Below are positions 1-64,000 of a stretch of DNA of 64,000 bases, in pieces (the first letter of the stretch is position 1; every line of letters starts with the position of its first letter). A program made the position numbers and the translations under genes. The notes below the pieces were generated by a model, which was given only the letters and a program-made list of their open reading frames with translations, did no database searches and was not told the origin of the DNA. The DNA is from Okamejei kenojei (lineage: Eukaryota): contig CM069161.1 of the NCBI GenBank assembly GCA_035221665.1, positions 6,200,001 to 6,264,000 on the forward strand. Direction: 5' to 3'.

Positions 1-321
1 CACAAGGTAGAACATATCTCACTTTGCAGTGTGGCATAAAAAAACACTTTCTACTTCGGACCCCTATTTACAAACACAACAGTGAACTAAACCTTTGTGA
101 AGAAAGTACAGGGCCTCATATGGTTACTCATGCCATTCTGATTTGTGTTCCACTTAACACATGTTAACCAAGATCACAGTGGACATTTCCACTCTATCAA
201 TCAAGGCACAATCATGTGCACATGGGCTCAAACTCAAAAGTGCAAAGAATTTTACAAGATAGAAGTTTAACTTAAAACTGCATTTCTCCTTTGACAGAAT
301 TTTGCAATGCTTAACGGCTTA

Positions 322-553
322 ATAGAAACAAAGAAAATAGGTGCAGGAGTAGGCCATTCGGCCCTTCGAGCCTGCGCTGCCATTCAATATGATCATGGCT
401 GATCATCCAACTCAGTATCCCGTACCTGCCTTCTCTCCATACCCCCTGATCCCCTTAGCCACAAGGGCCACATCCAACTCCCTCTTAGATACAGCCAATG
501 AACTGGCCTCAGCTACCTTCTGAGGCAGAGAATTCCAGAGATTCACCACTCTC
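322..553 (-). mobile_element. CR1/HER1-type LINE 3' end fragment
   Basis: Reverse complement of the recurrent CR1 3' end (...GATCAGCCATGATCATATTGAATGG...AAGGGCCGAATGGCCTACTCCTGCACC + TTTCTATG-type tail). Confidence 0.85.
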
Positions 554-579
554 TTTAGCCTTCAGTGATACAACACAAA

Positions 580-868
580 ATGAATGAATGAATAAGTTTA
601 TTGGGCCAAGTATTCACATACAAGGAATTTGCCTTGGTGCTCCGCCCGCAATTGACAACATGACATACAGTGACAGTTAGGAATGACACACAAAACATTG
701 AACATTAATAATAAAACATTATTGATTAAACATATGAATTGAATAAAATACCAGAGCAAAAGGAAGCTACAGATCTTTGGTTATTGAGTAGAGCTACTCA
801 ACAGCCGTTTTTATGTCTGGCTGTGGCAGCTTTGACAGTCCGGAGTCGCCTTCCAGAGGGAAGTGATT
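580..868 (-). mobile_element. Rex1/Babar-like LINE 3' end
   Basis: Minus strand encodes LPSGRRLRTVKAATARHKN; it ends in AATAAA and an (ATTC)n tail. Confidence 0.65.
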
Positions 869-924
869 TTATAACTCCTTCAGGTCTTTCAGCCCAACAA
901 GTCCATCCAGACCAGTGATCATCT

Positions 925-1141
925 CATAAACTATCCTACACACTAGGGTCAATTTACAATTTTTACCAAAGCCAATTAACCTACAATCCTGTACATCTTT
1001 GGAGTGTGGGAAGAAACTGTAGCACCCGGAGAAAACCCATGTGGTCACAGGGAGAACATAGAAACTCCATATGGACAGCACCCGTAGTCAGGAACCCGGG
1101 TCTCGGGCGTTGTAAAGCAGCAACTCTACAGCTGTGCCACC
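925..1141 (-). mobile_element. HE1-type tRNA-derived V-SINE, truncated
   Basis: On the minus strand: A box GGTGGCACAGCTG, B-box-like GGGTTCCTGAC, V-domain GGGTTTTCTCCGGGTGCTACAGTTTCTTCCCACACTCCAAAGA. Confidence 0.8.
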
Positions 1142-1384
1142 CTCTTATATTTAAACAAATTATTCTGTCAATGGTAATTTCTATTGACCACGTCTTCAAA
1201 AAGTGATTTATTGACAGTGAATGGAAAGAAAAGTGAGTTGTGTTGACATTTCAAGACAGAATCCCATGAAAACTTCAAAACGAATTGCGTAAACTTACCA
1301 TACAAAAGGCTTGCCTTAATTGAACACTTTTTATAACCCTAATGATCTACTAAAGCTAGTTACAACGAGTGATGAATTGAAGTC

Positions 1385-1903
1385 AATAGACAATACACAT
1401 TAGGTACAGGAGTAGGCCACTTGGCTCTTCGAGCCAGCTCCGCCATTCAATGTGATCATGGCTGATCATCCCCAATCAGTTCCTGCCTTCTCCCCATATC
1501 CCCTGACTCTGCTATTTTTAAGAGCCCTATCTAGCCCTCTCATGAAAGCATCCAGAGAACCTGCCTCCACCGCCCTCTGAGGCGGAGAATTCCACAGACT
1601 CACCACTGTTTGTGAGAAAAAGTGTTTAGTCGTCTCCGTTCTAAATGGCTTACTCCTTATTCTTAAACTGTGGCCCCTGGTTCTGGACTCCCCCAACATC
1701 GGGAACACGTTTCCTGCCTCTAGTGTGTCCAAGTCTTTAACAATCTTATATTTTTCAATGAGATTCCCTCTCATCCTTCTAAACGCCAGAGTGTACAAGC
1801 CCAGCTGCTCCATTCTCTCAGCATATGACAGTCCCGCCATCCTGGGAATTAACCTTGTAAACCTACGCTGCACTCCCTCAACAGCAAGAATGTCCTTCCT
1901 CAA
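1385..1903 (-). mobile_element. CR1 LINE ORF2 C-terminus plus 3' UTR
   Basis: ORF 1466-1933 has RKDILAVEGVQRRFTRLIP...RTRGHSLRI...FFSQTVVSLWNSPP, typical of the CR1 C-terminal region. Confidence 0.92.
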
Positions 1904-1949
1904 GTGTACTCCACAAAGTAGTGTGGGAAGCATAGAAGGCGATTAGCAC

Positions 1950-2240
1950 ACGGCAAGATTCCACAAAGAACAGAGCGATGGTCCGACTACATTGGTTGAG
2001 TATCAAATATTGGTCAATATTGGTCGAGCTTGAGCCCTTGTGCACAATTGTCAGAGTGGAAATATCCCAGAGGATTCAGTGAGATTGGTTAAAAAGTGCT
2101 TTAATGGACCACAAGTGGGAATGGCATGGAGAATCATGTGAAGCTCCGTGCTTTCTTCACAAAGTTTTAGTTCACTGTGGCGTTCAGAAACAGGGGACCA
2201 ATATTTGATCAATATCTGCTGAAACACCCACTGCCCCTCA
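1950..2240 (-). mobile_element. Degraded Deu-domain (SacSINE1-like) SINE
   Basis: GCACACGGCAAGATTCCACAAA...AAATATTGGTCA and GTGCTTTCTTCAC...GTTCAGAAAC resemble the reverse Deu core and tail; heavily decayed. Confidence 0.4.
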
Positions 2241-2655
2241 CTGGAATTTAGAAGGATGAGATTAGAAGGATCGTAGAGAAACGTATAACATTCTTAAAGG
2301 ATTGGACAGGCTGGACGCAGGAAAAAAAATTCAGATGTTGGGGGAGTCAAGAACCAGAGGCCACAGTTGAAGAATAAGGGGGTAGGCCATTTAGGACTGA
2401 CATGAGGAAAAACGTCTTCACCCAGAGAGTTGTGGATCTGTGGAATTCTCTGCCACAGAAGGCAGTGGAGGCAAATTCACTGGATATTTTCAAGAGAGAG
2501 TTAGATAGAGCTCTTGAATATAGCGGAGCCAAGGGATATGGGGAGAAGGCAGGAACGGGGTACTGATTGTGGATAATCAGCATGATCATAGTGCATGGCG
2601 TTGCTGGTTCGAAGGGCCGAATGGCCTACTCCTGCAACTATTGTCTATTGCCTAT
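2240..2655 (+). mobile_element. CR1 LINE 3' end
   Basis: Same C-terminal and 3' UTR sequence as the other CR1 copies, with a (CTATTGT)-type tail. Confidence 0.88.
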
Positions 2656-3207
2656 TATTCCCATCTGCCTCTATCATTGTCCATCGTGTTTGAAGGTATC
2701 TCTGCAAATAATGTAATCTTTAGCTCACAGAATTTCATGGATTTAAATCTAAAATTGATATAGTGTTTTAGACACCGGAAGAATCACAGGATGTGGTGAA
2801 CAGGATGGTGGACTCGGCTTAAAATGGCCCATGCCCTCTCCGAATGATAAAGCAAGTTCAAGTCTCACCCATGCTTCTGTATCTCGGGTGCAAATTAATT
2901 CATTTTTGCGATTTTCATTTAATTTGACAGTTCCAACAATTTTCATCATTATTATCCTCAGGACAACAGTTAAAATAAGAACTTGGATGCCATAACACTG
3001 CTTACAAATCTGTCAGGCATTGCACAGATAGATTGTAAAATGTTACATGTGTTTTTATTCCTTGAAGGCTTCAAGTTTGTCACTATTTAAAACACAATTC
3101 AAAGTTGCAGATACGACCAAAATGGAAACGAGGAGACTATAGTATAATAAATATTGGACATAATTATTTCAAAGGTAAGAGCCTTGTCAAACTTTAGATC
3201 TAATAGA

Positions 3208-3490
3208 TAGAAACATAGAACATATAGAAAATAGGAGCAGGAGTAGGCCATTTGGCACTTCAAGCCAGCACCTCCATTCAATATGATCATGGCTGACCGT
3301 TCCTGCTTTCTCCCATATCCCTTGATTCCGTCAGCCCGAAGAGCTCTATCTAACTCTCTCTTGAAAACAGCCAGTGAATTGGCCTCCACTGCCTTCTGTG
3401 GCAGAAAAATTCCACAGATTCGCATCTCTCTGGGTGAAAAGGTTTTTCCTCATCTTAGTTCTAAATGGCCTTCCCCTTATTCTCACACTG
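3208..3490 (-). mobile_element. CR1 LINE 3' end
   Basis: LPQKAVEANSLAVFKRELDRAL in ORF 3099-3425; ATAGAAAC tail repeats. Confidence 0.85.
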
Positions 3491-3734
3491 TTAACAATTG
3501 CTGACTTTCAGAAGTGGCAGTCACCCAATCATTCAGCTATTAGCCTTTTGTTAGTTGAAAGCATTTCATGATAGGATCTGTATAGCAAATGGCTAGATAA
3601 AGGGTTTAATTTCAATCTGATAGGCATAAAGTACGGATTCATACAAATTCACGGCAGCAAATAGGTCATACTGCTGAAAAGAGCTTATTTACACTAATTG
3701 CACCCAGCAGTTTTTTGTTACCTTGTAAATTAAA

Positions 3735-3827
3735 GATAGACACAAAATGCTGGAGTAACTCAGCGGGTCAGACAGCAAATCTGGAGAAAAAGAATAGGTG
3801 ACGTTTCGGGTCGAGACCCTTCTTCAG
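3735..3827 (-). mobile_element. Penelope-like element (PLE)-derived short repeat with an intact minimal hammerhead core
   Basis: Minus strand 3827-3800 reads CTGAAGA-A-GGGTC-TC-GACCC-GAAAC-GTC, followed by the PLE terminal sequence. Confidence 0.75.
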
Positions 3828-4889
3828 CAGCATTATACGCTATGCAACAATAACAACATGGATGTTGATGTGGCATAAGCAGCAGATGAGAAAAGGAACA
3901 ATGGAATTATTACGCTGAAGAAGGAACTGCAGATGCTGAAAAATAGAAGGTAGATAAAAATGCTGGAGAAACTCAACGGGTGAGGCAGCATCTATGGAGA
4001 GATGGAATTATTACGTGCTTTATATGCAACAATGAAACAGTTATTTCCAGCAAACTAGGCTATGATAATGCAAAAAAACAAAGTATTCATGCTGCAAGAA
4101 AACTGTACCTTGTGTGATCAAGAAACATCTAGACATTCAAATTGAGATCATTGCACAATTGGGAAGGAGAGGGCCAGATATTCCCTGTACACCTTCTATC
4201 TTACTTTGCAAGGGTCTCCGAACCAACCCCACAACCTTTACTGTTGGCTGTTAAAATAATCCTAGAATCCCAATGTGATTCCCAGCTGAGTCAGGCAGGG
4301 TTCCTTTTACCTAGAAACATGCCACCACAGCAGTGATAGATGGAGTAAAGCAGAAGATTGACAGAAAATGCTGGAGTAACTCAGCAGGTCAGGCAGCATC
4401 TCCGGAGAAAAAGGATAGGCGACGTTTCAGATCGGGCTCAGAGTCAGGGAGAGGGTGGTATGGGAAGGTACAGGACAATGCAGAGCCTGCATTGATGACT
4501 CAGAAATGGTGGAGCCCACAATGGTCCGTTGTTGGCTGGGGAACGAGATGATAACGAAGGAATGTAAATGGTGACGTTAGCAAGAGGACTAGGGTGGGGG
4601 TGGAGCTAAATTGAACTGATGAAAATGCGTGCAGATCTAGCAAATGCTCACCATTCTTGCAGCTGCCAAGCGTGGTTGATTAAAATTCACCCACAACCTC
4701 AACCAGATCTCCATGCAGATTGTGGTATGAAGGTCAAAATCAGGGTGACTTTTGGGCTGGTATATTTTCTGCAACCCGCATTTGAAAAGTAGCTAGAAGT
4801 AATATGGCCCTTCATTGTATCTTTAGTTATAACAAAGCCCCCTATACACATGCAGTTAGTTATAAAATAATATTACTGTTACACAGCCA

Positions 4890-5170
4890 AGCATAGTAGC
4901 CAAATTGCACACAGCAAGTCAAGGTCCCATAAACCACAAATTAATGGATGACTCAACAAACTCTTTGTGGCGGTTTTCTTTGAGAGGGAATTTGGCCACA
5001 ATACCAAAAGGATTCCGTCATCTTCAAATGACAGCCTAGACTAGAGGTTTTGCAACCACTTGCCTTGAGAAGGCAGATAAGATCTCGATTTAACTGGAAA
5101 GATGACAGTAACGGCACACTTTCAATCATGTCCCAATGTTTGACCTTGATTATAAGCTTCCTTCTTTACA
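4890..5170 (-). mobile_element. Degraded Deu-domain SINE
   Basis: TTGCACACAGCAAG...TTTGGCCACAATACC...AGGCAGATAAGATCTCGATTTAAC matches the reverse DeuSINE layout. Confidence 0.45.
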
Positions 5171-5555
5171 CTGCTAGATCCTAGCATTCCTGATTCAGAG
5201 AAGTGAGCCTCGCCAACCGAGCCAAACCAACATCACATTTAACATTAATATCTCCATTAATTGGATTTATTGATGTTAATATTCTTCCCAGTGAAATACC
5301 AAGAGGTTTCCAGTGGACCTTGGCTTGGACAATGTGGGCAGCATATTTTGTACCTATAGACCAGACCACATTGGCATCTTAATTCTGAGACTTATTTCGC
5401 TTCAGTCAAGGAAAGCTCATTTTATGTGTTTATTTTTTCCTGAATGTATGATATGGCTTTGAGTCGGGTAGAAGCTCTTTCTCACTGAATGGCTGTTAAC
5501 ACAACCAAAACCAAGACCAAAACAAGCCTTCCCTAAAATGCAGATTAGGTCAGGA

Positions 5556-5715
5556 AGATAAGACACAAAAAGCTGGAGTAACTCAGCGGGACAGGCAGCA
5601 TCTCTGGAGAGAAGGAGTGAGTGACGTTTCGGGTCGAGACCCTTCTTCAGACCCATTCCTTCTCTCCTGAGATGCTGCCTGTCCCGCTGAGTGACTCCAA
5701 CTTTTTGTGTCTACT
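5556..5715. mobile_element. Palindromic PLE-derived repeat (inverted pair)
   Basis: AGACACAAAAAGCTGGAGTAACTCAGCGGGACAGGCAGCATCTC... is mirrored by ...GAGATGCTGCCTGTCCCGCTGAGTGACTCCAACTTTTTGTGTCT; intact hammerhead core at 5623-5650 on the minus strand. Confidence 0.8.
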
Positions 5716-5899
5716 CTTTAGTTGAGCTTAGTTTAATTTAAAGATACGGCATGGCAATGCACACTGGTTCTATATTACCCCACATCCACTCCCTACACAC
5801 TGGGGTCAATTTACGGAGGCCAGATAACCTACAAACCCACAGGCCTTTGGAATTTGTTAGGAAACCGGAGGAAACCTGTGCGGTCACAGGGAGAATTTG

Positions 5900-7566
5900 C
5901 ATTTCAGATGGGTCTTCAGTGTTTGGAGACCTGTTGCGTGTTCAGTGAGCTAAATAATTAGGAAGTGAAAACAAAAGGCAGCATGCTCCCTAATTAAATT
6001 AAACAATTAAAAACATAAGGCAAATTAAAAAAAACAAACACATATCTTGAAGGAAGTATATATTCTTTTAAGGCAAAAAAAAAAACAGAACAGGGAAAAC
6101 AGTCCAATCAAGGGTTATAGGCAACATTAAAAATAATATTACATCTGAAGGAATGATTTATAAATTTGCCAGAAAAAGCAGGAAGCCTGAGGATTGGAAC
6201 TATTTCAGAATTCTAGGATGGTCATGATTTTGGAAAAGTAAAATAATATGTGAGGGTAGAGGGAAACATAAAAGCAGATGCATAAAAGCAGGAAGGAAAT
6301 GGCAGATAAGGTCGAATTTGAAATGGAAATAACGAAATGGCAAATTACCTAATACATTTTGTCTGCCTATCTTCATGGACGAAAACAGGAAAAAAAAAAA
6401 TCTCAGAAACACAGGAGAAAGATGATTTAGTATAAACGAGAATGTAAAAGAAATAAGTAAAAAAATATCACAAGAAACACTAATGAGTCTGAAACCTGAA
6501 AAATTCAAGGAGCTAATGATCTACCTCCCAGTATTTTGGAAGAGGTGGCTATGGAGATATTGGAAGCCCTGCTTATCTTTCAGAATTGCATTGGTATTAG
6601 TTTATCATTGTCACCTGTACCAAGATACAGCAAAAACCGCTTGTTCTGCGTGCTATCCAGGCAAATCATACTGTACGCGCGGACAATCAAACCATACATG
6701 GGTCCAATAGGTAGTGCAATAAGAGAAAATAGACAGATCGCAGAATATGTTACAGCTACAGAGAAAATGCATCCAAAAAGTGCACGGGTCGCAACAAGGT
6801 AGATTGGAAGATCAGGAATACATCTTTACTTTACGAGAGGCCCGCACAATGTTCTGTTAAGAGCAGGAAAAAATGCTGTTGAAATGCAAAAAAAAATAAC
6901 GTGAGGAGAGACAGCATAGTGCAAGGGTCTGAAAGGAAATGGTTCATTTATTTGTTGGGGTTTCTTGGGGATATATTTAATGTAGTAGATGAGATGGGAA
7001 GCCATGAATGAATGTGATTTAATTTAGATTTTCAGAAAGCTTTCAATAAACGTCTGCTTTGGAGGTTACTAAATTAAGTTAGATAGATGAAGTGAGGACA
7101 ATAATATCAGTCTGAATTGAGAGTGTGTTAACATATAGATTGCAAACAGTTGGAGTAAGAACGTGTTTCTTGGATTGCCAGATAGTGACTAATGCACTGC
7201 CACTCAGTTTAAATTCTATTTCCAGTGTTGCTGATGGCAAACTAAGTGGGAATATGAGTGATGCGGTACGGTGGCGCAGCAGTATAGTTGCTGCCTTACA
7301 GCGCCAGAGACCCGGGTTCGATCCTGATCCTGAGTTTGTACGTTCTAACCCCGTGACCTGCACGGGTTTTCTCCGAGATCTTCGGTTTCCTCCCACACTC
7401 CAAAGACGTACAGGTTTGTAGATTAATTGGCTTGGTATGAATATAAAATTGTCCCTAGCGTGTGGGGATCATTGGTTGGTGTGGTTCAGTGTGCCACTGT
7501 ATCTCTAAACTAAACTAAGCTAACAAAATGTTACCGATTCTTCTTCGCCAGAGGGATCGGCAGATC

Positions 7567-7604
<38 letters not shown>

Positions 7605-7780
7605 GGGTTGACATTGCAAACGCCAGTCCTCTATTGTTTAGAGTTTTGAAGGGTTTGATAGTGTAGGTATGGGGGAAATGTACTCTTGGCTGAAGAGGGA
7701 TCATAGCCTCACAATAAGACAGAGGTTACTTCGGACTGAAATGAGCACACATAATGTAGGAACAGCAATTTTCCTTTCCC
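5900..7780 (+). mobile_element. Old, fragmented CR1 ORF2 with nested insertions
   Basis: Frameshifted remnants ILEEVAMEILEAL (~6530) and LDFQKAF (~7023); interrupted by a Rex1-type tail (~6590-6880, minus) and a V-SINE. Confidence 0.65.
7265..7520 (+). mobile_element. HE1-type V-SINE
   Basis: GGTGGCGCAGCAGTA A box, GGTTCGATCC B box, V domain, (TAAAC)n tail. Confidence 0.85.
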
Positions 7781-7821
7781 AAGGAGAACAATTAAACCAA
7801 TGAGATTGTATCAATAATTTA

Positions 7822-9107
7822 CAGTGCCCTCCATAATGTTTGGGACAACGACCCATCATTTATTTATTTGCCTCTGTACTCCACAATTTGAGATTTGTAA
7901 TATTAAGAAAATCACATGTGGTTAAAGTGCACATTGTCAGAATTGAATAAAGGCCATTTTTATACATTTTGGTTTCACCATGTAGAAATTACAGCTGTGT
8001 TTATACATAGCCCCCCCCCCCCCCCCATTTCAGGGCATCATGATGTTTGGGACACATGGCTTCACAGGTGTTTGTAATTGCTCAGGTGTGTTTAATTGCC
8101 TCCTTAATGCAGGTATAAGAGAGCTCTCAGCACCTAGTCTTTCCATCACCTTTGGAAACTTTTGTTGCTGTTTATCAACATGAGGACCAAAGTTGTGCCA
8201 ATGAAAGTCAAATAAACCATTATGAGACTGAGAAACAAGAATAAAACTGTTAGAGACACCAGGCAAACATCAGGCTTACCAAAATCAACTGTTTGGAACA
8301 TCATTAAGAAGAAAGAGAGCACTGGTGAGCTTATTAATCACAAAGGACTGGCAGGCCAAGGAAGACCTCCACAGCTGATGACAGAAGAATTCGCTCTATT
8401 ATAAAGAAAAATCCCCAAATACCTTTCCGACAGATCAGAAGCATTCTTCAGGATGCATGTGTTGATTTGTGAATGATCACTGTCTGCAGAAGATTTCATT
8501 AATAAAAATACAGAGGCTACACTGCAAGATGCAAACCACTGGTTAGTCACAAAAGCGGGATGGCCAGGTTACAGTTTGCCAAGAAGAGCAACCACAGTTC
8601 TGGAAAAAGGACTTTTGGACAGTTGAGACGAAGATTAACTTATACCAGAGTAATGGCAAGAACAAAGTATGGAGGAGAGAAGGAAGTGCCCAAGATTCAA
8701 AGCGTACCACCTCATCTGTGAAACACGGTGGTGGGGGTGTTATGGCCTGGGCATGTATGGCTGCTGAAGGTCCTGGCTCACTTATCTTCATTGATGATAC
8801 AACTGCTGATGGTAGTCGCGTAATGAATTCTGAGTGTATAGACACCTCGTATCTGCTCAAGTTCAAACAAGTGCCTTGCCGTGTCCCAAACATTACGGTG
8901 CCCTGAAATGGGGGGACTATGTATAAACACTGCTGTAAGTTCTACATGGTGAAACCAAAATGTATAAAAATGGCCTTCATTAAAATCTGAAAATGTGCAC
9001 TTTAACCACATGTGATTTTTTTTTTCTATTACAAATCTCAAATTGTGGAGTACAGAGGCAAATAAATAAACAATGGGTCATTGTCCCAAACATTATGGAG
9101 GGCACTG
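7822..9107 (+). mobile_element. Tc1/mariner IR/DR transposon, internally deleted
   Basis: TA|CAGTGCCCTCCATAATGTTTGGGACA...TGTCCCAAACATTATGGAGGGCACTG|TA; ~230-bp TIRs with inner direct repeats; frameshifted transposase (VKHGGGGVMAWACM) lacking the second D and the E. Confidence 0.95.
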
Positions 9108-9659
9108 TATGATAATTGGTTGTTTCATGATCAGCATTATACAAGCAGTTCAACAACATCTTTAATTAATTAATTCATGTTATTCATTGAAAATAAATTG
9201 AATTTATATTCCCCAGTTGCCATGGTGAATTTCAACTCAAATCTCCAGATTAATAACTCTGTTCTCTCGACATTAGACCACGTAATTTGACCACTGTACC
9301 ACCATATTTTAATTGCTCAGTGCATGCATTATTGGCATGGTTAAAAAGAGGAATATGAGGATTACTTTCAAATTCAAAATTGCTGCCTCGTACAAGGATA
9401 ATACAGAAAGCCAAAGCCTTCAGTGTCACTGGATGTAGGGGGGGACCCTGGGGCTAACCATGTCGGTCAATGATAACAGCTTCAGGTAATTCGCCTCCAT
9501 TAACTGAAGGGAGAGGTTGAGCAGCAGCCAGGTAATGAAAGACATCCAACCAAACAATGATGCCGGTGTTACCAAAAAAAAGACACAAAGTGCTGGAGTA
9601 ACTCAACAAGTCTCGACCCGAAACATCACCTATCCATGTTCACCGGTGATGTGGTCTGA

Positions 9660-9969
9660 CCCACTGTACAAGCTAATTCAAGAGCTCTCCCGAGTTTAAA
9701 AAAAAAATCAAACTCGTGGTAAGCACATAGAATGTACGCGACGGGTACGTCGGAGCTCAGGACTTCTCTTAGTGGCTCGTAACGCTAACGGCAGGTACCC
9801 GGGAAACGTGGTAAGCTCGGGAAGACTCGTGAAGATTTTTCAACTTGTTGAAAAAATGTCCACGAGAGCCCCGAGTACCTACGAGCGGCTATTACCGTAA
9901 TTCTCCGAGTTCGTATCAGGGGAAACTCGGGAGAACTCATAAATTAGCTCGTACAGTGGGGCAGCCCCA
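9660..9969 (-). mobile_element. PIF/Harbinger-like MITE, left terminus lost
   Basis: Inverted ends CCCACTGTACAAGCTAATTCAAGAG / GAACTCATAAATTAGCTCGTACAGTGGG; followed by TTA (9970-9972); interior is the reverse complement of 40078-40389; nested in a PLE-derived repeat. Confidence 0.8.
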
Positions 9970-10339
9970 TTACTCCAGCACTTTGTGTCTGTTTTCTTTA
10001 TAAAGCAGCATCTGCAGCTCTAAGCTTCTAAATGATAGCTGTGTGATCTCGAACAAGATGCACCTCAATGATCTAACACCGCGTCCTCATGTGACACAGA
10101 GAATCGTGGAACTTCTAGGCACAGAAGGTCTATTCAACAAATCAAGTCAAGGCTGAGCTTTTGTCGACAATTTCACCAGATCCATTTCCTCATTCTTTCT
10201 CCTTAACGTTGCACACTATTTTCCTTCAACTGCGGATCCAATTCTCCATCAGTAGTCCTGACTGACTCGGTTCCCACTAACCTCACCATGAGTTCCAGCT
10301 CAAAACCACGTTGCATAAAATTGCTTGATAATTGATTGT

Positions 10340-10650
10340 AAACTACAGCATGGAAACAGGCCCTTCGGCCCGACTAGTCTATGTCGATCATCGATCACCC
10401 ATTCACACTAGTTCTATATTATCTCACTTTCTCACCCACCCTGACACATAGAGGCAATTTACAAAGGCCAATTAACCTACAATGAACCCGCATGTCTTTG
10501 GGATGTAGGAGGAAACCAGAGCACCTGGAGAAGATACATGCTATCACATGGAGAATATGCAAAGTCCACACAGATAGCATCAGTGGTCAGGATTGAACCT
10601 GGATCTCTGGCGCTGAGAGGCAGCAGCTCCACCTGCTGCTACCAGTGCCT
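10340..10650 (-). mobile_element. HE1-type V-SINE
   Basis: Full reverse copy from the CR1-like tail (GGAAACAGGCCCTTCGGCCC) to the tRNA-like head. Confidence 0.8.
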
Positions 10651-10944
10651 CCCTTAAAATAATGTTTTTTTAACGCAGTTCACACCAGAAGCTAAGCACC
10701 AATCCAGGTTAGGATATTATTCTTAGATACCAACCAGCAACAGAAATTATCCCTAAAAGGTGCTCACATTAAACATTCATTTTCATTTCCTGTCCTGACT
10801 GCACTGCGCTCTACTCTGCCAGCTGGACAAGGCTTACATTGTTGATTTGTTTACTCAAACCTTGCTGTGCGACTTTTTCTTTTAGTTTGCCCACTTTTCA
10901 GGATTCAGGCATAGCTGGCAAGGCTGGTTACCAAAGCTGGTTAC

Positions 10945-11142
10945 CAACGTGCTGTCCACAGGCAGCCCTAGGTGATTTCCAGGACCGCGGGGCACTGCAG
11001 GGAGTTGAATGCATCCTTGACAGATAGTTGTATAATCGTTTATTGTTTGTCTTTTATTATGGTGGTAGGTTCTGTTTTGTTTTATTGTATTGCAAATATT
11101 ATTTTAATATTTGAATAAATATTTTTTGATTAAATAAAAAAA
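10945..11142 (+). mobile_element. L1/Tx1-like LINE 3' end
   Basis: LGDFQDRGALQGVECILD C-terminus, T-rich 3' UTR, AATAAA and poly(A); homologous to 41916-42085. Confidence 0.55.
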
Positions 11143-11154
11143 CTGGTAATGAAG

Positions 11155-12074
11155 CTCATGGAAGTGGGTCTCTGTGCAGCTCTCTACAATTGGATCCTTG
11201 ATTTCCTTATCCACAGACCATAGTCTGTTCGAATTGGCAGAAATACTTAATTCTCAGAAACAATTAGTACAGGAGCACCTCAAGGCTGCGTGCTCAGCCC
11301 CCTGCTGTACTCACTCTATACTCATGACTGTGTAGACGGACATAGTGCGAACTCCATCTTCAAGTTCGCCAGCGACTCCACCGTTGTGGGACAAATTACA
11401 GATGGTGATGAGTGAGAATAGAAACGTGAGATCGACCGATTGACCAAATGGTGCCAGCACAACATCCTGGCCCTCAACACCAGCAAAATCAATTTTAGAC
11501 TTTGGAAGAGGAAGGATGAGGACCCACAATCCTATAGCAACGGGACGATGGTCATGGAGAGAGTCACAAACTTCAAATTCCTGAACGTGCATATTTCCAA
11601 AGATCTTTCATGGACCTAGCACACTGATGCAATGATAAATAAAGCACATCAAAGCCTCTACTTCCTGAGAAGATTTCAGAGATTTGGTATGTTTGAGAGG
11701 ATTCTCTTGAACTTTTACAGTTGTACAGTAGAGAGCATATTGACTGGTTGCATCATGACTTGGTTCGTCAACCTGAACACCCGGGAGCAGAAAAGACTGC
11801 AAAAAGTGGTGACCATTGCCCAGTCCATCACCAGCTCTGACCTTCCCACCATCGAAGGGATTTATCGGAGTCGCTGCCTCAAAAAGGCAGCCAGCATCAA
11901 CCGAGACTATCTATCTATGCATCTTTGTTTCTATGTTTCTATGAGACCCACACCATCCTGGCCACACACTCATTTCACCCCTGCCATCGGGAAGAAGGTA
12001 CAGGAGCCTGAAAAATGTAACATCCAGGTTCAGGAACAGCTTCCTCAAATAAGCTCTGAACTTCAATAGACTAC

Positions 12075-12110
<36 letters not shown>

Positions 12111-12210
12111 CGTACTACCATGTTTACATATTCTGTCATGCTGCAGCAAGTAAGAATTTCATTGCTCTATCTGGGACACATGACAATAAAACACTCTTGA
12201 CTTGACTCAG
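11155..12210 (+). mobile_element. Rex1/Babar LINE fragment (RT and C-terminus)
   Basis: GAPQGCVLSPLLYSLYTHDC (~11272), degenerate FADD (KFASDSTVVG), KAHQSLYFLRR...FYSCTVESILTGCI in ORF 11632-12069, AATAAA and (CTTGA)n tail; (TAT)n at ~12073-12109. Confidence 0.88.
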
Positions 12211-12339
12211 TGCCTAAAGTTGACAGTTGTTAACAGTCATTCCTTCCCCGTTCATGTTCTTAATGGAGTCTGAGCTTTTAAAGTGCTTATCAGGCACACT
12301 CGATAAGGATGCAGTTCATGTTAAAGTTTATTTACTTTG

Positions 12340-12575
12340 CATAGAAAGAAACTGCAGATGCTGGTTTAATTCAAAGATAGACACAAAAGCTGGGCTAACT
12401 CAGCTGGACAGGCAGCATCTCTGGAGAGAAGGAATGGGTGACGTTTCAGGTTGAGACCCTTTTCATGCCCAAGTCAGAAACTGAAGAAGAGTCTTGACTC
12501 GAAACGTCACCCATTCCTTCTCTCCAGAGATGCTGCCTGTCCCGCTGAGTTACTCCAGCATTTTGTGACTATCTT
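12340..12575. mobile_element. Palindromic PLE-derived repeat
   Basis: Inverted pair; plus-strand hammerhead core at 12481-12508. Confidence 0.8.
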
Positions 12576-12754
12576 TTATTTATTTTGCTCCATGGAGACA
12601 ATATCGCTGTGCTAAGAGTTATGCCTTGTCTTGTTCTTTTCTTTTGGCATGCTTTTCTTAATCCATTCTTTTCATTGAGTAGAGGCCACTTAAGTTCAAC
12701 TTGATTTGTTAAAGTCTAATCAGATTCGAAATAAAAGAAGAACCTTAAGATCAA

Positions 12755-14252
12755 TAACCACATCTGCGCCTTCCTCCCTCGCTACATGGGCACACTGCAG
12801 TTCGCATACCGTCCGAACAGATCCACGGATGATGCGGTCTCCCAGGTTCTGCACGCCGTTCTCTCTCACCTTGACAGCCAGAAGGGGGGCTATGTGAGGG
12901 TTCAGCTTGCTGAGGGGCTTAGCATGTGCCTGGGTCCTGGACTTTCTCACCGCCAGGCCCAGGTAGTCAAGATGGGGAGAGGAAAAAGACTAGAGTAATC
13001 TACTCTCGGCTCGGGTAGATCGGGTGGAGGGGGAGAGAGGGTGGAGTGAGAGCAGAGGGGTAGACGAGGGAGAGGGGAAGGTGGGTCATTCCCTCACAGT
13101 CCTAGGGCAGTGCTCCCGCCCCTCCAGTCGCCGTGCTTCACGCACACAGCCCCGGCTCCACTCCTGTCTCTCCCCTGGGGGGGTCGCGGTGAACAATACA
13201 GGGAGGACCGGGCCGGGGGTTGGAGCAACGTTTACAAACCTCGCCTCAGCTCACACCCGTCCGCCCGGACCCCGGCATCTGCTCCTGCTGCTGGCTCTCT
13301 CCCTCCCTTCTCTCCTTTTCTCCCTCCCTACCTTCCCTCTTCCCTCCCTCCCCCTTCCCTCCCTCCTTCCTCTCTCTCTTTTCCCTTCTCTCCTTCCCAC
13401 CCTCCCTTCTTTGTCTACTTCCCTCACTCCCTTCTCTCCTTCCTCCCTTCTCGCCTTCCCTCCCTTCTCTCCTTCCCTCCCACACACATACACACACATA
13501 ACGCACAGACAACTAACACACACACACAACTAAGACACAGACACACACACAACTAAGTTTAGGAGGGGTAGAAGCCCAAAGGGTAGGATGGGGCGAAAGC
13601 CCAAAATTTAATGCCTGGACTGGTTTTTCGCCAATAGTTATTGATTTTCCAGGATCTAGTTAATTATTTATTTATTTTTAATTTCACAGTCACTAAAACA
13701 AGTGGTATTGTAACTATATACTTTTCAGAGGTGATCTACACATTTTGTTTGTTACTTGTGGATAGGGTGAGCAGCTTTAAATACCTGGGAGTCCACATCA
13801 CAATCTGGTTTGGGAACAGCTCTGTCCAGGACAGGAAGGCTCTGCAGAGAGTAGTGCGTTTGGCCGAACGCACTATGGGAACTACACTCCCCCCCACCCC
13901 CGCAGAACCTATACACCAGGTGGTGCAGATCCAGAGCCAGCAACATTATGGGGGACCCCTACCACCCCAGCAACGGACTGCTCCAGCCGCCACGGCCAGG
14001 AAACGCCCCCGCTGTCACGCTGTGAGAACAGAGAGGATGTTTCGTCCCACAGGCCATCAGGACTGTAAACTCTTATCTCACCAGGGACTAACTTACTGTG
14101 GTGTTGTGTCTTTTTTAAATATATATTTTCTAACATGTAAATACTGATTCTGTTCTATTCTGTTTGTAGATTTGTGCACAACCCGCAGGCATTGCCTTTA
14201 TCATGTCACTGCACATCGGTATGTGGACGTGACAAATAAAGTTGGCTTGACT
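12755..14252 (+). mobile_element. Rex1/Babar LINE fragments split by a nested insertion
   Basis: LQFAYRPNRSTDDAVSQVLHAVLSHLD (ORF 12786) and VDRVSSFKYLGVHI...WFGNSSVQDRKALQRVVRLAER (from ~13760); AAATAAA and (CTTGA)n tail near 14240. Confidence 0.85.
12990..13572 (-). mobile_element. Candidate non-autonomous Helitron-like insertion with (CT)n/(CA)n microsatellites
   Basis: A|CTAG at 12989-12993 next to hairpin ATCTACTC-7nt-GGGTAGAT (12998-13020); no TSD; right boundary uncertain. Confidence 0.4.
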
Positions 14253-14464
14253 TAATTTGACTAGGCAGATGAGTCATAACATCAATTAAAATGAGAACAG
14301 CCAAGGCAGTTATTCTAGAACCACAACATCTCATCAAAATATAGTAATGCAGGTTAATGAGTGCTAAAAGTCTTTTGGAACTCATCTGTTTATCGCCAGC
14401 CAACAATTTGTTGTTAGGTTGGCTTTGTTCTGTCTGCCCTCTAGGTATAGTGTTGTGCTGTTTA

Positions 14465-15040
14465 GACTTGCACAGCAGTAGAGTTGCTGCCTGATAGCGC
14501 TAGCGGCCTGGGTTGGATCCTGATTGTCTTGTCTGTACGGAGTTTGTACCCTATGACCTGCGTGGGTTTTCTCCGGGAAGCTCCACTTTCCTCCCACGCT
14601 CCAAAGACAGGTTTGTAGGTTAATTGGTGTAAATGTTTTTTTTTTTTTAATTATCCCCAGTGTGTGTTGGATAGCGTTATGCCCCTGTCCCACGTAGGAA
14701 ACCTGAACGGAAACCTCTGGAGACATTGCACCCCACCCAAGGTTTCCGTGCAGTTCCCGGAGGTTTTTGTCAGTCTCCCTAATGGTTGAAAGTGGTTTCC
14801 GTTTTAAAAATCGGGAATTTTTTAGTCGAAGCCGGTTGTGATGCTAGTTGAAGGTGGTTGCCGGAGGACAAAAACCTCCGGGAACCGCACAGAAACCTTG
14901 GGTGGAGAGCAAAGTCTCCAGAGGTTTCCGTTGAGGTTTCCTAAGTGGGACAGGGTTAGTGTGTGTGGATCGCTGGTTGGCGCGGACTCAATGGGCCGAA
15001 GAGCCTGTTTGCACACTATATCTCCATACTAAACTAAACT
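14465..15040 (+). mobile_element. HE1-type V-SINE interrupted by a MITE
   Basis: Head and V domain 14465-14676; tail resumes at 14959. Confidence 0.8.
14680..14955. mobile_element. PIF/Harbinger-like MITE
   Basis: TTA TSD (14677-14679, 14956-14958); ~90-bp TIRs CCCTGTCCCACGTAGGAAACCTGAACGGAAACCTCTGGAGAC... / ...GTCTCCAGAGGTTTCCGTTGAGGTTTCCTAAGTGGGACAGGG. Confidence 0.85.
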
Positions 15041-15310
15041 TTAGAGATACAACGCAGAAACAGGCCCTTCGGCTGATCGAGCCCACTACGCCCCAATACA
15101 CTAGCATCTTCCTACACACTTGGGACAATTTACAATTGACAGAAGCCAATTAACCTACAAACCTGTACATGTTTGGCACGTGGGAGGAAACCAAAGCATC
15201 TGGAGAAAATCCATGCGGTCACAGGGAGAACGTACAAACTCTGTACTTAGTCGGAATCGAACCTGGGTCTCTGACGCTGTGAGGCAGCAACTCTACCACG
15301 GTGCTACGCT
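15035..15310 (-). mobile_element. HE1-type V-SINE
   Basis: Reverse copy lying tail-to-tail with the previous SINE. Confidence 0.75.
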
Positions 15311-15884
15311 GCTGTTGTGCCATATTTTACATGAAGATTTAAAGTGAATCCAGCTCTATCTGCTTAATACTGTAAGCTCAAAACATAACCTGGTTTCACT
15401 TGAAGATCGCTAGTGACTCCCAGCCAAAATTCCTTGCTCAACCGACTTCACCAAGGATTATTGGATTATCCATTCATCTCTTGATTACACAACCGTGCCT
15501 CCTTCAGCCGGCTGTCACATTTGGCGACATTACAACAATCACTACGCTCCAGAAGTAAACTATAGTTTCCGCAGCACTTTAGGACTTCTGGAGAATCTGA
15601 AAAGCAAGATGTAAATTTGATCTGAAAATCAATTTTACGAAGTGCAGATACAGAGTAAACGAAATATAAACAGGAAATGCAGGATCACAAATCTCAGCAG
15701 GACAGACACATCTGTGGCAAGAGAAACTGTCGACCTTGCAGTTCTGTGGCCTTTCCTACGTAAAATCATTTTGCCTCAATCATCTCAAATCACTGAGGGT
15801 CGAAGGGTCTGTTTAACAGTGATGCGTGACCTGTTAAGTTTATATAGCATTTAATGTGTTTACCAAAATCTATCTGTTTTCAAG

Positions 15885-16052
15885 GAATGGGTGACGTGTC
15901 AGGTCAAGACCCGTCTTCAGACTCAGTGTACTCACTGCCTGAAGAAGGGTCTCGACCCGAAACGTCACCCATTCCTTCTCTCCAGAGATGCAGCCTGTCC
16001 CGCTGAGTTACTCCAGCATTTTGAGTCTATCTTCGTTTAAACCAGCGTCTGC
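15885..16052. mobile_element. PLE-derived repeat with an intact hammerhead core
   Basis: CTGAAGAAGGGTCTCGACCCGAAACGTC at 15939-15966, preceded by a short inverted copy. Confidence 0.8.
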
Positions 16053-16504
16053 ACAATCTGTGTCCATTCCTACACAATCTATCTGTTTTCCACATTCCCC
16101 CAGTGAGCACCTGAACCATTATCCCTACGTATAATCTACAAGGGCTAGGATAAATTACATATTCTTTCCACCTGCCCTCCCAATCCTTTTTTAATTTGTT
16201 TCTCAAATTCAAGCAAATATCTTCAAATGTTAATGCCACAACAATTGCAATATTAAAGTTACATATCGCTGGTGCTTGAAAAATCATTGGCTTAACTTGG
16301 TATCAAATCCAAAATATCACTGTGCAAATAAAATGTCACATAACTGCACAAAATTACTCTCTGGCTTCTCTTCATACATTTCTCAATAATAATTTATCAA
16401 GGGGGAAAGGATAGATATGATCTTGTGTGTGAACTTTAACCGACTGTTAGAGTTAATTTTCACCAACGGTAAGCTGGAAAAGGTTGAGGATTTAAGAGGT
16501 GGAG

Positions 16505-16805
16505 CCAGGACTGGGTCTCCATTCCTTGGAGCGCAGGAGGATGAGGGGTGATCTTACAGAAGTGTACAAAATCATGAGAGGAATAGATCGAGTAGATGCA
16601 CAGAGTCTCTAGCCCAGGGTGGGTGAATTGAAGACCAGATGACCTAGATTTAAGGTGAAGGGGAAAAGATTTAATAGGAATCTGAGGGGTAACTTTTTCA
16701 CGCAAAGGGTGGTGGGTGTATGGAATGAGCTGCCAGAGGAGGTAGTTGAGGCAGGGACTATCCCAACGTTTAAGAAACAGTTAGGATAGGCTCATGGATA
16801 GGAAT
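16505..16805 (+). mobile_element. CR1 LINE 3' fragment (second subfamily)
   Basis: SLERRRMRGDL...FKVKGKRFNRNLRGNFFTQRVVGVWNELPEEVVEAGT. Confidence 0.85.
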
Positions 16806-17446
16806 ATAGCACAGAGTGCTGAAGTCCGAAAAGGTTCTATAGCCACTTGGACAAGCAAAAGAGCTTGGCGTTCATGTAGGAATAGCAATTTATAGGTTTA
16901 ATATTCATATGTTCATAAGTCATACGAGCTTTCGGCCCAGCAAGTGTACTCTGCCATTCAATTATAGCTGGTCTATCTTTCCCTCTCAACCCTGTTCTGC
17001 TTTCTCCCCATAACCCTTGACACCCTTACTAATCAAGAATCTGTCAATTTCTGCCTTAAAAAAAATACCCAATGACTTGGCTATCATTACCACAACTATC
17101 GGTGGCAATGAATTCACACAGATTCACCACCTTGTGGCTAAAGAAATTCCGCAACATCTCCGATAGAAACTTCCTTTTAGTTTGAGGCTATGGCCTCTCG
17201 TTCGAGACTCTCCCACTAGTGGTAACATCTCTCCACATCCACTCTAATCGCAGAAAAATACAGCCAATAGATACAAAACCAAAATGTCCTGATTTAGCAA
17301 TTAAATCCATTGAGGGACACCTACACTGGAAAACAATATTCTAATGGATGGCATGCAGGCAGAGGAGATTACTTCAACTGACATCATGTTTGCCATCGAT
17401 GCTGTGGGCTGAAGGGCTATGTTCTACGTTCAATGACTTTTGTTCT

Positions 17447-17597
17447 ATCTTCTTCTTCTTGCGTTTGAGGCAGCAGAGGTTATGTAACGCCCTCCAGGCA
17501 CTGTCGCCAGTTCAACGTGCTGTTGACGTTGAACCGGGCGATCCCTGCATGGAGCCGGTTCACGGTGACCCACTCTTTGCGGGGCAGGTATTCCATT
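17447..17597 (-). mobile_element. Vingi/Ingi-like non-LTR retrotransposon 3' fragment
   Basis: Minus strand reads YLPRKEWVTVNRLHAGIARFNVN, resembling the Vingi/Ingi C-terminal W..LNRLRTG.GR motif; it ends CAAACGC(AAG)n. Confidence 0.6.
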
Positions 17598-18926
17598 AGT
17601 AGATGCAACCAACAAACAGCAAAACATTGAATGGACGAAGATAAATTGCACTTTCCCCATTGTTGACTTAATGCTTCAGGTTTACTGCGGCACTATAATT
17701 GAAAATATACCGCTGAGCACATTTACCTTTCATAAATAATACACGCGGAACTGTAATATGAACACCATCATTGAAACCCGTGCCGCAAGGAAAGCAACAG
17801 AGGCCAGGGATGGCGCGGAGAGGAGAGTGGGAGAGAGGAGAGCGGGTCGAAACTCTTCTTCAGGCAGTATCCCTGGATAGAAGGAATGGGTGACGTTTAG
17901 GTTCGAGACCCTTCCTCAGAGATGCCACCTGTCCCACTGAGTTACTCCAACGTTTTGTGTCCATCCTCAGTGTAAACCAGCATCTGCAGTTCCTCCCTCC
18001 ACTTGCTCGATGTGGGTTCCTCAGCAAAACGCTCTCCCTCATTCATTCCCGTTTAGCAGCAGGATTTGGCAAAGTGTTACCTGCAAAGTTGCAATTATGA
18101 AGCTGGTTTGCAAACATTATAATTCCTCGGTCAACAAAAGTATATCCAACAATTGTAGAACGTGAGAACACTCCTAGATTACACTTTGGCACTGGGGCAA
18201 GTGTGACGTAACTGGCCTCTCTCAATGTGAAACAGCAGATAAAAGCAGTTGACCCAAGTGTTTGCAGAAGCAAAGGTCATTTGGAAATGCAAGAGGCCCT
18301 TGGAACGTAACATTTGATTATCAGTTAAAAAGTAACTTGTGAAAGTGCTTAGCAGATGCGAGTTCTCAAAATACTTTGTTGGATCTTTGTTGCTCTTTCT
18401 CTCTGTAACGTCTTTGATGTTTCTATTGTCGGCTCTACCTGAAACTTTAACTTGTTTTTTTTACTCTTTTCAAAAGCTGCGCTACCTGCTTAGTTTTTCC
18501 AAGCATTTTTTTTTTTTCCTTTCTAATACCATCCCAACAGGCAACCTGAACTGTGCATCTTTCACTGTTTGTACTGAGTTTGGTCCTAATATTCTCTTTT
18601 TTATTAAGTGAGGGATGATCCTCATGTTATAAGTTTCACTCGACCTACGAAACTGGCATCACTTGTGACAAAGAACAAGCTGAATTTTGGAATTCCCAAG
18701 GACACCAGAGGACCAATAAATATACGGTCGAGCTTTGATCCGTCTTTTTGCATATCTTTCATTAAGTTGTACCATGTAACTATTCATATCTCTCGGTTCC
18801 CTCTCCTCGACTCTCAGTCTGAAGAAAGCTCACCGACTCCTGTTCTCCAGAGCCGCTGCCTGACCCGCTGAGTTACTCCAGCTTTTTGTGTTTATCTTCC
18901 TCCCTACACAATAAATGTCGAGATTG

Positions 18927-19210
18927 TGGGCAGCACGATGGCGCAGCCGTAGAGCACCAGAGGCATGAGTTCGATCCTGACTATGGATGCTGTCTGTACG
19001 GAGTTTGTACGTTCTCCCTGTGACCTGCATGGATTTTCTCCGGGATCTCCGGTTTCCTCCCACACTGCAAAGATGTACGGTTTTGTAGGTTAATTGGCTT
19101 GGTATAAATGTAAATTGTCTTTAGTTTGTGCAGGATAGTGTTAATGTGCGGGGATCGCTGGTCGGCGCGGGCCAAAGGACCTGTTTCCGCGCTGTATCTC
19201 AAAACTAAAT
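18927..19210 (+). mobile_element. HE1-type V-SINE
   Basis: Head, B box GTTCGATCC, V domain, CR1-like tail. Confidence 0.82.
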
Positions 19211-19431
19211 TTATTTTGTGCATTACAAACTAGAAACCAAGACACTTAAACTAACCGCTCCAAATTAGAAGCTCATCCACTACTAACTGGTGGTAAACAT
19301 CAGCCGCTGAAGTTGTCAAACATAAGATCGGCAGCACTGGGGAAAAAGATAAGGTCTCCTAACGGTTTGGTTTCAACGACAGTTCAGACCCCAGGGTGCA
19401 GCGTCACATCCTGTGCCTAGCAGAATCACTT

Positions 19432-20015
19432 AGCCTTAGAATTAAAGGACGTTCTTTTAGTTAGGAGATGAGGAGAAATTTCTTTAGTCAGAGGGTGGTG
19501 AATCTGTAGAATTATTTACAACAGTAGGCTGTAGAGGCAAGTCAGTGGATATTTTTAAGGCAGTGATAGATGGATTCTTGATTAGTACAGGTGTCAGAGG
19601 CTATGGGGAGAAGGCAGGAGAATGTGGTTAGGGGGGAGAGATAGATCAGCCATGATTGAATGCTGGAGTAGACTTAGTTTAGTTATTTTAGAGATACAGC
19701 CCATCGGGTCCACACCAGCCAGTGATCCCTGCATATATTAACACTATCCTACACCCATTAGGGATCATTTTTATATTTACAAAGCCAATTAACCTACAAA
19801 CCAGTACGTCTTTGGAGCGTGGGAAGAAACCGAAGGTCTCAGAGAAAACCCTCGCAGGTCACGGGCAGAATGTGCAAACTTCGTACAGACAGCACCCGTA
19901 GTCGGGATCGAACCCGGGTCTCCGGCGCTGCATTCGCTGTAAGGCAGCAACTCTACTGCTACGCCCGATGGGCCGAATGGCTTAATTCTACTCCTATCGC
20001 TTATGACCTTATGAC
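19432..20015 (+). mobile_element. CR1 3' end with a nested minus-strand V-SINE (~19675-19965)
   Basis: CR1 3' UTR breaks at ...GGAGTAGACTT and resumes at GATGGGCCGAATGG (~19967). Confidence 0.8.
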
Positions 20016-20432
20016 TTAGCCCAGAGCGATCTGCCATCCACACACTGCAAGACTGAAGTACTTGTTGATTCCTGCGATGATGGGCCCTGGCCAAAGTCAA
20101 CGTTTCTGGGTCATCAGATAATACGAGGTGGAAAGCTGCCACACAGAGGAATAAGAGAGTAAATAAAATAGTTCAGAAATCACTAATCCCTTTTTTGATC
20201 CCTTTTTGAAAATGGGTTCCCTTGATTCTTATTGTCAAACATTTTGCTCATTTTTGTTTAAAACAAGCAACTATTATCTTGGTGAAATAAGAATTCCACA
20301 TGACTGTAAATATTTAGACGTTCATACTGCTAGAGTCAGGTTTCAAATTACATCGGTCACTTGACCTTAATTCTTTTCAATCCAGCTTTTCAGTTTCGAT
20401 TGGAAATTACTCCGGATGAAAGTGAAGTGATA

Positions 20433-22077
20433 CAGTGCCCTCCATAATGTTTAGGACAAAGACCATCATTTATTTATTTGCCTCTGTACTCCACAATTTG
20501 AGATTTGTAATCGAAAAATCACATGTGGTTAAAGTGCACATTGTCAGATTTCATTAAAAGGTATTTCTTATACATTTTGGTTTCACCATGTAGAAATTAC
20601 AGCTATGATTATACATAGTCCCCCCCCCCCCCCCCCCATTTCAGGGTGCCATAATGTTTGGGTCACACATGGCTTCACAGGTGTTTGTAATTGCTCAGGT
20701 GTGTTTATTTGCCTCCTTCATGCAGGTATAAGAGAGCTCTCAGCACCTAGACTTTCCTCCAGTCTTTCCATCGCCTTTGGAAACTTTTATTGCTGTTTAT
20801 CAACACGAGAACCAAAGTGTGCCAATGAAAGTCAAAGAAGCCAATATGAGACTGAGAAACAAGAATAAAACTGTTAGAGACATCAGCCAAACATTAGGCT
20901 TACCAAAATCAACTGTTTGGAACACCATTAAGAAGAAAGAGAGCTTACTAATCACAAACGGACTGGCAGGCCAAGGAAGACCTCCACAGCTGAAGACAGA
21001 AGAATTCTCTCTATAATAAAGAAAAATCCCCAAACACCAGTCCCACAGATCAGAAACACTCCAAGAGTCAGGTGTGGATTTGTCAATGACCACTGTCCGC
21101 AGAAGTCTTCATGAACAGAAATACAGAGGCTACACTGCAAGATGCAAACCACTGGTTAGCCGCAAAAATAGGATGGTCAGGTTACAGTTTGCCAAGAAGT
21201 ACTTAAAAGTGCAACCGCAGTTCTGGAAAAAGGTCTTGTGGCCAGAAGAGACGAAGATTAACATATATCAGAGTGATGGCAAGAGCACATTATGGAGGAG
21301 AGAAGGAACTGCCCAAGATCCAAAGCATACCACCTCATCTGTGAAACACGGTGGTGGGGGTGTTATGGCCAGGGCATGTATGGCTGCTGAAGGTACTGGC
21401 TCACTTATCTTCATTGATGATTCAACTGCTGATGGTAGTAGCATAATGAATTCGGAAATGTATAGACACATCCTATCTACTCAAGTTCAAACAAATGCCG
21501 TTGGCCGGCGGTTCATTCTACAGCAAGACAATGATCCCAAACATACTGCTAAAGCAACAAAGGAGTTTTTCAAAGCTAGAAAATGGTCAATTCTTGAGTG
21601 GCCAAGTCAATCACCCAATCTGAACCCAATTGAGCATGCCTTTTATATCCTGAAGGGAAAAATGAAGGGGACTAGCCCCCAAAACAAGCATAAGCTAAAG
21701 ATGGCTGCAATACAGGCCTGGCAGAGCATCACCAGAGAAGACACCCAGCAACTGGTGATGCCCATGAATCACAGACTTCAAATAGTCATTGCATGCAAAG
21801 CATATGCAACAAAATACTAAACATGGCTACTTTCATTTACATTACATTGATGTGTCCCAAACATTATGGTGCCCTGAAATGGGGGGACTATGTATAAACA
21901 CTGCTGTAAGGTCTACATAGTGAAACCAAAATGTATAAAAAGGCCTATATTAAAATCTGACAATGTGCACTTTAAACACATGTGATTTTTTTTTTCTATT
22001 ACAAATCTCAAATTATGGAGTACAGAGGCAAATAAATAAATGATGGGTCTTTGTCTCAAACATTATGGAGGGCACTG
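20433..22077 (+). mobile_element. Near full-length Tc1 (DD34E) IR/DR transposon
   Basis: TA|CAGTGCCCTCCATAATG...CATTATGGAGGGCACTG|TC (TSD mutated); same family as 7822-9107; 1645 bp. Confidence 0.95.
20805..21820 (+). pseudogene. Tc1 transposase pseudogene
   Basis: Start is ACG where the other copy has ATG; N-terminal frameshifts; ORF 21074-21820 has LWPEETK (first catalytic D replaced by E), QQDNDPKH and SPNLNPIE with 34 residues between D and E. Confidence 0.92.
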
Positions 22078-22324
22078 TCGGTGACTACACCAACTGCCCG
22101 TGCCTCTTGCACCAAAACTGGAGTCTGGACTCAATTGAGCAATGCCTGCAGAAATCTTCCTGCAACAAGTGTTGATAGAGAAGGTGTTCAAAACCATTCA
22201 CAAACCCTTCCACGTGCCAAAATCACTATTTACTCTCGCAGTTAATATAAATACAAAATATTCTGACAGGGACCAAGTTTCTTGGCTTCAACAATAATGT
22301 GAAAAGACATCAGCGTGATATTTT

Positions 22325-22583
22325 CAGGGAATCTGAGGGGTAACCTTTTCACACAAAGGGTGGTGGGTGTATGGAACAAGCTGCCAGAGGAGGCAGTTGA
22401 GGCTGGGACTGTCCCAATTGTATAAGAGACAGTTGGACAGATACAGGGATAGGACAGGTTTGGAGGGATATGTACCTAACGCAGGCAGGTGGGACTAGCG
22501 TAGCTGGGATATGTAGGCTGGTGTGGGCAAGTTGGGCTGAAGGGCCTGTTTCCACACTGTATCTCTCTATGACTCCATGAAAT
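22325..22583 (+). mobile_element. CR1 3' end
   Basis: NLRGNLFTQRVVGVWNKLPEE and 3' UTR ending GGGCCTGTTTCCACACTGTATC. Confidence 0.85.
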
Positions 22584-22637
22584 GGGGTTGGAGATTGCAA
22601 CCTTCACGTGGTCCGCCCTGTTTCGACCAATGCAATC
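22584..22637 (+). ncRNA. Minimal HDV-like self-cleaving ribozyme (predicted)
   Basis: P1 GGGGTTG/CCGCCCT (G1-U wobble, one mismatch), P2 GATTGCA/TGCAATC, P3 ACC/GGT, L3 TTCACGT, J4/2 CCAA. Confidence 0.72.
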
Positions 22638-22712
22638 AACTCGACGTGCACAAACAGAAGATCAAATAGAACAAGTTGTCCTACTTTAGGCTGTGCACGC
22701 CACACGAAAGAA
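22584..22712 (+). mobile_element. Short retroposon headed by an HDV-like ribozyme (family 1, copy A)
   Basis: 13-bp TSD GACTCCATGAAAT (22571-22583) / GACTCTATGAAAT (22713-22725); homologous to 38770-38908; ACACG-AAAGAA tail. Confidence 0.85.
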
Positions 22713-22860
22713 GACTCTATGAAATATAACAATTCTTAACCTCAATAAAATGGAATGTTAATTCTACCACCGTTGCACATCCTTGCACATCAATGCATTT
22801 CAGTACATTGAAATATTCAGGTATTGCGCAGAAGCTCATAAGCACTCTTAAATTTCATGT

Positions 22861-22984
22861 GGGGGATCATGACAGAATCCTCCTCGTGGCGTTCCCCGAA
22901 AACAACAACACGATGCACTTCTGTCAACATGTTGGACGACGACCGAAGCCAACAGCGCGCTAAACGTCGTCTGACACACGAGAG
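22861..22984 (+). mobile_element. Short retroposon headed by a degenerate HDV-like ribozyme (family 3)
   Basis: TSD AATTTCATGT (22851-22860) / AATTTCATAT (22985-22994); P1 GGGGGAT/GTTCCCC, P2 TGACAGAA/TTCTGTCA, L3 TCCTCGT; ends ACACG-AGAG. Confidence 0.75.
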
Positions 22985-23176
22985 AATTTCATATATAATT
23001 TGGTTCAGCTCAGAGGTGCATGGAAACTGTCATAAAGCATTGATCCACTTTGCAATTTTAACAGCACATGTTTGTAAACATCTAATTATTAAAGCATTTT
23101 TACAATGTAGGCCACCAAGAATATGCTCTTACACAGCTATTTAGAAACATAACGGGTTAACATAGCATAACATAAG

Positions 23177-23465
23177 GGTGGCACAGAGGCGCAGCGGTAG
23201 AGTTGCTACCTTACAGCGCCGGAGACGCGGGTTCGATTCTGACTACGAGTGTCGTCTGTACGGAATTTGCGTATTCTCCCTGTGACAGCGTGGGTTTTCT
23301 CTGGGCGCTGCGGTTTCCTCCCACACTCCAAAGATGTACAGATTAATTGGCTTTGATAAAATTATAAATTGCCCCTAATGTGTAGGGGAGTGTTAGTGTA
23401 CAGGGTGATCGCTGGACGGCACAGGCTCCGCGGGCCGAAGGGAATGTTTCCGGGCTGTATCTCAG
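23177..23465 (+). mobile_element. HE1-type V-SINE, full length
   Basis: A and B boxes, V domain, CR1-like tail. Confidence 0.85.
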
Positions 23466-23537
23466 AAGAAGTCTGAAGGTTTAAACATAACAACGCAAAG
23501 TGGAGTTCAACCTGTTCAGATAATCAGCAGTTGATAC

Positions 23538-24145
23538 CAGGCACGAGCCGTCAGGGTAGGCGAGGTAGGCACTGCCTACCCTGACTAAAATTATAACACG
23601 GTAATTACTGAATGTAAATAGTAAAGGCATGGGAGAATGATGCCTATGTAAGAGATCGATCGCTTAGGTAGGCATGATTCCCCGTGCCTTTGATCCGCAG
23701 CACTTGCAACACGCGAAGGTCTGTGCGGCCCACGTGCGCTGCCTCAAGCCGTCAATTTCAAGGGGAGCTGAAGGCAGCTGATATTCTGCCTTTGTAGTAC
23801 TGTGCATGCTTTGTTTCTTGGCGGGTTTTTCAAATATGGATCGCCATTATCTGAAGAGTATCTTACGAAACAAAGAGAGAAGAATGGAGTTTGTGTACCG
23901 ATAATGTGGTAAGTACATTTCTTGGCACTATATGTCTTTAAATACCGTATTTCCAGGGGTGGGTGTGTGGTTGGGGAGCGGGGGGGGGGGGGGGGGGGGA
24001 AGGAGACAGAGTTCCTTTCATAGCGTTTGTGGAGTCTGGCCTCGGGTAAAGTTGCGGGGAGGGTAGGAGCGTTGTGAAGGAGTGGATCTGGATCATGCCA
24101 GTAACCCACTTGCGCCGCTCCTTGCACGGAGCCACCGTATTGAGG

Positions 24146-24178
<33 letters not shown>

Positions 24179-25001
24179 GGGGGAAGTAGCTCGGGTGGCT
24201 GTGAGCGGCCGCCGGGCCGGACAGCTGAACCGGCTGCCACCTCGGCGCCTTCTGCAGGCTCCCGCTCACCTCTGGCATCTCCCCGATCGCTGGCCTCACT
24301 CATGTCAGCCGCTTCCCGCAAATCCTTAAATTCCAACAGCGCGATTGAGGTTACTCGGCTGTGGGAATTTAAGGATTTGCAGGAAACGGCTGACATGAGC
24401 GAAGCTGGCGAGCATCAGGTGAGAGGTGTTCAGACGGTGAGCACTGCCAAAGGTGAGCGGACCGTCAGAAGGCGCTGAAGTGGCGGCCAATTCTGCTGTC
24501 GAGTCCCGGCGGCCGCTCGCAGCTACCCGAGCTGCTTCTATCCCCGGCCACAATGCGGTGGCTCCACGCCCGGAGCGCCGCAGCAGCGGTGAGTGAGTGA
24601 GTTACTGGCATTATCCCCGACCCCCTCCTTCTCAACGTTCCTGCCCTCACGATAACTTTACCCCTGGCACAGAATCTCCACACGCTGTGAAAGGAACTGT
24701 CCCCCAAATTGGTCCCTTGAACAAGTATTGTCATTCAATAAGATGATAACTGATTCAACTTTTCCCTGTGCTCCCATTTTTCCCCCACCATCTCTCCACC
24801 TGCCATCACCCTTCACCCTCCCACCCATTCAGTAATTCAGAATAAAGGAGACTTGGAAGCCTTTGGCAAATTGAATTGTTACTGTCTTTATTTTTATTTT
24901 TTATTTTTACGGACAGAACAATGTACGCATGCGCGGTTTAAGTTTTTTTTTAAAAGCCGACTGACTGCCTACCCTGAGTAATTACTCACGGCACGTGCCT
25001 G
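23538..25001. mobile_element. Non-autonomous hAT-like DNA transposon carrying an internal palindrome
   Basis: TIRs CAGGCACGAGCCGT / ACGGCACGTGCCTG; 8-bp TSD GTTGATAC / GTTAATAT; subterminal TGCCTACCCTGA motif at both ends. Confidence 0.8.
24002..24705. repeat. GC-rich imperfect inverted repeat with ~340-bp arms
   Basis: CATGTCAGCCGCTTCCCGCAAATCCTTAAATTCC...GGAATTTAAGGATTTGCAGGAAACGGCTGACATG at the centre (~24349); pairing continues to GTTCCTTTCATAGCG / CGCTGTGAAAGGAAC. Confidence 0.85.
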
Positions 25002-26049
25002 GTTAATATCAAGTCCTTATATTTCACATTTCCTGCATTCAGTTTCATTTCTTTTCTGCTGATAATCGCATAAATGTATTATTTGCTTTCCCTATTTAGC
25101 TCCTCAGACCCACCTTTCTTACTCACTCTTTCCCCTAGAAAAAAAAACATTATTTAATAAGAATCGTAACTTGGTCAGACAGTTATGGGATGGAATAGCT
25201 CAAACATTACTTGGTACTGTCGAGCCAAGAAGTTGTGCTTATTGAAGTAAATTAGTTTTATTGTTATAGGAAAGAACTGCAAGTGCTGGTCTAAACCGAA
25301 CACAGACACAAAATGCTGGAGTAACTCAGCGGGACAGGCAGCATCTCTGGAGCGAAGGAATGGGTGACGTTTCGGGTCGAGACCCTTTTACAGACTGAGC
25401 TGGAAGTATCCCAGTAGGAACATTGCCAATACTCTTCATTTCACAAGTTATGGGAGTAGAATTAGGCCATTCTACTCTGCCGTTTAATCATGGCTTCATC
25501 TCTGCCTCCTAATCCCATTTTCCTGCCTTCTCCCCATAACCCTTGACGCCCGTTCTAATCAATAATTTGTCTATCTCTGCTTTAAAAATATCCACTGACT
25601 TGACTTCCACAGCCCTCTGTGGGAAAGAGTGCCACAGATTAACTACCCCCTGACTAAAGGAGTTCCTTTCTAAAGGAGCGTGCTTGGTGCAAAGTCAGGG
25701 ATTTGCGGGTAAGGTGTTGGTACATGGAAAATCTACTTTTCACTGGGGCCCATGACCATGTCTGTCTATATTCATTACTGTGACTAACTATGTTCCTATT
25801 CCAGTAGCAGTACATGATATCTAACCTCCTCGACTCAAACAAGCTCGACTCAGAAGCCCAGTTCTGCTTTGGGCCTCTGGTGTCTCGGCATTGCAGGAAG
25901 AACGCTAATCCCCCTGAATGTTCAGAGCCCACAGCACAGTTATTCCCATCTGTTTAACTGCTCCAGCGCTGGTCCTCCCAGCGCTACTTTGCGTAATTGA
26001 AAAGCAAATAAACTTGAAATCTGAAATAACAACTTAAAATGTTGTTGGA

Positions 26050-26350
26050 AATTTCCTTTCCAAAATGATTTTATTAAACGTGAGCTTCCTCTCTGCCATT
26101 ATGCATGGAGCTCTCAATCCTATTTCCTCTAGCTACCGCACGTCTCCTGTCTCACCCTCATCCCTTCATGGAATAAAGATAGACTTTCCCCAGTTCTCAT
26201 CCACCATATCCAATACATTCAACACAATCCCACCACTAGGCACATCGTCCCCTCCGCTTGGTGGGTTTCACAGTGACCGCTCTCTCTGTGGCCTCCACGT
26301 CCACTGCACCTTCCCCACCCATCACCTCCTGTTCCACACGCCACCTTGAA
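26050..26350 (+). mobile_element. Degraded PLE ORF fragment (RT-endonuclease linker)
   Basis: SPPLGGFHSDRSLCGLHVH resembles the PLE linker motif (F/Y)RRDRSLRD.LV. Confidence 0.5.
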
Positions 26351-26456
26351 ACTTGGGAACGTTTTCAAATCTAGCAGAAGTGGGCTGCAAAATTAATTAA
26401 GGTAACATAAACAGTGAGTGTTACAAAAGTAAGATGTTAAAAACACAACAGATTAG

Positions 26457-26725
26457 GTCACTTAGGACGGAGATGAGGAAAAACCTCTTCACCCAGAGAG
26501 TTGTCAATCTGTGGAATTCGCTGCCACAGAAGGCAGTGGAGGCCAATTCACTGTCTGTTTTCAAGAGAGTTAGATTTAGCTCTTAGGGCTAACGGAATCA
26601 AGGGATATGGGGAAAAAGCAGAAACGGGGTACTGATTTTGGATGATCAGCCATGATCATATTGAACGACGGTGCTGGCTCAAAGGGCCGAATGGCCCACT
26701 CCTGCACTATTTTCTATGTTCCTAT
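26457..26725 (+). mobile_element. CR1 3' end
   Basis: RTEMRKNLFTQRVVNLWNSLPQKAVEA and 3' UTR. Confidence 0.85.
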
Positions 26726-27883
26726 GAGTGAGAATACACTTGCGTGGCACATTAAAGCAAACTGTACAAGCTCCTGCATATGTGTAAAAAAAACAGGTAA
26801 ACGAACAGAGATATAAGTTGGAGACACAAGGAAGAGCGGATCATGGAATCTTAAGCAAAACAGGAATTGCTGAAGGAGCACTTCTGGTCAGGAGGAATCT
26901 GTGGAGGGAAATGGAGGGACGAGAGGGAACAAGTCGAGGAAAAGGAAGAATGAAAGGAAATTGGAATAGTGCTGGAGTAATGAGTGGTACAGAACATGGA
27001 TAAATTCCCAGGGCTACATAATCTGTTTTCCAGGGTGCTGAAAGAAGCAGCGATGGAAATAATGTACGCATTGTTATCATCTTACACTATTCTATGTAAG
27101 TAGCACATTTATAAAAGGAGAGACAGACGGAGACAGAGACAGACAGCGGCAGAGAAACAGACGGAGACAGAAAGAAACAGAGGGACAGACACCAAGAAAG
27201 AGAGGGAAAAATACAGGGAACTACATCTTGGTTTCACCTCATGTCTATAGTAGATATATGCTGCAATCGGACAATGACAATAACAAGACACTTGTTATCA
27301 ACTGGATGACACAAAATCAACACTGATCTATGAAAGGGAAATTCATGCTCGACAAACTCACTGAGTTATTTACTGAGAAGTAACTGGCACAATAGATTGG
27401 CAAACCAGTTCGTGGTGTGGTTATCTGGGCTTTTCGGAGGCTTTTGATTAAGTGGGCAATCTGCAAAGTTAAAAACACAACAGATTCAGGATAATATATT
27501 GCCGTGGAATGAAAATTGGTTGACCGACAGAAAACATGGGTCACATCAGGATTCAATAGCTTGCTGACTTAAATTGAACTGCTGTACTAAAATTACCCAC
27601 CAGTCTGGTGGGTAATTTTACTACAGCAGCTCATCCGCTTAATTGAATTGAATTGAATACATTTGATTAGCCAAGGTTGTAAACGTACAAGGAATTTGCC
27701 TTGGTGCAGTAGACAATGCAAAATAAAACATTATAATTTAAACGTGTGAAGAATGAAATGAAATACCAGAGCACAAGGAGGCTACAGACCTTTGGCTGTT
27801 GAGTAGAATGGAAGGGCTTTACATTATGGTGAGCAGTGTTTGGAATGAAATAAGATCCTTAGCACAATTAGATTCAAGATTCA

Positions 27884-28540
27884 AGAGGTGCAGCAGGCTG
27901 TGAAGAAAGCGAATGGTATGTTGGCATTCATAGCAAAAGGATTTGAGTACAAGAGCAGGGAGGTTCTACTGCAGTTGTACAGGGTCTTGGTGAGGCCACA
28001 CCTGGAGTATTGCGTACAGTTTTGGTCTCCTAATCTGAGGAAAGACATTCTTGCCATAGAGGGAGTACAGAGAAGGTTCACCAGACTGATTCCTGGGATG
28101 GCACGACTTCCATATGAAGACTGGATAGACTTGGCTTGTACTCGCTGGAATTTAGAAGATTGAGGGGTGATCTCATAGAGACTTACAAAATTCTTAAGGG
28201 GTTGGACAGGCTAGATGCAGGAAGATTGTTCCCGATGTTGGGGAAGTCCAGGACAAGGTGGTCACAGTTTAAGAATCTTTTAGGACCGAGATGAGAAAAT
28301 CGTTTTTTCACACATGTGAAAATGTGAATCTGTGGAATTCTCTGCCACAGAAGGTAGTTGAGGCCAGTTCGTTGGCCATATTTAAGAGGGAGTTGGATGT
28401 GGCCCTTGTGGCTGAAGGGATCAGGGGGTATGGAGAGAAGGCAGGTACAGGATACTGAGTTGGATGATCAGCCATGATCATATTGAATGGCGGTGCAGGC
28501 TCGAAGGGCCGAATGGCCTGCTCCTGCACCTAATTTCTAA
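27884..28540 (+). mobile_element. CR1 ORF2 C-terminal fragment and 3' UTR
   Basis: QQAVKKANGMLAFI...LYRVLVRPHLEYCVQFWSP...EGVQRRFTRLIPGM. Confidence 0.92.
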
Positions 28541-29279
28541 CAGAACATAGTAGACAATGACTACAAAACAGATCAGTGTGTCCATATACCATTGTATAAA
28601 TATATACACACATGAATAAATAAACTGATAAAGTGCAAATGACAGATAATGGGTTATTAATGTTCAAAGTTTTGGCCGAGCCAAGTTTAATAATCTGATG
28701 GCTATGGGGAAGTAGCTATTCCTGAACCTGGATCTTGTAATTGAGGGGAGTAGCCCTGGAGCATAACTGAGGTGGCAGCAGAGTTCACATCTGTGGAAGA
28801 CTTCCACTGCACAATGTTGGAAGGTCAGAGAGACTCTTGTTGTGGTTTGGAGACCATGAGCAGAGGAAGTGCATTCAGCTGAAGATTGCCGACTTAAAAC
28901 GTTGCCTATCCATCCCCTCTGCAGATGTTGCCTGACCAGTCGAATTCCTCCAGCACTTTGCGTTTTGCTTAAGATTCCATCATCTGCAGTTCCTTGCGTC
29001 GCCATCAACCACTGTCTGCATGTCTGTTGACTTCCCTGCAACGGTGCTATTTTCGTACTCCTGATTTTGAAGTGAGCCCTTTTGAGTTTTGCAGTAGATT
29101 ACGAGACTGCTTGATCATTGATCACATTTTCCCAAAGTCACATTCCTTAATTCTGAACAGCAAGACAGCGTTGAATCATTTCCTCTGACTCACTCCCATC
29201 TAGTATTGTGCTTCATCCAGTCGATTATCAACCAGTCATACATCCGAACAGTAGCACTTTGCTGAAGCTCTTGCAAGGT

Positions 29280-29810
29280 ACGGGGGAAAAGGTTTAATAG
29301 GAATCTGAGGGGTAACTTTTTCACACAAAGGGTGGTGGGTGCATGGAACGAGCTGCCGGAAGAGGTAGTTGAGGCAGGGACTATCACGACGTTTAAGAAA
29401 CAGTAAGACATGCACATGGATAGAACATGTTTGGAGGGAACACAAAAAGCTGGAGAAACTCAGCGGGTGCAGCAGCATCTAAGGAGCGAAGGAGATAGGC
29501 GACGTTTCGAGCTGAAACCCTTCTTCAGACTGATGGGAGGTGGGGGGTGGGGAGGGGGGGCGGGGAGAAGAAAGGAAAAAGGAGGAGGATGAGCCCGAGG
29601 GCTGAGGGAGAGGTGGGAAGGGGAGGAGACAGCAAGGGTTAACAGAATTGAGAAATTCAATGTTCAAGCCAAGAGGATGCAGACTTTAACACATGTTTGG
29701 AGGGATAATGGCCAAACGTAGGCAGGTGGGACTAGTGTAGCTGGGATATGTTGGTCGGTGTGGGCAAGTTAGGCCGAAGGGCCTGTTTCCATACTGTATC
29801 ACTCTGTGAC
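29280..29810 (+). mobile_element. CR1 3' end with a nested minus-strand PLE 3' fragment (~29440-29687)
   Basis: The CR1 sequence ACATGTTTGGAGGGA is repeated on both sides of the insert; the insert encodes ...NIEF and carries the hammerhead-like terminal repeat. Confidence 0.8.
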
Positions 29811-29934
29811 AAACGTTAAATAAAAGGCTTCACCAATTTGCATGGAGTTATTGGTATTGGTTTATCTTTGCTACATGTGCTGAGGTGCTGTGAAACACTT
29901 TGTATGCTATCCATCAAATCATAAGGGGAGATGT

Positions 29935-30446
29935 CAGAGAGTAATGGTGGATGGCTGTTTGTCAGGTTAGAAGCCGGTGACCAGTGGGGTGCCTCAGGGA
30001 TCTGTATTGGGTCCACTGTTGTTTGTCATGTACATCAATGATCTGGATGATGGGGTGGAAAATTGGATAAGTAAGTATGCAGATGATACTAAGATAGGTG
30101 GTGTTGTGGATAATGAAGTAGATTTTCAAAGTCTACAGAGAGATTTGGACCATTTGGAAAAGTGGGCTGAAAGATGGCAGATGAAGTTTAACGCTGATAA
30201 GTGTGAAGTGCTACATCTTGGCAGGACAAATCAAAATAGGACGTACATGGTAAATGATAGGGAATTGAGGAATGTTGTGGAACAGAGAGATCTAGGAATA
30301 ACTGTGCATAGTTCCCTGAAGGTGGAATCGCATGTAGATGGGGTGGTAAAGAAAGCCTTTGGTGTGCTGGCCTTTATAAATCAGAGCATTGAAAATAGGA
30401 GCAGGGAAGTAATGTTAAAATTGTACAAGGCATTGGTAAGACCAAT
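29935..30446 (+). mobile_element. CR1 reverse transcriptase fragment
   Basis: TSGVPQGSVLGPLLFVMYINDL...KYADDTKIGG...WQMKFNADKC...DLG in ORF 29977-30456. Confidence 0.95.
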
Positions 30447-31029
30447 TCAGCCATGATTGAATGGCGGAGTGGACTCGATGGGATGAATGGCCTACGTTTC
30501 TCCAGCTTTTTGTGTAACCTACAAACCTGTATGTCTTTAGAAAAGGGGATGGAAACCGGTGCACCCAGAGAACACCCAGGCAATCACTGGGAGACGTACA
30601 AACTCCAGACAGACAGCACCCGTAGTCGGGATCGAACACCGGTCTCTGGCGCTGTAAAGGGGCAACTTTACCGCTGCGCCACCGTGTAATAATAATTATG
30701 TTGTTTTTTTTGGTTTACCTACAAAGAGTGTTTCATTTCTTCATATTTTATTCTATTCAGTATTCAAGGAAGGAAATATTTATGAGAATTATCTGAACAA
30801 CAAGATAAAGTCGGAGAAGGTCTCGGAGAAATGTGGTGCAGATGGGTGGTGCTCCGCTATGAAGCGTGGAGGGTTTCGGCAGAACACTGTGACTGCTGAC
30901 AGCCGCTGCATCTCCAAACAAGATCAGCTCACAATCGTCGAGCGGGAGTCTAAAGCAGCGACAGGGGAGGAGAGGTCTAAGAAGCGTACAGTTGGTATTG
31001 TTGAAAGAAGGGCATAAAATCCGGTTTAC

Positions 31030-31725
31030 ACAAAAGGACACAAAGTGCTGGAGTAATTCAGCAGCTCAGGCAGCACCTCTGGAGAACGTGGATAGGTGAC
31101 ATTTCGGGTCGTGAATCAGTCTGAAGAAAGGTCCCGTCCCGAAACGTCACCCATCCATGTTCTTCAGAGATGCTGCCTGAGCTGCCGAGTTACTTTGTGA
31201 CCTTGTTATTGATTAATCATTGCCACCTGTACCGAGATGCAGAGACAAGCTATTGTTTGTGCGCTATCCATCCAAATTAGATACTCTCCCTCGAGGGAAG
31301 GAATGGATGACATTTCGGGTCAAGGCCCTTCTTCAGACCAATTAGGGAAAGGAGAAACAAGAGATATAGATGATGGTATAGAGAGATAAAGAACAATGAA
31401 TGAAAGAATAAAAGAGCAAAAAAAAAAGATGATAAAGGAAATAGGCCATTGTTAGCTGTTTGTTGGGTAAAAACACTATTTCTCATTTCCCTTTTCCCTT
31501 TTCCGAAACAGCTAACAAAGGCCTATTTCCTTTATCATTGGTAGTTTTTTTACATATCTTTAATTCACTGTTCCTTATCTTTCTACATCATCGTCTATAT
31601 CTCTCGTTTCCCTTTTCCCTAACTAGTCCGAAGAAGGGTCTCGACCTGAAAAGTCACCCATTCCTTCCCTCCAGAGATGCTGCCTGTCCCGCTGAGTTAC
31701 TCCAGCTTTTTGTGTCTATCTTCAG
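31030..31725. mobile_element. Two palindromic PLE-derived repeats
   Basis: Short inverted pair at 31030-31200; long pair with ~180-bp arms at about 31290-31465 and 31505-31722. Confidence 0.8.
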
Positions 31726-32789
31726 GCGGACACAGGCTGGGTTAAGATCTGGTTAATGTTCAGGGCGAGGAAGAGAAACCAGGACGCCACAAGTGCTTTG
31801 TTGTTCATAACAAGTTTGTAATAAGTTCTGGGACAGAATTAGGATATTCCACCCATCAAGTCTACTCCGCCATTCAATCATGGGCGATCTATCTTTCCCT
31901 CTCAACCCCATTCTCCTGCCTTCTCTCCATAACCCCCGACACCTGTACTAATCATGAATCCATCTATCTCTGCCATACAAATATCCACTGACGTGGCCTC
32001 CTATCACTGATCGGCACGGATGCGGAGGGCCTTAGGGCCTTTTTCCAGGGCTGTAGGGCGTGTCTCTAAACTGAACTAAAAATAAACTAATCTAAACTTC
32101 TGGTGGAACCGCTTTAGTATCTCGAGGGCATGCAACGATTTGGTCCTGGATGCTTCTCATGAAATTGCATGGCACTACACAAATTCCACAAACCTTTGCC
32201 AGGAGGATCCAAGCTGGGCAGAGCAGAACCATTTGGTAAAGTAAATTGAGACACAGCTGGAGGATGCGGGGAATGCCAGTAAGTTTGGTCATTGTTTACG
32301 CAGTCAGCCAGATGTGGCCCTTATGTGCTGCATTAACCCTTTGCTAACCTCCGCTGCACAGCATTCTCCTCATCAGATAATGTTAGGGTAGCCAGTCGGA
32401 ATCTTAGAGTCAAAGGGTCACACAGCACAGAAACAGGCCCTTCAGCTCAACCTGCTTATGCCAACCAGTCCTATCTACACTGGTCCCACCTGCCACATTT
32501 GGCCTATATCCTTCTAAACAATTCATATCCATGTACCTGTTCAAATCAGCCTCCTGTGCTCCATGGAATAAAGTCGTAGCCTGCCCAGCCCTACAGCTCA
32601 GGTCTTCAAACCCTGGCAACATCTACAGTATGTAAAACCTTATTTCCAGGGTTAAAATGCCAATGGCCAGAGGGACATACTTTAAAGGTGAGAGAGGCCA
32701 AAGCTTAAAGATGTCCTGGGCAAGTTTTCTTCCCTCCCACACCGAATGGTGGGTGCCTGGAACACATTGCCAAGAGGTGGTGGTGGAGC

Positions 32790-33260
32790 CAATAGACAAT
32801 AGGTGCAGGAGTAGGCCATGCGGCCTTTCGAGCCAGCATCGCCATTCACTGTGATCATGGCTGATCATCCACAATCAGTACCCTGTTCCTCCCTTCTCCC
32901 CATATCCCCTGAGAATTGGCCTCCACCGCCTTCTGAGGCAGAGAATTCCACAGATTCACAACCCTCTGTGTGAAAAGGTTTTTACTCATCTACGTTCTAA
33001 ATGGCTTACCCCTTATTCTTAAACTGTGGCCCCTGGTTCTGGGCTCTCCCAACATCAGGAACACGTTCCCTGCCTCTAGCGTGTCCAAATCCTTAATAAT
33101 CTTATATGTTTCAATAAGATATCCTCTCATCCTTATGAGTTCCAGAGACTACAAGTCCAGCCGCTCCATTCTATCAACATATGACAGTCCCGCCATCCCG
33201 GGAATTAACCTGGTGAATCTACGCTGCACTCCCTCATGAGCAAGAATGTTCTTCCTCATA
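32790..33260 (-). mobile_element. CR1 3' fragment
   Basis: Same subfamily as 1385-1903. Confidence 0.88.
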
Positions 33261-35194
33261 TGTAGTGGCATTTAAGAGGTTGTTTGATAGGCAGATGGAC
33301 ATGCAGGGAACGGAGGGACATGGATCATGTGAAGGCAGATGGGATTGGTTCATGTTGGCATCGCATTCGGCATGGACAAAGTGGGCCGAAGGGCCTGTTC
33401 CTATCTTCTATTTTTCTATCTTCTAATAGTTACAACGACTTCAGTTTCCTCTCCCATAGATACAGTTTTTCTATATTTTCTTATTTATGCATGAGGTGCA
33501 GAAGTGGGCGGCAACCCGAGCATTTATTGTCCAACCCTAATTGCCCATTGAGGAGGCAATTAAAGATCAATAACTTTGGTGAGTCCAGAGTAACATTTAA
33601 ATCAGATGGTTTACGGGTGACAGCGCTCCTTCCCTCAAGGACATTGCGGTGACCCAAACCAGTACAACCTGGCTTACAATTACAGAGCCCATTTTATTTC
33701 CAATTCCAGATTTGTTCAATTATTTAAATTGAAGTTTCCGGCTGCCATGGTGGGATTTGAACACGTATCGCAGGATCAATTATCCAAAACTCTGGTTGCC
33801 ACTACGCGTCTGTTCCCAATTAGCCCTTCCTTCATTTTCTTTTTGCTCTTTTTGTTAATCATTTCCTTTCTCACCATCGTCTTAAAAGATCTCTTGCATG
33901 CTCCTCCCTGGACCTCTATTCATTTGGTTCAGCGGCTCATCAAAAGTTCTTGCTCTACGTAATTCACGGAACAAGATAATGAAAGGTTAGAGTTTTAACA
34001 TCCCATAGGACACAGAAGTTGCACCAAGCCACTAATTAGGTACATTTCCAAACCGAGTTTATCAGGAGCACCACAATTCATTTTCCAAGCAAAGAAGGGC
34101 CTCGACCTGACTATTCCTTCTCTCCAGAGATGCTGCTTGACCCGCTGAGTTACTCCAGCTTTTTGTGTCTGTCTTCATCTGGAGAAACTCAGCAGGTCAG
34201 GCAGTGTCCATGGAGGGAAGTGGACAATCGATACTTCAAGGTCAAGGCCCTCCAGCTCGATTTCCTCCATCTGTTTGATTTTTGCTCCCGAATTCGGCAT
34301 TCCGCAGAATCTCGTGCCGACGTTCCTTTTTCATGTCACCATGCCTTTCCCTTTCCCGTCTGAGCACATCAGCACTTCACAAGCTAATCTTCCAAGGCCT
34401 GCATGCGCTCATTAAATGGAATGGAAACCTTCAATGCAATTTTAAATGGAATGAGATCTACCATGAATATTGTGGACATGCATTGAATTGCTGAGAACCA
34501 ATCCTAGTTACAGCTCCAGAATCATTGGTCTTCCAGAGAAGTGATGAATTCACCATGGCTGACAAAGTCTGACCTTCAATCCTCACAGTTAACGGGTCAT
34601 AGAGTCTTGCAGTGTGGAAACAGGCCCTTCGGCCCAACTTGCCCATGCTGGCCAGTATGTTCTGTCTACACTATTCCCACCTGCCTGCGTTTGGCCCATA
34701 TCCCTCTAAACCTGTCCTATCCATGTAACAGTCTAAATGTTTCTTAAATGTTGCGATAGTACCTGCATTCGCTACCTCCTCTGCCAGCTCGTTCCGTACA
34801 CCCACTCTTTCCCCCCTAACCTTAAACCCGTAAACCTCACCTTAAACCTCCCTTTGGGTAGGTAATGCCGGAGAAGAGAGTCAGTCAATGGAATAGATGA
34901 AAGGATCGGTCAGTGCCTTTCTCCATTAGGATATGAAGCATTGGTTGTGTTCTCTTCCCACAGGCACTGCTTTACACACTGAGCGTCTGCAGCTTTGTCT
35001 TCTGTTTTCATCTCGGTTTTTTATTTCGGTTTTTTACCATCTGCAGTTTATCTTTTCAATTTAGACCCTACCTCCTTGATCAAGCTTTCTGATTGCCTCT
35101 GCCAACATGTATCTGTGTCAAATCTTGTTTCTTAAATCTTGAGATTTGTTATAATACAGCGTGCTAGAGTGTTACTACATAGATGGTGGTGGCC

Positions 35195-35510
35195 TGTCGG
35201 TAACGTCGATGGCGGGTTGCGCAGTCTCAATTCTGGCGAGTTCTGACACGTCTCACGAATCCAATCCGTGAGGCGCATACTTGAGTGGCAGCGTGTGCTG
35301 TCGCAGGCGCAGGCTTCCAGTTGCTTGGGCGTAGGACCACAATAGTGGAGATGGACCTTGACGCAATCTTTGTACCACTTCCTGGAACGCCACCGGTTCC
35401 TTTGTCCATGGGAGATCGAGCCGTAGAAGACCTGTCGCGGCATGCGGGTTTCATCCATCCGGATGACGTGCCCAGTCCATCGTACATAACTGTCGCCCAG
35501 TCCATTTACT
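35195..35510 (-). mobile_element. RTE (BovB-like) LINE C-terminal fragment
   Basis: RWTGHVIRMDETRMPRQVFYG...GQRNRWRSRKWYKDCVK matches the RTE-clade W.GHV.RM...R.P...LYG...G.R..G...K.YKD motif. Confidence 0.8.
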
Positions 35511-35889
35511 ACATAACTGTAGCCTTAATAACCAAGTAAACTTGTCTGATCTCAGAAATTAAATGTTATTCAGCATGATTAGATGTTGAACAGGGAATTA
35601 CTTAGAGATACAAGATGAGATCTGCCACAACAGCACTCTGGCTGAAAGCACCTCCGATATTCAGCATATCACAGCAAAGATGCCCAATGGCAACAAGTGT
35701 CCTTGACATTCACATGAATGTAAATTATTGTTATTGAAGTTGATATCAGAATACTGTATAATATTATCTGCAATAAAACCAATGCACTTTCATGTTTGCA
35801 ATATCGCCCTTCATCTCCTCGAACCACCTCAATTGATCCCAACATTACCTCCCATAGTGCTCTCAATGATTAATATTTAATCCCAATGA

Positions 35890-36428
35890 ATGTGAGCAAT
35901 TCTGGGCTCCATTTCTGAGGAAGGATGTGCTGGCTCTGGAGAGGGTCCGGAGGAGGTTTACAAGAATGATCCCAGGAATGAGTAGGTTAACTATGATGAG
36001 CGTTTGTCGGCACTGGGCCTGTACTCACTGGAGTTTAGAAGAATGAGGGGAGGGTATCATTGAATAGTGAAAGGCTTGGATAGAGTGGATGTGGAGAGGA
36101 TGTTTCCACTAGAGGGAGAGTCAAGGACTAGAGGTCATAGCCTCAGAATTAAAGGACGTTCTTTTAGGAAGGAGATGAAGAGAAATGTATTTAGTCACAG
36201 GGTGGCGAATCTGTGGAATTCTTTGCCATAGAAGGCAGTGGAGGCCAAGTCAGTGGATATTTTAAAGGCAGAGATAGATACATTTTTGATTAGTACAGGT
36301 GTCAGAGGTTGTGGGGAGAAGGCAGGAGAATGGGGTTAGGAGGGAGAGTTAGATGTGCTATGATTGAATGGCGGAGTAGACTTGATGGGCCAAATGGCTT
36401 AATTCTACTCCTATCACATGACCTTGTG
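35890..36428 (+). mobile_element. CR1 3' fragment
   Basis: FWAPFLRKDVLALERVRRRFTRMIPGM through the 3' UTR. Confidence 0.88.
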
Positions 36429-36703
36429 AATGACCCACAATTCAATCAATCTCTTAAAGCACAAACTCAGAACTAATATTAGCCTGGCCTTTATCAGGTT
36501 CAGGCTGATTTGCAGACAGAAAGTGGTCTGAGGACCTAGCAGAATTCACTTCCACATCTCATTTGAAACTTTGGGGTGAGCTTTCACCATAGCACAAGGC
36601 AGTTGACAATCTTGTATTGACTAATTGATTGATTGACTGACACAACATGGAAACAGGCCCTTCGGCCCATCGAGTCCACACCGACCACCGATCACCCGTC
36701 CAC

Positions 36704-37100
36704 AATCGTCGGTGGAAATGGTTTACGGCACAACTCTGAAGCTGCCCGGCGAATTTGTCGAACCGATCCCCACAGGCAGATCCTATGATCCCAGCAGGTA
36801 TGTCGATCGATTACGGCGAACTATGCAGCTACACAGGCCAACACCGACACGGCGGACACCTGTAATGGTCTATGTGCCTGCTGACCTCCCGCACTGCAGT
36901 AAAATCAACCCGCCAGACCGGTACGGGGCAAGGCAAAGCCAGGCAGTCGCCACCTTGTATGACCCAGTGGCTGAGGGAGGGAGCTGTGGCACTGTCACGC
37001 TCGGTTTTGCATACAGTCCCGTCACCGCTGGCGACTCACCAGCAGCCTCACCAGAAGATCCAGCCCCGAGCTCAATAACAACTCCAAGGTCAGACGCACT
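36704..37100 (+). mobile_element. Gypsy LTR retrotransposon fragment (integrase C-terminus, PPT, start of 3' LTR) nested in a V-SINE
   Basis: SSVEMVYGTTLKLPGEF...YVDRLRRTM...VYVPADL is typical of post-core Gypsy integrase; purine tract GAGGGAGGGAG (36973-36983) precedes TG (36985); V-SINE halves flank it (~36640-36703 and ~37255-37480, minus). Confidence 0.7.
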
Positions 37101-37664
37101 AATTGGCCTTACCTGCCCTCGGGTTATGATTGGTGGGAATGTAGGTAAGGGGGCTACTGGAATAAACATGACACAAGGTGTCTGGCTCAGCAAAGTGTCG
37201 TTTGTTCTTTGCTTTCTGCCGTGGGATTCAGTAGATCCTACAAGTCCCACTTTTGCCTCCACTCCTTGCACACTGGAGCCAATGTACAGAGGCCAATTAA
37301 CCCACAAACCTCGCACGTCTTTGGGATGTGGGGGGAAATTGGAGCATGCAGAGGAAACACCACGCGGTCACAGGGAGAAGGCGACATCACCCCGCAGTCA
37401 GCACCCGCGGTCAGGATTGAACCCGGGTCTCTGGCGCTATGAGGCAGCAGCACTACCAGCTGCACCACTCTACTGCCGTGCAGTAAGCCTCTGAATGAAG
37501 TTTATTGTCATTGTCAAATATTTTGTCCAGTCGCTTTTTCTTTGACTGCTTTTGTTTGCATTTGCACCCAAATTAAAAGAAATGGAACACATTCCCAGTT
37601 GATAGTCAAAACCTGCAGCCTAGTTGGTTGGACAGTACATGAAGCCAGATTGTAAACAATCAAC

Positions 37665-37875
37665 TGCCACAGAGGGTAGTTGAGGCCAGTTCATTGGCTA
37701 TATTTAAGAGTGAGTTGGATGTGGCCCTTGTGGCTAAGGGGATCAGGGGGTATGGAGAGAAGGCAGGTACGGGATACTGAGTTGGATGATCAGCCATGAT
37801 CATATTGAATGGCGGTGCAGGCTCGAAGGGCTGAATGGCCTACTCCTGCACCTAATTTCTATGTTTCTATGTTTC
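37665..37875 (+). mobile_element. CR1 3' end
   Basis: 3' UTR and (TTTCTATG)n tail. Confidence 0.85.
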
Positions 37876-38319
37876 TAACTCTGCACCAGCACAATGCAAT
37901 ATTTTCCCTTTTCCTTTGTCAGCCACAACGAGGCCTCTTGCTGGGTTCTGCCAAATTCATACCACTGCAGGGGAAACATTCTGATCCTTCTTCCTTTGTT
38001 AAAAGTTTGTTTGAAATATAATATGTGTGCAGGAAATAAGATTTGCTGTTTTGGATGGTGACTGGTCATGTAGCAATAAACTAGCTTTTTTTTAAAAACA
38101 AAGTAATTTTTTGGAATATTGGCAGAACCCTGCTCCTTGGTTGACATCCAACATTCTACTGTTTAGACAAGTTCTCCACAACAAGCAAACGCATTGGTTT
38201 TTATTGCCATTTTGTTTTAGACACAGCTTATTGACCAACATCAGCAAAAACGATGTGCATTGATGTGGTCCTCTCAGTATCGTAACACATCACGAACAGA
38301 ATCAAATACTCCGCAGGTC

Positions 38320-38752
38320 AGTCAGCACCTCTAGAGAACATGGATGGGTGACGTTTCAGGTCAAGAGTCTTTTTCAGGCAGTTTTGTGCCTGAATTACGG
38401 GTCTCGACCCGAAACATCACCTATCCATGTTCTCCGGAGATCGTTTCGACCCGAAACGTCGCCTATCTCCTTCGCTCCTTAGATGCTGCTGCACCCGCTG
38501 AGTTTCTCCAGCTTTTTGTGTAACCCCCCCACCTCTCCGCCTGCTGCCTGACATGATGAGTCACTCCGGCCCTTTGTGGCCTTTCGGGTCTAGACCCTTC
38601 TTCAGACTGAGTGTCAGGGGAGAGGGTGTCCAGGAAAACAATTCCCCTGACTCTAAGTCTGAAGAAGGGTCTCAACCCAAAACATCGCCCCTTCCTTTTC
38701 GCCATAGATGCTGGCTGACCTGCTGAGTTACCCCAGCATTTTGTGCCTATTT
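38320..38752. mobile_element. Cluster of nested and inverted PLE-derived repeats
   Basis: Several GACCCGAAAC and CCCTTCTTCAGAC units in both orientations. Confidence 0.7.
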
Positions 38753-38769
38753 ACTCAGAATAACTGGGT

Positions 38770-38822
38770 GGGGTGGAGGATTGCAACCTTCACGTGGTCC
38801 GCTCTGTTCGACTAATGCATTC
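38770..38822 (+). ncRNA. Minimal HDV-like self-cleaving ribozyme (predicted)
   Basis: P1 GGGGTGG/CCGCTCT (fully paired with wobbles), P2 GATTGCA/TGCATTC, P3 ACC/GGT, L3 TTCACGT, J4/2 CTAA (candidate catalytic C38812). Confidence 0.75.
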
Positions 38823-38908
38823 AACTCGACGTGCACAAACGGAAGGTCAAATACAACAAGTTGTCCAACAACTTTAGGCTGTGCATGCCACACGAAAGAA
38901 GAAGAAGA
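38770..38908 (+). mobile_element. Short retroposon headed by an HDV-like ribozyme (family 1, copy B)
   Basis: TSD AGAATAACTGGGT (38757-38769) / AGGATAACTGGGT (38909-38921); ACACG-A-(AAG)n tail. Confidence 0.88.
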
Positions 38909-40077
38909 AGGATAACTGGGTATAACTGTGATGAAGAAAAGAGTTCAACTAAAAAAAAAAAAAAATCAACTGAGAACAGATCCTTTTTTGGATTATGATC
39001 GACTCTGGACAAACAAACAATTGACTTGGAGGAAATTTCCAATCCAACTGCAGAATCTCAAGAGACCAAATTGCTTTTAACTTCTTCATATTGTTCAGCT
39101 TTTCCAATCCAAGTATAATATTTAATTTTGTTTTAAAGTCTTGACCCAGGCAGAAAATGTATACTCCATTTTGTTCGTGCTTAATATGTTGCACAACGGA
39201 TTAAATCCACTGCCACATTTTATCTAAAGTCAACAGCAATATTGATAATACCACACAGTCATTGCCAGTGACATCCACTGCCCGCGAACGGGTGAATAAA
39301 CGCCTGTGAGTAAAATAAGCTTTTGTTTCAGTGTTTTGTGTTGGTCCGCTTTAAATTGACATGCAGAACAAAGGATCAAAGAGACTGCTGTTCAATTACT
39401 TCAAAAACTGGCACAGGCAGCAAGCTCGATTTAAATCCCCAAAAGAAAAACAATGTTGCCCCTTTCATGGCTGTGGGTAACAGAGGTGTCCTTTTACAAA
39501 CAATCTTGTGCTGCCTTCTGCCAATTATACGCTTGCTCCTGGTTGCTGTGAACAATGCCTGCCAATAACAATTAGATGAAATCATTTGTATCAGATCCTG
39601 TAACTATCTCAACAAAATTGCATTAACTAGACTATCTGGAAGCAATTATCTTTTTAAAAAATATATATATTTGCATCTCTTCACCAGACTGTGTAACAGA
39701 TGTGAGCTCTCCACATTAGGCTGATGTAACAGTATGCAATGAAAACGTTCCCCAGAGCAACTCCACAGTTTTGCGTCTCTTCTGTAAATAGAGTTTGAAT
39801 TCACCACCCATCTACACAGCTCATCTGCCTCTTCTTTGCAGTGTAGGAAGGAACTGCAGATGCTGGTTTAAACCGAAGGTAGACACAAAAAAGCTGGAGT
39901 AACTCAGCGGGACAGACAGCAGCATCTCTGGAGAAAAGGACAGGATGCTGCATGTCCCGCTGAGTTACTTCAGATCACTGGAAATGAGAACTCCCTCCGA
40001 AACCCCCTCTTGAATGATGCCTGTGTTAGGATTAGATATTAGCTACAGGGAGAGGGTGGACAGACTTGGATTGCTTA

Positions 40078-40389
40078 AAGCCCTGTCCCGCGGTACGAGT
40101 TCATTCCAAGAGTTCTCCCGAGTTTGCCCTGATTCGAACTCAGAGGTTTACGGTAATGGCCACTCGTTGGTACTCGGGGCTCTCGTGGACATTTCTCATC
40201 ATGTTGAAAAATCTTACCTGCCGTCAGCGAGTCTCCCCGAGTACCTGCCGTTAGCGTTACAAGCCGCTAAGAGACGTCCCCGAGCTCCGACGTACCCGCT
40301 ACGTTCATTCTCCGTGCTTACCAAGAGTTTGATTTTATTTTAAACTCGGGAGAGCTCTTGGAATGAACTCGTACCGTGGGACAGGGCTA
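40078..40389 (+). mobile_element. PIF/Harbinger-like MITE, intact, inserted in a CR1 fragment
   Basis: TTA TSD (40075-40077, 40390-40392); ~48-bp TIRs AGCCCTGTCCCGCGGTACGAGTTCATTCCAAGAG / CTCTTGGAATGAACTCGTACCGTGGGACAGGGCT. Confidence 0.9.
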
Positions 40390-41519
40390 TTACTCTGGAA
40401 CGTCGGAGATCGCAGGGAGACCTTACAGTTGTATATTAAATTACGAGAGGCATAGACCTGGCGCACAGTCAGAACCTTTTACCCAGTCCTTTTACCCACA
40501 CTACAAAAGCTTTTCACTGCACCTCGGTACACGAGACAAGAAACCCAACTCAACCAGGATGGAAAAATCAAATGTTGGAGGGCATAGTTTTACGGTGAGA
40601 GGAGCAAAGTTTAATGGAGATGTATAGGGCAAGTTTTATTTACGTAGAGGGTGGCAAGAGCATGAAACGCACTGCCAGGGGTTGGTGGTTGAGGCAGATA
40701 CGACAGTGGTATTTGAGACTTTTGGATCGACACAGGAATAGATATGTAGGGAATGGGGGAATATGGATTATGTCAAACCAAGACCAAATCTTATCATGTT
40801 GTGTAGGAAGGAAAAGCAGATGCTGGTTTAAAGCAAAGATAGACACAAAATGCTGGAGTAACTCAGCAGGACAGACAGGCAGCATCTCTGGAGGGAAGGA
40901 ATCTTATCATGTTGTGCATGGACTTTGGAAAAGGAAGGTCGAGGACCCACAAACGTGTCTTCATCGACGGGACGGCGGTGAAGGGAGTTAAAAACTACAA
41001 TGTGTTGGAGGCCAGGTGACTGCCTCATGTGATAGGAGTAGAATTAGGCCATTCGGCCCATCAAGTCCACTCCACCATTCAATCGTGGCTGATCTCTTTC
41101 TCCCTCCTAACCCCATTCGCCTGCCTCTTCCCCATAGCCCCTGACGCCCGTCTGCACTGACCTTTGCATTCCATTGCTGGCTTTGCCATCTCATGTCCAG
41201 CAGCACAACACTGCCTCCCTCCAGCCTTCATCTGCATACAGTTTGCATTTGGCCTCCATCTTATTGACAGCGGTGCTGGCTTACGGTCAACAACTACTGA
41301 ATTTGACTGAGCAGAACACAGGCCTAGAGCAATGCATACGGAAAAACATACATGCCAGTTATGGCCCGAACATGACAGTACCACAAGCTCCAACTCCTGA
41401 GCCAACTTCCTGTCCCTTTTCCGGGGTTATACCTGCGCCCATGCGGCACGAGAGAAGGAATACGCGCTTGTCCATAGGTGATAGGAGCAGAATTAGGTCA
41501 TTCAGCCCATCAAGTCTAC

Positions 41520-41830
41520 AATACAAATTAATGTCATTTGAACCTCAAAAGAGGTTCAAACGGAATTTGGTTTCTGTAGTCATACAAGAAAAGAACCAGG
41601 ACACACAAACAATACAATTTACACAAACATCCATCACAGTGAATCTCCTCCTCACTGTGATGGGAGGCAGAGTCTTGTCTCTCCCCAGTGTTCCATTCTT
41701 CTCCCGATGTTAAAGCCCCCGGTGGGCGATGGCAAGTCCCGCGGCCGTTAAGGACTGGCCGGTCGGTGTAAGGCCCCGCTCCGGGTCTCAATGTTGGAGC
41801 CCCGGTGGGTGATGGCAAGTCCCACGGCCA
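41520..41830 (-). mobile_element. Non-autonomous retroposon with a Rex1-like tail, nested in a CR1 3' UTR
   Basis: Shares the CATCACAG...CACTGTG hairpin and (TATTG)n tail with 49890-50342; contains a ~33-bp internal direct repeat. Confidence 0.55.
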
Positions 41831-41915
41831 TTACTCCGCCATTCAATCAAGGCTGATCAATCTCTTCCTCCTATCTGCATTCTCCTGCCTTCTCCCCATA
41901 ACCCCTGACACCCTT

Positions 41916-42085
41916 GGGCACTCTGGGGGAATGTATCCTTGACAAGGATTGTAATATAGTTGTCTAATACTCAGTGAATTTGCTATTTAAGAATACTTGT
42001 TTTACTTTGTATTATGGTGGTGGGTTTGATGGTATTGTATATTATTGTAAGTAATTGATGAAATTTATTCTTGGTAAAAAAAAAC
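41916..42085 (+). mobile_element. L1/Tx1-like 3' end
   Basis: WALWGECILDKDC, T-rich UTR, poly(A); homologous to 10945-11142. Confidence 0.5.
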
Positions 42086-43237
42086 TCTAGTTAATGCACA
42101 GTGAGAAGGGAAATCTGATCATCCTCTCTCGCAGAAGCGGTGGGGGGGGGGGGGCATATGGAAGAGAGACAGATGGATTTGAAAAACAGGAAAATGTTCT
42201 ACAGGGTTTGAAGGATGTAAATATCTTCAGAATCGTAGAACATATGGAGATAGAACCAAGCAGATAGACACAAAATGCTGGAGTAATTCAGCGGGACAGG
42301 CAGCATCTCTGGAGAAAAGGAATGGGTGATGTTTTGGGTCAAGACCCTTCTTCAGAGGAACGAGTTACCTTCAATTGTGGGTCTACTTTCAATTTTAACT
42401 AACATTTGCAGTTCTTTCCTACACATAGAACCATGCAGCACAGGATCCGGCCCTTTAGCCCACAATACCTGTGACCCACATGATACCAAGATATGCAATT
42501 TTCCTCTGTCTGCATGTGCCTGCCATATCTTCCCGTTCCCTACATATCTATGAGCCCATCTAAAATGTCTCTGAAATGCCACTATTGTGTCTGCCTCCAG
42601 CACTGCCCCAGGCATTGTGCTCCACCAACTTTAAGAGCAGCTTCTTCCCAGCAACCATCAAGCTGTGGAACACTGCACAACCCCAACCTCAGTAACTATG
42701 TTCATATGATCATCTGGAGAAGGATCTCGGCCCGAAACGTCACCCATTCCTTCTCTCCAGAGATAATTGATTGTACTATGATATATTTATCTGTGTGTTC
42801 TTGAATTTACACGCCTATAAATATTCCTTGCAACAAGCAGGAATATCATTGTTCCATTGCCGGGACATATTACAAGTAAACACTCTTGACTCCACTGGAG
42901 GACATTTAAAAAACAAATTAAAATAGTTTTAAGTAAATAAAAAATGTAAATGACTTGAAAATAATGTGGTTAAAATACAATCAACAAGAAATTCTTTTAA
43001 AATGCAATAAAAAGTGAAATGAAAAAATACAAAACAAATTAATAAGCTTGAATAGCATTTTAATGATGGTCAGAGTGTTTGTTCAGCTTACTGTGGTTAT
43101 TGTTGCTCACCATCCGTGACTGATCTAAAATGACCTGGCGACTCAACTCATTACAATCAGACACTTCCAACGGCCTAATGCTGAATCCAGGAACAAACTG
43201 ATTTCCTGACTTCCACATTGCTGAAGGCTGGGGTTAG

Positions 43238-43445
43238 GCACAAAAAGCTGGAGTAACTTAGCGGGACAAGTAGCATCTCTGGTGAGAAGGAATAGGTGAC
43301 GTTTCGGGTCGAGACCCTTCTTCAGACTGAAAGGTCTCGACCCGAAACGTCACCTCTTCCTTCTCTCCAGAGATGCTGCCTGTCCCGTTGAGTTACTCCA
43401 GCATTTTGTGTCTGTCTTCGGTTTAAACCTGCACCTGCTGTTCAT
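43238..43445. mobile_element. Palindromic PLE-derived repeat
   Basis: Near-perfect inverted pair; intact hammerhead core at 43298-43325 on the minus strand. Confidence 0.82.
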
Positions 43446-44063
43446 TTCTCTACATCAGAAGACTGGGAGCGGTTATAGTTCCCCTGAAGCACCCAACTGG
43501 TTTGTCAAATAAAAAACATGAAACAAAATCCATCACAGGCCCTTCAGCTCCAAGAGCCTGTTCTTCCATTCAATTAGATTAATGTAGTCTATACCTCAAC
43601 TCTACTCACCTGTATCTGTTCCATGTCCCTTGACAGCAATTATCTGTTGACTCCTTAAAAATGTGTCACCCAACATTTCATAGAAGCAAGATCCAGATTT
43701 CTACAGCTGTGTGAAACGTTTCTCGGTTTCATCAAGGCTTCAAGGCGTCCAGAATTGTGGGAGGCCTAATCAGGGGAACAGGAAGGGACCTGATTCCCTT
43801 GGCAAAGAGCCAGATAATTAGAGGACATGGATGTTGAGGAAAAATGCTTTTCACCCAAAGAGTACTGGATGTGCAGAGCTCACTCATTGAAAGGGTGCTA
43901 GAGGCAGAAACCCTTATTACATTAAAAATAGTTTCCAGACAAACACTTGAGGAGCCAACCCTAAAGGGCATTGTATGGATTGAAAGCTAGGATGGACACA
44001 ATGGGCCATATGGCCTCCTGCTTTGACCTAAATTTCTCAGATTTCACTTCATTCTAATAATAA

Positions 44064-44224
44064 NNNNNNNNNNNNNNNNNNNNNNNNNNNNNNNNNNNNN
44101 NNNNNNNNNNNNNNNNNNNNNNNNNNNNNNNNNNNNNNNNNNNNNNNNNNNNNNNNNNNNNNNNNNNNNNNNNNNNNNNNNNNNNNNNNNNNNNNNNNNN
44201 NNNNNNNNNNNNNNNNNNNNNNNN
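44064..44224. other. Assembly gap
   Basis: 161 N bases. Confidence 1.
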
Positions 44225-44959
44225 TGATTGAATCATAGGGTTTCATGCAACACTGAGGAAAAGTATCTGACTCAACAAATAAATTAAGAAATAAATGTCA
44301 GAAATAAATTAAGCACGTCCCAATGGAAACACAAGAGACTGCAGATGCTGGATGGACTCTTGAGCAAAGAGTGTACTAATCAGATGTGTTTCAGGTCAGG
44401 AACCTTCGTTGCTGCTGCAGGCAAGATTTTCATTGTACCTGTACCTCACCACACCTGCGCATATGACAATAAACTCAACTCAACTTGCTAGCCAGTCAGC
44501 TTCCTGCTAGGTGGTTCTATCTGGGGATCTGCTACAGCTGAGTTGGGTCTTTGGAAACTCGGTGACCATCCAAAACAGTTGGTTCTCTAGACAGTGGACA
44601 CAGCTCAACGTCGTATTAACATCAGAGTAATATCTTATAGTGCTTTACTATAGTAAGATTCATGCTCAGATTATGTGGTTCTGTTTTCACATCTACCTGA
44701 AGAGGTTGACAAAAACAGCGGCACTTTCACAAATCAAACGAAAGGTGATTTCTCAGAGCTTTTTACCAACATATCAACTTTTAACCAACACTACCCAAAC
44801 AAGCAACCGCATCATTTATCCAAAAGCCACTTCCTCACAGTGCCAGAGAGCTGGGATCGACCGTGACCTCGGGCGCTGTCTGTGTGGAGTTTGCACATTC
44901 TCCCTGCAGCAATAACTCCATTTGACAGCCGCACTACCACCACTACACCACAAGGGCGA

Positions 44960-45905
44960 CCGGAAGTTAGAGAAGTCAACGTTCATACTGCTGGGGAGCA
45001 AACTACCCAAGTGAAATATGCAGTGCCGGATTTAGATGAAGAGAGGCCCTAGGTTATTCCACTTGTGAGGCCCCTCCCAATCCCCCACGACTTGAGTCGA
45101 GTGTTTTAAATAATTTGAATAAAGCCAAGGATGATGACAGGTGTTTAAAATTCCGCAATTCGCAATTCCTTCTCTAAAGGACATAAAATGTTATTGTTAA
45201 ATACCCCTGAGTTTTAACTTCTGAATTTTCCAAAGATGTTCCCTGCACCCGCCATAGCTGCTTACTGGAGCACGTGTGAAAGTTTGCCGGACCCTGGTGC
45301 CAACAGATTGACACCGATGTGCAGCCGAGCATGGCCAATGAGATAAGGGGCTAGAAAGCGGTGTTTTTTTTAAATGCGTTTATTGCCAGTGCTAGTGTCG
45401 AGTTATCGGCTTAGAACAGTATTATTCTGAAATGGAGGGCAAGGAAAATTACTGAAGGGTTGTTAAGAAACTACAGTGCTTTGTGACAGCATATGTAAGA
45501 AAGGCCTATGACAGTGTCAAAAATATTATACACCTTGGCCGGAGGCCCCCTAGATTTTGAGGCCCTAGGCTTTGGCCTGCCAAGACTATAGGTAAATCCG
45601 GCACCGGAAATGTGAGGTGCTGTTCCTTTTCATATTTCATAGTTCACATTTTTCTTGGGTAGTTTGCACCCCAGCGGTGTGAACATTGACTTCTCCAACT
45701 TCAGGAAGCCCTTGCTTTCTCTCTCCATCATCTCCCCCTTCCCAGTTCTCCCACTAGTCTTACTGCTTCTGCCTACATTCTTTCTCTGTCCTGCCCCCTC
45801 CCCTGACATCAGTCTGAAGAAGAATCTCGACCCGAAATGTTGCCAATTCCTTCCCTCCATGGATGGTGCCCTACCCTCTGAGTTACTCCAGCATTTTGTG
45901 TCTAC
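44960..45905. mobile_element. PLE 3' fragment (end of GIY-YIG ORF plus terminal repeat) in inverted configuration
   Basis: Minus arm EQHL..FHLGSLLPSSMNVDFSNFR, split by the hAT; plus arm LGSLHPSGVNIDFSNFR running into a pyrimidine tract and the CTGAAGA...GACCCGAAA repeat. Confidence 0.78.
45021..45606. mobile_element. Non-autonomous hAT DNA transposon
   Basis: TIRs CAGTGCCGGATTTA / TAAATCCGGCACCG; 8-bp TSD GAAATATG / GAAATGTG; subterminal GAGGCCC repeats at both ends. Confidence 0.88.
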
Positions 45906-47439
45906 TTATGAACTCCTAGTACACTTTAGATATTGACATGTGCAATATATAGCAAAGCTAAGCTGCTCCTTTTTACTCTTGCACTTTATTTTTACATTTT
46001 TAAATTATAATGTTTTTTTTTAAATTGTTATTTTTACCATGTGCGAACAAAGCACCACGTCACATTCCTTGTATGCGTACATACTTGACCAATAAATTGA
46101 TTCTGATTCTGATTCCGATTTGGATCACATGGTTCTCCTCCGGATTCTCCGGGCTTCCATCGACTTCCCAACGACGTGCAGGTTTCAAGGTTAATTCAAA
46201 TAAAATGGCCTCCAATGTGCAGGGAGTGGATGGGAAAGTGGGATAATATAGACCCAGTGTGAGCGGGTGATCGATGGTCAGCGTGGATGCGGTAGGCCGT
46301 CAAGCCTGTTTCCATGCTGCATCTCTAAAACTTAAAAAACCAAGCCATTTGTATCGGGTAAATTTCTCAGATGTATGGTAAGTCACAATATAAAAGCAAA
46401 CATTACCAACTTTTTTTAAAAATTTGCAAAACTATGGCCCTAAATTATATATTTTTTGCAGCAGAATATATACTAGGGGATGCTCGACTGCATATGTAGT
46501 TATTTTACATAGAAACATAGAAATGAGGTGTAGGCCAGTCAGCCCTGTGGAGTATCACCTGCACCAACTCAGAGAAGAGAGTGTGAAAAAAATCTCGGTC
46601 TTAAAGGATTTCCCCTTATCCTTAAGCTGTTTGTCCTGGACTTCCCCAGGGGCATCTAGCCTGTCCAACCCCTTAAGATTTCTATAAGATCCCCTCTTAG
46701 AGTATAAAACCGAGTGTCTTTCTTCAAAGGGAATCAGTCTGGTGAACCTTCTCTGGGCAATAATGTCCTTGTCAGTGTGGAGACATGATCAAAGAGTGGC
46801 CATTGTTTGCCAGGGTTTGATGATAATCCTAGATTTGCGACTGAGGATAAACCACACTGAGTAATACTTTCACTTGCACTGTACCGCGAGCACTGCTTGT
46901 CCTCATATCCCTAACTGTACCGTCAAAGTTGGGAACAAAGTGAGATTTGATTAGGATCGTTTGAATTGAATGGAAAATATTTGGTGCTCATTTAAACTCA
47001 TGGAAAGACGGCCAGGTGAGTTTCTACACAGGAGTGTGCCTCGTTCTACCTGATATCTACCAACCCAGGTTATCGCGTCCTAGAGCTGAACTACTGGAAC
47101 ACATATACAGGGCAGATAATGAACATTGGCGAGCATCTTTGGAACCGTGTGACCTAAAGGTTACCCAGGGTAGGGGATTCAAGAACCAGAGGACATAGGT
47201 TTAAGGTGAGAGGGGAAAGATTTAATGGGAACCCGAGGGAAATGTTTCCACTCAGAGGGTGGTGGGTATATGGAATTAGGTAGTTGGGGTGGAGGCTATA
47301 GCAACATGGATTTGAGTTTAGGAGCAAGGAGGTCCAGCTGCAGTTGTACAGGGCCCTGGTGAGACCGCAGCTGGAGTATTGTGTGCAATTTTGGTCTCCT
47401 AATTTGAGGCAAGAATCAGGGCTCAATATCTGGTTCTGT

Positions 47440-47776
47440 GTCATAGAGTCATTGAGTGATACAGTGTGGAAACAGGCCCTTCAGCCAAACTTGCCCACAC
47501 CAACCAACATGTCCCAGCTACATAAGTCCCACCTGCCAGCATTTGACCCATATCCCTCCAAACCTGTTCTATCCATGTACCTGTCTAACTGCTTCTTAAA
47601 TGTTGGGATAGTCGCTGCCTCAACTACCTCCTCTGGCCACTTGTTCCATGCACCCACTACCCTTTGTGTGAAAAAGTTACCCTTCAGACTCTGATTAAAT
47701 CTTTTCCCCTTCACCTTAAAGCTGTGGCCTCTGGTCCTCGATTCACCTACTCTGGGCAAGAGACTCTGTGCATCTA
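47440..47776 (-). mobile_element. CR1 3' end
   Basis: ORF 47481-47759 SRTRGHSFKVKGKRF...FFTQRVVGAWNKWPEEVVEA. Confidence 0.88.
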
Positions 47777-48339
47777 ATGTGTGTATGTGGATTCAGTGGA
47801 ACTACCCATACGCATGTGCATGTTCTACTTAAATATAATATACATGAATAGCTTTCTGCAGAATGAATACTGATGCATTTTAAAAGTCTATCTTCTCCCC
47901 GTGTTCAGTGGGCAGCTCCCAGACTGCACCCTCGGTAGCAGGGGGATAATGAGGAAATGCATCCGTCAACCATTTTGGCTGCACTGCACCAAATTCCTGA
48001 GATGAAACTCAGCACGGAATGTGAACCTGTTTGTGAGCGTGGAACGCACAGTGACGGCATTGTGAGTGGATTTTTTTTCTCGGCTTGTACAATGTCCATG
48101 TTCACCCTGGACTCCCACTGTCCGAGGAAAAATAACTTGAGTCAAACGCAGTCAGAAGCCCTGAAAGCGATTTCCAAGCCGTACCATCGAAAGCCGCAGC
48201 AGAGACAGATGCTACTCTTTGGCGAGACGATATCCCGCAGATAGTGAGGCTGTTGGTCCATGTACCAGTCTCGAACAAACTTTCCTAATGCTAGGTGGAG
48301 TAGCAGAAGGTCACAACGACTGTTTTTTTGCACGGCCTC

Positions 48340-48645
48340 AGGGTGACACAGTGGCGTAGCGGTTAGAGCTGCTGCCCCTCGAGACCCAGCTTGGATCCTG
48401 ACCTCGAGTGCTGTCTGTCTGGAGTTTGCACGTTCTCTGTGATCACATAGGTTTCCTCCACATAGGTTCCCTCCCACATCCCAAAGTTTGTGGTTTAAAT
48501 GGCTGCTTCAAATTGCCCCAAATGTGTAGGGAGGGGATGCGATAGTGGAAAGACAGAGAACTAGGTGGAACAGGTGATCGATGGTCGGCATGGATTCTGT
48601 GGGCCGAAGGGCCTGTTTCCATGCTGCATCTTTCATTCAGTCAGT
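48340..48645 (+). mobile_element. HE1-type V-SINE (older subfamily)
   Basis: A box GTGGCGTAGCGG, V-domain remnant, CR1-like tail. Confidence 0.75.
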
Positions 48646-48799
48646 AAGCTGCCAGTACCCACCTCAATATAAGCTTGCGGCAACACCCTTAATTATTCAA
48701 GCAATAGAATATTCTCAGCACACTTAGCAACAATGTGGTTTAGTGTAAAGGAGAAACAGAAACAGCTAAAGGTCTTGTAAAAGGAATCCTGTGTGGCAT

Positions 48800-49100
48800 G
48801 GTACGGTGGCGGAGTGGTAGAGTTGCTGCCTTACAGCGCTTGCAGGGCTGGAGACCCAGGTTCGATCCCGACTGTGGGTGCTTGTCTGTTCGGAGTTTCT
48901 ATGTTTTCCCCACGTGGGTTTCTCCGAGATCTTCAGTTTCCTCCCACACTGCAAAGTCGTACGGGTTTGTAGGTTAATTGGCTTGGTGTGTGTGTAAATT
49001 GTCCCTAGTGTGTGTAGGATAGTGTTAATGTGCGGGGATCGATGGTCGGCATGGACTCGGTGGGCCGAAGGGCCTGTTTCCACGCTGTATCTCTAAACAT
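48800..49100 (+). mobile_element. HE1-type V-SINE
   Basis: Full copy with A and B boxes and tail. Confidence 0.85.
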
Positions 49101-49489
49101 TAAAACACACTGGCTAACTGAGGAACACTACAATTAAGTTACTGAACTAACAGCCACAGTTCTGTACCATTGAATCAGGAGCGAGTTCAAATTCCGCCAG
49201 GGCAGCTGGGGAATTGAAATTCAAATAATTAAATAAATCTGGAATTAATTTTACGAAAATAGTACGTTAGGCATCAAATAATCAGATTGTCATCAAGGTC
49301 CCATCTAGTTCACCGACGAGAATGAGATCTGCAATTCTTCCACTGGAATGGCCTGTAGATAAACCCAGAGTCACCAAATGGATTAACTCTTAACTGTCCC
49401 TCAGTTCAGATGCAATTGAGTGCTTAATACATGTCGGCATTCCCATCCGTAGCCCACTTATAGAGGAATTTCCAAAATTGAGTTATTTT

Positions 49490-49752
49490 TTAGTTTAGAG
49501 AAATACGGCGCAGTAACAGGTCCCTCAGCCCAACGAGTCTGCGCCTAGCACTATCCTACACACGAGCGACAATTTACAATCGTTACCAAAGCCATTTAGC
49601 CTGAAAACCTGTGCATCTTTGGAGTGTGGGAGGAAACCGGAGCACCCGGAGAAAACGTACAAACTCTGTACTGACAGCTCCCGTGGTTAGGATTGAACCC
49701 GGGTCTCTGGCGCTGTAAGGCTGCAACTCACTGCTGCGCCACCGTGCCGCCC
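49490..49752 (-). mobile_element. HE1-type V-SINE
   Basis: Reverse copy ending GCTGCGCCACCGTGCCGCCC. Confidence 0.8.
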
Positions 49753-49889
49753 AAATTTACATGACTTTAGTGAGAAAGGTTAGGAGAGAGGCTTAAACAT
49801 CTTCATGACTACAAGGGTGATAACATTATACAACCCTCTATCACTCAAGGCAGTAGACATTGATCCAATTAATAAATGTAACCTTTACC

Positions 49890-50342
49890 ATCGAGAGCTC
49901 AGTCTTGGGAGAGACCATGGATGTCGGGATCTCCAACGGCACAGAAGGTTTGACCAGCCCCGACCCGGGATTCAAGCGCTTGGCGTGGGGGAGTTGAGAT
50001 TCCCCCACCTCCCCCGCTCCCCCCCCCCCCCCCCCCCCCCCCACTCCCCCGATGCAGGGGTGAGGCAGGCCCGACTGCTGGATACTGGGAGTAAGATCGT
50101 CCCGTCAACGGAAGGCTCGAGGCCCCCGAGAACAAAGAAGGGAAGAGATTGAACGTTTTAATTCGCATTCCATCACAGCGAGTAATGTGGAGGAGTCACT
50201 GTGGTGGATGTTTATGTTAAAATGTATTTTGTGTGTTCTGTTGCATTTTATTTGTATGACTGGCAAATGAAATTCCTTGTGTGTTCTGTTGCAAAACATA
50301 CTTGGCTAATAAAGTATTATTGTATTGTATTGTGTTGTATTG
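49890..50342 (+). mobile_element. Non-autonomous retroposon with a Rex1-like tail
   Basis: GC-rich body, CATCACAGCG...CACTGTGGTG hairpin, GAAATTCCTTG...CATACTTGGCTAATAAA and (TATTG)n. Confidence 0.55.
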
Positions 50343-50829
50343 AGATCCATTAGCCACAGTTGCCATGAGTTATAGGGCTAAGTCCGATGGCTGAGACCAG
50401 CCCCCATCTCACAGTGCAGGTAGGGTTGGTTCCAGCGGGGATGGAGCCCCTTGTTTTCAGGGACAATGATGCACAGTGTGCCTCAAAAACTAATAGCCAA
50501 GAAATTCTACAGAGTTGCTTTGCCAACATTACATTCTGTGTTTTCCTTCGCCAATATCTGCAACAGAGTCACCACTTACACATTCCGCTACAAGAACACC
50601 TTGTCTCCAGAGGCCACACTGGAACTAGTTACAACTGCTCGCGATGTCCAAAGGAAACCATAAGGAAATAACTTGCAATTTTCCAAAGTTTTACATGAGT
50701 TCACAACTTTACAGCCAATTAAGTGACCAATGCGGCGGCCAAAAGTGACTACGCGGCAATGCCTAGATATAAATGATTTTTTTAAATTAAATGTTTCTTA
50801 AAAATTAAATAATAGGATGATTTACTAAA

Positions 50830-51150
50830 GATAAAATCCCTGCTCTTCATTAAAGAAATGCAATGGGATATTTTGCACTATAGACTTAACATCTCATTTG
50901 AAAGATGGCCACTCCAATGTTGTTGAGATGCGTAAGTAAGTAAGTAATTTTTTGGCCACGTATTCACATACAAGGAATTAAGTCATCTTTGACAGTGTCG
51001 ACTGAACACCTCAGCTGAAAGATGGGCTCTCCAATGTTGCAGCACTCCTTGGCAAAACACAGTTGCAACAACCTCTATTTCTGTGCTCACATTTCTGGAG
51101 TCACCCTCAAACTCAAGGTTTGGTGACTCAAGTACCACCTTGCCATTCAT
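50830..51150 (-). mobile_element. Degraded Deu-domain (SacSINE1-like) SINE
   Basis: CCCTGCTCTTC...ATGGGATATTTT...TTAACATCTCATTTGAAAGATGG...GCAGCACTCC matches the reverse Deu core. Confidence 0.55.
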
Positions 51151-52339
51151 GAATCCTCAGCTGACAGGTTTGGCCATTGGGCGTGGCAGTCAATGGCAGC
51201 TGGCAAAGGCAGTTCTGAGGAACTTCCTGATAACATGGAGACTGTGGTGATTAAATGGCACCATTGTCTATTTAGCATTTTTTCGACATGGACGAGGAGG
51301 GCCCTCCAGATGCCAAAGGTCTTCTTACACAAGGCATTAAAGCTTTAGCATGCATGTCTGAAGCAAATTGGTCCCATTGTGCAATTGTAACAGCCAACAT
51401 TTCAGATCAACACACCACCAAAACCCTAATGCTATACACAAGATGCTGGCTCAAAAACCAGCGAAAAACAAATCACATCTTCAGCAGAAACAAGTAACTG
51501 CAGAAGCTGGTTAACACACAAAAAGGACACAAAGTGCTGGAGTAACTCAGCAGGTCAGACAGGATGTTTAAGAAGGAACTGCAGATGCTGGAAAATCGAA
51601 GGTAGACAAAAGTGCTGGAGAAACTCAGCGGGTGCAGAAGCATCTATGGAGCGAAGGAAATAGGCAACGTTTCGGGCCAAAACCCTTCTTCAGACTGATG
51701 TGGGGTGGGGCGGGGGGGAGGGAGAGAAGAAAAGGCAGGCAGGATCTCTGGAGAACATGAAGATAGGCCACGACCCGAAATGTCACCTGTTCATGTTCTA
51801 CAGAGATGCTGCCTGACCCGCTGAGTTACTCCAGCACGTTTGTGCCCATTCACAGCTTCTGCAGTCAGCCAGACCGACATAATCTGCAACATCATGGATC
51901 AAACCAGGCACACTGGCATGCTCGAGTGGGGCTATATATTTCTTAATGGATTTAATTGGAAATCACTAGCTTCAATTCAATGGATGCATGACCAGTAAGT
52001 GGAAAATAGGTCATTGTAAAGCAAAAAAAAAGCAGTTACTGGAAATCTGAAACAAAACCAAGAAACATGGGAGATAGGAATGCAGGCAATATCTGTAGAG
52101 ACAGATGTTAAGTTAAGTTCATGTTTCAGGTCAATGACCTTTCATCAGAACATTTTATCAGTGAATGTTAGAAAATCAAAGCTAGTTTGGGTGGTAGAGA
52201 AGGCAGAGAGACGGAACAGACAGCGAGACTATAATGGAGGGAACATTAAGAGATTCTAAATGTTCCATGTTAGCTGAGGGAAGCTGGTATAGGCTTGTTA
52301 ACTGTAGGTGATCTGTATGGAGGAAGTGCAAATAGAATA

Positions 52340-52638
52340 GGCGGCACAGTGACGCAGCGTCAGAGACCCGGGTTCGATTCCAACTATGGCCGCTGTCTGT
52401 ACGGAGTTTGTACGTTCTCCCCGTGACCTGCGTGGGTTTTCTCCGAGATCTTCGGTCTCCTCCCACACTCCAAAGAGGTACAGGTATGCAGGTTAATTGG
52501 CTTGGTGTGTAAACTGTGTAAATTGTCCCTAGTGTGCGTAGTATAGTGTTAATGTGTGGGGATCGCTGGTCGGCACGGACTCGGTGGGCCGAAGGGCCTG
52601 TTTCCACGCTGTATTTCGAAACTAAAAACTAAAACTAA
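52340..52638 (+). mobile_element. HE1-type V-SINE
   Basis: Head, V domain, tail and (AAACT)n. Confidence 0.85.
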
Positions 52639-53911
52639 AGAAGGAGATGAATAAAAAGAGATAAGAGGAAAAATAAATGCTGGAACCCTGTTGTACAAAA
52701 TACTGCAGTTACCAGAAATATAAAATGAAAGCAGATGCCAGAACTGAGGGGAGACCTGACAGAGGTATACAAAATTATCAGAGGCATAGAGAGGGTAGAC
52801 AGTTAGAACTTTTTCCCCCAGAGTGGAAAATTTCAAAGACTAGAGGGCAAGCTTTAAGGTGGGAGGACAAAGTTTACAGGAGATGGGCTGGGCAAGTCTT
52901 TTTTATCCACTACAGAGGATGGAGGAGGAGGCAGATACAGTAGTGGTGGCATTTACGATTTCTAGATAGGTACACGGATATGCGGGGAATGGAGGGACAT
53001 GGACCATGTGTAGGCTGAGGAGATTAGTTGATCTTGGCATCATGTTCGGCTCAGACATTGGAGCAAGAAGGTCCTTTGTTTGTGCTGTGTCTACGTTTTA
53101 ATTACTGTCCATTACAGCCAGACAGCAGAAGTGAAGGGAGGAACAGAAGTGAGAGGAAATGAATGTTTCGGATCAGCTCCGACCTCACATTAATGCAACC
53201 TCACAACCCCCACCCCTCCCATCTTGACGTCGTGCCCACCGCACCTGACCATGCTATCAGAACCCTTCCGTGAATGAGAGCCAAAGCCAGATATCAGAAG
53301 AGCCCCCCTCCCTACACACACACAGCCTGTCGTTCTAGCGCAGTGTGCTCATGATCACTGCAAAATGAGCAATTTGATCCTCTCAGACATTAATACACGC
53401 TTAGGAGTGAATTATAACTCTAGCCAGACTTACGTGAAGGTCACAAAATATCAAAGGGAGAGCAAAGAGCATGCAGCAATAGAAATCAAGGAGTTTTTCC
53501 TTTGCAAATGTTTTGACAATAAATCCATTTTGCTATTTGAAACTCCATTCCAGGTCTTCTTTGAGAGAAAAAAAAGTGAAAGTATTTGGTTTGCATCCAG
53601 TGGAGCGAAAGGGAAATATAGCAATTCCAGCGCTAGAAAAAACAAAGACCATTTCTGTGGTGCTCCTTTTATTTCTGAATTCTTTCAACTTTGCGAGAGG
53701 CCCTAGTAAAGGCTCCAGCGTTGTGGCACGGACATGTGTAAACACCGTCAGCGCTGGAGGAATGAAGGGGTGGAAGGACAAGCCATCATGAGCTGTTGGC
53801 CACGGTTGAGTTCTCTCGCCTCCAACTCGGTTGGATTCAAGTCCCACTTCAGGGATTTAAGCACAAAATCTCTGCGGAAGAACCAATTCTGCATTAGGAA
53901 GATATGCTTTA

Positions 53912-54082
53912 GGCACAAAATGCTGGAGTAACTCAGCAGGACAGGCGGCATCTCTGGAGAGAAGGAATGGGTCGAGACCCGAAATGTCACCCATTCCTTC
54001 TCTCCAGAGATGCTGCCTGTCCCCCTGAGTTATTTTGAGTCTATCTTCGGTTTAAACCAGCATCTGCAGTTCCTTCCTACAC
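53912..54082. mobile_element. Palindromic PLE-derived repeat
   Basis: Inverted pair joined at GGGTCGAGACCC. Confidence 0.78.
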
Positions 54083-54094
54083 AAATACGTTCTA

Positions 54095-54291
54095 AGGGCC
54101 TTTCCCACTTTCACGACCTTTTTTCCCCGTGGACATTTTTCATCAGGCTAGAAAAATGCCCCGACCTACCTGATGCCACGAGTGCCTATGACTAACACAC
54201 GACCTACCTACGACCTCCTATGACCTCGTGACGACCATGCTGCGAGTATGAGGGCAAACTCGGCAGAGGTCGTGAAAGTGGGACAAGCCCT
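54095..54291. mobile_element. PIF/Harbinger-like MITE
   Basis: 25-bp TIRs AGGGCCTTTCCCACTTTCACGACCT / AGGTCGTGAAAGTGGGACAAGCCCT; flanks CTA/TAA; internal CGACC/TGACC repeats. Confidence 0.75.
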
Positions 54292-54363
54292 TAAGGAGCA
54301 GGAGTTGGCCATATAGCTCTTTGAGACTCGTCCATCATTTATCGTGGTCACAACACGAACCAT

Positions 54364-54547
54364 AGCAGAAGCGTCCACGTCGCGGGGCTGGAAACTGGAC
54401 GTATCCCGAGCTAATTCTGTCACCACCATCATCTATTGCGACAAGTGATGGCTCCCGCTGATTGACGCCGGAAGCTTGCGTCCATTTCAGGACGGACGAT
54501 GACAGCGAGGCCAACATTTGTAACAAGATGGAAACGAAAAGAAGAAG
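54364..54547 (+). mobile_element. Short retroposon with a 5'-truncated CPEB3-like HDV ribozyme (family 2)
   Basis: TSD ACAACACGAACCAT (54350-54363) / ACAACAGGAACTAT (54548-54561); P2 GCAGAA/TTCTGT, P3 GCG/CGC, L3 TCCACGT, GG for P1.1, J4/2 CTAA; ends AACG-AA-(AAG)3. Confidence 0.8.
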
Positions 54548-54747
54548 ACAACAGGAACTATCACAAAGTTTAAACCACATTTAGACAGATACATAGATAG
54601 GATCGGTTTAGAAGGATTTTGGCTAAACGCAGGCAGATGGGGCATGTTGGTCAGCGTGGCAAATTAGACCCAAGGGGCGGTTTCCACGCTGATCTTCCAT
54701 CCCAGTGCCATTTACATGATTCCTCGCCATTATCCTCATATCAGCCT

Positions 54748-55056
54748 TAGTTTAGAGGAACAGCTTGGAAACAGACCCTTTGGCCCACCGAGTCCTCACC
54801 GATCAGCAATCCCTGCACATTAACACTATCCTACATACGCCAGGGACATTTTTTTACATTGATACCAAGCCGATTAACCTACAAACCTGCACATCTTTTG
54901 AGTGTGGGAGGAAACCGAAGATCTCGGAGAAAACCCACACGGTCACGGGGAGAAGGTACGAACTGCGTACAGACAGCGCGCCTAGTCGGGATCGAACCCG
55001 GGTCTCTGATGCTACAAACGTTGTAAGGCAGCAACTCTACCGCTGTGCCACCCGTG
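54748..55056 (-). mobile_element. HE1-type V-SINE
   Basis: Full reverse copy. Confidence 0.85.
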
Positions 55057-55534
55057 AGCCTGTTGTGCCTTGTAAGAATTTTGTTGTAAGTTTTAATGGG
55101 ATCACCTCTTATTGTTCTAAACTCTGGAGACTATTGGGCCTAGTACATTGAATATTTCCCCATGTGACCAACCTGTCACCCCTGGAACGAGTCTAACAAA
55201 TCTTCACTGCACTTCCTCTACGATAGATATACCCTCTTTTTAGGTAAGGAGGCCAAAGCTATACACAACGGTCCACAGCCTGAGGAAGGGTCTCAACCCA
55301 TTTGAAACGTCACCCATTCCTTCTCTCCAGAGATGCTGCCTGTCCCATCGAGTTACTCCAGCATTTTGTGTCTATCTTCACAATAGTCCGGATGCAGTCT
55401 CATCCAAGGCCTAGGTAATTGTTCTTCACCATTGCCGAGACCCCGCGGGGGGTCACCGAGTTCGGACCGCCTGTTGCCATGGGCGGCGGCAGGCCTGGTT
55501 TGCTGCTGTGAGCAGAGGATAAGATTATTGAACT

Positions 55535-56062
55535 TTTGGTCTCCTAATCTGAGGAGAGACATTCTTGCCATAGAGGGAGTACAGAGAAGGTTCACCAGAC
55601 TGATTCCTGGGATGTCAGGACTTCCATATGAAGAAAGACTGGATAGACTCGGCTAGAATTTAGAAGATTGTGGGGGGATCTTATAGAAACTTACAAAATT
55701 CTTAACGGGTTGGACAGGCTAGATGCAGGAAGATTGTTCCCGATGTTGGGGAAGTCCAGAACAAGGGGTCACAGTTTAAGGATAAGGGGGAAGTCTTTTA
55801 GGACCGAGATGAGAAAAACATTTTTCACACAGAGAGTGTTGAATCTGTGGAATTCTCTGCCACAGAAGGTAGTTGAGGCTAGTTCATTGGCTATATTTAA
55901 GAGGGAGTTAGATGTGGCCCTTGTGGCTAAAGGGATCAGGGGGTATGGAGAGAAGGCTGAGTTGGAAAATCAGCCATGATCATATTGAATGGCGGTGCAG
56001 GCTCGAAGGGCCGAATGGCCGACTCCTGCACCTATTTTCTCTGTTTCTATGTTTCTATGTTT
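55535..56062 (+). mobile_element. CR1 ORF2 C-terminus and 3' UTR
   Basis: FWSPNLRRDILAIEGVQRRFTRLIPGM...GDLIETYKIL...RTRGHSLRI. Confidence 0.92.
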
Positions 56063-56106
56063 TTGTAACTTAGTCGGCACCAGAAACATGGTGACTCGTG
56101 CACTGC

Positions 56107-56420
56107 CGAGTCGAGGATTGCTGGATGGTTTTAACGGGTTGTAGTCAGCTCGGGGAGAGTTCCCCCCCACCTCTCGCCGCGGGTACCATGTAATCCCGTG
56201 CTACCTGCTCCATGGTCAGCGACTAAACCGCCCCCCCACCTGGTTTGCCAGCTGAGGAGGGGGCTGTGGACCCCCAGCAGGACCAGAAACAAGACCCGTC
56301 AAAAGGAGGATGAGCTCCTAGCGAGCCGACGGCCATCCACACTTCAGTCGAAGTTGCGATCACTGTCGTACACGGCATTGTAAGGCATCGTGCCCGTTGA
56401 TGTTTTCAACTATGATGATG
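56107..56420 (+). mobile_element. Candidate RTE-derived non-autonomous retroposon
   Basis: GC-rich, non-coding, (TGA)n tail; body GACTAAACCGCCCCCCACCTGGTTTGCC...CCCCCAGCAGGACC resembles RTE 5' UTRs (from recall). Confidence 0.4.
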
Positions 56421-58069
56421 TATGCGTAACTCACACTGCATATGTGACAATAAAGAAACATTAAATCTTTGAGCATCTTCACATATGCACACTGATCCTT
56501 TCATCATTCATGGATAGGCAACATTTCAGTTCGGGATCCTCCTTCAGACTTTGCCTATCTATGTTCACCAGAGATGGTGCCTGACCCGCTGAGTTACTCC
56601 AGCACTTTGTGTCTTTTTTGGTAAACCATTGTCTGCAGTCCTGGCGCAGCAGTTGATTCTGCCACCTTGCTGCTCCAGCAAGCCAACTATCCACAAGTAG
56701 AAAATTCCATGAGAAATGCATTGGGACATCCAGAGGTCACGAAAATAGCTTTCAAATACCAACCTCTCTTTAATAATCGAGTATGCTTGCCCTGAGCATT
56801 GCTGCTCCCATCTGCTCTGTGCACTAACAAAACTGAGCCTTGCTTCTTCATCTGACAAGAAAAAGTACTGTGGAGGAACATCCTTTATAAAGAAGGGTCT
56901 CGACCCGAAAAGTCACCCATTTCTTCTCCCCAGAGATGCTGCCTGCCCCGCTGAGTTACTCCAGCTTTTTGTGTGCCTATCCTCAATAGAAATATGTGTT
57001 TGACTTTCTTTTCCATTGTTTAGTCCATAGCCATTACATGCACTCCAGCAGAGCTTAACATTGCAATAGAAGTAACTGTGGCGCATAGTCTTGGATGAAA
57101 ATATAATGAGTCGAGTTTTGTGCTGTGCTCGTCTTCAGTTGAGGATTCATCCTCGTGAGAAATAAAAGACTGTTCTTTTTAAATCTTTGACTATTCTTCT
57201 GTTGTAATTGGGGTTTTTGTGTTGAGAACACAGCACAGGAGCAGACCCCTCGGGCCATGGGGTCTGTGCCAAACATGGCTTGGCCTTGTCATTCTACATT
57301 TTCACAAAGGCTAACAAATTCTTTACCATCACCACCTTGAAATCCAGAATTCTTTATCCAAGTTCCTTCCCCATGCTGCTCTTCCAAGTATCAATCAACT
57401 CACAAGTGATAGGAATAGAATTAGACCATTCGGCCCATTCAATCGTGGCTGATCTATCGCTCCCTCCATCCCCTATTCGGTCTTTCTATGTCTAACCTGG
57501 GAGCCCCCAAGGTGCAATGGGAATTAGGAAGCAGGGGAGGCTCAGTGGCACAGCAGCAATGTTACTGCCTTACAGCGCCAGAGAACCCAGTTTCGATCCC
57601 GACTGCGGGTGCTGCCTGTACGGAGTTTGAATGTTCTCTCTGGGACCACGTGGGTTTTCTCAGGGTGCTCTGGTTTCCTTCCGCACTCCAAAGACATAGA
57701 TACATAGACAATAGGTGCAGGAGTAGGCCATTCGGCCCTTAGAGCCAGCACTGCCCATTCAATGTGATCATGGCTGATCGAGACGTACAGGTTTGCATGT
57801 TTCTCCTGAGAAAAGAAATGAATACCAGTAGATGTCCTCACTGAAAAAATTATATACCTGTAGTTGATCCAAAACAAATGGCACAATCTCAGGACGAAGG
57901 ATTGACCATTAGGCAAGATTACGAGAAATAATGAATATGTATCTACCTGGAATTCTGTGAACTGCCAGTGCATATTCATATGTGGATAAATATTGAAATA
58001 TTCCAGGCATACATTGATAAATCTCTGGAAACAGTGCTAAAAGAACAGCAAAAACTGCTCAGGCCATAT

Positions 58070-58370
58070 CTTTAGTTTAGTTTGGAAATACAGCGTGGAA
58101 ACAGGCCCTTCGGCCCACCAAGTCCGCACCGACCATATCTTTATACATTAACACTACCCTATACACAACAGGGACAATTTACATTTATACCAAGCCAATT
58201 AACCTACAAACCTGCACATCTTTGGAGTGTGGGAGGAAACCGGAGATCTCGGAGAAAACCCACGCAGGTCACGGGGAGAACGTGCAAACTCCGTACAGAC
58301 AGCACCCGCAGTCAGGATCGAACCTGGGTCTCCGGCGCTGCAAGGGCTGTATAGCAGCAACTCTACCGCT
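58070..58370 (-). mobile_element. HE1-type V-SINE
   Basis: Reverse copy with (TTTAG)n. Confidence 0.85.
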
Positions 58371-58755
58371 CCAGTAGGAATTCTCAGTAGGAATCCAGAG
58401 CAGGGACATAGAACAAGGAACAGTGCAGCACAGGAACAGGCCCTTCGGTCCACAATGCCTATGCTGAACATGCTGCCAAGCTCCTGACATTCCTCATAGG
58501 ATTCAGGAGCAGAGTCCTCTCTGAATTCCCACCAGTAATTAGTTTAATTTAATTTAGTTTATTGTCACATGTACCGAGGTACAGTGAAAAGCTTTTGTTG
58601 TGTGCTAACCAGTCAGCGGAAAGACAAGACATGATTACCATCGAGCTATCTACAGTGTGCAGATACACGATAAGGGAATAACATCCATGACAGCACCAAA
58701 CCCAGGCAACTATTTGCGTGGCTCATCACAGGAGTGGATCTGCAATCACACGTTA

Positions 58756-59292
58756 AGGGCCTGTCCTACCAGCATCCGACTCCATGCGAAGAGCGCGACC
58801 AAACCGGCAGCGGGGGCCGCGCGGAGGTCGGGTGATCCCTGTACAGGGCCGTTCCCAACAGCATCCGACTGCATGCGAAGAGCGCGACCAAACCGGCAGC
58901 GGGGGCCGCGCGGAGGTCGGGTGATCCCTGTACAGGGCCGTTCCCAACAGCATCCGACTCCATGCGATGAGTGCGATCAAACCGGCAGCGGGGGCCGCGC
59001 GGAGGTGGGGTGAGTGGCGCAACGCGGCGCAAAGTGAGGCGAACTTGGAGCGAAGTCTTAAAGGTAAGTTCGCCAGGACAGAGAGGGACACACAGAGAGG
59101 GGCACGGAGGCACACACAGAGAGGGTCACGGAGGCACGACGTCGAGGCGGTGTGTAATGTGTAGAGGCAACTGCGACCCGACAAGCCGTTGCCGCGCGGA
59201 ATTTTTGAACATGGTCAGTTTTTCGGAGCCCCGCGCGATGTCAGGATGAACTCCGCACAATTCCGCACGGCTCCGGCGATCGAAGTGGGACC
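58756..59292 (+). mobile_element. Harbinger-like MITE with tandemly triplicated left end; right TIR missing
   Basis: TTA|AGGGCCTGTCCTAC start; AGCATCCGAC recurs at 58771, 58860 and 58949 (89-bp period). Confidence 0.7.
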
Positions 59293-59374
59293 GAGAGTCT
59301 TGTGGAATACAGGCCAACAATTAGAAACACAAGTCTCCATGCAGCTCCTTCAGAAATCAGGAGTTCGAACCACC

Positions 59375-59790
59375 TTTAGTTTAGTTTAGCTTCTTATTGT
59401 CACGTGCACCGAGGTACAGCGAAAAGCTTTTGCTTGCGTGCTATCCAGTCAAAGACAAGACTAGACACAAACACATTCAAGCTGTCCGCGGTACACAGAT
59501 AAAAGAAAGAGTACCACTTTCAATGCAAGATATAACATTGTACTCCAATAAAGGATCGTTCAAAGGTCTCCAGTGAGCTAGATACCAGGTCTGGAATGCT
59601 CTCTAGCAGATGAGAGAACAGTTCAGTTACCTGATAACAGCTGGAAAGAACATGTCCTTGAATTTGGAGGTATGTGTTTTCAAACGTCTGTTGCCTAATG
59701 GGAGAGGGGAGAAGAGGGTGACTGGGAGAGGCTAGTCAAGGCAGCGTGAAGTGTAGATCGAGTCAATGGAGCTGAGGTTGGTCTGTGTGA
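59375..59790 (-). mobile_element. Rex1/Babar-like LINE 3' end
   Basis: Minus strand has LKTHTSKFKDMFFPAVI and a GTGACAATAA + (CTAAA)n tail; the same tail occurs at 58550-58690. Confidence 0.7.
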
Positions 59791-60927
59791 GATCCTTCTT
59801 CCCTGTGGCTATCAAACTGTACAACCCCTGCCCCTTCTGTCGTGGGGTAGACTGAGACTGAGACTGACTCCCCCCCCCCCCCCCCCACAATCTTTGCACA
59901 TCCCCAATCACTTTAATTTTGTTTCATATGTTTGTTTGTTTGCTCATTGATTGTTGGCAGATCAATTTCCCTGCTGGGTCCTGATGGTCTGGGCTGCTTC
60001 CACTACTCTCTGCAATTTCTTGTAGTCTTGGATGGAGCTGTTCCCAAACCATGCACCACGATTACATTCTTCCCACACGCTCAAAATTACTTTCCTAGCA
60101 GGAATCAGAAACAGGCACCTGGTGGATTTCCCAACAGGAATCAGAACCTGAAACCTTTTGAAATTCCTCAACAGAAATGAGGTTCAAGGGTGGAAAATAG
60201 AGGATAAACAATATCTTTCCGCCTATTGGCAGGAACTACAGATGCTGGTTTATACGGAAAATCTACACAAAATGCTGGAGTAAATCAGCAGGTGAGGCAG
60301 CATCTCTGGAGAAAAGAATTAGGTGACGTTTCGGGTCAGAACAAGTTTGAAGAAGGGTTCCAACCCAAAACATTTTTTTTTTCTCCGATCTGCATGATCC
60401 ACTGAGCTACTCCAACATTTTGTGTCTAGCCTTCTGTGCATCTGATGTGTCCTTCCTCAGTGGCGCATCACAACTGAGTAACATTCCTGAACGTTCAACG
60501 CAGCACGATCAATGCATCAAACTGCGATCACTGAAGAACAACCCCTATTGATCAGATCTGCAAAGTTTCCCAATACCGTCTCACTTTGATCCCAGAAAAT
60601 TGCTAATGCCGGCAGTTCTGCATGAGTGACCCTTTGCTCAGCCCTGATAGTGCTCACACTGGGTGAATGGAACCCGAGGCTGTTCACCCCAAAGATGGAG
60701 ATGACATAGGGCTAAGCAAATGGAAGTCTGACGTTAGAGAATGCCCAAACCCACCAGAACAGCCGTGCACCAAAGACTATGTACAAAGTGCTCCTTAGAC
60801 ATCCCTCACTGCTGACGGAACCAGGTACCAGTCAAAGGGCAGAGGGTACTGTACTACATCAAAGCAGCCACACCAACAAAAAAGCCACAGACTTTAACCG
60901 CAGCATAACTAACCATTCATGCCTCGC

Positions 60928-61170
60928 AGATAGACACAAAGTGCTGGAGTAACTCAGCAGAGTCAGGCAACATCTCTGGAGGATTTTTCGGGACAAGACC
61001 CTTCTTCAGACCCGAAGAATGTTCAGGGGTCTAAAGAAGGGTCTCGACCCGAAACGTCACCTATTCCTTTTCTATGGAGACGCTGCCTGACCCGCTGAGT
61101 TACTCCAGCATTTTGTGACTATGTACAGTATCTTCAGTGTAAACCAGCAACTGCAGTTTCCGCCTACACA
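60928..61170. mobile_element. Palindromic PLE-derived repeat
   Basis: Inverted pair; plus-strand core mutated to CTAAAGA (61031). Confidence 0.78.
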
Positions 61171-62031
61171 TTACTGTCTTGCACCTCTGCCAAACACCTC
61201 CCAGTAATTCCAACACATTTAAATGAACTTTACGAACAGGCATAAATAAAACAGGATGCTGCAAATATTCCAAACCATCTTTAGGACTTTTACAAGCCAA
61301 GTATATAAACAATATACGGTGGCGCAGAGGTAGAGCGGCTGCCTGACAGCGCTTGCAGCGCCGGAGACCTGCACGTCTTTGGAGTGTGGCGGAAACCGGA
61401 GATCCCGGAGAAAACCCACGCGGTCAGGGGGAGAACGTACAAACTCCGTACAGACAGCACCGGTTGTCAGGATCGAACCCGGGTCTCTGGCCATGCGAGG
61501 CAGCACCTCCCTCCATGGGTTAGGACAATAAATACTGGCCTTCCCAGCAATGTTTAATTCCCATAAATAAAAAAAAATATATACCCTTTTGATTAGAGAG
61601 ATCAGTAGCAATATTTACTGACAGTCAATCCAGGTGAATGCACTCACTGTCCCGTGAAGGAATTAGTTCCCTTGCCTCCTCTATTCATCACTAGTCCCTC
61701 TGGGACACGGTAAATGGCTTCACTTTGTCAATACTGCATTATTTTCTCAGTTACAATATCGCAGTGTTTGTACACGCTGTCTCCCAGGTAAATCAGTGGC
61801 TTATTGGTGAGACAGTGGCTTGACAAGTATCATTAAGCCGACTGAGTGCACTAAAAGGTAATCCTAATAACCAACTGATTTTCTCAGAAACAGAATTATT
61901 AAACAGAATTCTAGAAATTGTTCCAATGTTTTCCTCCATTAGTTAAAAGTAGATCACATTTTGAAAAGATCATCTTTGCCCTTGTGTTAAATGAGGTCCC
62001 AGGGAGCTTTAAGGTCAGAAGCCGACCGTAC

Positions 62032-62360
62032 TTTAGTTTAGTTTAGTTTAGTTCTAGAGATCCAGTGTGGAAACAGGCCCTTTGGCCCACCGGGTCTGCA
62101 CCAACCAGCGCTCCCCGCATAGTAACACTATCCTACACACACTAGGGACAATTTTTACATTTGCCAAGCCAATTAACCTGCAAGCCTGCACATCTTTGGA
62201 GTGTGGGAGGAAACCGAAGATGTAGGAGAAAACCCACGCAGGTCAAAGGGAGAACGCACAAACTCCGTACAGACAGCGCCCGTAGTCGGGATCGAACCTG
62301 GGTCTCCAATGCTGCAAGCGCTGTAAGGCAGCAACTCTACCGCTGCGCCACCATACCACC
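62032..62360 (-). mobile_element. HE1-type V-SINE, full length
   Basis: From the (TTTAG)n tail to the head GCTGCGCCACC. Confidence 0.87.
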
Positions 62361-62632
62361 CAGAGAATGGAGTTATGGTAATGGGGACTGCGATACTGCA
62401 GCATGCGGTACTGAGAGGAGGAGAGCAGGAAGGTCGGAGCACAAGAGAGGGAAGAGTTGTGACTGGAGGCAGAAACACTTGTACTTTATACAACCTCATT
62501 TGTGATTCTTGGCCAACACAGTGTGAGAAGCAAGAATTCAAGCACTCAGTCTGAAACACAGCATCTCCCCCCACCCACCCACATAACATTGCCTGTCTGT
62601 TCCCTCCCCACAGTTGCTGCCTGACCTTGAGC

Positions 62633-63080
62633 TAGAGAGTCATACAGCATGAAAACAGGCCCTTCGGCCCAACTTGTCCATGCCGACCAAGATGCCCCAT
62701 CTGCATGAGTTTGGCATATATCCCTCTAAACCCATCCTATCCATATACTTGTGCAAATGTCATTTAAATGGTGTTATAGTCCCTGCCTCAACTATCTCCT
62801 CTGGCAGCTCGTTCCATGTACCCACCACCCTCTGTGTGAAAAAGTTGCTCTCAGATTCCCACTATATCTATCCCCTCTCACCTTAAACCTATGTCCTCTG
62901 GTTGTTGATTCAACTACTCTGGGCAAAAGACTATGCGCATTCACCCTATCTATTCCTCTCATGATGTTATACACCTTTATAAGATCACCCCTCATCCTCC
63001 TGCGCTTCAAGGAATAGAGACCCAGCCTGCCCAAACCCTCCTTATAGCTCAGGCCGTGGAGCCCAGGTGACATCCTCAAC
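62633..63080 (-). mobile_element. CR1 3' fragment
   Basis: LSYKEGLGRLGLYSLKRRRMRGDLIKVY...TRGHRFKV. Confidence 0.88.
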
Positions 63081-64000
63081 ACTTTGTGTTTTACTAAAGA
63101 TGCCAGCATCTGCAGTTCCTTGTACATCTATTTTTGAGACATTGCCTGAGGATTGTTCAAGGTTCTTCTCTAGTAATCTATGGTTGTCCAGTTTGTCGAA
63201 GCAAAAGGTGGGATTGGCAGAATGTGAATCAGGTTTGGAGGTGTCGTTGCAGCACCTGGGTCTTTGAAGAGAGGGGCACAGCTTGAAAGTACCTTGTCTA
63301 TCAGCTGGGAGACAAGTTCTTAACATTAATTGTAAGAATAGACTTTCAGGCCAGCCGACCCATGAATTGGTGCCAAATAAATTATTGGCTCAGTGACCTA
63401 GGAAACCGTCTCCGAGCTGTAGAGTCACACAGGCCCTCCAGCCCAACATGCCCACGTTGACCAACATGTCCCATCTACACGAGTCCTACCTGCCTCCATT
63501 AGGTCCAGATCCCTCTAAACCTGTCCTATCCCGTCTAAATGTTTCTTAAATGTTGTGATAGTACCTGCCTCAACTACCCCCTCTGGCAGCTCGTTCCATG
63601 CACCCACCACCCATTGTGTGAAAAAAGTTACCTCTCAGGTTCCTATTAAATCTTTGCCCCCTCACCTTGAAGTTACAAGTTCACGAGTAGAATTAGGCCA
63701 TTCGGCCCGTCGAGTCTACTATGCAATTCGATCATGGCTGATCTCTGCCTCCTAATCCCATTTTCCTGCCTGCTCCCCATAACCCTTGACACCCGTTCAA
63801 TTCAAGAATTTGATTCTTGATTTAGTTAGTTTGAAGGAAGGGAGTGGATGTAGGATGAATCAGAGTTGCAAGATGTTTAGCAATCGGAAAGTGCCAGGAA
63901 GAGAGTAAATCAGAAACTGGGCAGACTCAAAAAAAAAAAAAAAAAAAAATTGTTATACAAAGCTTTGTGTGGCAATGTTACAAATAATTTGTAAATTTAC

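Follow-up and report, generated by a model that had tools for sequence, protein, structure and literature searches.

Does the 53-nt stretch at positions 38770-38822 of a 64,000-nt segment of the Okamejei kenojei genome (contig CM069161.1, positions 6,200,001 to 6,264,000, forward strand; hereafter the window) hold an HDV-like ribozyme, and if so, to what kind of element does it belong? An initial annotation had read the stretch as a very small HDV-like ribozyme that essentially lacks P4, is carried by a vertebrate repeat family and survives here in the copy most likely to still cleave. Our analysis, which combines fold modelling with comparison of genomic copies, indicates with good confidence that the stretch opens a high-copy repeat of ~140 nt that is likely derived, as a non-autonomous element, from a Vingi-type LINE and whose predicted P4-less HDV-like ribozyme would free it from read-through transcripts by cutting at its first nucleotide, G1. 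That the fold coincides exactly with the start of a retroposon of defined boundaries, and that it is kin to the heads of Vingi-type LINEs, were both absent from the earlier reading, and the interest lies in the family and its relatives, the 38770 copy itself not being special.

Results

Predicted P4-less HDV-like fold at the start of a short insertion

The order of P1, P2, P3 and P1.1 in the head is that of a nested double pseudoknot, in which 16 of 17 helix pairs form in the 38770 copy. The features of the insertion, and the second copy of the family in the window, are as follows.

38760..38769, plus strand: 5′ target-site duplication, 10 bp exact or 13 bp with one mismatch, ending directly at G1
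38770..38822, plus strand: predicted P4-less HDV-like ribozyme, 53 nt in this copy and 54 nt in the family, with the predicted cut at 38769/38770
38770..38776, plus strand: P1 5′ strand, partner 38799-38805 (7/7), with a G38772-U38803 wobble that is G-C in the majority
38777..38778, plus strand: J1/2, whose G38778 (A in the majority) allows a full decoy hairpin (38773-38779 with 38787-38793)
38779..38785, plus strand: P2 5′ strand, partner 38816-38822 (6/7), with U-U at 38781/38820
38786..38798, plus strand: P3 (3 bp) and L3 (38789-38795), the latter with the conserved active-site U, C and G and with C38791 for P1.1
38799..38806, plus strand: P1 3′ strand and G38806, the P1.1 partner
38807..38811, plus strand: linker replacing P4, 5 nt in this copy and 6 nt in 72 of 73 copies
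38812..38815, plus strand: J4/2 with the predicted catalytic C38812, its second position U, A or G by subfamily
38816..38822, plus strand: P2 3′ strand
38823..38895, plus strand: element body, with a predicted 8-bp long-range stem (38830-38837 with 38880-38887) and an end motif like Vingi-type LINE 3′ ends
38896..38910, plus strand: (AAG)5 tail
38912..38921, plus strand: 3′ target-site duplication
22584..22714, plus strand: second family copy in the window, with a P1 mismatch and an intact P2

All seven P1 pairs form, three of them G-U including the G1-U pair, J1/2 is 2 nt long, P3 is complete (3/3), L3 is the heptamer TTCACGT, P1.1 is C38791-G38806 and J4/2 reads C-U-A-A. The HDV-like parse first proposed for the site is confirmed for P1, P3, L3, the C-G P1.1 and the J4/2 with C38812, and its P2 is rightly placed but carries a U38781-U38820 mismatch that had gone unflagged. 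The proposed size of 53 nt holds for this copy but not for the family, whose 54-nt head is shortened here by a linker deletion seen in 1 of 73 copies. A natural HDV-type example of 48 nt exists, so a length of 53-54 nt is small without being a record.

Besides the G1-Y pair, the head has the U, C and G of L3, the catalytic C and the last A of J4/2, the second J4/2 base being U and not R; the conserved bases of L3 and J4/2 follow the descriptors in PMC6326823 (for this and the other papers cited by number, our statements refer to the accessible parts of their text). J4/2 is fixed as CRRA in one design descriptor of that paper, as against CUAA in the 38770 subfamily, and CUAA is also the J4/2 of the Rfam F. 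prausnitzii consensus. P1.1 consists of one C-G pair plus a possible U-U second pair, and fast natural ribozymes with a non-canonical second P1.1 pair have been described (PMC13635239).

No P4 helix is present, since the 5-6-nt linker allows at most one U-A pair. P4 had been described as reduced to a UUCG-containing stub, of which the absence of P4 stands; the UUCG, by contrast, is not a capped tetraloop in the 38770 copy because the linker deletion took the only U-A pair able to close it, and a second P4-less family (see below) has UUCC or UUUC at the same position.

Scanned on both strands with a structural descriptor, the window gave matches at only two places, the 38770 site and the family copy at 22584; a looser descriptor matched three times in a 1.2-Mb background, made up of 60 evenly spaced 10-kb stretches read on both strands, and each of the three is a family member. 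In Rfam searches nothing in the window reached the gathering score, 38600-39000 matched no ribozyme family at E≤10, and two family copies (L004 and L250) had no match at E≤1. The pseudoknot-free folding energy of the head was no better than that of shuffles (z 0.37), which a short pseudoknot would lead one to expect and which is of little help either way.

A high-copy family of short retroposons

The ribozyme fold makes up the first 53 nt of a 142-nt insertion (38770-38911) with the 10-bp duplication at both sides. In the 2.76-Gb genome that contains the window, the majority 54-nt head, which forms 17/17 helix pairs, has 1,259 exact occurrences (control, 0), and the five family copies met in 600 kb of evenly placed stretches scale to ~23,000 genome-wide (95% range about 7,500-54,000). 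The earlier proposal that a repeat family carries an HDV-like fold without P4 is borne out by the descriptor scans, these copy counts and the related heads described below. Statistics were drawn from 73 near-full-length copies, comprising 58 best matches to two queries and 15 met by chance, with matches picked for indels and partial copies kept out of the set.

Target duplications of 7-15 bp flank 65 of the 73 copies; in 50 of these 65 they touch or run into the G run at G1, and in the other 15 they lie 1-5 letters away. Such boundaries are typical of target-primed retrotransposition in which the 5′ end is fixed, here at the predicted cleavage site. With variable-length duplications, a simple-repeat tail, no coding capacity and dispersed copies, the family has the characters of a non-autonomous non-LTR retroposon. 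It is also present in contigs (their type is a guess) of eight public runs, seven with organism codes and one unlabelled, a finding of presence only; these contigs cover the element alone, and agreement before G1 is low (0.34-0.51 in the rows shown).

Full pairing (17/17) together with the core is retained in 43 of the 73 copies, and 72 have the catalytic C. Subfamily-level variation in the head is confined to two columns, J1/2 position 8 (A in 36 copies, G in 37) and the nucleotide that follows the catalytic C (U in 35, A in 30, G in 7 and C in 1). Neither column is constrained by the fold (p about 0.025, post hoc). Two-sided pair changes were absent among the 73 copies. The body gave a weak folding signal, with z −0.8 in young copies and −2.3 in an older one.

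Several copies are rearranged. In four (L365, L369, G000:C4:24758271 and C4:37358030) the segment between the P2 arms is apparently inverted, as if from recombination between the 7-bp inverted repeats. Two others (L239 and L041) have large internal deletions, which in L239 fuse the P3/L3 region directly to the 3′ end with the target duplication retained.

Other sequences were met around these copies. Just upstream of the insertion lies a copy (window 38659-38753) of an abundant repeat, family D1, of which 18 further copies were seen; its first ~30 nt resemble what we take to be a minimal hammerhead core of the Penelope-like type (no Rfam match at gathering score). Other stretches of this genome contain what are presumably CR1-like LINEs and a protocadherin-like frame, in keeping with a vertebrate. 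No host exon was recognised in the window among the 120 unmasked frames searched of 236 candidates, none of which passed the Pfam cut-off; a 142-aa unmasked frame at 53278-53703 (plus strand) has a weak DUF3010 match (E 0.0008) below the cut-off, probably by chance.

Vingi-type LINEs with related heads

An endonuclease family search led to decayed single-ORF LINEs in the same genome, whose frameshifted copies encode an endonuclease and RVT_1 with no RNase H match, and whose closest relatives are ~1,000-aa proteins on 3.1-3.6-kb contigs. A compact single ORF with an APE endonuclease and a reverse transcriptase (RT) and without RNase H is the architecture given for Vingi in PMC13708176. The Vingi label is provisional, being taken from this architecture and from characteristic motifs, and the 120 relatives listed included no named Vingi or Ingi reference. 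The only solved structures found were those of R2, L1 and group II intron RTs.

At least five families of these LINEs (L092, L103-L105, L112-L120, L161-L173 and L178), with 30-85% endonuclease identity to L092, each have their own HDV-like 5′ head, that of L178 being judged by eye. The head of family C has a bulged P2 and was missed by the descriptor, and that of family B has a U-A P1.1. Of 50 Vingi-type loci, many of them without a 5′ end, 11 (10 distinct) have a descriptor match 80-200 nt upstream of the endonuclease, and none has one on the reverse strand.

Across a set of 11 heads compared, which represent eight lineages in one genome, the pairs are kept in P1 (76/77), P3 (33/33) and P1.1 (11/11), with two-sided changes at P1 positions 4-7, at P3 positions 1 and 3 and in P1.1. 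P2, of unrelated sequence from head to head, is fully paired in 9 of the 11, and all of the heads have the catalytic C and the U, C and G of L3. The P4 region measures 5-6 nt in the mini elements and 16-41 nt in the other heads. Because these longer LINE heads of other sequence keep the same pairings, we read the HDV-like fold, on comparative grounds, as conserved and not due to chance.

The head of the 38770 family aligns best to the heads of LINE families A and D, with a score that none of 300 shuffles reached, the relation being one of similarity and not of near-identity. At the other end, the LINEs finish in CA-x-x-CG-(C/A)-AAGAAG, like the short element, with ~15 terminal nt in common. 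Two loci (L101 and L102; G000:C7:73.33 Mb and 72.64 Mb) share the same Vingi-type insertion and flank in opposite orientation, and represent either a segmental duplication or an assembly duplicate.

Search for the parent LINE

Four pattern searches found no LINE with the exact head or tail of the element, a result confined to close parents because exact patterns miss diverged ones. All eight long-linker matches read were local duplications, and no Vingi-type ORF joined in sense was found among the matches with the usual neighbour sequence missing that were read (30 of 55, 30 of 32 and 30 of 442). The 30 best matches of the endonuclease search belonged to another LINE type without the head, which we take to be Nimb-like, and a Vingi-type LINE appeared in 1 of 20 lower-ranked matches. 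A young LINE family with a 1,276-aa open frame (L051-L080, L062), presumably also Nimb-like, had no head-profile match.

For most pairs, the alignment of the body, minus its last 12 nt, to LINE 3′ ends did not exceed that of shuffles (best 10/300), and a derivation of the body from the end of a Vingi ORF was rejected, the alignment not being significant against shuffles. With the body non-significant, the description of the element as an internal deletion product is drawn from head and tail only. The parent LINE may be extinct, diverged or missed.

CPEB3-like heads and a second short family

The CPEB3 model RF00622 gave 30 matches over the cut-off of 35 among 59 scored candidates, the best at 66.8 bits, and 0/14 in control genomes. 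Many of these sister heads (L319-L339, L344, L346 and L348) are repeats that match the mammalian CPEB3 model at 35-67 bits, and it is these, not the 38770 family, that the Rfam HDV/CPEB3 models match. A Vingi-type protein match lies downstream in sense in 2 of the 30. L324 and L344 run into Vingi-type coding sequence, and a Vingi-type endonuclease start is visible by eye in all three that were translated (L319, L322 and L324).

Six of the 30 matches (L340-L343, L345 and L347, about 1511-1675) form, together with L169:600-682 on the minus strand, a second short family of ~165 nt with an AAG tail and a P4-less head of the same length, which has a 6-nt linker and different helices. Its head has a CPEB3-like core and its body folds strongly (z −2.95); most copies read begin with four G, the position-1 slot being U rather than G. 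The heads of the two mini families align (0-1 of 500 shuffles), and homology of their bodies is not significant (165-271 of 500 shuffles).

The 38770 family itself resembles the CPEB3 ribozyme in its identical L3 heptamer, in the G1-U pair, in a P1.1 of one canonical pair followed by U and, in its older subfamily, in a CGAA J4/2 (Rfam consensus). It differs in having no RF00622 match, other P1, P2 and P3 sequences and no P4, the close matches being the sister elements. At the level of sequence, the CPEB3 similarity of the sister heads suggests, but does not show, descent. Given that RF00622 matches of Vingi-type heads score as high as 66.8 bits and that these heads lead into the start of a Vingi-type endonuclease, we lean, if only slightly, towards a broader view in which Vingi-type LINEs generally open with an HDV-like ribozyme, at least two mini families run on the P4-less 54-nt form with thousands active in one vertebrate genome, and the mammalian CPEB3 ribozyme is the domesticated 5′ end of such an element.

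State of the 38770 copy

The choice of this copy as the one most likely to still cleave has to be given up: 1,259 exact majority heads have all 17 pairs, whereas the 38770 copy departs from the majority head by A>G at 38778, C>T at 38803, a 1-nt deletion within 38807-38811 and A>T at 38820. Even within the window it is not the better preserved, the damage to it and to the copy at 22584 being about equal (−13.4 and −13.7 kcal/mol). The change at 38803 turns a P1 G-C pair into G-U and that at 38820 a P2 U-A pair into U-U, each at a cost of about 3 kcal/mol. With the change at 38778, the P1 5′ strand can form a full 7-bp decoy hairpin with P3/L3 (−9.2 kcal/mol, versus −2.6 in the majority), and this hairpin is the pseudoknot-free minimum-energy fold. 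The margin of the native over the alternative fold drops from −11.3 to −5.9 kcal/mol, a rough figure that leaves out pseudoknot loop penalties. P1, P2 and P3 together are more stable in 62 of the 73 copies than here, in a sample biased to well-kept copies, and among the few randomly met copies this one is unremarkable.

Since no catalytic residue is lost, the copy may still cleave slowly. From these modelled energies, the 38770 copy is likely a decaying insertion that would cleave slowly, if at all, and likely cuts worse than its 1,259 intact siblings. The upstream flank is able to pair with P1 in two of three majority copies tested, so that activity would depend on context.

Discussion

Proposed mechanism and alternatives

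We propose that host transcription would read through a family copy, whose head may fold as the nested double pseudoknot and cleave 5′ of G1, with the C of J4/2 as general acid together with Mg2+, following the chemistry described for HDV ribozymes (PMC13635239). A Vingi-type endonuclease/reverse transcriptase acting in trans could then recognise the common 3′ end and insert the RNA by target-primed reverse transcription, in which case new copies would begin at G1, along the lines of models for ribozyme-bearing retrotransposons (PMC6765202, PMC4035085, PMC3414825).

The strongest competitor, though an unlikely one, is that the inherited Vingi-type ribozyme now serves mainly as an internal promoter or as a protein-binding or nuclease-blocking fold, with transcription starting at G1 and cleavage slow or unneeded. 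Exact starts at G1 fit a promoter equally well, the loss of P4 and a P1.1 with one canonical pair point the same way, and there are precedents in trypanosome L1Tc, whose Pr77 acts as promoter and ribozyme alike (PMC3383444), and in the R2 ribozyme fold, which has been described as 5′-end protection (PMC13708176). However, the catalytic C and the L3 bases are present in all 11 heads, the C also in 72 of 73 family copies, and natural P4-less ribozymes cleave at rates of up to more than 10 per min (PMC10879173).

Far less probable is an ordinary tRNA-headed Pol III SINE that fits the HDV fold by accident. In its favour, the head shows no folding signal over shuffles and no Rfam ribozyme match, and at 38806-38814 the 38770 copy contains a word that we take, by eye, to be B-box-like. 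That word is, however, a product of this copy's private deletion, ARAGORN found no tRNA gene in any of four loci, and descriptor matches outside the family number 0 in 1.2 Mb. Moreover, the head is homologous to LINE heads that have a long P4 in its place and helices kept by compensatory change, and this covariation already largely refutes the tRNA-SINE reading. That the host has kept the 38770 insertion as a regulatory ribozyme, like that of CPEB3, is scarcely credible, for its catalytic residues are all intact but three of the four changes in it destabilise the fold or divert it, and none of the frames searched in the window (120 of 236 candidates) was recognised as an exon.

Significance of the family

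If a P4-less ribozyme heads this retroposon as predicted, a form so far found almost only in gut phages would extend to an animal retroposon, and Vingi would join the LINE clades with 5′ ribozymes. More than 1,000 perfect copies and many natural variants offer a ready mutational series for a high-throughput cleavage assay, and the CPEB3-like sister heads are a direct lead on the origin of the CPEB3 ribozyme. Copies lying in introns on the sense strand would cleave host pre-mRNAs, which would put gene structure under a pressure open to testing. A Vingi ribozyme would also matter for gene-insertion tools built on Vingi in which the native 5′ UTR is retained (PMC13708176).

Comparison with known systems

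In the literature searched we found neither a P4-less HDV fold in an animal retroposon, which older papers, supplements, Repbase or patents may hold, nor a ribozyme on Vingi, including in the accessible text of PMC13708176 and PMC5786205, so that an earlier description is possible. PMC5786205 lists six LINE clades with 5′ ribozymes (R1, R2, R4, RTE and Ingi, plus LOA), Vingi not among them, and PMC13708176 describes Ingi and Vingi as sister clades.

Minimal drz and theta ribozymes (PMC10879173) are close in form, sharing an HDV fold without P4, a similar size (56 nt in a theta example) and a catalytic C placed first in J4/2. Nearly 99% of them, according to the same source, lie in Caudoviricetes phages, tied to tRNA 3′ ends, whereas the 38770 family is an animal retroposon with a target duplication upstream. 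We rejected membership of the theta class, as no tRNA 3′ end lies at the predicted cut in any of the four loci examined. Non-autonomous Vingi derivatives such as Vingi-1_EE (via PMC5786205) are short bipartite elements of the Vingi clade, the kind proposed here for the 38770 family.

In organisation, the family resembles NARTc, RIME and SIDER of trypanosomatids, derivatives of L1Tc/ingi with Pr77, which are likewise short non-autonomous retroposons headed by an HDV-like ribozyme shared with a LINE (PMC4035085, PMC5786205). The 38770 family differs from them in its animal host, in a 54-nt head without P4 compared with the 77-nt hallmark, in its (AAG)n tail, in that its ribozyme is a predicted one and in that its exact parent LINE did not turn up in our searches. 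The R2 SIDEs of Drosophila (PMC3414825) also join a 5′ ribozyme to a LINE 3′ end and are moved in trans by target-primed reverse transcription, but the 38770 family is dispersed instead of rDNA-specific, has an APE-type partner, counts thousands of copies and bears a far smaller ribozyme. By analogy, the family may work in the manner of NARTc/RIME and the R2 SIDEs, and what would be new, both as predictions, are a P4-less ribozyme at the head of an animal retroposon and ribozymes on Vingi-type LINEs.
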